NCBI GenBank assembly: GCA_017434295.1
Contig: JAFRFO010000097.1
Location: 1 to 40,887 of the forward strand
Length of the DNA stretch: 40,887 nt
Origin: Clostridia bacterium
GTDB taxonomy: Bacteria > Bacillota > Clostridia > TANB77 > CAG-508
Direction: 5' to 3'
Shown here: one piece after another, positions 1 to 40,887 of the stretch
Layout: every line of letters begins with the position of its first letter
Numbering within the stretch: position 1 is the first letter of the stretch
Made by a program: the position numbers and the translations under genes
Notes under the pieces: model-generated
Seen by the model: only the letters and a program-made list of their open reading frames with translations
Database searches by the model: none
Told to the model about the DNA's origin: nothing

Positions 1-141
1 AGAGAGATCAATCATAAGGACTTCGCTAGAGTTTTATCCTCGTAAGATAGCAAGTTATAATAACTCAAAACACGTATGGACATTTGATAATGGGTCTATC
101 ATTGATTTCGGATACATAGATAATGAAAATGATGTGTATCA
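1..141. repeat. 141-bp terminal direct repeat, copy 1 (circular assembly overlap)
   Basis: 1-141 is identical to 40747-40887 and lies inside the terL reading frame, so it is probably an assembler overlap rather than a physical terminal repeat. Confidence 0.95.
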
Positions 142-1222
142 GTACCAAAGTGCAGAATATGATGTTATCCGTTTTGATGAGTTGACTCATTTTACTGAGT
201 ATATGTATACGTATATGATTTCACGTTGTCGTGGAGCAAACGATTATCCTAAAAGAATTAAGAGTTCTACCAATCCAGGTGGAGTAGGACACGTATGGGT
301 AAAAGAGAGATTCGTAGACATTGGACCTGCTGGAAAGATGCACGAGTGCCGTCTGGAAACAGGAGAAACTACAACAAGACTTTTTATACCGTCTTTTGTA
401 ACAGATAATAAATTCTTAATGAAACGAGATCCTGATTATGTAAAACGACTTGATGCACTACCTGAAAAAGAACGTAAAGCCTTAAAAGAAGGTAATTGGG
501 ATATATTTGATGGACAATACTTCAAAGATTTCGACCGTTCAGTACACGTAATAGAACCTTTCGATATTCCTGATAATTGGGACCGTTATCGTACAATAGA
601 CTATGGACTAGATATGTTAGCGTGTTACTGGATAGCAATCGCCCCTGATGGAAGGGAATATTGCTATAGGGAACTCTACGAAAATGATTTAATCATCTCA
701 GAAGCAGCTAAAAAGATAGTAGAAATGACTGGTGATGAGAAAATTCGTTATACATACGGACCACCAGACCTATGGAATAGGCGAAATGACACAGGAAAGA
801 ACGCATACGATATATTCCGTGAAAATGGTGTAATTATCACTAAGAGTTCAAACAATCGTATTTTAGGGTGGTATTCAGTACAAGAACATATAAAAATATA
901 CAAAATGAAAGATGAACAAACAGGCGAAGAGATGCGTATGAGCAAACTTCGCTTTTTTGATACTTGTAGGAACCTTATTCGTACACTACCAGTAATACAA
1001 AGAGATGAAAAAAATCCAAATGACTGTGCAAAACAACCTCACGAACTAACACACGCTCCTGATGCTATAAGAGGGTTCTGCATAGAACGTACAAAAGCAA
1101 CTCGAATAATGAGCGAAGAAGAGCTTTTATATGAGCAATCTAAGCGTGATAGAAGAAGATTAGGCATCTTAGGTATAGCAGGAGCAACAGCGACAAGAGA
1201 ATATATGAAATATGGAGGTTAG
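2..1222 (+). CDS. terL: Terminase large subunit, 3' part (continues from 40553/40562 across the junction)
   Basis: Walker B VIRFDE, STNPGG coupling motif, RNase H-like nuclease motif IDYG...HAPDAIR; in frame with the Walker A segment at the window end. Confidence 0.95.
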   Translation, partial: ERSIIRTSLEFYPRKIASYNNSKHVWTFDNGSIIDFGYIDNENDVYQYQSAEYDVIRFDELTHFTEYMYTYMISRCRGANDYPKRIKSSTNPGGVGHVWVKERFVDIGPAGKMHECRLETGETTTRLFIPSFVTDNKFLMKRDPDYVKRLDALPEKERKALKEGNWDIFDGQYFKDFDRSVHVIEPFDIPDNWDRYRTIDYGLDMLACYWIAIAPDGREYCYRELYENDLIISEAAKKIVEMTGDEKIRYTYGPPDLWNRRNDTGKNAYDIFRENGVIITKSSNNRILGWYSVQEHIKIYKMKDEQTGEEMRMSKLRFFDTCRNLIRTLPVIQRDEKNPNDCAKQPHELTHAPDAIRGFCIERTKATRIMSEEELLYEQSKRDRRRLGILGIAGATATREYMKYGG

Positions 1223-1224
1223 AT

Positions 1225-1431
1225 ATGGAAATATTTATAGCGATTCTACTAATAGCATTTATAGCAGTAGAAATTTTAAATAATAAACGTCTATGGGACT
1301 TAGAAAAGAAGATAAACGAAAAAGAAAAAATCAAACTTACACAAAAGCAAAAGAAGAAAATGGAAGAGTTAAAGAAAAATTTCGATAACTTAATGGAATA
1401 TGATGAGAATATTGCGATGAAAAGGAAGTGA
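1225..1431 (+). CDS. Small membrane-anchored coiled-coil protein
   Basis: GGAGG RBS; hydrophobic N-terminus followed by a Lys-rich helix; lies between terL and portal. Confidence 0.7.
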   Translation: MEIFIAILLIAFIAVEILNNKRLWDLEKKINEKEKIKLTQKQKKKMEELKKNFDNLMEYDENIAMKRK

Positions 1432-1436
1432 AATAG

Positions 1437-3320
1437 ATGGAAATAACAAAAGATTGGGAACTATACGAAGCAGGAATAGAGTATAACCAACAAGTTTATG
1501 GTGCTGACCGTAACTATTATGAAGTTTTAGACACAAATATTGCTTTCGCAAGTGGCGACCAATGGAGAGGAGTTCAAGCAGATGGACTACCAAAACCTGT
1601 TTTTAACATCATAAAGCGTGTAAAACAGTTTAAAATCGCATCTTTAAAGGCAGATAACATCTCAATTCAACTAACTCCAATGGAATATAGACCACAATCT
1701 GAAGATATAACAATGCAACATAAGGTAAAACAAGCAGATTTAGCAAATGCTGAAATCAAAAACATCTTAGAGAACATAAATTTTGATGCTAAAAGTCGTA
1801 CACTTTTATCTGATGGATTCGATACAGGAGATTGGTGTATGCACTTTTACTTTGATATGGATGAACAACCTTATAAGAGCTATATGCCAAGCGTAAAAGG
1901 TGTAATAAAAGCAGAAATAATCGACTCTACTAATGTAATGTTTGGAAATCCAAACACTCGTCAAGTAGATAAACAACCATACATCATAATTGTAGGTAGA
2001 AATTTAGTTAAAAATCTACAAGAAGAAGCAAAAAAGAATAAATCAAGCCAAATTGACCGTATTAAAGGTGATTCTGAAACAGATTATCAGATGGGAGATA
2101 ACGGAAAAGTAGAAAATTCTGCTGATGGATATGAAAAAGCACTATATATAATCAAGTATTATAAGAAAAACGGTAAAATTTATGCTAATAAATCTACTAA
2201 AAACGCTTATATTTACAAAGAAAAAGACACAAAACTAAGTTATTATCCTATTGCGTTTAATAACTGGGAAGAAGTTAAAGGAACATATCACGGTAGAGCA
2301 GAAACTACTGGTATAATTCCTAACCAAATAGCGATAAATAAGATGTTTGCGATGGTTATTTATCATTTGATGCTAACAGCTTTTCCTACAGCAGTATATG
2401 ATGCAGATCGTATAGAGGGTTGGACTAATGAAATAGGTGCACAAATACCTGTAACTAACCTACAAGGCGACTCAATTCACAATATTGCAGGTTATTTAGA
2501 ACCAGCAACAATGAGTGGACAAATAATGAACGCTATTGAGTTAGCTATGCAATACACAAAAGAGACTTTAGGAGTAGGAGATGCTTCTTTAGGTAATGTA
2601 ACAATGAATAATGCAACTGCAATCATAGCAATACAAAAGAGTGCAGCAGTACCATTAGAGAACGTAAAAGCTGCATTATATGAATTTGTAGAAGATTCAG
2701 GAAAAATCATTGTTGATATGATGGCATCTTACTACGGACCAAGACCAGTTGTAGTACAAGGACCAAATAATGAACGTACAGTAGAGATGTTTGACTTTGG
2801 ACAACTAAAAGATATGTGGATGCACATAAAAACAGACATCGGAAACGCTTCATACTTCTCTGAAGTAGCAAGTATTCAAACATTAGATAATTTGTTAAAC
2901 AACGGTATGATAGAATTTGTTGAATATCTAAGAAGAATACCTGATGAAATCATACCTCAAAAGCAAGAACTTATAAATTCTATCGAACAAAACGACATTT
3001 ATAAACAAGCAATCTATAACTTGATGGGACAATTTATGGATACACTACCACCTGAAGTAAGAGCACAATTACTACAATTAAATCCAGAACAAATGGAACA
3101 ACGTGTCCTAGAAATGATGGGAGCATTAGATAATGGAACTCAAGGTATGGCACAAATCTCTGATATGGAGAATCCACTACCAACTCCTGAAGATCTAGCA
3201 GGAACATTACAACAAGGAGAACCTGGATTTATGGAAATGATGCAACCACAAACTGAAGTTGGAAGAGATTCAGTAAAGAAAATGCAAGATTTAGAAGAAA
3301 TAGGAGGATTACAGAGCTAA
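1437..3320 (+). CDS. Portal protein (P22-like podovirus type)
   Basis: 627 aa after terL; GDQW...PVFNIIK N-terminal motif, LGVGDASLG...ATAI motif, Gln/Met-rich C-terminal extension. Confidence 0.88.
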   Translation: MEITKDWELYEAGIEYNQQVYGADRNYYEVLDTNIAFASGDQWRGVQADGLPKPVFNIIKRVKQFKIASLKADNISIQLTPMEYRPQSEDITMQHKVKQADLANAEIKNILENINFDAKSRTLLSDGFDTGDWCMHFYFDMDEQPYKSYMPSVKGVIKAEIIDSTNVMFGNPNTRQVDKQPYIIIVGRNLVKNLQEEAKKNKSSQIDRIKGDSETDYQMGDNGKVENSADGYEKALYIIKYYKKNGKIYANKSTKNAYIYKEKDTKLSYYPIAFNNWEEVKGTYHGRAETTGIIPNQIAINKMFAMVIYHLMLTAFPTAVYDADRIEGWTNEIGAQIPVTNLQGDSIHNIAGYLEPATMSGQIMNAIELAMQYTKETLGVGDASLGNVTMNNATAIIAIQKSAAVPLENVKAALYEFVEDSGKIIVDMMASYYGPRPVVVQGPNNERTVEMFDFGQLKDMWMHIKTDIGNASYFSEVASIQTLDNLLNNGMIEFVEYLRRIPDEIIPQKQELINSIEQNDIYKQAIYNLMGQFMDTLPPEVRAQLLQLNPEQMEQRVLEMMGALDNGTQGMAQISDMENPLPTPEDLAGTLQQGEPGFMEMMQPQTEVGRDSVKKMQDLEEIGGLQS

Positions 3321-3404
3321 TTAATTGGGATGTATATGGGAACAGGAAAGTATCATTTTAACTGTTGGAAGGGTTGGTAAGATACTTGATAAATCACTCC
3401 TGAA

Positions 3405-3556
3405 ATGCTGCTTATAGGCAGCATAGGGTAGAAAGAAATAAAAAAATTTAAAAGAAAGAGCCAAAAAAAGTATCGGCGAACTGCTTTAATATAAGTTTGT
3501 ATAAAAAATAACCAACCTATCTGACTTTCTATCCTATGGTGTCTATAAAGGCACTA
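3405..3556 (+). ncRNA. Putative structured RNA unit 1 (long carrier stem plus cargo)
   Basis: 3412-3435 pairs with 3525-3548 (24 positions, G-U wobbles, one G.G mismatch); alternative short hairpins at 3405-3424 and 3537-3556. Confidence 0.65.
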
Positions 3557-3589
3557 TTCTAGATTTTGTCAATTTTTTGGCATAAAACA

Positions 3590-3761
3590 GTGCTACCTTA
3601 TTGGTAGCATAGAGTAGATATACCTAGTATTGCATTGTGAAGTTTAGAGACCTATTACGAGGGACATATAAGACAATACATATAGGGAGTGAAAGTTCAT
3701 ATTTGATAGGTCAAGAACGACTAACTCTATATCTATTCTATGGTGCTAATAAATAGCACTA
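3590..3761 (+). ncRNA. Putative structured RNA unit 2 (same carrier architecture, different cargo)
   Basis: 3598-3622 pairs with 3728-3752 with the same G.G mismatch; compensatory changes relative to unit 1; internal hairpins with complementary loops. Confidence 0.7.
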
Positions 3762-3783
3762 AGACACATTATGTGTCTTTTTT
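3761..3783 (+). terminator. Intrinsic terminator after the RNA units
   Basis: AAGACACA-tta-TGTGTCTT followed by a T run. Confidence 0.7.
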
Positions 3784-3815
3784 AATGCCCAACCATAGGC
3801 AAAGGAGGAAATTAA

Positions 3816-4682
3816 ATGGAAGATGAGAAAATTGTTGATGGTACACCAACAGAAACAATGGAATCAGACGATGACTTTTTTAATGATGTAGACGATGAAG
3901 TCTTAGGAGAAGAAAGTCAAGAATCATCAGAAGAAGAAACAAATGAGGATAGCGAACCAAGTGAAACTCAGGAAGATAATTCAGAAGATGAAAACGAAGT
4001 GGATTTTAAACCTTTGTTGGAAGAATTATCAAAGAAGGTAAAGTACAACAAAGAAAACGTAACTATTGAAAACTTAGAGGATTTAATCAATGGGTACCAA
4101 AAAGGATTGAATTACGATAAAAAAGTTCAAGAGTTAGAAAATCTACAAAATAGCAAGGCAGAGGTATATCTTAAAAAGAAAGCCGATGAATTAGGTATCT
4201 CAGTAGACGAGTATATGGACCAAGTTGAAGCTTATGAGAAACAACAAAAAGCCGAAAGGGACCAAGAAAGACTCGAAGAAATGATTGAAAGCGGAGTGCC
4301 TGAAGAACTTGCTAAAGAAGTAATTGCTACAGCAGAGTTACGTAGGCAATTACAATTAAAAGAAAACGAACTAAAGGAAAAGGAAAAACAAACAGAGGCG
4401 AAAGAAAAAGAAGAAAAAGAATACCAAGACTTTCTTAAAAACTTTCCCGATGTCAATCCTGAAGATATTCCTAAAGAAGTTTTCGAGGAAGCAGTAAATT
4501 CTGATTTAAGTTCTGCTTATATGAAATATAAAATGAAAGATTTAGAAAACCAATTAAAAATAGCAAAACAAAATGAAGAAAATTCTGCATCCACAGTCGG
4601 AGGAGTTACTAATACAGGAACTACCAAAGAAAACCATATAAGCGATCCGTTCTTAGAAGGATTTAGCGAAGAAGAATATTAA
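3816..4682 (+). CDS. Capsid scaffolding protein
   Basis: Very acidic, coiled-coil, QKGLNYD motif, DPFLEGF C-terminus; directly upstream of the capsid gene. Confidence 0.8.
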   Translation: MEDEKIVDGTPTETMESDDDFFNDVDDEVLGEESQESSEEETNEDSEPSETQEDNSEDENEVDFKPLLEELSKKVKYNKENVTIENLEDLINGYQKGLNYDKKVQELENLQNSKAEVYLKKKADELGISVDEYMDQVEAYEKQQKAERDQERLEEMIESGVPEELAKEVIATAELRRQLQLKENELKEKEKQTEAKEKEEKEYQDFLKNFPDVNPEDIPKEVFEEAVNSDLSSAYMKYKMKDLENQLKIAKQNEENSASTVGGVTNTGTTKENHISDPFLEGFSEEEY

Positions 4683-4702
4683 AAAAGAGAGGATGATAAA
4701 TA

Positions 4703-5599
4703 ATGGCAGAACAAATTCATTTAGCCGAGAAATATTCAAGCAAAGTTGCTGAAAGATTTAAAATGAAATCATTAGCAACAGGATTTACTAATAGAGATTA
4801 TGATTGGGATGGAGTTAAAACAATTAAGATTTATTCAATTCCTACAGTACCTCTATATGATTACAATAGAAATGGAAAGGTATATCAAGTTGGTTCAAAC
4901 GATACATATCCACCTTCAGGAAATGATGGAGTATCACGTTATGGACAATTAAATGATTTACAAGATAGCATTCAAACAGCAACTATCACTCAAGATAAAT
5001 CATTTACTTTCATAATCGATAAAGGTGATAAGATGGATTCAATGAACGTAAGAGATGCAGGAAAAGCGTTAAGACGTGAAATTGATGAAGTTATTGTACC
5101 TACTCAAGATAAATATACATTTAGTGTTATTGAAAGTGCTGCAGTAGCAAATTCAATGACTGGTTCAGGTTCATTAAGCAAAGAAAATGTATATGCAGCT
5201 TTCTTAGCAGGACAAACTGCTTTAGATAATAAGTTAGTACCTGCTGGTGGAAGAGTTGCAGCAGTTAACGCTTCAACATTAGCATTACTAAAACAAGATG
5301 ACTCTTTTGTTAAAGCTAGTGAAATCGGACAAAAGATGTTAATAAATGGACAAGTAGGAGAATTAGATGGAATTAAAATTGTTAAAGTTCCTGATAGTTA
5401 TCTACCTGCTGGTTGTGCATTTATAATTACTCACCCATCTGTAACAGTTAAAGCTGAAAAATTAGCAGATTATAAGATTCATACTAATCCACCTTTCATA
5501 AGTGGAAACTTAGTTGAAGGTAGAATTTACTATGATGCTTTCGTATTAGATGCTAAGAAAGATGGAGTATATGCACATTTAGGAACAGCAAGTCTATAG
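4703..5599 (+). CDS. Major capsid protein (HK97 fold)
   Basis: 298 aa after scaffold; motifs GVKTIKI, QDKSFTFIID, GQVGELDG, GNLVEGRIYYDAFVLD. Confidence 0.9.
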   Translation: MAEQIHLAEKYSSKVAERFKMKSLATGFTNRDYDWDGVKTIKIYSIPTVPLYDYNRNGKVYQVGSNDTYPPSGNDGVSRYGQLNDLQDSIQTATITQDKSFTFIIDKGDKMDSMNVRDAGKALRREIDEVIVPTQDKYTFSVIESAAVANSMTGSGSLSKENVYAAFLAGQTALDNKLVPAGGRVAAVNASTLALLKQDDSFVKASEIGQKMLINGQVGELDGIKIVKVPDSYLPAGCAFIITHPSVTVKAEKLADYKIHTNPPFISGNLVEGRIYYDAFVLDAKKDGVYAHLGTASL

Positions 5600-5604
5600 T
5601 ATAA

Positions 5605-5654
5605 ATCAAGAGTTTATCTCTTGATATAAGCAAGGCGACCCCTCCTTGCTTATA
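5605..5654 (+). promoter_or_regulatory. Two adjacent hairpins after the capsid gene (mRNA stabiliser or attenuator)
   Basis: ATCAAGAG/CTCTTGAT and TATAAGCAAGG/CCTTGCTTATA inverted repeats; no U tract. Confidence 0.5.
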
Positions 5655-5676
5655 TGAGGGGATAAAGGAGGTAAAT

Positions 5677-6084
5677 ATGTTAGCAGAAGAAGTATTTAGA
5701 ATAACAATGGCTATGATAGATGAAATGACAACAGCGGGAGAATTAAACGAAACTACAACTGCAGAATATCGTGCAAAAGCACCTTCGATTTTATCTATGT
5801 TACAAGCTGAGTTAATAGGCATAGAAAACAGATATAGAGATTCAAAAGAACAAATCTCACCAGTACCAATAGAGAGTTTAGACCAACCTTTACAAATAGA
5901 TGTAATAAAAGCAACGACATTACTAACAAATGGTTTGGCTGCAAACTTAATGGTAGTTGAAGACAAAACATTAGCAAGTTTCTTTGAACAAAGATATGAA
6001 GAGATGAAAGGTTTATTCTTAAAACCAAAGCCAAGAAAACCAGAAACAAGACGAGATGTTTATGACTCTACACTAAATTATTAG
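5677..6084 (+). CDS. Putative head-tail adaptor
   Basis: 135-aa helical protein between capsid and tail nozzle; call rests on size and synteny. Confidence 0.6.
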   Translation: MLAEEVFRITMAMIDEMTTAGELNETTTAEYRAKAPSILSMLQAELIGIENRYRDSKEQISPVPIESLDQPLQIDVIKATTLLTNGLAANLMVVEDKTLASFFEQRYEEMKGLFLKPKPRKPETRRDVYDSTLNY

Positions 6085-6094
6085 GAGGTAGATT

Positions 6095-8158
6095 ATGGCA
6101 GTAATAAAAGCAGACAAAGCAACAAAACCAACTACAATAGATAAATTCTTAGGTTTGAATTTATCAGATACAGGAGATACACAAATATCTTTAGGTGAAT
6201 CAGGAAATATGACTAATTTTTATATAACTGATGATTTGAAACTAAGAAAAATATGTGGTTATCAAATATTTAAACAATTCGAAGAACCAATAAAAGGTAT
6301 TTTTTCAGCTAAGATAGGAGATAATAAATATCTACTTGTTGCAAGTGGTAGCAAATTATATTATTTTGATGGAGATTTATTGAATAGCAACTTTGAAGTT
6401 GTACCTGAAAAATACCAAACATTTACTGGAGATGGAGATGAAACAACATTTCAATTATCAAAAACAAATGTAGACTCTATAGATAAAGTTTATATAAATG
6501 GTGAAGAACAAACTACGGGATGGAGTGGGGATACAGTAACAGGAGAAATAACTTTTGTAGAAGCCCCAGCAGATAAAGCATTTATAAGAGTCTTATATAC
6601 TAAACCAATTACTTTTGTAGAAGCAGGAACCATTTCTGGTGGAGATGCTTCTTTTTTTGAGTTTGATAATTGTGTTTATATACTATGCGGAGAATATTAT
6701 AAATTTTATAAAAATCAAAGTAACGAAATGGTTGTTTCACCAGTATATGGTTATACACCAACAGTATTTATAAATACCCCTGCTGGAGCAAACGGTGGTG
6801 GAACTATCTATGAAGAAATAAATATGTTATCACCATACAAAAGACAAACTTTCAACGGTGATGGTTCGACAAAACAATTTAAAATTGCACAAATACCTGA
6901 TTCTATAACTTCGGTTAAAGTATGGGATGGTAGTGCTTGGAATAGTGCTGCATATACAGCGGCATCAGATGTTATAACAATTACAACTGCTCCTTCTCAA
7001 GGGCAGGATAATGTAGAAATAATATGGTCTAAAGATGATAATGATAGAAACATAATAGCAGGTATGAAATTCGGAACAGTCTTTGGTGGAGATGTAGATA
7101 CAAGAGTATTCTTATACGGAAATCCAAGTTGTCAAAACAGAGTCTACTTTAGTGCTATTTCTTATGCAAATGATATAGCCGTACCTAGTGCAGAATATTT
7201 TCCTGCAACTGCACAAGTAGATATAGGACCTTTAAACTTTGCAGTAACAGATTTAACAAGACAATATGATCGCTTGTTAGCAACTACAAATAAACCAGAA
7301 GCATATTACTTAACAATATCGCTAGAACAGCTTCCTGTAACATTAGCAGATGATAGTACAGCTACTCGTTATGTACCAGCTGTAAGTACATTTCCTTTAA
7401 ACGGAGCACACGGTAATATTGCTCCAGGTCAAGGACAGTTGTTAATGAATTATCCAGTAACATTTGAAGATGGTGCGATAATACAATGGAAAGCAACTAA
7501 CGTAAGAGATGAAAAAAATGCCGAAGATATAGGGCAAAAAATAAAATTAGATTTAGACAAAATACAAATTCACAATATAAAAACATTAGATTTGCAAGAA
7601 CATAATCAGTTATGGATAATATACGAAAATGAAGCTTGGATATATAACTACTACAATCAAACATATTCAAGACTTAAATTTCCTCAAAACGTAAATATGA
7701 CGAATATATGTTCGTTAGATGGAAAAGTATATATGAGTACAAATGATAATGAAATTGTAAAATTTGATGAAATATTTACAACTTACGGTGGTGAAACAAT
7801 AGAAGCATATTGGGAAATGAATTTTTCGGACTTTGGAGTACCATACTTGAGAAAAACAATGGGAAAATTATGGGTGTTAATGCAACCACAAAACTGGTCA
7901 AGTGCAGACATTAATTTCATATCAAATGTTGCTGAAAGCACAATTTCAAAACATATCGAATATAAGAAACAATGGTTTGATGATGTTCACTTTGGAGATT
8001 TCAGTTTTAAATCTTCAACAAATCCACAACCATTTAAACTAAAATTAAAAGCAAAAAAATTCACTAATTTAAAAATAACAATAAAAAATGAAGAAAACTC
8101 TACTTGCACAATACTATCATTAGTGTTACAAGTAGAAAGTTTCGGATATAGTAAATAG
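6095..8158 (+). CDS. Tail nozzle / stabilisation protein (tubular-B / P22 gp10-like)
   Basis: FLGLN N-terminal motif, beta-propeller-like composition, two inserted TFxGDG...F beta modules; podovirus synteny. Confidence 0.7.
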   Translation: MAVIKADKATKPTTIDKFLGLNLSDTGDTQISLGESGNMTNFYITDDLKLRKICGYQIFKQFEEPIKGIFSAKIGDNKYLLVASGSKLYYFDGDLLNSNFEVVPEKYQTFTGDGDETTFQLSKTNVDSIDKVYINGEEQTTGWSGDTVTGEITFVEAPADKAFIRVLYTKPITFVEAGTISGGDASFFEFDNCVYILCGEYYKFYKNQSNEMVVSPVYGYTPTVFINTPAGANGGGTIYEEINMLSPYKRQTFNGDGSTKQFKIAQIPDSITSVKVWDGSAWNSAAYTAASDVITITTAPSQGQDNVEIIWSKDDNDRNIIAGMKFGTVFGGDVDTRVFLYGNPSCQNRVYFSAISYANDIAVPSAEYFPATAQVDIGPLNFAVTDLTRQYDRLLATTNKPEAYYLTISLEQLPVTLADDSTATRYVPAVSTFPLNGAHGNIAPGQGQLLMNYPVTFEDGAIIQWKATNVRDEKNAEDIGQKIKLDLDKIQIHNIKTLDLQEHNQLWIIYENEAWIYNYYNQTYSRLKFPQNVNMTNICSLDGKVYMSTNDNEIVKFDEIFTTYGGETIEAYWEMNFSDFGVPYLRKTMGKLWVLMQPQNWSSADINFISNVAESTISKHIEYKKQWFDDVHFGDFSFKSSTNPQPFKLKLKAKKFTNLKITIKNEENSTCTILSLVLQVESFGYSK

Positions 8159-8169
8159 GAGGTAAAGAA

Positions 8170-8712
8170 ATGAATACAAGTATTCCATCAGCAGATGACA
8201 TTGTAACAAATGTAATACACAGTTTATCTGACAATCCAAATGAATCAGGTTTATCTGCTGAAGAGTTAAAAACAGCTTTTGATACTGGTTCAAGTAATAT
8301 AAAAGCATATTTAAAAACTTTAAAAACAGCTTTGGAAACAAAGTTTGCTGGAATATATCCAGTAGGATCTATTTATATGAGCGTTAACGATGTAAATCCA
8401 TCAACACTTTTTGGTGGTACTTGGGAAAGAATACAAGATAAATTCTTATTAAGTGCAGGTAACACATATACAGCAGGAGATACAGGTGGGTCAGCCACAG
8501 TAACACTAACAGAAAATCAAATGCCTTCACATAGACACAACATACATTATAGAACTAATGTTGCAGCATCAGGTAATAGTGGATTGTGGGTGCTAGGTGG
8601 TTCTACTTATAGTGGAAAAAGCACTTCAACTAATGATTCAGCAGGTGGTGGAGAAGCACATAACAATATGCCACCTTATTTAGTTGTATATATGTGGAAG
8701 AGAACAGGTTAG
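8170..8712 (+). CDS. Short tail / baseplate protein (collar / gp10-C-like)
   Basis: YPVGSIYMS...FGGTWERI...GGGEAHNNMPPYLVVYMWKRT signature. Confidence 0.8.
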   Translation: MNTSIPSADDIVTNVIHSLSDNPNESGLSAEELKTAFDTGSSNIKAYLKTLKTALETKFAGIYPVGSIYMSVNDVNPSTLFGGTWERIQDKFLLSAGNTYTAGDTGGSATVTLTENQMPSHRHNIHYRTNVAASGNSGLWVLGGSTYSGKSTSTNDSAGGGEAHNNMPPYLVVYMWKRTG

Positions 8713-8722
8713 GAGGTAGAAT

Positions 8723-9550
8723 ATGGCGAGTTTAGATTATAGTTCACAATTAAAAAACTTAGTAAATGCTCAAAAGAAAGCACAAACTGCTGAACTTCAA
8801 AACACTAGAAACCAAGCACTAAGTAATTTACAAGCAGAACAACAACAAAATGCAGCAAATTATGCTACACAAAGAAGCACAGCAAATGCTCAAAATAGAT
8901 TAAGTGCAAGAAACTTCCAAGAATACCTAGCAAGTACAGGTAGAGCAAATAGTGGTTTGGCAGCACAAGCAAGTATGCAAAATTCAAATAACTTAAATAC
9001 AAGTTTAAATAACATATATAGTGCAGAGAACGCTGCAAATGCTGACATATTAAGACGTAGAACTGATGCTCAAAATGCTTATAACACAGGTTTAGCAGCA
9101 GCAAACGCTAATATTCAAGCAAATTATATTCAAGCATTACTAGATCAAAAAGCTAAGGCTTGGGAAAGAGCAATGCAAGAAAAAGAATATAAAGAAAATG
9201 TAAGACAATTCAATGAAAATTTAAAACTACAAAAACAACAATTACAACAACGTTTTAGTAGTGGTAGTGGAGGAGGCAGAACCTACAGAAGTGGAGGTTC
9301 AAAAAAACAAACTAAAGAGATTGATTTTAAAGATTCACCAGTACAAGGATATACTGCTGGTATAGGTTCATACTCAGGTTTAACAACAACAAAAAATAAC
9401 AATAAAGGAAATAAAACAAAAAAAGGTTTTTCATTTAGTATCAATGATTCTAAATTCAAAAACAATAAGAAAAACAACCCAACAGGATTAAAAGCAAATA
9501 AACAACAATTAGCATTAGTGGACGCAAAGAAAAAGAAAAAGAAAAAGTAA
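8723..9550 (+). CDS. Putative internal virion (ejection) protein
   Basis: Ala/Gln/Asn-rich coiled coil, GRANSG motif, Lys-rich tail; precedes the giant virion protein. Confidence 0.6.
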   Translation: MASLDYSSQLKNLVNAQKKAQTAELQNTRNQALSNLQAEQQQNAANYATQRSTANAQNRLSARNFQEYLASTGRANSGLAAQASMQNSNNLNTSLNNIYSAENAANADILRRRTDAQNAYNTGLAAANANIQANYIQALLDQKAKAWERAMQEKEYKENVRQFNENLKLQKQQLQQRFSSGSGGGRTYRSGGSKKQTKEIDFKDSPVQGYTAGIGSYSGLTTTKNNNKGNKTKKGFSFSINDSKFKNNKKNNPTGLKANKQQLALVDAKKKKKKK

Positions 9551-9564
9551 AGGTGGTGTGTTAA

Positions 9565-12500
9565 ATGGCAATAAAAGAACTTGCGTTGATTACTGAAAAG
9601 AATAGACGCAAGAAGAAAAAAGAAGAAACACCAACAATATCAAAACCAACAAAAGAAGTTGTTAAAAATAAAAAAGGTACAACTCATATAAATAGAAGTA
9701 CAATAAGTACAAAACCAACAGTTGAAAAAAGTACTCAAAACCGTGTTTTAACAAATAAAGAACGTTTAACCAGTAAACCTACTATAAACAATGCAAACAG
9801 TAGTATAAAGACAGTAAAAAGTACTGTAAAAGCAAAATCAAAACCAAGGTATGAAACTAAAACGTTTGATATTTATGAACGTGGTGGCAGATACTACTAT
9901 CAAGATGGTAAAAAAGAAAAAGAGATTGACCAAAATTTTGTACAAGATGCTATAAAAAATAAAAGAAAAGGAGTTATAGGTAGTTATGACTCAAAGGGCA
10001 ATTTAAGAACTGCTAATGAAAAAGGAAATGTAAAAGCAAAAGAGAAAAACATATTAAAAAAAGCAGAACGTGTAGCAAAAGGTGCATGGGTAGGAACTCA
10101 AAAAGGATTTGCAAGTATAGCAGATGCAGCTATGCAAGAAACACGCAATGACTTGCAAAAAGGTGAAAAAATAGATAACTACAAAGATTTAACTAAAAAT
10201 GAAATAAAAGCATTAGCACACTCATTAAATCCTTTTGCAAGTAGACAAGCAGCAAGTAAAGAAGCACAAAAAAACATCAAAAAAATATGGAAAGATGAAA
10301 ACAAAAACATACTTCAAAAAATAACTGGAACAGGGCTTGAAGCTGTACAAGCAGGAACTATGGGTGATATTTATGGTTTAAAAGAATCTGTAAGAGGTTT
10401 AGGTGCAGTAGACCATAAAGCAGATGAAAAAGTCGAAAAAATACAAAAAAAGATAGATGAACCAATTAACAAAAGAATAGAGAAGCTAGAAAAAGAAGGC
10501 GAAAGATACGATAAATTAACAAACACTTTAACTAAATGGAATCAAATTGTAGGTAACATGGCTCCCGGTATAGCTGCAAGTGCAGTAACAAAAAATCCAA
10601 ACCTTGCTATAGCAACAATGGCATTAGGTGCTAAAGGACAAGCAACAGAAAGAGCATTAGCACAAGGTGCTGATTTAGATACAGCAACAAAGATGGGAAC
10701 TGCTGGAGCTTGGATAGAAGCAGGAACTGAAAAAATTACTGGAGGTGCAAAAATCTTTGGTGGTGGAGCTATAGATGATATTTTCGGAAACCTAATCAAT
10801 TCTAAAGTTAAAAATAAAGGATTAAACTTCATTGCTAAACAAGGATATGGACTACTTGGAGAAACTTTTGAAGAAGTGCTTTCTGATTTAGCAGGAGTTA
10901 TGATAGACAAAGGTACAATAAATCCTAAAGCAAAATATACTTTAGATGATTTCTTAGAAACTGCAAAAGACACTTTTGGTTCTACGTTCATACTTAATTT
11001 ATTAACAGGTGGTTATGGTGGTAAAGCATATAACAACAATATTCAAGAAATGCAAAACTATGAAAACCAAATAAATGAAATAGAACAACAAAGACAGGCA
11101 GGTCAAATAGAACCTAAAGAAGCAAATGAACTTTTAGAAGAAGTAAAAGACGGTACATACCAACAAAACCGTAATTTAGAACAAATTGCTTCAGAACAAT
11201 CTCAAGCAATAGAACAAGCTCTACAAAACGGACAAATAAGTCAAGCGGATGCAAATCAAGAGTATGAAGCATTAAATAACACATTAGTAAGTGAAAGAGA
11301 AAGAATAAACCAAAATCAAGTCGAAACACAGGCACAAAGCAACGAAACAGCACAAGGTAATGCAATTACACAAGAAACTCAAAATGAAGCTCAAAACGAG
11401 CAAAATAAAGGTACTCAAGAGAGTACTTTTAATAATGAGCAAAAACAAAAACAATTCGATATTATTCAAAATAACAATCCTATGCAAAATGATGTTAATA
11501 CAGGCATAAGAAATGTAGAGGATATAAAAACACTTGAAGAAACATTACAAGATAGTGATTGGGCTGAATATGATGAATTTAATCCTGATTTAACTAAAAA
11601 AGATATACAAGATGCTATAGAAAAAGGAACTATAACAGTATATAGTTCTTATCCAATAGAACAAGGTATCTTTGTATCACCTTCTAAGATGGAAGCAGAA
11701 AGTTATTCGGGAGATGGAAAAATATATTCTAAAGAAGTTCCAATTCAAGATATAGCTTGGATAGATCCTACACAAGGGCAATATGCTAAAGTTGACAACA
11801 TACCAGCAAAAACATCTGAAAATGTAATATCAGAACAAACTAAACCAACTGAGAACGTACAACAAACTGAAACACAAGAAGTTCAAAATGAACCTACTCA
11901 AGAAGAAACACAACAAGAATCAAAAGGCCCTGAAATTCTTGATAAGATGCCAAAAGAAAAAAATCCTACAATTAAATCAGTAAAGAAAGCAATAGATAGT
12001 TTCAGAAAAGAAATAACAGACATGTTTGCTCCTATATATGATTTAGCATACAAAAAGACAGGAAACAAAAATTTATATTATACAGCAGATAGAATATTAA
12101 GTTCAGATGGAAGAGCTCAAGTGGATTTGGGAACTAATCAGGTAGATTTAAACGGAAAACCATATACAAACTTTACTGATGAACAAGGTAATAAAGTTGC
12201 TATGGGATTTGAAACTGCTTATGATTTATATGGCAAAATACCTGATAAAGCGAAAAATGAGTTTTTAGTAAATCAACTTAACATGGATAGATTAAATCAA
12301 GGCGTAGAACAATTTGAAGGAATCACTTATCAAGATTCACAAAACACAATAAATGAATTAAAACAACAATATCCTGATATTGAAAAGTGGTCTGAAAATA
12401 TTTATCAATACTATAGAAACTTACAACAAAAAATGGTTGATAATGGAAGAATACCTCAAGAACTTGCAGATGAGTGGCAAAAGACAACACCACATTATGT

Positions 12501-14940
12501 ACATATTCAAAGACAAGTTAATAACCAAGGTAATACAGGAGTAAGTGTTAAAAACGGAAAAGTTGATTCTGATAATTTAATAAGAAAAGTTAAAGGTGGA
12601 GATTATGCAATTCTACCAATTAAAGATACAACAGCAAAATTCACTCAAAACGCATCAAGAGCATTTGCCTTTAATGATTTCGGTAAAGAATATGCAAGAA
12701 CTATAGGAACAGATGCTAGAGGAGAAAATGTTGATAACAATACAAATATAGATGAAATTTTTGGATTTGAACCTGAATTTGTAAATACAGATGGCAAAGG
12801 CACTTATACATTGAAAATATATGAAAATGGTATGCCTGTAGAAATACCTATAAGTGAAGATGTTTACAATGCTTTAAGTCCAAAAACTATTCCAAGAGTA
12901 GGAGTTTTAGCAGAAGCAACAAATCTATATAAGGACTTACTAACTAACAAAAACCCATTCTTTGGATTTTTAAGAAACCCTATAAAAGATGCTGGGGATA
13001 TGTTCTTATATTCTAAACACCCATTACGTAAATCTTTAGCAACTTATGGTAAATTGTTTACAGGAAGAACAGCATTAAAAGATAGAGTTATGACAAAAGA
13101 TGGAGTAACAGCACAAGATATAGTTGATTTATATCATAATACAGGAAACGCAGTTCACTCTATCTATAAAAACGGACAATTTGAAAGTAATAAAGGTAAT
13201 ATTAGAAAAGGCATGGATAAAGCGTTATCACCCATTGAAAAAGGTAATGACTTTATGGAATCAATGCCTAGAATTACTGAATTTTGGAATACTATTCAAG
13301 CAGAAGGATACACAATAAAAGACGGTGAATTAGTAGCACAAAAAGGTAAAACACCTAAGAAAACACCATCACAAGTAATAGCAGAAGCAAGTTATAATGC
13401 AGCCGATGTAACTGTAAACTTCAAACGTGGTGGTAGAACTTCAAAAGCAATAAGTCAAAATGGTGGAATATTCTTCAATCCATCAGTACAAGGTGCTTCT
13501 AAATTTGTAAGAAACGTAACTGAAGCATATAGTGATGCAAAGTCAGGAGATTTAACAGCAGCTAAGAGATTAGTATTAAGAGCAGCAGGATTAGGAGTTG
13601 CTCCAGCATTATTAAGTGCAGCTATGTATGGAGATGACGATGACTACAAAGATATACAAGATTATCAAAAAGACCAATACTACTTAATAAAAGCAGGAGA
13701 TGGCAAATGGATAAGAATACCGAAAGGACGTGCTATCAGTTTGTTTGAATCTGCAACAAGACGTGGTATAGATAAGGCACAAGGTGGAAAATTTGGTGCT
13801 AAAGATTACGGACAATTAGTATTAAATCAAATTGCTCCAAATAACCCATTAGATAATAACATTTTATCTCCAATAACATCAGCAATAACTAATAAATCAT
13901 GGAGTGGAAATAAAATTGTTAGTGATTCTATGGCAAAAAGACCAGTAGAAGAGCAATTTAATGAGAAAACTGATGAACTTAGTAAAAAACTAGGAAAACA
14001 ATTAGGTATTTCACCTATGAAAATCAACTATGTAATAGACCAATATTCAGGAGTATTAGGAGATTTGATATTACCACAAATAACACCAAGGTCATCTAAC
14101 GGTTCTAGTAATCCAGTAATAAACATATTAAAAGACAACTATTCGTTTGATGCTGCTAATAGTAATAAGAGTGTAGGAAACTTTTATGAAACTAAAAACA
14201 AATTACAAACAAAGGCAAGAGGAACTAATGCAACTGATAAAGATAAGTTACAAAGCAAATATTTAGGAACAAAGGCACAAGACATGTATGCTTTATATAC
14301 TAAAAAACAAGAAATTCAAATGGATAAAAACTTATCTAAAAAAGAAAAATATGAACAAGCGTTAGAAGTTCAAAAAGAAATTAATAAAATGGCAAAGAAA
14401 GCTACTGAAAATGCAAAAGACATAAAAATAGGTAAAAACACAGCAACAGTAGGAAATGCTCTTTATTATAAAGGTACTGACGGAGATTGGCATAAAGAAA
14501 GTGAAAAGACAACCGAAAAAAGAAAGGAATTAGGTTTATCTCCTGAAAAGTATTATTACTACAAAAATGAAGAATCATTTACAACACCTGATGGATATAC
14601 AAAATCAATAGTAGGTGGTAAAAATGCTAAAAGAAATGTGGCTATAGTAGATGCTTTTAACTTTGATACTAGCGACTATTTAGAATATACATATAAACTA
14701 AGTCAAATAAAAGGTAAAAAGAACTCTAAAGGTTATACAATTAGGGGAACTAGACAACCAAAAGTTTTAAAATACATAAATAGTTTACCTATTTCAGCAG
14801 CACAAAAAGCATATTTATATAAAACACAATATAGTTCATATAAAGGTTATGATGGTCAATTTGTAAATACAATCGAAAAATCAAATTTAAGTAGTAAAGA
14901 AAAACAAGAAATATATTCTTACTTAAAGTTAGGAAGGTGA
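9565..14940 (+). CDS. Large internal virion / DNA-ejection polyvalent protein with an LPD38-like C-terminal region
   Basis: 1791 aa; Gly/Ala-rich membrane-interacting segment; VTVNFKRGG and YQKDQYYLI...WIRIPKGR...NKSWSG motifs typical of LPD38-containing proteins. Confidence 0.7.
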   Translation: MAIKELALITEKNRRKKKKEETPTISKPTKEVVKNKKGTTHINRSTISTKPTVEKSTQNRVLTNKERLTSKPTINNANSSIKTVKSTVKAKSKPRYETKTFDIYERGGRYYYQDGKKEKEIDQNFVQDAIKNKRKGVIGSYDSKGNLRTANEKGNVKAKEKNILKKAERVAKGAWVGTQKGFASIADAAMQETRNDLQKGEKIDNYKDLTKNEIKALAHSLNPFASRQAASKEAQKNIKKIWKDENKNILQKITGTGLEAVQAGTMGDIYGLKESVRGLGAVDHKADEKVEKIQKKIDEPINKRIEKLEKEGERYDKLTNTLTKWNQIVGNMAPGIAASAVTKNPNLAIATMALGAKGQATERALAQGADLDTATKMGTAGAWIEAGTEKITGGAKIFGGGAIDDIFGNLINSKVKNKGLNFIAKQGYGLLGETFEEVLSDLAGVMIDKGTINPKAKYTLDDFLETAKDTFGSTFILNLLTGGYGGKAYNNNIQEMQNYENQINEIEQQRQAGQIEPKEANELLEEVKDGTYQQNRNLEQIASEQSQAIEQALQNGQISQADANQEYEALNNTLVSERERINQNQVETQAQSNETAQGNAITQETQNEAQNEQNKGTQESTFNNEQKQKQFDIIQNNNPMQNDVNTGIRNVEDIKTLEETLQDSDWAEYDEFNPDLTKKDIQDAIEKGTITVYSSYPIEQGIFVSPSKMEAESYSGDGKIYSKEVPIQDIAWIDPTQGQYAKVDNIPAKTSENVISEQTKPTENVQQTETQEVQNEPTQEETQQESKGPEILDKMPKEKNPTIKSVKKAIDSFRKEITDMFAPIYDLAYKKTGNKNLYYTADRILSSDGRAQVDLGTNQVDLNGKPYTNFTDEQGNKVAMGFETAYDLYGKIPDKAKNEFLVNQLNMDRLNQGVEQFEGITYQDSQNTINELKQQYPDIEKWSENIYQYYRNLQQKMVDNGRIPQELADEWQKTTPHYVHIQRQVNNQGNTGVSVKNGKVDSDNLIRKVKGGDYAILPIKDTTAKFTQNASRAFAFNDFGKEYARTIGTDARGENVDNNTNIDEIFGFEPEFVNTDGKGTYTLKIYENGMPVEIPISEDVYNALSPKTIPRVGVLAEATNLYKDLLTNKNPFFGFLRNPIKDAGDMFLYSKHPLRKSLATYGKLFTGRTALKDRVMTKDGVTAQDIVDLYHNTGNAVHSIYKNGQFESNKGNIRKGMDKALSPIEKGNDFMESMPRITEFWNTIQAEGYTIKDGELVAQKGKTPKKTPSQVIAEASYNAADVTVNFKRGGRTSKAISQNGGIFFNPSVQGASKFVRNVTEAYSDAKSGDLTAAKRLVLRAAGLGVAPALLSAAMYGDDDDYKDIQDYQKDQYYLIKAGDGKWIRIPKGRAISLFESATRRGIDKAQGGKFGAKDYGQLVLNQIAPNNPLDNNILSPITSAITNKSWSGNKIVSDSMAKRPVEEQFNEKTDELSKKLGKQLGISPMKINYVIDQYSGVLGDLILPQITPRSSNGSSNPVINILKDNYSFDAANSNKSVGNFYETKNKLQTKARGTNATDKDKLQSKYLGTKAQDMYALYTKKQEIQMDKNLSKKEKYEQALEVQKEINKMAKKATENAKDIKIGKNTATVGNALYYKGTDGDWHKESEKTTEKRKELGLSPEKYYYYKNEESFTTPDGYTKSIVGGKNAKRNVAIVDAFNFDTSDYLEYTYKLSQIKGKKNSKGYTIRGTRQPKVLKYINSLPISAAQKAYLYKTQYSSYKGYDGQFVNTIEKSNLSSKEKQEIYSYLKLGR

Positions 14941-14944
14941 TTAA

Positions 14945-15325
14945 ATGATAAAATTTAATAATCAAACATTAGATGCAGAAATGGTACTAGGTGATACTGG
15001 TACCTTTTCTCTTACACCTAAGTTAGATGGTAATACTTATCTTACTACTGGAGATACAGTATATTTCACAGTTAAGCCAAGAAAAAAGGTAGTAGATCCA
15101 GCAACGGGAAACTTAGTTCCTGCTGAACCTATAACGCCTTTGTCAAAGTCAATAACCGAATTTGAAAATGGAACTGTAACTATACCTATAAATTCTAGCG
15201 ATACATCTAATTTAGATGCAGGAACATATATCTATGATATACAAGTAGTAAGAGGAGATGGCACAGTAGATACACTTACTCCAAATGGACAAGCATATTT
15301 TACTTTGAAAAAAGGGGTGAAGTAG
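14945..15325 (+). CDS. BppU-N-like tail fibre adaptor
   Basis: GDTG...VYFTVK...DTSNLDAGTYIYDIQV pattern. Confidence 0.7.
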   Translation: MIKFNNQTLDAEMVLGDTGTFSLTPKLDGNTYLTTGDTVYFTVKPRKKVVDPATGNLVPAEPITPLSKSITEFENGTVTIPINSSDTSNLDAGTYIYDIQVVRGDGTVDTLTPNGQAYFTLKKGVK

Positions 15326-17188
<1,863 letters not shown>

Positions 17189-17198
17189 GAGGTGCTTT

Positions 17199-20156
17199 AT
17201 GAGTAAATTTTTAGATGAAGAAGGTTTAAAATATTATGAAACAACAGTAAAAGCGAGACTTCAAAATAAACAAGATAAATTACAAAGTGGAGAAAACATA
17301 AAAACTATCAACAACGAATCACTACTAGGTAGTGGAAATATAAATATATCAAGTGGTGGCACAGCAACAGATGTAAGAATCAATGGTACATCAATAACTT
17401 CAAACGATGTAGCAGATATTCAAACTCAGGGAACATACAACTCAAGCACAAACAAAATTGCTACAATGAGTGATATACCAACAGTACCTACAGTAGGAAA
17501 TGCCAAAACATATTATGGTACATCAACTACTGGAGCAACAACAGCAGCAAAAACAGTAACTTGTAGTGGATTTACACTTGAAACTGGAGCAACAATATTT
17601 GTTAAATTTACTAATGCTAATACTTACAATGGAACTGCAACTTTAAATGTAAATAGTACAGGAGCAAAAACAATATGTAGTGTAGGAACTACTGAAACAA
17701 CTAGATATTACTGGAAAGCAGGAGAAGTAGTAGGTTTTGTATATGATGGTACAAACTATGTAATGATAGAAAAAGCCCCAGCAACAACAACATATTATGG
17801 AATTACTAAATTAAGTTCATCAACAACAAGTACATCTGAAGCACTAGCAGCCACACCAAAAGCAGTAAAAACTGCTTATGACCTAGCAGATAGTAAACAA
17901 GATGAAATAACATCTACAAATAAGTTAGATTATTCATTGATAGATAATACGCCTACAATTCCTACCAAAGTATCAGACCTTACTAATGATACAGGATTTA
18001 TAACAAACACAGTAAATAACTTAACAAATTACTATACTACTTCAAACACTTATACAAAGAGCGAAGTAGATACATTAATAGGTGCTATAAGTACATTAAA
18101 TATACAAGTAGTTCAATCGTTGCCTTCAACAGGTTCAACAACAACTATTTACTTAGTACCAAAAACAGCATCTACAAACGATGCTTATGATGAGTATATT
18201 TATGTCAATAATAGTTGGGAACATATAGGTTCAACTGAAGTAGACTTATCTAACTATTACAATAAATCTCAAGTAGATACACTATTAAATGATAAAGCAG
18301 ACACAAGCGATATACCTACTAAAGTATCAGACTTACAAAATGACTCAGGATATATCAGTTCTTATACTGAAACTGACCCTACAGTACCTAGTTATGTTAA
18401 GTCTATCACTCAAGCAAATATAACAAGTTGGAATAATAAATCAGACTTCTCAGGAAGTTATAACGACCTAACAAACAAACCAACTATTCCTGACTCTACT
18501 TCAGACTTAACAAACGATTCAGGATTTATAGATAATACCGTAAGTAACTTAACAAACTATACAACAACAACAGCATTACAAACGTTATTAGATGGAAAAA
18601 TGGATTGGACTGAGTTATCTAGTTCAACAGTTAGAATTTGGGATTTAGAACCTGGTGCATATAAGACTACAACTGCTGCTACATTATATTACAACGGTGC
18701 TTCAGGAAGTGGTTCTGAAAGAATCGGAAATGGTGCTTTGATATTTGTGTCCGAATCAGGAACAACAACAAAAGCATTCTATGTTTTAGCATCATATAGA
18801 GATGCAACAACACAAGTTTTATATTTCAATAATTATGTGGGATATACAAGTTCAACAGAAGGTTATTGTTATGAAAATCTACATACAGGAGATGTGGTTG
18901 ATAACTTAACTTCAACATTAGCATCTTCACCATTAAGTGCAAAACAAGGTAAAGCATTAAAAGATTTAATAGATGGACTTGCAACAGTTGCTTCTACAGG
19001 AGATTATGATGACTTAACTAATAAACCTACTATACCAACAGTACCAACAACAGTAAGTTCTTTCACAAATGATGCAGGTTATATAACAAGTTCTGCATTA
19101 AGTGGTTATGCAACAACAAGTGCTTTAGATGATGTTCAAGACCAAGTAGATGCAAATAGTGCGAATATAATATCAAACTCCAATAAAATTGGAACACTTG
19201 CTAACTTAACAACAACAGATAAAACAGACTTGGTAAGTGCTATAAACGAGGTAAATGGACCAATTATTGATATAGATGATGTTTTAGCAATAACAAGTCC
19301 ATCAGACACATTATTTGTTCAATTAACAGACTTATTAATATTGCAGCAACCATTTTATATAGATGATGGTAATGGGGTTAATCATTGTTGTAAAGTAATT
19401 TATGAGCAAGAAGAAGTTGGTACTTATGGTGAGGAATTAAGTTTTGTCTATGGTGATAATTATGATTTTTATATAGTTACTTTAATAACAGGAAGTGGTA
19501 ATACAGTAGCTGTAACAAAATCACCTTATTCAGTTACAAATGCAAAAATAAATGGTACAAGAGTATCAGATATATTAACAAACACAGCATACAATAGTTC
19601 ATCTAATAAATTAGCAACTATGAGTGATGTCTATGAAAAAATAGTTGATTATACATTTGAATCAGATTTAACAACTGTTTCGTTTGATAATTTGAATATT
19701 TTGCCAGGCGAAAAATACAAATTTAAAATAGTTGGGGCTGCCGTATCAAGTGCAAGTGATGTATATATGAGATTTAATGATGATGAAAGCACACAATATT
19801 TTCAATGTGGAACTTATATAAATGGAACTTTGACGGCAAATGGCAATCTAACGGAATCAAATGTATATAGGCAAGGTGAAACTGCATTTAGAATTGGAAA
19901 CTCATTAAGAACTCAATTAACAACGATAGAAGGTACTATTGAATTAAGATATAACATAACTAATAGTAGAAATTGTCCTTTCTTTACATGGCATGGTGAG
20001 TGTTTATGGAACGGACAACAATATGTTTCAGATATGGTAGGTATATACGGACAATCAAGTGTTGATTCGATTACAAAATTAACATTTTCTGGTCCAACAT
20101 TTAAAACAGGAACTAAAATTCAATTAATTAAAGTAAAAAATGAATTTACAATATAG
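17199..20156 (+). CDS. Tail fibre 2 / receptor-binding protein
   Basis: AGGAGG RBS before ATG 17199 (better than the 17175 start); shares modules with fibre 1; YGITKLSS...ATPKAVK and LSAKQGKAL fibre motifs. Confidence 0.8.
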   Translation: MSKFLDEEGLKYYETTVKARLQNKQDKLQSGENIKTINNESLLGSGNINISSGGTATDVRINGTSITSNDVADIQTQGTYNSSTNKIATMSDIPTVPTVGNAKTYYGTSTTGATTAAKTVTCSGFTLETGATIFVKFTNANTYNGTATLNVNSTGAKTICSVGTTETTRYYWKAGEVVGFVYDGTNYVMIEKAPATTTYYGITKLSSSTTSTSEALAATPKAVKTAYDLADSKQDEITSTNKLDYSLIDNTPTIPTKVSDLTNDTGFITNTVNNLTNYYTTSNTYTKSEVDTLIGAISTLNIQVVQSLPSTGSTTTIYLVPKTASTNDAYDEYIYVNNSWEHIGSTEVDLSNYYNKSQVDTLLNDKADTSDIPTKVSDLQNDSGYISSYTETDPTVPSYVKSITQANITSWNNKSDFSGSYNDLTNKPTIPDSTSDLTNDSGFIDNTVSNLTNYTTTTALQTLLDGKMDWTELSSSTVRIWDLEPGAYKTTTAATLYYNGASGSGSERIGNGALIFVSESGTTTKAFYVLASYRDATTQVLYFNNYVGYTSSTEGYCYENLHTGDVVDNLTSTLASSPLSAKQGKALKDLIDGLATVASTGDYDDLTNKPTIPTVPTTVSSFTNDAGYITSSALSGYATTSALDDVQDQVDANSANIISNSNKIGTLANLTTTDKTDLVSAINEVNGPIIDIDDVLAITSPSDTLFVQLTDLLILQQPFYIDDGNGVNHCCKVIYEQEEVGTYGEELSFVYGDNYDFYIVTLITGSGNTVAVTKSPYSVTNAKINGTRVSDILTNTAYNSSSNKLATMSDVYEKIVDYTFESDLTTVSFDNLNILPGEKYKFKIVGAAVSSASDVYMRFNDDESTQYFQCGTYINGTLTANGNLTESNVYRQGETAFRIGNSLRTQLTTIEGTIELRYNITNSRNCPFFTWHGECLWNGQQYVSDMVGIYGQSSVDSITKLTFSGPTFKTGTKIQLIKVKNEFTI

Positions 20157-20170
20157 AAGGAGGCGATAAC

Positions 20171-20416
20171 ATGAATGAAATAATAGTAGCAGTAATATCA
20201 GGGCTATGTGTTGCAATACCTTCTATCTATACAACTTTAAAATCAAGCAAGGCAAATAACGAATTGTTTGAATATAAAATTGGAGAATTAAAAGAAGATG
20301 TGAAAATACTAAGCGATAAAGTACAAGCACATAATAACTTTGGTATAAGACTAACAAAAGTAGAAGAACATTTAAGTACATTAAAAGAAGAAATAAATGA
20401 TTTGAAAAGGAAGTGA
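20171..20416 (+). CDS. Holin-associated membrane protein (one TM helix plus coiled coil)
   Basis: N-terminal TM helix, KVQAHNNF coiled coil; first gene of the lysis module. Confidence 0.6.
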   Translation: MNEIIVAVISGLCVAIPSIYTTLKSSKANNELFEYKIGELKEDVKILSDKVQAHNNFGIRLTKVEEHLSTLKEEINDLKRK

Positions 20417-20420
20417 TTCA

Positions 20421-20597
20421 ATGAAAGAAAAACTTGCTAAATTGATTGATTTGAAGTCAATCGTAACATTATGTTTAACTGGACTGTTAATCTACGGATT
20501 GGTAGCAAATAAATTTGATGCAAATGACGTAATGACTATTATAGTAATGGTCTTTACGTTTTATTTTGCAAAGAAAGATAAGGAGGTAGATCAATGA
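20421..20597 (+). CDS. Holin (58 aa, two TM helices; absent from the ORF track)
   Basis: MKEKLAKLIDLKSIVTLCLTGLLIYGLVANKFDANDVMTIIVMVFTFYFAKKDKEVDQ; upstream of the endolysin. Confidence 0.75.
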   Translation: MKEKLAKLIDLKSIVTLCLTGLLIYGLVANKFDANDVMTIIVMVFTFYFAKKDKEVDQ

Positions 20598-20692
20598 CAA
20601 CCTTAACTGAAAAACAACTTAAAAAAGAGCAAAAAAAAGAAGAAACAGAAATAATGGAAGGCATCAACGAAGATGGAAAGGGTGAAGAATAA
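20594..20692 (+). CDS. 32-aa charged peptide coupled to the endolysin
   Basis: AGGAGG RBS; ATGA and TAATG overlaps on both sides; MTTLTEKQLKKEQKKEETEIMEGINEDGKGEE. Confidence 0.6.
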   Translation: MTTLTEKQLKKEQKKEETEIMEGINEDGKGEE

Positions 20693-21570
20693 TGGGATAT
20701 TCTAAATTATGTTGTAAAAGAATACCTGCTTACACAGGTAATTACACAAAAGGAAGAAATACCAAAATTAAAAAAATAACTATCCATCACGTATCAGGAG
20801 TAGTTAGTGTAGAATCACTAGGTGCTATATGGAAAAGAGTAGGAAGAAAAGGTTCTTCTCACTATGGAATAGGAAATGACGGAAGAATAGCAAACTATGT
20901 AGATGAAAACGATACTGCTTGGACAGATTCAAATTGGAACTCTAATTGCCAATCAGTAACTATTGAAACATCAAACTCTAAAATGGGTGGTAAATGGCCT
21001 GTATCTGATGCAGCATTAAAGAGTTTAATAAGACTATGTGCAGATATTGCTAAAAGAAATAAACTAGGTAAGCTAGTAAAAGGTAAAAACCTAACTTGGC
21101 ATAAGATGTATGCAAACACAGACTGTCCTGGGCCTTATCTATTAAGTAAAATGGATTATATAGTTAAAGAAGCAAACAAAATACTTGATGGAGAAAGTAA
21201 GGAAAAAGTAGACCAAATCTTACATAAAGGTTCAAAAGTTAAATTCAATGGAGTGTTCAGAGTAAATGAATTAAAAGGAATAAGCAAAAAATATAAAAAT
21301 GGAGCAATAGGTTGCTATGCAACTTGCTATGGAAAACCAGTAGGAGAAAACGATTGGATTCCTTGTGGTCCGACTGCTAAATGTGATAAAAAAGGTAAAA
21401 ATATCAATAACAACGCAATATTGAAAAAAGGAGATTATTGGTGTTGCACGAAAACCTTTACAGTTAAAAGTATTGAAGCACCATCTAAGTACACTAAAAA
21501 TGGAGTTGCAGTATTGGAGGCAGATGGAGTAAAATTTAGAGTAGATTGTAGTGTTTTAAAAGAAGTTTAG
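20692..21570 (+). CDS. Endolysin, N-acetylmuramoyl-L-alanine amidase (Amidase_2 type)
   Basis: ITIHH, SSHYGIG, AW...SVTIE, WH...TDCPG zinc-amidase motifs; Cys-rich C-terminal domain. Confidence 0.9.
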   Translation: MGYSKLCCKRIPAYTGNYTKGRNTKIKKITIHHVSGVVSVESLGAIWKRVGRKGSSHYGIGNDGRIANYVDENDTAWTDSNWNSNCQSVTIETSNSKMGGKWPVSDAALKSLIRLCADIAKRNKLGKLVKGKNLTWHKMYANTDCPGPYLLSKMDYIVKEANKILDGESKEKVDQILHKGSKVKFNGVFRVNELKGISKKYKNGAIGCYATCYGKPVGENDWIPCGPTAKCDKKGKNINNNAILKKGDYWCCTKTFTVKSIEAPSKYTKNGVAVLEADGVKFRVDCSVLKEV

Positions 21571-21580
21571 GAGTGATTAT

Positions 21581-22597
21581 ATGAAAATAGGAATTGATAA
21601 AGATAGTATCGATTGCCCTAAAAAAAATGAAAATGAATATATCTATATATTTGATGACGAACCTCTAAAAGATTTATTAGAAACAAATTTGCATTGTATT
21701 CATTATAAACATTGTGAATATGTAGATATAAACTTAACTAAATATAAAATAAATTGTATGAAACAAACTACATTAGAAAACAAAGATTATGACAAATTGC
21801 CAGAAAAGAAAGATTTCAAAATAGGAATAATAATACCAAACTATAATTATGAAAACACATTAGAAAAATGTTTCAATAGTGTTTTTAGTCAAACATATAA
21901 AAATTTTGAAATTGTGTTTGTAGATGATGTTTCAACAGATGATTCTGTGAAAGTTGCAAAAAAATATTTAAAACCACCTCACAAAATAGTAGAGCTAAAA
22001 CAAAAGCGATATAATGGTGGTGCAAGAAATGAAGCATACTTACATTTATCTGATGATGTTGACTATATTTTTTGTTTAGATAGTGATGATTGGTTTATAG
22101 ATGAATATTGTTTAGAAGATATAAATAATAGACTGCAAACAGAACCAGATGTTCTTTTTACAGGTTTAGCTAAATATGAAAAAGGTAAAACAACAACTGA
22201 GTTTGTACCAGAGTATAATAATAAATATGATGCTTTAAAGGGGTGGAGTGGTTGTGGCAAAGTTATAAAAAAAGAACTAGCGACACAACAAAAATGCCTA
22301 TATAAAGAAGGTACACTTAAAGAGGATAGAAACCAACATTGTAGAATTTGTATTTATATGAATAGTTTTGAAGTGTTAAAGAAACCTATATATGTATGGA
22401 ATAGAGAAAATAATAAATCTGTAACAACAAAAAGAAACGATATAATGTGGCAAACATCTACAATAAGGCATCTAGCAGATGTTAAGCAATTATATTTAGA
22501 AGAAAGAGGAAAAGACCCTATGGTTGATTCTTATTTAGAAGAAAGATTAAGGATGTGTAATATAGAAGTTCAAACAGGAGGAAACGCACAATGGTAA
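21581..22597 (+). CDS. Glycosyltransferase family 2
   Basis: IIIPNYN, VDDVSTDDS, GGARN, LDSDD motifs. Confidence 0.9.
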   Translation: MKIGIDKDSIDCPKKNENEYIYIFDDEPLKDLLETNLHCIHYKHCEYVDINLTKYKINCMKQTTLENKDYDKLPEKKDFKIGIIIPNYNYENTLEKCFNSVFSQTYKNFEIVFVDDVSTDDSVKVAKKYLKPPHKIVELKQKRYNGGARNEAYLHLSDDVDYIFCLDSDDWFIDEYCLEDINNRLQTEPDVLFTGLAKYEKGKTTTEFVPEYNNKYDALKGWSGCGKVIKKELATQQKCLYKEGTLKEDRNQHCRICIYMNSFEVLKKPIYVWNRENNKSVTTKRNDIMWQTSTIRHLADVKQLYLEERGKDPMVDSYLEERLRMCNIEVQTGGNAQW

Positions 22598-23547
22598 AAA
22601 AGTATATTATAATATGTGGAGGAAACTATAGCACATATTTTGAAAAACCTAGACAATTAAGTATTGTTATGGGTGAAGTTCTAGTTGAAAGAACTATAAG
22701 ATTATTAAAAGAAAACGGCATCAAAGATATATCAATAAGCACAAACTATAGAGATTTCGACTATTTAGGTGTTCCTATATTAGAACACGAAAATAACTAT
22801 AGAACCGAAGGTTATGAAGTGAAAGGTTATTGGTGTGATGCTTTTTATCCTACAGAAGAACCTGTATGTTATATCTTTGGTGATGTTTATTTTAGTGAAG
22901 AAGCAATCAAAAAGATAGTAGAAACAGATACAGAAGATATAGAGTTTTTTGGTTCAAGACCACCATTTGCAGAAAAATATCCAAAAGACCACGAAGAACC
23001 ATTTGCATTGAAAGTAGTAAACACAAAACATTTAAAAGAAGCAATAGAGAAAACAAAAAAATGGGAAGATGAAGGTAAGTTTTGGAGAAAACCTTTAATG
23101 TGGGAATTATGGGCAGTTATAAAAGACGTTCCATTACAAAAAGGACCTGGAGAATTTCCAGCAGATTACGTAGTTATAAACGACTATTCAAGTGATATAG
23201 ATAGAAAATGGGATATACGAAATTTAGAAATAATGTTAGGAGGAGTAAAAATGGTTAAATTAGAAGCAGTTGAAGATTTTACTTTAGGTAAATTCAATGA
23301 ACTAAAAGAATTAACAAGAAAGAATCCAGCAAAAAACGAAAAAGGTTTTGTGTATGAAGGAGATACTTTTGAGTGTGATGAGCAAATGAGAGATTATTTG
23401 TTAGGAGATAACAAATATAAAAGAGCATTTGCAAAAGTGATAGAAGTTATTCCTGAAAAGAAAGAAGAAATTAAAATTGAAGCAAAAGTAAAAACTGATG
23501 AACCAAAGCCAAAAAAGCAAGCAATAATCAAAAAATCTAAAAAATAG
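22591..23547 (+). CDS. Nucleotide-diphospho-sugar (NTP) transferase-like protein fused to a small C-terminal domain
   Basis: YIIICGG...KPRQL...GEVLVERTIRLL, FGDVYF, DID motifs; internal AGGAGG-ATG at 23251. Confidence 0.75.
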   Translation: MVKKYIIICGGNYSTYFEKPRQLSIVMGEVLVERTIRLLKENGIKDISISTNYRDFDYLGVPILEHENNYRTEGYEVKGYWCDAFYPTEEPVCYIFGDVYFSEEAIKKIVETDTEDIEFFGSRPPFAEKYPKDHEEPFALKVVNTKHLKEAIEKTKKWEDEGKFWRKPLMWELWAVIKDVPLQKGPGEFPADYVVINDYSSDIDRKWDIRNLEIMLGGVKMVKLEAVEDFTLGKFNELKELTRKNPAKNEKGFVYEGDTFECDEQMRDYLLGDNKYKRAFAKVIEVIPEKKEEIKIEAKVKTDEPKPKKQAIIKKSKK

Positions 23548-23557
23548 GAGTGATAAT

Positions 23558-23809
23558 ATGGAAGAAAAGGGTTTAGCTTTAGAATTACTATCAGATTATA
23601 AAAGGGCAAACAAAAGACAATTTATAATTATAATAGTAATTTTAGTAATGTGGTTTTTGACTATAGGGTATTTAGTTTATACCTTAAATGATATAGGTAC
23701 AATAGAAACTACTGCACAAGAGATACAAGATGTTGATTCTATTGATAATTCAAATATAGCAAATGGAGATATAAATGGGTACGATAAAACAAACAAGGAC
23801 AGTAACTAA
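23558..23809 (+). CDS. Single-pass membrane protein
   Basis: GGAGTG RBS; one TM helix (FIIIIVILVMWFLTIGYLVY). Confidence 0.75.
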   Translation: MEEKGLALELLSDYKRANKRQFIIIIVILVMWFLTIGYLVYTLNDIGTIETTAQEIQDVDSIDNSNIANGDINGYDKTNKDSN

Positions 23810-23909
23810 ATATAGAAAATCAAGATCAAAACCAAAACATTGTCCGACCTGTGGAGCATTTGTAGCAGGTAGAGGTAATAGAAGTGCTAAAGCTAGAGTT
23901 CACAAATGA
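23775..23909 (+). CDS. 44-aa basic peptide with one CPTCG motif (absent from the ORF track)
   Basis: GGAG RBS; MGTIKQTRTVTKYRKSRSKPKHCPTCGAFVAGRGNRSAKARVHK; fills the gap between neighbours. Confidence 0.6.
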   Translation: MGTIKQTRTVTKYRKSRSKPKHCPTCGAFVAGRGNRSAKARVHK

Positions 23910-24084
23910 TGAACTAGATTATATAAAGTCAAAGATACATTTTACGCCTTTTCAAGAAAGAATAATAAAATATAGACAAAATGAATACTCTATAACAAAG
24001 ATGTCTATGCTAGAAAATTGTAGTGAAAGTACAATAAGTAGAGAGATAAAGAAAGTTAAAAAGAAGATTATGAAAGTAATCTGA
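23884..24084 (+). CDS. Small HTH regulator (sigma region 4 / LuxR-like)
   Basis: FT..QERII...SITKMSMLENCSESTISREIKKVKKKI HTH pattern. Confidence 0.75.
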   Translation: MLKLEFTNDELDYIKSKIHFTPFQERIIKYRQNEYSITKMSMLENCSESTISREIKKVKKKIMKVI

Positions 24085-24096
24085 CAAAAACAAGAC

Positions 24097-24126
24097 AAGA
24101 AGTAGGTAATTCCTACTTCTTTTTTT
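24097..24126 (+). terminator. Intrinsic terminator
   Basis: AAGAAGTAGG/CCTACTTCTT stem plus T run. Confidence 0.8.
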
Positions 24127-24230
24127 GTGCAATAATTTAGTTAGAAAGGAGGAATACACCTAGATAATTGTTTAAAACGCAGTCTATAGGTTTTAAGTAT
24201 TCCTCTTTTCTCATTTTAGGAGGAATTAAT

Positions 24231-24689
24231 ATGTTTGGAAATTATAATCCGCAAGGAAGTATAGACAGAATAAATAGTCATATTGCAGAACTTGAGAGAA
24301 TGAAATCTCAATTAACGCAACAGCAACAACAAATGCCTAATCTAACACAAAACTTTCAAATCGCACCAAATCAAGGTGGTATGAAGTATGCAGAGAACTT
24401 AGAACAAGTAGAAAAAGAGTTAGTTTTATTAGATACTCCATACTTCAGTCGAGATATGTCAGTTTTATGGGTTAAAAAGGCATCAGGAGAAACGAAATCA
24501 TACGAGTTAAGGGAAATAGTCAAGAAAGATGAAAAAGACCTTAAAATAGAGTTTTTGATGGCAAAAATCGAAGAGTTAGAAAAGGAGGTAAATAATGAAT
24601 CAGGTAACATTAATGTTGATGAACCAGTTGAAAGCGAAAAATCCACAAAAGTTTCAAAGAGTGGAACAACTAATGCAAAATCAAAGTAA
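24231..24689 (+). CDS. Accessory operon protein (Gln-rich N-terminus, small beta domain, coiled coil)
   Basis: AGGAGG RBS before ATG 24231 (better than 24168). Confidence 0.75.
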   Translation: MFGNYNPQGSIDRINSHIAELERMKSQLTQQQQQMPNLTQNFQIAPNQGGMKYAENLEQVEKELVLLDTPYFSRDMSVLWVKKASGETKSYELREIVKKDEKDLKIEFLMAKIEELEKEVNNESGNINVDEPVESEKSTKVSKSGTTNAKSK

Positions 24690-24825
24690 TCCTGTAGAAG
24701 TATTTAAACAGGTAACAAGTGGTTATAGTCAAGGACAAATGGACAACTTCTTTAATCAAGTAAAAAATATGGGGTTTGGAGATGATTTAATAAATCAATT
24801 AAAAAATGGTGTCGACACAAAGTGA
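24595..24825 (+). CDS. Small Met/Gln/Asn-rich helical protein
   Basis: AAGGAGG RBS; overlaps the previous gene. Confidence 0.75.
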   Translation: MNQVTLMLMNQLKAKNPQKFQRVEQLMQNQSNPVEVFKQVTSGYSQGQMDNFFNQVKNMGFGDDLINQLKNGVDTK

Positions 24826-24851
24826 TTATATAAAAAGAAAGGAGAATAGAG

Positions 24852-25535
24852 ATGAACGGTAGTAATGGAATCGTACCAACTGTTGACCTAGCAACTAACG
24901 GTGTATACAACAGTGGCTTCGGTGGCTTCGGAGGAGATGGAATCTGGGCATTAGTGCTTTTAGCATTATTGTTTGGAGGAAACGGATTCGGAGGATATGG
25001 AAATGGTTGGAATAATGTAGCAACTACTGATTTTGTATCTAGTGAATTTACTCAAAGAGATGTAACTAATGGTACTCAATCAATCCTAACTTCATTATCA
25101 AATGGATTTAGTGATGCTGCTACTAACTTATGTAATGTAAGAAGTGATGTTTTAACTGGTAATATGGGATTACAAAATTCTATATTAGGAAGTTCAAACG
25201 ATATTCAAAGAGATATTTTAACTCAAACTAACGAGTTAAATACTAACTTACTAACAACTGCATTACAAAACCAAGCAAAGATGGATGAGTGTTGCTGCAC
25301 ATTAAGAGCACAAGGAATTGAAAACACTCAAAAAATACTTGATGCTATGAGTCAAAATACTATTGATGATTTACGCTCACAAGTAAATGACTTAAAGAAC
25401 ACTATCACAGCAAATGGTATTGGTACTTCAATAGTAAATCAAGTAAGACCATATCCAATTCCAGCATATCCAGTTTCAAGTCCATATACAGGATTATTAT
25501 ATGGAAATGGATTCTATGGAAACACAATCGTATAG
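24852..25535 (+). CDS. Gly-rich hydrophobic segment, long coiled coil and CCC motif protein
   Basis: GFGGFGGDGIWALVLLALLFGGNGFGG, heptad region, ECCC, RPYPIPAY. Confidence 0.8.
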   Translation: MNGSNGIVPTVDLATNGVYNSGFGGFGGDGIWALVLLALLFGGNGFGGYGNGWNNVATTDFVSSEFTQRDVTNGTQSILTSLSNGFSDAATNLCNVRSDVLTGNMGLQNSILGSSNDIQRDILTQTNELNTNLLTTALQNQAKMDECCCTLRAQGIENTQKILDAMSQNTIDDLRSQVNDLKNTITANGIGTSIVNQVRPYPIPAYPVSSPYTGLLYGNGFYGNTIV

Positions 25536-25582
25536 CATAATGTCTTAAAGACAATCTCTAATGAGAACTTGCTAATTATATG

Positions 25583-25608
25583 AGAATAGGCAAGTCCTAT
25601 TCTTTTTT
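25583..25608 (+). terminator. Intrinsic terminator / attenuator inside the accessory operon
   Basis: AGAATAGG/CCTATTCT plus T run. Confidence 0.7.
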
Positions 25609-25624
25609 GAAGGGAGGAAAACAA

Positions 25625-26071
25625 ATGATAGAAAGTGTACAAGAACAAGAATTAGTCTTAACATCTAATACTGCTCCTATTACTTTTTCTGATACAGACC
25701 TAAGAACAAATAGTGCAAATTGTCAATGGGGTTGGTTAAATCATAATGAAGGAAGTGCTACTTTCAATATAGTAAGTGGAGGTATATATGAAATCAATTT
25801 CAATGCAAATGTTACAAGCGGTACTGCAGGAAATGTTGGTTTTGCTATTTTTGCTGATGGTACTCAGTTAGCAGGAAGCGAAATGGATACTCCAGTTACT
25901 GTTGGTGTTTATACAAATATATCTAGCACAAAATATATAAGAGTTTGTGGTAGAGGTAGTGTATCAATAACTGTTAGAAGTATACCAACAATAACTTATG
26001 ACGGAACAACAACTGATACTCAAATACCTATTGTAAAAAATGCTAACATTTCAATAAAGAGATATGCGTAG
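25625..26071 (+). CDS. Beta-sandwich protein (BclA-C / C1q-TNF-like)
   Basis: GGAGG RBS before ATG 25625; ITF...HNEGS..F.I..GGIYEINFNANV...NANISIKR pattern. Confidence 0.65.
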   Translation: MIESVQEQELVLTSNTAPITFSDTDLRTNSANCQWGWLNHNEGSATFNIVSGGIYEINFNANVTSGTAGNVGFAIFADGTQLAGSEMDTPVTVGVYTNISSTKYIRVCGRGSVSITVRSIPTITYDGTTTDTQIPIVKNANISIKRYA

Positions 26072-26267
26072 TGTAGATAATCTTTCTTTGATTTTACAGG
26101 CATTAAGTTTAGAAATATTATTCAGAGACTATAACAACTATGATCTGATGCAAGAATTACAAAATCAAGATACTAATTATTTACAAAAAATAATATCTCA
26201 AAATGAAGAGATATTAAATCTTTTGAAAGAAAGGAGTAATTCCGATGGAAGAAAAAATAATAAATAG
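26064..26267 (+). CDS. Small coiled-coil hypothetical protein
   Basis: ORF overlapping both neighbours. Confidence 0.65.
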   Translation: MRSVDNLSLILQALSLEILFRDYNNYDLMQELQNQDTNYLQKIISQNEEILNLLKERSNSDGRKNNK

Positions 26268-26685
26268 TGTAAAAGAATACCTAGAGCAAGTAGGAAATGA
26301 CGGAATTAATTCTACAGATATAGATTACTTGTTTAAAGCGGTAGATATATACAAAGATATGAAGGAGGTAGAGTGTATGAATTACGGAAATTATGGAAAC
26401 TATGGAAGATATGACGGTTATGGAGAATATGGTCGTAGAGGATATGACACAAAATACCGTGGTGAAGAATATATGGATGGTATGAGAGGTAGTTATAGAA
26501 ATTACGAATCAGCAAGAAATGAATATAATAATGGAAATTATGGGGCAAAAGAAGATGGATTAAAAGAATTAGACTATATGATGCACGCTGCTATGAAATT
26601 TATCAAAATGGTAAAACAAGAAGCAACTTCACCTGAAGAGCAAGAAATAGTAAGACGACACATTATGAAAATAAGTGAAATGTAA
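26245..26685 (+). CDS. Hypothetical protein with a Tyr/Gly/Arg low-complexity centre
   Basis: AAGGAG RBS; NYGNYGNYGRYDGYGEYGRRGY between helical ends. Confidence 0.75.
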   Translation: MEEKIINSVKEYLEQVGNDGINSTDIDYLFKAVDIYKDMKEVECMNYGNYGNYGRYDGYGEYGRRGYDTKYRGEEYMDGMRGSYRNYESARNEYNNGNYGAKEDGLKELDYMMHAAMKFIKMVKQEATSPEEQEIVRRHIMKISEM

Positions 26686-27041
26686 TGTATAGGTTTTATA
26701 ATGCGAACTCATTAGGGAACTTTGTAAACGATTGTACTATCCGTGCAATTTCTACAGCAGAAAATAAAACTTGGGATGAAACATATAATGAAATAAGCGA
26801 TATAGCACAAAGAAACGGTACTATGATGGATGATAGAAACTTCATAAGGGGTTTACTAGATTACAGGTATAAACGTGTACCATACCTGCCTTATACAGTA
26901 GGAGAGGTAGCAGGAGAATATCCTGATAAAACTCTACTTATAACAATGGATGGACATATAACCTGTTCAATATATGGAGTAATCTATGATAGTTTTGATT
27001 GTAGAAAAAGAGTTGCAGAAGATGCTTGGATAGTAAAATAA
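26685..27041 (+). CDS. Putative papain-like (C39-like) cysteine hydrolase
   Basis: DCTIRAIS (catalytic-type Cys), GHIT (His), YDSFD (Asp). Confidence 0.55.
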   Translation: MYRFYNANSLGNFVNDCTIRAISTAENKTWDETYNEISDIAQRNGTMMDDRNFIRGLLDYRYKRVPYLPYTVGEVAGEYPDKTLLITMDGHITCSIYGVIYDSFDCRKRVAEDAWIVK

Positions 27042-27047
27042 GAGGCC

Positions 27048-27362
27048 TTATAGCCTCTTTTTGTATATTAATGAATCAATAGACCAATTAGGGTATAGTT
27101 GGCTTAAATAGGCTTCTATATTACGTTTAATATGCTCTTTTCGTTCTTTGCTTTTTCCGTTATCAAAACTATTATGACAATCTTGGCATAATGTTACAAT
27201 ATTTTCTTCGATTCCTAAACCACCGTGTGAACGTGCAATATAATGAGCATTAGGCATAGCAAAAGGACTGCCACAATTTATACAATGATGATGGTCTCGT
27301 TCCCAGACTTTTTCTTTTACAGCTTGGGAAATATCACAAGCTTTACTCCTTTTTGATTTCAT
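27048..27362 (-). CDS. HNH endonuclease
   Basis: VWERD..CINCG...HYIARSHGG...NIVTLCQDCH. Confidence 0.9.
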   Translation of the reverse strand: MKSKRSKACDISQAVKEKVWERDHHHCINCGSPFAMPNAHYIARSHGGLGIEENIVTLCQDCHNSFDNGKSKERKEHIKRNIEAYLSQLYPNWSIDSLIYKKRL

Positions 27363-27377
27363 AAAACCTCCTTTTTA

Positions 27378-27406
27378 TTGACTAAATAAAGAAAATAGGG
27401 TAGAAT
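27378..27406 (+). promoter_or_regulatory. Sigma-A promoter for the 27436 gene
   Basis: TTGACT-17-TAGAAT. Confidence 0.65.
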
Positions 27407-27435
27407 ACCACCTCACCGAAGGAGGTGGAGAAGAA

Positions 27436-27738
27436 GTGATGCAAATAACATACCAAAAACGTGATGGCAGCATAATGCAAAAATATAGAAATACGATGCT
27501 ACCCTATGACATCGGTGATACAACGTCTATGGGTTGGAAAGTACTAAACATAGAATATGAATATAAGGATAAATGGTATTCAAAGGAAGAATACGACAAG
27601 TTGATACAAAAAAATAAAGAAAGATATATCAGGAAGAATCAAATCAAAGAATTATGTATTAAAGAAACCAAAACCTTATTATATTATTTTATAGTGATAA
27701 CAATCCTTTATTATATAAGAATAAGGATAGGTATATAA
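27436..27738 (+). CDS. C-terminally anchored membrane protein (moron-like)
   Basis: AAGGAGG RBS, own promoter, C-terminal TM helix. Confidence 0.7.
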   Translation: MMQITYQKRDGSIMQKYRNTMLPYDIGDTTSMGWKVLNIEYEYKDKWYSKEEYDKLIQKNKERYIRKNQIKELCIKETKTLLYYFIVITILYYIRIRIGI

Positions 27739-27796
27739 TTGCATCAGCTTCTCGATTTAATAAAAAATTAAATGAAAAATATTTTCAAAAAAAGTG

Positions 27797-27824
27797 TTGA
27801 CTTCTTAAATATTAAGAGTATAAT
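27797..27824 (+). promoter_or_regulatory. Rightward early promoter with a palindromic operator
   Basis: TTGACT-16-TATAAT with TCTTAA-ata-TTAAGA in the spacer. Confidence 0.7.
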
Positions 27825-27902
27825 GTTAAGTGTAAGGGAAACATAAACAACTTAACAATTATGTCTTGGGAAGTTAACATAATATCAAAATCGAGAAGTT
27901 TA

Positions 27903-27932
27903 ACTCAAGACAATTAGTCTTGGGTTTTTTTT
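27903..27932 (+). terminator. Terminator-like hairpin in the leader of the Cro-like gene
   Basis: ACTCAAGAC/GTCTTGGGT plus long T run. Confidence 0.6.
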
Positions 27933-27952
27933 GTTTCCAGAAAGGAGAAGAT

Positions 27953-28159
27953 ATGAAGAAAGTATTATTTCCAGGTCTTTTAGGAGAAATGGCAAAACGT
28001 GGAGAAACACAAAGAACTATAGCTAAATTACTAGAAAAATCGCCTCAATCAATAAGCAAAAAGTTCAATGGAAGAAGCCAATGGTCAATAAGTGAAGTAG
28101 ATAAAATATGCGAACACTATAACAAAGACTATTACGAACTTTTTAAGAAAAAAGATTAA
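27953..28159 (+). CDS. Cro-like XRE HTH regulator
   Basis: AAGGAG RBS before ATG 27953; TQRTIAKLLEKSPQSISKKFNG...W. Confidence 0.85.
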   Translation: MKKVLFPGLLGEMAKRGETQRTIAKLLEKSPQSISKKFNGRSQWSISEVDKICEHYNKDYYELFKKKD

Positions 28160-28210
28160 TTAAATTATATCAAAAATTAATCCCTAAAGCAAAAAGTAAA
28201 GGAGGTAAAT

Positions 28211-28306
28211 ATGCAAACAAAAAAAGAGAAACCCATTGGAAAAGATTTCTCAACTACATTATATCACTTTAACACAAAAAACACAAATGTAGGTGATAAA
28301 AATTGA
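28211..28306 (+). CDS. 31-aa small ORF
   Basis: AAGGAGGT RBS; stop overlaps the TTG start of the initiator gene. Confidence 0.45.
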   Translation: MQTKKEKPIGKDFSTTLYHFNTKNTNVGDKN

Positions 28307-28881
28307 AGAGCTTTACTATCTATGAAGAATACTTTGATTTGATAACAATATTGCCTAAAGAAGAAGAGCAAAAAGATCTTTTATATAAGATAGCGGAATA
28401 TATGTTTTACGATAAAGAACCAACATTAAATAAGAATCAAACTAAGATTTTTAACAATTTAAAACGACCTCTAAACAAAAGCAAAACTAAATCAAAAGCA
28501 ACATCAAATCAAAATCAAAATGAAATCAAAATGGAATCAAAAACAAATCAAAACGAAAACACATCTAATGATGTTAATGTAAATGTTAATGGTAATGTAT
28601 TTAAGAAACCTACATTAGAAGAAGTAGAAGAATATTGTAGAGAGAGAAATAACAATGTAGATGCAGAAACATTTATAAACTTTTATGAAAGCAAAGGTTG
28701 GTTCGTAGGTAAAAACAAAATGAAAGATTGGAAAGCTTGTGTAAGAACTTGGGAAAAGAAAAGTAAACATATAATTGCTAAAGAAGAAAAAACTGTTCCT
28801 GATTGGTTTGAACAACAATTAGAAAATCAAGAACCCACAAAAGAAGAACAACGAGAAATGGAAGAAGCATTAAATATATGA
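28303..28881 (+). CDS. Phage replication initiator
   Basis: KSFTIYEEY N-domain, iteron-encoded linker, FKKPTLEEV...FYESKGW.VGKNKMKDWKA C-domain. Confidence 0.85.
   Translation: MKSFTIYEEYFDLITILPKEEEQKDLLYKIAEYMFYDKEPTLNKNQTKIFNNLKRPLNKSKTKSKATSNQNQNEIKMESKTNQNENTSNDVNVNVNGNVFKKPTLEEVEEYCRERNNNVDAETFINFYESKGWFVGKNKMKDWKACVRTWEKKSKHIIAKEEKTVPDWFEQQLENQEPTKEEQREMEEALNI
28482..28565. repeat. AATCAAAA iterons; probable replication origin inside the initiator gene
   Basis: About six closely spaced AATCAAAA copies. Confidence 0.7.
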
Positions 28882-29276
28882 ATCAAGATGGACCTGTAAT
28901 TACAAAAGAATTTAAAGACAACAGAAATATTATTACATATTTAGATGAAAACGAATTTAAAAAACGAGAACGAGCAATTAAAAAATATCTTATGGGAGCT
29001 TACAAATATTGGATTTTTGAAGTAATACCAAAATTACAAAAAGAAAACAAGATAGATGGCAAATATGAATTAGAACTACCTGTAGATAAGTTATTTAAAA
29101 AAGTTTATGGGGAAGTTAAAGTTTTATTTACTGTGAAAAATGATGTAGTGATTCTCGAAAATATAGAACCTACCGAAATGTTATTAGATATGCACAAAAG
29201 AGATTTGCCATCATACAAAGGTGTTCCATATAGGAACGAAAAAGATAAATTTAAAATTGAGTTAATGAAGGAGTGA
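28878..29276 (+). CDS. Hypothetical protein
   Basis: 132-aa ORF translationally coupled to the initiator. Confidence 0.7.
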   Translation: MNQDGPVITKEFKDNRNIITYLDENEFKKRERAIKKYLMGAYKYWIFEVIPKLQKENKIDGKYELELPVDKLFKKVYGEVKVLFTVKNDVVILENIEPTEMLLDMHKRDLPSYKGVPYRNEKDKFKIELMKE

Positions 29277-29279
29277 ATT

Positions 29280-29456
29280 ATGGAAAAAGAAGAATTATTA
29301 AGACAATTAGAATACATAAAAAGTGTATTAGAAGATTTAAAACAAAATGATGGCGAAAGGTCATTTTATTGCTATCAAAAAAATCAAATTGAGGAAGAAT
29401 TAAAAGAATTAGAAAAGGGTGGTGATTTAATTGAAAGACAAGATCAAAGAGATTAG
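29280..29456 (+). CDS. 58-aa coiled-coil hypothetical protein (absent from the ORF track)
   Basis: AGGAGTG RBS; MEKEELLRQLEYIKSVLEDLK... Confidence 0.65.
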   Translation: MEKEELLRQLEYIKSVLEDLKQNDGERSFYCYQKNQIEEELKELEKGGDLIERQDQRD

Positions 29457-29652
29457 ATACCAACAACAGATAAACAAACTAGAAAACGAAAACGAAACAT
29501 TAAAAGCAATTATTAAAGAAGAATTGTATCAAGAGTTTATGGATTATGTAGATGTAAGGACTAGATGTGAAAAACTTGAAGAAACAAATAAAAGATTAAG
29601 AAGCAAGATTAAAGACTATCAATCAAAGACATATAAAGGGGGCAAAAAGTAA
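29431..29652 (+). CDS. Coiled-coil hypothetical protein
   Basis: GGTGGTG RBS, TTG start. Confidence 0.65.
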   Translation: MKDKIKEIRYQQQINKLENENETLKAIIKEELYQEFMDYVDVRTRCEKLEETNKRLRSKIKDYQSKTYKGGKK

Positions 29653-29954
29653 TGGAAGAATTAAGATTCGGACAAAATCCTATGTTAGAGGCTCAAAAAC
29701 TAGCTAATGAATCAGTAGATAAGCAAAAGAGATATATGCAAATAAAAGAAATTCTTAAAGGTAGAAAAATGACTGCAAAAGAGATAGCGGTAGAAATGTC
29801 AGATAGAGGATATATACCTTTTAGTGAAAGAAATTTTACATCACCAAGATTAACTGAATTATGTCAAAAAGGGGAAGTTGAGCCAATAGGTAAAAAGAAA
29901 TGTGCCTATACAGGAAAATTAGTAACCGTATTTAGATTAAGGGAGGAAAATTGA
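29652..29954 (+). CDS. Winged-helix DNA-binding protein
   Basis: MTAKEIA...ERNFTSPRLTEL...GKKKC.YTGK. Confidence 0.75.
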   Translation: MEELRFGQNPMLEAQKLANESVDKQKRYMQIKEILKGRKMTAKEIAVEMSDRGYIPFSERNFTSPRLTELCQKGEVEPIGKKKCAYTGKLVTVFRLREEN

Positions 29955-29955
29955 T

Positions 29956-30540
29956 ATGAATATATACGAAAAACTAATGAACGTACAGCAAGAATTAAAA
30001 GCTCCTAAAGGAAAATGGAACTCATTTGGTAAATACAACTATAGAAGTTGCGAAGACATATTGGATGCAGTTAAACCAATATTAAAAAAGAATAAATTAG
30101 TATTACAACTTACTGATTTAGTAATACCAGCAAGTGAAACAAGATTTTATATTAAAGCAACCGCAAGACTTATTGATATTGAGGCAACTGAAAACAATGT
30201 AATTGAAAATACAGCATTTGCTAGAGAAGAAGAAGAAAAGAAAGGTATGGATGGTAGCCAAATTACTGGTACAGCATCCAGTTATGCAAGAAAATATGCT
30301 TTAAATGGACTTTTCTTAATAGACGATACAAAAGATGCTGATACTGATGAATATCATAACCAAAACGAACAAAAGAAACTTGTAACAAAAGCACAAATAA
30401 AAAAACTAGGAGAATTAGTTGACGATATACCTGCTATGCTAAATTACTACAAAGTTGATAAGATTGAGAATTTGAGTTATGAAGATGCTAAAAAGACAAT
30501 AGAAAGAAAAGAAAATGCTGCTAAGCGAGAAGATGCGTAA
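29956..30540 (+). CDS. erf: ERF-family single-strand annealing protein
   Basis: [14 protein letters not shown] and [20 protein letters not shown]...D.D signature. Confidence 0.9.
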
Positions 30541-31061
30541 TGAAAGAAGTTTGGAAAGACATAAAAGGGTATGAAGGTAGATACCAAGTAAGTAATTTAG
30601 GTAGAGTTAGGAGTTTGGATTATACATACAAACAAAGCCATGGTTATAGAACAAGAGAAGGTAAAATTCTAAAACCTTCTCTAAAACCTAATGGTTATGT
30701 AAGAGTATCATTAACAAGAAATAAACAAGTTATGATTCATAGATTAGTAGCTGAAACATTTATACCAAATCCTGAAAATAAGCGAACAGTAAATCACAAA
30801 GACGGTAATAAAGCAAATAATAGAGTAGAGAACCTAGAGTGGAATACACACAAAGAAAATAACAATCATGCAACTAAAAACAACTTAAATAATTGTGCAA
30901 AAAAAGTTATTTGTTTAGAAACGAAAGAGATATTTAATTCCACTCATGAAGCTGATAGAAAATTCAAAGGAAACGTTTGGAATTGTTGCAAATATAGAAA
31001 TAGAACAAGTGGTGGTTATCATTTCATGTTTTTAGAGGAATATAATGAAAATCTTATCTGA
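30540..31061 (+). CDS. NUMOD4-HNH homing endonuclease
   Basis: [23 protein letters not shown]; HRLVA...[18 protein letters not shown]; C-terminal NUMOD1-like domain. Confidence 0.92.
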
Positions 31062-31563
31062 AAAACAGGTTCATACAGAAAATTTTGCTGGAACTGTGGA
31101 TTTGATAACAGGTATAGATGATTTTGAAACACCTGAATTAGCTTATAACGAAACTTGGCACACTTATCGACTTAAAGGAAAGATAATTCCTAGTGTAACG
31201 AGATTATTAGATGACGGAACATACTTAAATGTAGACCCTAAAGTATTGGAATCAGCTCAAATGAGAGGAACTTTAATACACAAAGAGATAGAAGACTATC
31301 TAAAACATCAAATAAAAGGCTATACAGATGAGTTTTATGAGTTTTTAGATATTTATACTAACAACAAAGAAAAGTTTGAAGAAAAGGCTATTTTTGATAT
31401 AAAAACGTATAGTCAAGCATCTCCAAAGAACAGAGAAAAATGTTTGAAGCAAGAAAAGATGTATGCTGAAGCAATTAAATACCTAACAGGTGAAGATATA
31501 GAACACTTTTATATGATACATCTACCTAGAGGTAAAAAAGGAAAATTAATAGAATTGGAGTGA
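31045..31563 (+). CDS. PD-(D/E)XK exonuclease-like protein with permuted segments
   Basis: AGTVD, HTY...PSVT, RGT..H, DIKT and Q...Y motifs are all present, in non-canonical order. Confidence 0.75.
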
Positions 31564-31567
31564 TTAT

Positions 31568-31762
31568 ATGTTAGATTTTATCTTTGATTACTTTGAAGTA
31601 ATTTTAGTTATAGTAATGATTATACTTCTTATTATAGCAACAAACTATCAATTTAAAGAACAAATAAAATGTGAACAAGATGGTGGAGTAGCAATAGAAA
31701 GATTTATGAGTTATCAATGTTTAACTAAAGAAGATTTGGAAAAGTTGAGAGGAGGAAAATGA
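31568..31762 (+). CDS. Small membrane protein
   Basis: N-terminal TM helix, C...GG......C motif. Confidence 0.65.
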   Translation: MLDFIFDYFEVILVIVMIILLIIATNYQFKEQIKCEQDGGVAIERFMSYQCLTKEDLEKLRGGK

Positions 31763-32178
31763 TGAATCAAGTAGTATTAACAGGAAGATTGACTAAAGAT
31801 GTTGAATTAAAACACACTCAAAGTGATAAAGCAGTAGCTAGTTTTACACTAGCAGTTGATAAATACGGAGAAGGAGCTGACTTTATAAATTGTATTGTAT
31901 GGGGAAAACAAGCAGAAAACCTATGCAAATACCAAGAAAAAGGAAGCCAAATAGGATTATCAGGAAGAATATCAACAAGAAGTTATGAGGATGATAAAGG
32001 GAATAAAAGAAACATAACTGAAGTTGTAGCTGATACTATCGAATATTTAGGTACAAAGAAAAAAGATGCACCTGAATATGATGCAGTAAACAACACAAGA
32101 AAAGAAGAAACAACACCTTACGATATTAAAGGTGAAGGCAACGGAATAGAGATTAGTGATTCAGACTTGCCATTCTGA
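31759..32178 (+). CDS. ssb: Single-stranded DNA-binding protein
   Basis: NQVVLTGRLTKD...ADFINC; C-terminal SDSDLPF. Confidence 0.95.
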   Translation: MMNQVVLTGRLTKDVELKHTQSDKAVASFTLAVDKYGEGADFINCIVWGKQAENLCKYQEKGSQIGLSGRISTRSYEDDKGNKRNITEVVADTIEYLGTKKKDAPEYDAVNNTRKEETTPYDIKGEGNGIEISDSDLPF

Positions 32179-32181
32179 TAG

Positions 32182-32712
32182 GTGATAGTTATGGAAGTAA
32201 CAGGAAAGATAGTAGACCTAGAACTAGATTATGCTTTACATAGATCAAAAGTAACTTTACAATTCGACAATCAAAGAGTTATTGCTACTGACGAGTGGAC
32301 TAAACTATCAAATGCAGAAAAGATAACCATTACATTAGAAGAACAAATAGAAAAAAGAGGTACAAATGCAAATTCAGCTTTATGGGTATTGTGTAATAAG
32401 ATAGCAAATAAGCTAGGAACAACAAAAGAAGAAATGTATATCATGGAACTAAAAAAATACGGGCAATCATTTTTAGTTCCTCTTGTACCCGGTATAAATC
32501 CTAAAGGATATTTTAAATACTATGATTTTAGAGAAAAAGGCGAAATAAATGGAAAACATTGTAATTGGTATGTAGTTTACAAAGGTTCTAGTGAATATAA
32601 CAAAGAAGAAATGAGAATATTACTCGAAGGAGTAAATAGTGATTGTAAAGAACTAGGTTTAGAAACAATAGAAGACTTTAAAATGAAAAAGTTAATAGAG
32701 GAGTGGGAGTGA
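32182..32712 (+). CDS. NinB/Orf-like recombination mediator
   Basis: R..NANS.LW.LC.KIA...GSSEYN..EM..L..G...C..LG pattern. Confidence 0.7.
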   Translation: MIVMEVTGKIVDLELDYALHRSKVTLQFDNQRVIATDEWTKLSNAEKITITLEEQIEKRGTNANSALWVLCNKIANKLGTTKEEMYIMELKKYGQSFLVPLVPGINPKGYFKYYDFREKGEINGKHCNWYVVYKGSSEYNKEEMRILLEGVNSDCKELGLETIEDFKMKKLIEEWE

Positions 32713-32915
32713 TGACTGAATCCGATAAAATAAAAGAATTAAGTAGGAAAATAAGAGAATTAGAAAAGAAAATAGAAAAACAAAACATAGATTTAATACA
32801 AATGCGAAGTGTATATCAAGGAAATGTAGAATTACAAGACATAAATATAGACCTAGAAAGAAAGATAGAAAGATTACAAAAAAAAATCAAAAGATTAAAA
32901 GGAGAGAGCGAATGA
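32703..32915 (+). CDS. Coiled-coil hypothetical protein
   Basis: Heptad-rich ORF; likely start at ATG 32712. Confidence 0.65.
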   Translation: MGVMTESDKIKELSRKIRELEKKIEKQNIDLIQMRSVYQGNVELQDINIDLERKIERLQKKIKRLKGESE

Positions 32916-32986
32916 TAATAGGAATGATATTAGGATTAATAGTATATTCTCTTACAATGTTAGTAATAATAGGTTATGAGGAGTGA
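32912..32986 (+). CDS. 24-aa hydrophobic peptide
   Basis: AGGAG RBS, ATGA overlap; MIIGMILGLIVYSLTMLVIIGYEE. Confidence 0.55.
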   Translation: MIIGMILGLIVYSLTMLVIIGYEE

Positions 32987-32990
32987 TTAA

Positions 32991-33062
32991 ATGATAGGTT
33001 GGTTATTAATAGTAATATTATTAGCAATAATAATGCTCTTTTTAGGGAGTGATAAAGAGTGA
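32991..33062 (+). CDS. 23-aa hydrophobic peptide
   Basis: AGGAGTG RBS; MIGWLLIVILLAIIMLFLGSDKE. Confidence 0.55.
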   Translation: MIGWLLIVILLAIIMLFLGSDKE

Positions 33063-33391
33063 ATATACAAGCAATAGATAAATGGTTAGATAATGAATAT
33101 GGGGTATCTTATACAAAATTAGAAGAATTACACGACTTTGTAGTAGAACAAGATTTAAAACATAGAGAAGAAAAAGATAAAGAAATAGAAAGACTAAATT
33201 ATATTATTAATGGAATTGATGAAATACTAAAAGAACATATTAACGAATGTAGAGTAGAACTTAATATGATTATGAAGAGTGATGATTTAGATTATGTAAA
33301 TGAGTGTTCAAGAGAGTTTGATGTTATCAGAAAAAATATAGAGATGATAATAGAAAAAATTGAAGAACTAAAAGGAAGTGATAAAGAGTGA
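33059..33391 (+). CDS. Coiled-coil cassette protein
   Basis: KEIERLN...ELKGSDKE shared motif. Confidence 0.7.
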   Translation: MNIQAIDKWLDNEYGVSYTKLEELHDFVVEQDLKHREEKDKEIERLNYIINGIDEILKEHINECRVELNMIMKSDDLDYVNECSREFDVIRKNIEMIIEKIEELKGSDKE

Positions 33392-33597
33392 GAACTTATA
33401 GTCTTACATTAAAAGATAAAATATATTTATTTTTTCAAGAAAATAGCATAAAAAGAATTGCTTATTTATCTCCCAAAGTATATGAACATCAACTTAATTG
33501 GTTTAACGAACAGGGAATAAGAATACCAAAAGACTTTAATAGATATATTTCTAATTATGTAGATAGTTTAATATTTGAATATGATTTAAGGAAGTGA
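33388..33597 (+). CDS. Hypothetical cassette protein
   Basis: Bounded by junction repeats. Confidence 0.65.
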   Translation: MRTYSLTLKDKIYLFFQENSIKRIAYLSPKVYEHQLNWFNEQGIRIPKDFNRYISNYVDSLIFEYDLRK

Positions 33598-33603
33598 TAA
33601 AGA

Positions 33604-33906
33604 GTGAATGATTTATTATTTGAATATAAAGTCAGAACAAAACATAGATTAGGTTTTAAAGAGTTTAGTTTTTATGCAACTACTGATATTGAAGAATTTT
33701 TAAATAGAAACAATATTGAATATGTAAGAAATGCTACCGATACAGTAGAAAGTAGATTATTCAAAGAAATAGAAAGACTAAATAATATAATAAATGAAAT
33801 AGAAGCAATAATTTATAATAATCAAATAACAGGAATAGAAGCACGACTAGAAATACAAGAAAGATTAGATAAATTACAAGAACTCAAAGGAGTTGATAAA
33901 GAGTGA
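33604..33906 (+). CDS. Coiled-coil cassette protein
   Basis: KEIERLN...ELKGVDKE shared motif. Confidence 0.7.
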   Translation: MNDLLFEYKVRTKHRLGFKEFSFYATTDIEEFLNRNNIEYVRNATDTVESRLFKEIERLNNIINEIEAIIYNNQITGIEARLEIQERLDKLQELKGVDKE

Positions 33907-34238
33907 ATATAGGCAAATGGGAAAGGAAACCATTAAAAAAAGAACTTAACGATATAATCAAACTTCAAGAAGAAAGAATAAGTGAATTAAATAAAGAAAT
34001 GATGAAACTAAATGTAGTTATCAGAAACCAAAAACCTATACGAATAGACACACGAGGTTTAGATTATATGGTTGATTTAGAACAAAAATATTTTGTATTA
34101 CAAGACATAATAAAAGAAGTAAGAGAAATCAACAAATATATTTATAGTAATTTAGAAAATATAGACTATGGAGAAGTAAAATGTAAAATTAATAGAACTT
34201 TAGAAATGTTAGATAAAGGAGGTAATAGTAATGAGTGA
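33903..34238 (+). CDS. Coiled-coil cassette protein
   Basis: Starts in a junction repeat; ends LEMLDKG. Confidence 0.7.
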   Translation: MNIGKWERKPLKKELNDIIKLQEERISELNKEMMKLNVVIRNQKPIRIDTRGLDYMVDLEQKYFVLQDIIKEVREINKYIYSNLENIDYGEVKCKINRTLEMLDKGGNSNE

Positions 34239-34539
34239 TATTTACAAAGAAAAAGAATGGGAAGTTAGAAAAAAAATAGAAGAAACTCCAAATATTCCTA
34301 GTGTCTTTGAAAATTATGTCAAAGAGGTGGACAAGTTTATAGATTATCAAATAAAAGATGTTATAAAAGAAAGAGATGAAAATTATTTATTAAAACAAAA
34401 ACTAGAAGCAGTAAAAAACGAAATAAAAAAAATAATCAACGAAATAGAAGATAATCCGAGAACAAATGCAGAATTAAGAGATAAATATAACATACAAAAA
34501 TTAAAAGGTATTTTAGAAATATTAGATAAAGGAGAATAA
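34231..34539 (+). CDS. Coiled-coil cassette protein
   Basis: AGGAGG RBS; ends LEILDKG. Confidence 0.7.
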   Translation: MSDIYKEKEWEVRKKIEETPNIPSVFENYVKEVDKFIDYQIKDVIKERDENYLLKQKLEAVKNEIKKIINEIEDNPRTNAELRDKYNIQKLKGILEILDKGE

Positions 34540-34542
34540 ATA

Positions 34543-34734
34543 ATGAAAAGGCCTGACTTTATAGATTTTATTTTAAAAGATGTCAATAGTGTCAAATTAA
34601 AAGAGTATATAAATACTCTTGAAGATACAATCGAAAGAATAGATGAGTTAGTAAATAACGAAAAAATTACAGGTATAGAATCAAAACTAATAATTAAAGA
34701 TTTATTAAAGGAGATTAACAATGATATTGATTGA
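34543..34734 (+). CDS. Hypothetical protein
   Basis: AGGAG RBS; shares the ITGIE motif with the 33604 ORF. Confidence 0.65.
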   Translation: MKRPDFIDFILKDVNSVKLKEYINTLEDTIERIDELVNNEKITGIESKLIIKDLLKEINNDID

Positions 34735-34837
34735 GATTGGAGTAGTTTTAATATTTATAGCTTTGTTGTTAGAAATTATAACTTATTTAATTGATAATGA
34801 AGTTAAAAAGAAAAATATAAAAAGGAGAAAAAAATGA
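34721..34837 (+). CDS. 38-aa membrane peptide with a basic tail
   Basis: AAGGAG RBS; MILIEIGVVLIFIALLLEIITYLIDNEVKKKNIKRRKK. Confidence 0.6.
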   Translation: MILIEIGVVLIFIALLLEIITYLIDNEVKKKNIKRRKK

Positions 34838-35046
34838 ACGAATTAACAGAAACTCAAAAAAGAGTTTATTACATAATAAAAGATTTTATAGAGCAAAAAG
34901 GTTATAGTCCTTCATTTAGAGAATTAGCAAAGCTTAATGGTAATAATAGTGTAGCCACAATGCAATTTCATTTAAGAAATCTACGAGATAAAGGATACAT
35001 AGATTACACAGATAAATTAAGCAGAACGATAATTATTTTAAAATAG
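34834..35046 (+). CDS. Stand-alone LexA-type DNA-binding domain
   Basis: LTETQKRVY..I..FI...GYSPSFRELA......S......HL..L..KGYI.......RTI. Confidence 0.85.
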   Translation: MNELTETQKRVYYIIKDFIEQKGYSPSFRELAKLNGNNSVATMQFHLRNLRDKGYIDYTDKLSRTIIILK

Positions 35047-35050
35047 GAGA

Positions 35051-35272
35051 GTGTATATGTTTGTTGTTGAATATAAGGGGAACGGAGATTATTTAACAAA
35101 AAGTTATTGGAAAGGAGTAAAAAATCATACAACTATGTTTTTATCAGAAGCACATTTATTTACTCTTTTTGAATTAAAATTAGCATTTAGAACTATTTTA
35201 CATAATAGAGAAAACTATAAAGTTTATAAAATTGATGTAGGAGGTATAAATGACATTAGAAGCGATATATAA
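35051..35272 (+). CDS. Hypothetical protein
   Basis: AGGAG RBS; ORF track. Confidence 0.6.
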   Translation: MYMFVVEYKGNGDYLTKSYWKGVKNHTTMFLSEAHLFTLFELKLAFRTILHNRENYKVYKIDVGGINDIRSDI

Positions 35273-35699
35273 AGAATTAGAAAAATTAGAAAATGATTTA
35301 GAATATTATGAAAATCGTTTAGAATCTTTAAAATCATTAGTCCTTCCAAAAACTACACAATTTGATAAAGTTATGGTTGATGGTGGTAAACATATAGATA
35401 ATTTATTCAAATATGTAGAATTAGAGAATAAGCAGCAGCTAGAAGTAACTATTTTATACATTAAATCCAAGATAAAGGATTTAAACACTCTAAAAGACAA
35501 GGAAATAGACCGACTAGCTAAGTTTGGAGAAACAACTAAAGCAGTAGTCTTCCTGAGAGAAAAGGACTTTATAATTGATAAAAACGGTAAAAAAAGACAT
35601 CTCTATTGGCAAGAGATCGCCGACAAAGTCTATTGCAGCGAAAAATCAGCTAGAAACTGGTATAATTTAGCAATAGAAGAAAGAAAAAAGGGAATATAA
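35250..35699 (+). CDS. RinA/ArpU-like late transcriptional activator
   Basis: Coiled coil plus C-terminal WQEIADKVYCSEKSARNWY HTH; last gene of the rightward early operon. Confidence 0.7.
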   Translation: MTLEAIYKELEKLENDLEYYENRLESLKSLVLPKTTQFDKVMVDGGKHIDNLFKYVELENKQQLEVTILYIKSKIKDLNTLKDKEIDRLAKFGETTKAVVFLREKDFIIDKNGKKRHLYWQEIADKVYCSEKSARNWYNLAIEERKKGI

Positions 35700-35709
35700 T
35701 CCCTTTTTT
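35684..35709. terminator. Bidirectional terminator between convergent operons
   Basis: AAAAAAGGGA/TCCCTTTTTT. Confidence 0.75.
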
Positions 35710-35732
35710 AGTTTAAATCCTTTATTTCAGAT

Positions 35733-35933
35733 TCAATGTTTTTGTTTTTTTAGTTCTTCGTGAGCCCAACGTAAAAATTCGGCTTTATTCATACCATGTT
35801 CTTCTAATGTTTGCATTAATTCTTCATAATCTTTAGTTAAAATTCTTAAATTAAATTGTTTATATAGTTCTCTATTACGTTTTACATTATATGCTACTTT
35901 ATTTTTACGAGCATATTCTGATAATCTAGGCAT
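35733..35933 (-). CDS. Ribbon-helix-helix-like small regulator
   Basis: YKQFNLRI (beta strand), helix, GMNKAEFLRWA helix. Confidence 0.65.
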   Translation of the reverse strand: MPRLSEYARKNKVAYNVKRNRELYKQFNLRILTKDYEELMQTLEEHGMNKAEFLRWAHEELKKQKH

Positions 35934-35960
35934 TTTTATATCACTCCTTCTATGGTATAT

Positions 35961-35989
35961 ATTATATAATATGACAACTTAGTTGTCAA
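35961..35989 (-). promoter_or_regulatory. Consensus promoter overlapped by a perfect palindrome
   Basis: TTGACA-17-TATAAT on the minus strand; TGACAACT-T-AGTTGTCA at 35972-35988. Confidence 0.85.
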
Positions 35990-36232
35990 TTATTTATCTA
36001 ATTTTACTATTTTACTAGTTAATCCTGTTAATTCTTGAAGGTATTTTATAAAATGTATAAAGTCTTTAGTTGTCCAATCTTCATATTCGTTTTCGTTATA
36101 AGATAAAATATCATGATGTACCCACTCTTTTTCAGTTACGGGATCTTCCATATATCTTCCTTCTTTTTCTAATTGCCTAATGATAATCTCATCAAATTCA
36201 TTAATCTCATTTATAAATAATTCTCTTTTCAT
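35990..36232 (-). CDS. Acidic hypothetical early protein
   Basis: AAGGAG RBS. Confidence 0.7.
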   Translation of the reverse strand: MKRELFINEINEFDEIIIRQLEKEGRYMEDPVTEKEWVHHDILSYNENEYEDWTTKDFIHFIKYLQELTGLTSKIVKLDK

Positions 36233-36396
36233 AATAATAACTCCTTTTCTATAATCTTATATTCAGATACAAGTTTTTTATTAGCTCGTTCTGATAATCT
36301 TTGTTCTTGTTTTTTACATAATTTTATATATCGTTCAGCCCCACGATAAGTAGGGGAGATTGATAATAATCGTCCGTTGCATCTTACTTCAAACAA
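36229..36396 (-). CDS. 55-aa hypothetical early protein (absent from the ORF track)
   Basis: TTG start with AAGGAG RBS; MFEVRCNGRLLSISPTYRGAERYIKLCKKQ...; ATGA overlap with the next gene. Confidence 0.6.
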   Translation of the reverse strand: MFEVRCNGRLLSISPTYRGAERYIKLCKKQEQRLSERANKKLVSEYKIIEKELLL

Positions 36397-36591
36397 CTAT
36401 ATCATCTCCTTTACTTCTTTTATGTTTTCTTCAATTAATTCTATTAGTTTTTGTATACTTTTTGTATCTTCTTCAGTATAATCTCTACTTATTCCATTTA
36501 CATACTCATTAAATAGTATTCTTGCGTTCTCAAATAAGTCAAATAATTCACGTTTAGTTAACATTGTGTCCCAATTATTCATTAAAATCAC
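36397..36591 (-). CDS. Acidic helical hypothetical protein
   Basis: ORF track; likely starts at MNNWDT. Confidence 0.65.
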   Translation of the reverse strand: MILMNNWDTMLTKRELFDLFENARILFNEYVNGISRDYTEEDTKSIQKLIELIEENIKEVKEMI

Positions 36592-36784
36592 TCCTTACTA
36601 ATTTATCTATTGTTATTCCGAATATATCGGCTAGTTTTATTAGGTCATCTAGGATAGGGGAGCGAATCCCTTTTTCCCACTTTCCTATAGTTGTATAGTT
36701 TTTATCTAGTCTTTTAGCTAGTTCTTCTTGTGTTAATCCTTTTTTTAATCTTAATTGTTTAAGATTATTTGAAAAATTATTCAT
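36575..36784 (-). CDS. XRE-family HTH regulator
   Basis: LKQLR...GLTQEELA......TTIGKWEKG.RSP. Confidence 0.9.
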   Translation of the reverse strand: MNNFSNNLKQLRLKKGLTQEELAKRLDKNYTTIGKWEKGIRSPILDDLIKLADIFGITIDKLVRSDFNE

Positions 36785-37166
36785 GTTTATTCACTTCACT
36801 ATTAATCTTATTTAATATTTCATTAAAAGCACCTATAAAGTAGTCTTTTTCAAAGTACTGTTTTAAATCTTCTAAATCTCTTTGAAAGTCTAGTAAATCG
36901 ATTGTTTTATAACTATAACTTTCCAATAAATCAGTAATCCATTTTACATTAGTAAAATCTTCCTTCGCCATTTTTATTAATTCATCAGAACAATCTTTTA
37001 CTATTTCATACTCTCCACTATTCATTAATAAGTCTTCTTGGATTGTCTCTATTAATAAGTTTTTCATTTCCTTATAATCCATTAGCTTTTTATAATCACT
37101 ATTCAAATCTACTATAAAATATTGTTTAATCATCTTAATCACTCTCCTCATATAGTCTATAAACAT
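36777..37166 (-). CDS. Acidic hypothetical early protein
   Basis: ORF track; likely starts at MIKQY after a GAGGAG RBS. Confidence 0.7.
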   Translation of the reverse strand: MFIDYMRRVIKMIKQYFIVDLNSDYKKLMDYKEMKNLLIETIQEDLLMNSGEYEIVKDCSDELIKMAKEDFTNVKWITDLLESYSYKTIDLLDFQRDLEDLKQYFEKDYFIGAFNEILNKINSEVNKHE

Positions 37167-37353
37167 AATATTTTATTAATTCTAATAATTCTTCTTTAAC
37201 TTCTTTATTTCCATCAAAAAAAGACAATATACTTTTTATTAAATCGGTTCTATAATCATAATCTTCGTAAGAATCGTCCCATACTGTATTAATATCATAA
37301 TCAATGTTTTGATATATTTGTAATAATTTATCTTTATTCTTCATTTTATACAA
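37135..37353 (-). CDS. Acidic hypothetical early protein
   Basis: AGGAG RBS; Asp/Tyr-rich. Confidence 0.65.
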   Translation of the reverse strand: MYKMKNKDKLLQIYQNIDYDINTVWDDSYEDYDYRTDLIKSILSFFDGNKEVKEELLELIKYYVYRLYEESD

Positions 37354-37358
37354 TCTCC

Positions 37359-38204
37359 TTAATATTTTTTGATTGGTAATACCAATCCTTTTTCATTATC
37401 TTTATTGATTATTACAATAGGTTTATATTCATTTTTAGGTACGTATACATTAATATCAGTTCCTAGCACGTCTATTACATTTTTTAAGAAGATTATATTC
37501 ACGTTCATATTGTTTATTTTATATGTCTCTACTTTTGCGTTCTTTTTATGTAGTTTATAAAATTGTTCCATGTCATTCAGATCAATTTTTACTTCTTCAT
37601 AATCTTCTTCTATATTAGGGAAGATATTCTCAAAGTTCGGATAAGTTCCACATATACAATTCTCTTTTCCATGTTTTTTAGCAAGTTCATTATCAGAAGT
37701 TACTAATTTTAACGGCATATTATCTTCATGAATCATAATTGCATGATAACTATCAGTTACACATTTATAATCTCCTAAAATTCCGTATCCAGTTAATACT
37801 GGTCTTACTTCATCTTTTGCAGCAACTCTTTTTATTGCATTTATTCTTGTCTTTGAAGTTGTTTTATAGCAAGTTTCTTCTCTTATTTTTTGTTCTAATT
37901 TATCTTTTAATTTTAAGAACTTCATTACATTCATATCATCATTCATAGCATCTACCAAATCATTGTAGATTGTCTCTAATTTTATTGTTTTAATATCAGT
38001 TTTTACTTCCTTTTTAACTTCTTTTACTTCTTCTTTAGGTTGTCTTTTATACCAACACTTTTTAGTTGCGTGGTATTTATATTTATTCTCTTTTAGTTCT
38101 TCGCGTTCTTTTTTTGTAGGGATTGTAGCAAAGTATAATTCAATTCCCATGTGTTCATTATTATATTTTTCAGTATAACTTGTTATTAAGTTCATTCTAT
38201 TCAC
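37359..38204 (-). CDS. Fusion of a small N-terminal domain and a partial DNA polymerase III beta-clamp-like region
   Basis: DEVRPVLTG...TDSYH, YPNFENIFP, NIIFLKNV, KP......GLVLPIK mirror DnaN C-terminal-half motifs. Confidence 0.65.
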   Translation of the reverse strand: MNRMNLITSYTEKYNNEHMGIELYFATIPTKKEREELKENKYKYHATKKCWYKRQPKEEVKEVKKEVKTDIKTIKLETIYNDLVDAMNDDMNVMKFLKLKDKLEQKIREETCYKTTSKTRINAIKRVAAKDEVRPVLTGYGILGDYKCVTDSYHAIMIHEDNMPLKLVTSDNELAKKHGKENCICGTYPNFENIFPNIEEDYEEVKIDLNDMEQFYKLHKKNAKVETYKINNMNVNIIFLKNVIDVLGTDINVYVPKNEYKPIVIINKDNEKGLVLPIKKY

Positions 38205-38437
38205 TCTCCAATCTCTTCTATATAATCTAATATTTCTTGATTAATTATGCTTGATATATAATCACTTTCGATAAACTTATTGTATATCTCTTCAGTTGTT
38301 TCAATATCTCCTTCAGTAATATCTTCAATATCCATTTGATAATCTATAACTTCATTAAGAATTAAAGCTCCAATAAAGTTTTTATAATCTTCGTTTCTAA
38401 ATTGATATAATAATCTTTTAATAGTTTCCTTATCCAT
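38201..38437 (-). CDS. Highly acidic hypothetical early protein
   Basis: AAGGAG RBS; very Glu/Asp-rich. Confidence 0.7.
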   Translation of the reverse strand: MDKETIKRLLYQFRNEDYKNFIGALILNEVIDYQMDIEDITEGDIETTEEIYNKFIESDYISSIINQEILDYIEEIGE

Positions 38438-38519
38438 TTTATTTTTCTCCTTTTTTGTGTTATAATGTTTTTGGGATACTCCTTATCCCGTGTTAAATCC
38501 TTTACTCTAAAGAGTAGAG

Positions 38520-38550
38520 AAAAGAGACTATTTTTTATAGTCTCTTTTTT
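38520..38550. terminator. Terminator-like hairpin after the second SSB
   Basis: AAAAGAGACTA/TAGTCTCTTTT. Confidence 0.65.
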
Positions 38551-38849
38551 TATTCACTTTTACTACTTAAAAATGTTACTTTTTCGGCGATTACATTAGT
38601 ATCTTCAGAATCAAAGTTTTGTAGTCTTCCTTTAATTCCTACAATATCGCCTTTTTTGCAATATTCAGAAGTATTAGTTGCGATATTATCATATAATGTA
38701 CATTTTATGAAGTCAGTATCATAAGTTCCATCGATATTTTTAAAACTTCTTGGTATTGCGATTGTTACGTTTGTAACTTTTTTATCTCCTTTTTCTTCTA
38801 CTTTTGGGTCGCTTGTTAATCTTCCCACTAAAACTACTTGATTTAACAT
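38550..38849 (-). CDS. ssb: Second, tail-less single-stranded DNA-binding protein
   Basis: LNQVVLVGRLT.DP...TDFIKC...GDIVGIKGRLQ; ends right after the OB fold. Confidence 0.9.
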   Translation of the reverse strand: MLNQVVLVGRLTSDPKVEEKGDKKVTNVTIAIPRSFKNIDGTYDTDFIKCTLYDNIATNTSEYCKKGDIVGIKGRLQNFDSEDTNVIAEKVTFLSSKSE

Positions 38850-38944
38850 TTTATCACTCTCCTTTACTTTTTTTGTTAAATCCTTTTCTACTCTCTATTT
38901 TTCAAAACGGCTTGTAACGTTCTTTGGCTAGATTAAAAAGGGAT

Positions 38945-39178
38945 TTAATCCCATAACTTACAATCTAAACACTCTTCTATATAATCAGTATCGAACCATA
39001 AAAAATCATTTAGTTGTGTATCAGTCCATTTAATATTGTCCATATTACAACTTAAAATCTCATTTATTAAGTCTAATAATTCTTGTTCTTTTCCTTTTTC
39101 TTCGATTGCTTCTAATGTTTGGATTGCTCCGCTCCAACTTTCACTTTTTAAATCATAATAGTTTTCTACATGATACGT
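38945..39178 (-). pseudogene. 77-codon frame with no canonical start (non-canonical start or frameshifted gene)
   Basis: TYHVENYYDLKSESWSGAIQTLEAIEEKGKEQELL...TDTQLNDFLWFDTDYIEE...; preceded in frame by TGA; AAAGGA RBS upstream. Confidence 0.55.
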
Positions 39179-39291
39179 TCAATTATTCCTTTATACTTGG
39201 CTTGACGCTCGGACTTCCAACCGAGATTATTCATTCTTGCACGTTATAGGCTAGTTATAAGTATTTATATACACAACGTAGTATAGATTAA

Positions 39292-39304
39292 GTTTTCAAA
39301 GAAC
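39292..39304 (-). promoter_or_regulatory. rrn-type boxA antitermination site
   Basis: GTTCTTTGAAAAC on the minus strand, about 55 nt downstream of the -10 element of a consensus promoter. Confidence 0.7.
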
Positions 39305-39360
39305 ACTAGATTGTCAATTCTTTGTTGTATAAAATCAGTCCTTTTCTAACTGACAACTTC

Positions 39361-39389
39361 ATTATATCACAAGTACACTAGATTGTCAA
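39361..39389 (-). promoter_or_regulatory. Strong early promoter P1
   Basis: TTGACA-17-TATAAT with extended TG and an A-tract UP element. Confidence 0.85.
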
Positions 39390-39589
39390 CTATTTTTTTT
39401 GGTTACTTCTATTAACTAATACCGAAGGGACTATATTATAGTATGTTGCGATATTAGAAGACATCAACCTTAACTGATACAATTAACCACCGGAGCAATT
39501 AACTATATAGTAGTTGTCTTTACGTGATAATCAATAGTTATAAATTGTACTTGTCAATTTGAAGTGATCTTCTCTCAACTGACACGTTC

Positions 39590-39619
39590 ATTGTATCATA
39601 TAGAACACTAGGTTGTCAA
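39590..39619 (-). promoter_or_regulatory. Early promoter P2
   Basis: TTGACA-18-TACAAT with extended TG and an A-tract upstream. Confidence 0.75.
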
Positions 39620-39687
39620 TACTTTTTTAGAAAAAAATTAAAATCGATCGAATTATATATACTACGTATATATAAAAATTTTACTTT

Positions 39688-39721
39688 TTGCCGTCAATTA
39701 CCGGCTTAAATATGATAAAAT
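39688..39721 (+). promoter_or_regulatory. Putative activator-dependent late promoter
   Basis: TGnTAAAAT -10 with no consensus -35; TTGCCG and TTACCG repeats 10 bp apart. Confidence 0.5.
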
Positions 39722-39812
39722 GATATTGTAAGAGATATTACCAAATAGGGAATATTTAAAGAACGGGAATACCTAACAAATAGACAACCATATCTATTAA
39801 AGGGGTGATATT

Positions 39813-40256
39813 ATGGAAAAGACTAGTAAGCAAGTAAAAGAAGTACAAACAACACAAACACTAGCAAGAACACACAAACAAACACACAAGTTAACGGAAG
39901 AAGATAAAAAAGACATATTACTTTATTACTACTTAGATAATACAAGAAGTACACTAAAAGAACTATTACAAAGATACAACATATCAGAGCAATATTATTA
40001 TAGACTAGTTAAGAATAAAAACAATCTAAAATTGATTGAAGAAGACATAACTGAACGTAGGAAGTTGTTTAGTAAAAAATCCGAATTAATGATAGATAAA
40101 ATCCTTAACAAAGTAAATAGTAAGATAGATAACGAAGATGCAAGTATTAAAGACTTGATTACATCTTTGGGTATTCTATACGATAAAACAAGACTTGAGA
40201 ATAACTTGTCAACATCTAATAACTCAATATCAATAAATATAAAGGTAGAAAAGTAA
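39813..40256 (+). CDS. terS: Terminase small subunit
   Basis: N-terminal HTH, SIKDLITSLGILYDK helix, C-terminal ININIKV-like beta strand (ISINIKV); upstream of terL. Confidence 0.7.
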   Translation: MEKTSKQVKEVQTTQTLARTHKQTHKLTEEDKKDILLYYYLDNTRSTLKELLQRYNISEQYYYRLVKNKNNLKLIEEDITERRKLFSKKSELMIDKILNKVNSKIDNEDASIKDLITSLGILYDKTRLENNLSTSNNSISINIKVEK

Positions 40257-40552
40257 TAATACAAACAAACGTATTATGTCTTATTAACATAATGTATATT
40301 ATAGGCACGAGACTGAACGGCTCACATACACGGAGTGAGGGACTAGGGATAGCATAGGTACATACTAGGTATAGGATACCATCCCCCCGGTGTAGTGGTA
40401 TAGGCAAAAATTAACTTCAATTTTTTTCTACTATATATATATAAACACACACACAAAATTATCCTACAAAAGGGAACAAATTTTCTTACAAAAGGGCACT
40501 CCCCCGAGTCAAAAAGGGGTATGGGTGTTTTTATTTTGCAAAACCAAAGGGA

Positions 40553-40887
40553 GTGGTTAAACTGAATTTAGATTTAAGTATAACGGAGAAGCAAGAACTA
40601 TTCATGGATTCAGAAGCATTTGAAACGCTATTCGGAGGAGCAGCAGGAGGAGGAAAATCATACGGACAATTAGTAGATGCTTTAGTATATGCTTTGAGAT
40701 ATGAGAAGAGTAAGCAGATAATCTTCCGTAGGACATTTCCTGATTTAGAGAGATCAATCATAAGGACTTCGCTAGAGTTTTATCCTCGTAAGATAGCAAG
40801 TTATAATAACTCAAAACACGTATGGACATTTGATAATGGGTCTATCATTGATTTCGGATACATAGATAATGAAAATGATGTGTATCA
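40553..40887 (+). CDS. terL: Terminase large subunit, 5' part
   Basis: TEKQELF...LFGGAAGGGKS (Walker A)...IFRRTFPDL; start is GTG 40553 or CTG 40562. Confidence 0.92.
   Translation, partial: MVKLNLDLSITEKQELFMDSEAFETLFGGAAGGGKSYGQLVDALVYALRYEKSKQIIFRRTFPDLERSIIRTSLEFYPRKIASYNNSKHVWTFDNGSIIDFGYIDNENDVY
40747..40887. repeat. 141-bp terminal direct repeat, copy 2
   Basis: Identical to 1-141. Confidence 0.95.

What the first reader, a model, noticed from the sequence alone, without database searches (positions are those of the whole stretch)
3405..3783. Tandem 'carrier stem plus variable cargo' RNA cassettes between portal and scaffold
Seen: the 495-bp gap holds two units with the same architecture. 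Unit 1 pairs TTATAGGCAGCATAGGGTAGAAAG (3412-3435) with CTTTCTATCCTATGGTGTCTATAA (3525-3548). Unit 2 pairs TTATTGGTAGCATAGAGTAGATATA (3598-3622) with TATATCTATTCTATGGTGCTAATAA (3728-3752). Both stems keep a G.G mismatch at the same AGCA/TGGT position and differ by compensatory changes. Their wobbles are G-U only on the + strand, which points to a + strand RNA. Each arm can also fold into a competing short outer hairpin. The enclosed ~89-nt and ~105-nt cargoes are unrelated, and a terminator follows. Inference: this is a modular system for excising small RNAs from the late transcript, much as RNase III or Mini-III processing stems release rRNA. The cargo could be exchangeable decoy RNAs (antitoxin mimics or anti-CRISPR RNAs) or assembly RNAs. 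This is my best candidate for an undescribed system.
Basis: partly seen in the sequence, partly recalled or inferred. Interest (0 to 1): 0.85.

Follow-up and report, generated by a model that had tools for sequence, protein, structure and literature searches.

The report
Phage RNA clamp carrying swappable cargo
After the portal gene of a gut phage sit two copies of a conserved RNA stem that clamps unrelated small RNAs; the same clamp recurs in many uncultured phage contigs, often beside tRNA genes and sometimes holding tRNA look-alikes, and it matched no RNA family in the library I searched.

Summary
Both units (3412-3548, 3598-3752) are copies of one RNA architecture. It has a 9-bp sequence-conserved outer stem, an invariant G.G mismatch and a 14-bp inner stem that covaries freely. 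The cargo is variable (3-143 nt), and each arm can refold into its own small flanking hairpin. I found 118 unique cassettes with a covariance model. A pattern that fixes only the outer arms found 70 more, and their unspecified inner positions are 90-96% paired (52 distinct inner strands; 91% paired against 57% after partner shuffling). G.U far outnumbers A.C, and cassettes are co-oriented with their neighbours. These point to a + strand RNA. Cargo is modular: 87 cargo clusters among 118 cassettes, and the window's unit 2 cargo recurs in a different inner stem elsewhere. Some cargoes are true tRNAs or tRNA look-alikes that use the clamp top as acceptor stem, and arrays lie inside tRNA operons. 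Rfam 15 has no match; Nop, TROVE and reverse-transcriptase partners are missing. Best reading: a processing and stabilising clamp for phage small RNAs. Cleavage itself is not shown.

The parts
1437..3320 (+). Portal gene, upstream neighbour on the same strand. No + strand promoter-like site was found between it and the cassettes.
   Evidence: PF16510 P22_portal E 1.6e-11, 43.9 bits; promoter scan
3405..3424 (+). Flanking hairpin A of cassette 1 (ATGCTGCTTA/TAGGCAGCAT). It shares its 3' strand with the outer stem, so it is an alternative to the extended stem.
   Evidence: (I7); a hairpin A of at least 6 bp is present in 105 of 116 cassettes against 15.6% in shuffled flanks
3412..3435 (+). Cassette 1, 5' arm: outer stem 3412-3420 (9 nt), mismatch G 3421, inner stem 3422-3435 (14 nt)
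3436..3524 (+). Cassette 1 cargo, 89 nt and A-rich. It is a singleton with no relative among the cargoes collected, and neither ARAGORN nor Rfam calls it a tRNA.
3525..3548 (+). Cassette 1, 3' arm: inner stem 3525-3538, mismatch G 3539, outer stem 3540-3548
3536..3557 (+). Flanking hairpin B of cassette 1
   Evidence: a hairpin B of at least 6 bp is present in 85 of 116 cassettes against 9.5% in controls
3591..3609 (+). Flanking hairpin A of cassette 2 (TGCTACC-TTATT-GGTAGCA)
3598..3622 (+). Cassette 2, 5' arm: outer stem 3598-3606, mismatch G 3607, inner stem 3608-3621 (+1 to +14), A3622 (+15)
3623..3727 (+). Cassette 2 cargo, 105 nt, predicted as a multi-helix fold. The same cargo recurs upstream of the terminase region in two related phages (L052, L074) and, read by eye as essentially identical, inside a different inner stem in L206.
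3728..3752 (+). Cassette 2, 3' arm: T3728 (+15), inner stem 3729-3742, mismatch G 3743, outer stem 3744-3752
3743..3760 (+). Flanking hairpin B of cassette 2 (GGTGCTA-ATAAA-TAGCACT)
3761..3785 (+). Intrinsic-terminator-like hairpin (8 pairs) followed by a T run
3786..3808 (+). Small hairpin TGCC-CAACCATA-GGCA abutting the AGGAGG ribosome-binding site of the next gene. The stem covaries in relatives (GGGC/GCCC, GGCT/AGCC and others).
   Evidence: read by eye
3816..4682 (+). Acidic 288-aa ORF, called a scaffold protein only from its position before the capsid-like ORF 4703-5599. Downstream neighbour on the same strand.
   Evidence: only sub-threshold Pfam hits

Best explanation
Each unit is a + strand RNA clamp cassette. 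The transcript that leaves the portal gene folds each unit into an extended helix: a 9-bp sequence-conserved outer stem (consensus UUAUAGGUA / UGCUUAUAA), a fixed G.G mismatch, and a 14-bp inner stem of free sequence with a purine-pyrimidine (mostly G.U) pair at position +7. This helix closes off an independently folding small RNA, the cargo. The clamp is a shared expression platform that many gut and rumen phages of low-GC Bacilli-like hosts use for small stable RNAs, usually co-transcribed with tRNAs. Cargoes are exchanged between clamps and between genome sites by recombination at the conserved arms. Inferred, not shown: a double-strand-specific host endonuclease (RNase III family; the genome bin encodes both a full-length and a Mini-III-sized enzyme) cuts the extended helix and releases the cargo with part of the inner stem. 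The spare complementary strands outside the arms then let the upstream RNA end in hairpin A and the downstream RNA begin with hairpin B, which would protect both new ends from exonucleases. Where the cargo is tRNA-like, the top 7 bp of the clamp serve as acceptor stem (U at -1, discriminator A, then U), so RNase P and RNase Z could finish the job. In the window the two cassettes therefore yield two small RNAs of unknown role and also mark the boundary between portal mRNA and scaffold-capsid mRNA.
For: STRUCTURE. In 118 unique cassettes anchored on the G.G, offsets -9 to -1 are paired in 93-98% and +1 to +14 in 92-100%, with 2-6 pair types per position. Pairing falls to 70% at +15 and to 47% or less beyond. 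In 20 short-cargo cassettes 94.8% of cells are paired, 11 of 24 pairs change on both sides, 0 of 500 shuffles reach this, and slid controls give 29-52%.
UNBIASED TEST. A pattern fixing only the outer arms gave 70 unique matches in 78 new loci. Their unspecified +2 to +14 positions are 90-96% paired. Across 52 distinct inner strands pairing is 91.4%, against 57.2% (sd 2.0, max 65.2%) in 1000 partner shuffles.
STRAND. G.U 86 against A.C 16 of 910 unspecified cells. The model scores the sense strand about 30 bits higher in the window and in the overlapping pairs I read. The nearest tRNA within 500 nt is on the same strand for 52 of 52 cassettes that have one. For 82 of 82 cassettes with a neighbour within 300 nt, all those neighbours are co-oriented. 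303 of 340 flanking ORFs are co-oriented, and 7 of 199 overlap an ORF of 100 aa or more.
OPERON CONTEXT. L107 reads tRNA-Met, tRNA-Gln, five cassettes, tRNA-Leu, terminator.
MODULARITY. 87 cargo clusters among 118 cassettes. Unit 2's cargo sits in a different inner stem in L206. Contigs from other runs join 3620/3622 to 3722-3730 with other letters between. Homologous cargoes carry compensated stems.
tRNA LINK. The Rfam tRNA model scores above its gathering score inside cassettes: L015 48.7, L006 44.5, L041 42.5 and L022 42.4 bits. In L006 and L022 the acceptor stem is the clamp top. A T-arm abuts the clamp in 11 of 177 cassettes, against 4 of 6614 other positions.
REFOLDING HAIRPINS. A in 105 of 116, B in 85 of 116, both in 78 of 116; controls 15.6% and 9.5%. 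The extended form is more stable by more than 1 kcal/mol in 92 of 116, median 4.05 kcal/mol.
ENZYMES. RNase III-domain frames of 228 and 133 aa in the bin.
Against: No RNA ends were seen. The runs available were assembled contigs, so neither transcription of the cassettes nor cleavage is demonstrated. The strong sequence conservation of the outer stem and of the type I inner stem across unrelated phages is more than a plain RNase III substrate should need. It suggests a sequence-specific protein I did not identify. About a dozen of the 118 clamps have cargoes under 20 nt, so the cargo is not essential to the element. The window's cargo 1 is A-rich, weakly structured and without relatives, so it may not be functional. 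Many cassettes come from related phages and are not independent.
Confidence: 0.55

Rival explanations
1. The clamp is only an mRNA punctuation and stability hairpin, of the kind I recall for T7 or SP82 RNase III sites. It would set the relative amounts of portal and scaffold/capsid mRNA. The 'cargo' would be tolerated filler that accumulates in an apical loop free to vary.
For: Short-loop versions (cargo 3-18 nt) occupy the portal-scaffold junction in many relatives whose gaps are only 97-116 nt. The window's cargo 1 has no relatives and little structure. The element sits exactly at a boundary where stoichiometry must change.
Against: Cargoes recur across phages and are better conserved than the stem around them. 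In A2, long cargo blocks are invariant while the stem is rewritten with compensation, and the cargo has its own covarying helices. Some cargoes are real or near tRNAs. Arrays of up to five cassettes lie inside tRNA operons with no mRNA to punctuate. L206 carries a lone cassette with a terminator-like hairpin on each side (by eye).
Confidence: 0.2
2. The units are mobile DNA: MITE-like elements, or cassettes moved by a recombinase that recognises the folded arms as single-stranded DNA (as I recall for attC sites or IS200/IS605 ends). The stem would be a DNA, not an RNA, signal.
For: Near-identical arms occur in phage contigs of very different size, with listed contig lengths of 2.2-136 kb. The same cassette is found at different genome positions: unit 2's cargo lies after the portal gene here and about 2 kb upstream of it in L052/L074. 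Cargo is replaced exactly at the arm boundary. G.T pairs would also stabilise folded + strand DNA.
Against: The interior is not conserved (87 clusters of 118), unlike MITEs. Orientation is fixed relative to tRNAs and neighbouring cassettes (52 of 52, 82 of 82). No transposase or integrase family appeared among the 25 of 34 Pfam and 25 of 124 PHROG families shown for 52 window ORFs. The inner stem is kept at 14 bp by compensatory change while its sequence drifts. The clamp doubles as a tRNA acceptor stem. Passive exchange by homologous recombination at the arms explains the mobility without a DNA-level function.
Confidence: 0.1
3. The clamp is the binding site of a sequence-specific RNA-binding protein (phage or host) that acts without cleavage. 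It might load the cargo into a complex or particle, or switch between the extended and three-hairpin folds to regulate downstream translation or termination.
For: The outer stem, the G.G mismatch, the pyrimidine at +1, U at +3 and the purine at +7 are conserved as sequence, not only as pairs. Two mutually exclusive folds are both maintained. In the window a terminator and a conserved pre-RBS hairpin follow.
Against: No candidate protein was identified. The partners of known clamp-like RNAs are missing: Nop, TROVE and reverse transcriptase on the phage contig. The extended fold is usually favoured by about 4 kcal/mol, so a switch would need a driver.
Confidence: 0.12

Closest known systems
Phage RNase III processing hairpins (T7 R-sites; SP82 early-mRNA sites cut by B. 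subtilis RNase III). Recalled, not read: SP82 appeared only in the occurrence counts of the listing.
   Same: Sequence-related hairpins repeated in intergenic gaps of polycistronic phage transcripts. Helix of about two turns. As I recall, irregularities in the helix guide cleavage and leave a protective hairpin on the upstream RNA.
   Different: Those sites have small apical loops and carry nothing. Here the apex holds 3-143 nt of unrelated, often structured RNA including tRNAs, the units form arrays in tRNA operons, and spare strands for two refolding hairpins are built in. Cleavage is not shown here.
rRNA and scRNA precursor processing stalks (RNase III; Mini-III for 23S rRNA)
   Same: A long helix formed by sequences flanking a stable RNA brings its ends together for a double-strand-specific nuclease. 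The bin has both enzyme types. Passages of PMC4357697 place the Mini-III site at the end of the 5'/3' stem near a three-way junction. Passages of PMC11780869 show B. subtilis RNase III cutting long-range duplexes with a 2-nt overhang.
   Different: Those stalks are specific to one RNA each. Here one clamp serves at least 87 different cargoes. No rRNA is involved. The ACC^U preference of Mini-III fits only the short hairpin A (CUACCU/AGGUAG), not the extended helix, so it is a weak lead.
Bacterial Y RNA-like YrlA (RF02553), partner of Ro60/Rsr
   Same: A long terminal stem plus a tRNA-like module; often phage- or prophage-borne (recalled).
   Different: YrlA scored 17.4 bits against a gathering score of 69. 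No TROVE protein in the bin. As I recall, the YrlA tRNA-like module joins its stem through the anticodon-stem position, whereas here the clamp continues the acceptor stem. Most cargoes here are not tRNA-like.
TIGR arrays with Tas proteins (PMC12045711, passages read), and CRISPR arrays
   Same: Phage-borne tandem units of conserved repeat plus variable insert, transcribed and processed into small RNAs. Some TIGR arrays are stem-loop units.
   Different: TIGR units have 8-12-nt repeats, two 9-nt spacers, box C/D motifs and an adjacent Nop-domain gene. Here there is no Nop, the stem has 24 positions, and inserts of 3-143 nt are structured RNAs rather than guides.
MITEs whose inverted ends fold in RNA and are cut by RNase III (Neisseria Correia elements; recalled)
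   Same: Terminal inverted repeats of about 25 nt around an interior of about 100 nt, found in intergenic sites and co-transcribed.
   Different: MITE interiors are conserved and insertions occur in both orientations with target duplications. Here the interiors are unrelated and orientation is fixed.
tRNA precursors, and GOLLD/ROOL-type large phage RNAs that lie beside tRNAs (PMC5737381, passages read)
   Same: Phage-borne non-coding RNAs that lie near tRNA genes, perhaps co-transcribed with them as that paper suggests. A subset of cargo passes the Rfam tRNA model.
   Different: GOLLD and ROOL are single RNAs of about 600 nt or more with fixed folds. The clamp is a small module with free content. 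Leader-trailer pairing that extends the acceptor stem is reported to hinder bacterial RNase P (PMC9433436, abstract only), so a prior cut would be needed.

Membership tests
Any Rfam 15 family | Covariance-model score at or above the family's gathering score | tested here: not met
   0 matches in the whole window. In 3250-3900 at E<=10 only sub-threshold noise, best RnaG at 22.7 bits against 153. In 15 related loci only tRNA matched.
RNase III-type processing stem | Regular double helix of about 20 bp or more formed within one transcript | tested here: met
   9 bp + G.G + 14 bp, paired in 92-100% of 118 cassettes; also in 70 pattern-found cassettes.
RNase III-type processing stem | Staggered cleavage of both strands (2-nt 3' overhang) that depends on RNase III | not testable with these tools
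   Only assembled contigs could be laid, so no RNA ends are visible.
RNase III-type processing stem | The enzyme is available in the host | tested here: met
   PF14622/PF00636 frame of 228 aa on C13 and a PF00636 frame of 133 aa on C33 of the bin. The host link rests on binning only.
MITE / Correia-like element | Conserved interior shared by the copies | tested here: not met
   87 cargo clusters among 118 unique cassettes.
MITE / Correia-like element | Insertion in either orientation | tested here: not met
   52 of 52 co-oriented with the nearest tRNA; 82 of 82 with neighbouring cassettes; 303 of 340 with flanking ORFs.
MITE / Correia-like element | Target-site duplication at the ends | not tested
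   None seen by eye; no systematic test was run.
TIGR-Tas | Adjacent Nop-domain (Tas) gene | tested here: not met
   PF01798 has no match in G000, including the phage contig, at E<=0.01.
TIGR-Tas | Alternating 8-12-nt repeats with two 9-nt spacers and box C/D motifs | tested here: not met
   Units are 24-position stems with inserts of 3-143 nt, compared with the description in PMC12045711.
Y RNA / YrlA | Ro60/Rsr (TROVE) partner and the YrlA model score | tested here: not met
   PF05731 has no match in G000. YrlA scored 17.4 bits against a gathering score of 69 in L006 and gave no hit in the window.
Retron msr-msd | Reverse transcriptase encoded next to the RNA | tested here: not met
   PF00078 matches lie only on contigs C105, C108 and C8, none on C95.
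Integron attC | R-box core GTTRRRY/RYYYAAC at the ends, with ORF cassettes between sites (features recalled) | tested here: not met
   The arm consensus TTATAGGTAG...GTGCTTATAA lacks the core (by eye). Spacers between cassettes carry no ORFs. An integrase search was not run.
phi29-type packaging RNA | Match to Rfam's phage pRNA family (accession RF00044 recalled) | tested here: not met
   No match in the window. A terminase large subunit is present.
tRNA (for the cargo) | Rfam RF00005 at or above 29 bits, or an ARAGORN call | tested here: not met
   Neither window cargo is called. Met in relatives: L015 48.7, L006 44.5, L041 42.5 and L022 42.4 bits.

The most novel reading that the evidence does not exclude
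The clamp defines a phage-borne library system for small RNAs, an RNA counterpart of gene cassettes. A universal, enzyme-readable carrier lets phages acquire, shuffle and express in arrays dozens of unrelated structured RNAs. These include tRNA mimics whose acceptor stem is sealed by the clamp, so that they cannot be charged until they are cut. Many cargoes would act as decoys or regulators against host tRNA-targeting or RNA-sensing defences. The built-in refolding hairpins make excision scarless for the flanking mRNAs.
Probability: 0.3. Interest if true: 0.9.

Novelty: new variant of a known kind. Interest (0 to 1): 0.8.

Why it matters
If the reading holds, a large group of uncultured gut and rumen phages shares a dedicated platform for making small RNAs. 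That would open a catalogue of at least 87 uncharacterised phage RNAs, some of them tRNA mimics, each already delimited by the clamp and so easy to find and test. It would also give a natural, portable design for expressing a small RNA from within an mRNA: a clamp for excision plus self-sealing hairpins for the flanks. Even the modest reading has value. It is a new, strongly covarying RNA structure with a fixed G.G mismatch, a 14-bp ruler and two maintained folds. That makes it a clean substrate for asking how RNase III-family enzymes of low-GC bacteria choose their sites.

Tried and rejected
Rfam: no family at gathering score in the window. The E<=10 hits (RnaG, Ref84 and others) are noise.

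Cultured-phage records: blastn in 'distant' mode of the gap and of window 1-8000 found nothing. Arms of 25 nt are near BLAST's limit, so this is weak.

RNA evidence: the single sequencing-run run offered only assembled contigs. After laying X20, X18, X19 and X7 I could read no starts or ends, and I draw nothing from their depth. The only usable result is that contigs from other samples join the unit 2 arms with other cargo between.

Antisense or decoy target search: blastn-short of both window cargoes and of all 118 cargoes against the rest of the bin gave only A/T-rich matches of 12-25 nt for cargo 1 and others, and no cargo 2 hit in the printed (truncated) output.

Host mimicry: model R1 finds nothing else in the bin and matches 1 of 150 relatives. 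Hairpin A-like and B-like strings are not a host repeat.

Mini-III idea: ACC^U (PMC4357697) fits the 5' strand of hairpin A only. I kept it as a lead, not evidence.

Also considered and set aside: phi29 pRNA, retron, TIGR-Tas, Y RNA, attC and MITE (see membership tests). The 27394/27498 site is chance.

ARAGORN with introns calls the L013/L016/L019 cargo 'tRNA-Stop(tta)'. I treat this as a lead only.

My first constrained-fold comparison used the direction symbols the wrong way round and is void. One search replaces it.

Literature: eight full-text searches returned nothing describing this clamp. Supplements were not opened, and those of PMC5737381 hold the 224 motif drawings, which I did not see.
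Full report
WHAT IS IN THE WINDOW. The window is a whole 40,887-bp contig (C95) of a 1.4-Mb, 27% G+C genome bin. Its genes are those of a tailed phage: terminase large subunit, P22-type portal, capsid-like ORF, tail fibres, endolysin, SSB, Erf, HNH endonucleases and repressors. Between the portal ORF (1437-3320) and an acidic ORF (3816-4682, called scaffold from its position only) lies a 495-bp gap. Each has a G opposite a G (3421/3539, 3607/3743), G.T wobbles on the + strand, small hairpins that compete for the outer arm and unrelated interiors. A terminator-like hairpin with a T run follows at 3761-3785. No + strand promoter-like site lies in the gap. The + strand folds better than the - strand (-117.3 against -101.3 kcal/mol; z -7.5 against -5.0).

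THE SAME ELEMENT ELSEWHERE. A pattern built from the two arm cores hit 20 IMG/VR contigs. The portal protein brought in 73 related loci. An 18-mer of the left arm hit 16 contigs of metagenome-assembled genomes, labelled uncultured Bacilli, Tenericutes, Coprobacillus, Clostridia and others. Such labels depend on binning.

From 20 short-cargo copies I built alignment A1 and covariance model R1. R1 finds only the two units in the window, at 62.9 bits each on + and 33.7 and 31.9 on -. It gave 160 and 40 matches, counting both strands, in the fetched loci. Taking the better strand at each place gave 129 cassettes, of which 118 are unique sequences.

ANATOMY. Anchored on the G.G, which is present in 118 of 118 (partly by construction of the model):
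- The nine outer positions are paired in 93-98% and are conserved as sequence.
- Positions +1 to +14 are paired in 92-100%, with two to six pair types each.
- Pairing drops to 70% at +15 and to 47% or less beyond. The inner stem is therefore a 14-bp unit of free sequence.
- Wobbles recur at -4 (G.U 82 of 118), -2 (U.G 77 of 118) and +7 (G.U 81 of 118; a purine on the 5' strand in 117 of 118).

On A1 the tool count gives 94.8% paired cells. 11 of 24 pairs change on both sides, 0 of 500 shuffles are as high, and slid controls give 29-52%.

Because a covariance model rewards pairs, I ran an unbiased test. A pattern specifying only the outer arms and the pair next to the mismatch returned 90 stretches, of which 80 were listed. 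In the 78 new loci there were 70 unique matches. Their unspecified positions +2 to +14 are paired in 90-96%, falling to 74% at +15 and 44% at +16. With one representative for each of the 52 distinct inner strands, 91.4% of cells pair, against 57.2% (sd 2.0, max 65.2%) in 1000 partner shuffles. G.U cells outnumber A.C cells 86 to 16 of 910. The stem is real, it is kept by compensatory change, and it is read on the + strand.

TWO MAINTAINED FOLDS. Outside each arm lies a spare strand. A contiguous hairpin of at least 6 bp that uses the 3' part of the left arm (hairpin A) exists in 105 of 116 cassettes with enough flank, against 15.6% for shuffled flanks. The mirror hairpin B exists in 85 of 116 (control 9.5%), and both exist in 78 of 116. 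In these hairpins each mismatch G pairs with a C (106 and 97 of 116). Constrained folding makes the extended helix the more stable form by more than 1 kcal/mol in 92 of 116. The forms are within 1 kcal/mol in 15, and the three-hairpin form is more stable in 9; the median difference is 4.05 kcal/mol (one search is void). The left outer arm therefore pairs with two partners, its spare strand and the right arm, and the wobbles are what allow this.

CARGO. The 118 cassettes hold 87 cargo clusters, with lengths from 3 to 143 nt. Several results show modular exchange:
- Unit 2's cargo recurs upstream of the terminase region, next to a tRNA-Arg gene, in L052 and L074.
- Read by eye, the same cargo appears letter for letter in L206 inside an inner stem of quite different sequence, with a terminator-like hairpin on each side.
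- Contigs of three other gut or rumen runs join 3620/3622 to 3722-3730 with 12, 18 or 37 other letters between. These are the same arms with another cargo.
- Homologous cargoes in L100, L107 and L008, and in L017 and L107, sit in stems rewritten with full compensation. RNAalifold finds covarying helices inside that cargo as well: 16 of 53 predicted pairs are compensated, though from only three sequences.

tRNA LINK. For the 52 of 199 cassette instances with a tRNA gene within 500 nt, the nearest one is always on the same strand. Another 82 have a cassette within 300 nt, all co-oriented. 303 of 340 nearest ORFs are co-oriented, and 7 of 199 cassettes overlap an ORF of 100 aa or more. L107 reads tRNA-Met, tRNA-Gln, five cassettes, tRNA-Leu, terminator. 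L003 has two cassettes just upstream of nine tRNAs.

In L015 and L021 the cargo is a complete tRNA-Trp. In L006 and L022 the Rfam tRNA model passes its gathering score (44.5 and 42.4 bits), and the alignments take the top seven pairs of the clamp as acceptor stem. U stands at -1, A at the discriminator position, and U follows. L041 scores 42.5 bits with a matching span, but I did not see its alignment. A T-arm-like hairpin abuts the clamp top in 11 of 177 unique cassettes, against 4 of 6614 other cargo positions. Neither window cargo is tRNA-like.

WHERE IT IS NOT. The clamp is absent from the rest of the bin and was found in 1 of 150 related genomes searched. It is a phage feature, not a host one. 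The listed contigs that carry it range from 2.2 kb to 136 kb, so it is probably shared by different phage groups.

MECHANISM: SHOWN AND INFERRED. Shown: a conserved + strand helix with a ruler-like inner stem, alternative flanking hairpins, exchangeable and sometimes tRNA-like cargo, and positions beside or within tRNA gene clusters. Inferred: the extended helix is cut by a double-strand-specific nuclease. The bin encodes RNase III-domain frames of 228 aa and 133 aa. Passages of PMC11780869 show B. subtilis RNase III cutting long-range duplexes, and passages of PMC4357697 place the Mini-III site at a terminal stem near a junction. After the cut, the spare strands would let the flanking RNAs seal themselves with hairpins A and B. 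From memory, a 3' hairpin slows 3' exonucleases and a 5' hairpin blocks RNase J1; PMC11780869 mentions stabilising 5' hairpins on cleaved products. tRNA-like cargoes could then be finished by RNase P and RNase Z. The preferences for U at -1 and for U after the discriminator are recalled. PMC9433436 (abstract only) reports that leader pairing which extends the acceptor stem hinders RNase P, which fits a need for a prior cut. None of the cleavage steps could be tested.

COMPARISON WITH KNOWN SYSTEMS. No Rfam 15 family matches. The phage has no Nop gene, so TIGR-Tas is out. The bin has no TROVE gene, and YrlA scores 17.4 bits against 69. There is no reverse transcriptase on the contig, so a retron is out. 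MITE behaviour fails on interior conservation and on orientation. The nearest analogues in how it would work are phage RNase III sites (T7, SP82; recalled) and rRNA/scRNA processing stalks. The clamp differs from both in serving many unrelated cargoes, in forming arrays in tRNA operons, and in its built-in refolding hairpins. Eight full-text searches found no description of it. Supplements were closed.

VERDICT. I rate it a new variant of a known kind (processing stems), with a 0.3 chance that it is a new kind of phage small-RNA cassette system. Interest 0.8.

Noticed in passing
window 3338-3387: A conserved pseudoknot-like motif lies just after the portal stop codon. GGGAACAGG (3338-3346) pairs with CTGTTGG (3362-3368), and AAGTATC (3348-3354) pairs with GATACTT (3381-3387), with an invariant GGGTTGG in between. 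In L022/L023, L036, L008 and L191 the second helix changes with compensation (AAGCATC/GATGCTT, AGTGAT/ATCACT, AAACAC/GTGTTT). In L008 and L191 it sits directly before a ribosome-binding site. No Rfam match.
   Followed up: partly
window 3786-3808: A small hairpin with loop CAACCATA abuts the AGGAGG of the scaffold-like gene. It is conserved in most portal-related loci, with stem covariation (TGCC/GGCA, TGGGC/GCCCA, GGCT/AGCC), read by eye. It may be a translation or 5'-end stability element.
   Followed up: no
window 40553-40887 joined to 1-1222: The terminase large-subunit frame runs without a stop across the contig ends (518 codons, then a stop), with no terminal repeat. The contig therefore looks like a complete, circularly closed phage genome.
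   Followed up: partly
portal-related loci L053, L058, L062, L066, L049, L055, L083, L039 (region after the portal gene): In many relatives a small lysine- and glutamate-rich ORF of about 60-130 aa is inserted between the portal gene and the clamp. The window lacks it.
   Followed up: no
If real, it would be a suppressor-like tRNA whose acceptor stem is the clamp.
   Followed up: no
G000 contigs C105, C108, C8: The host bin carries four reverse-transcriptase matches, with frames of 482, 367, 242 and 433 aa; the two matches on C8 look like one split gene. They are unrelated to the phage contig.
   Followed up: no
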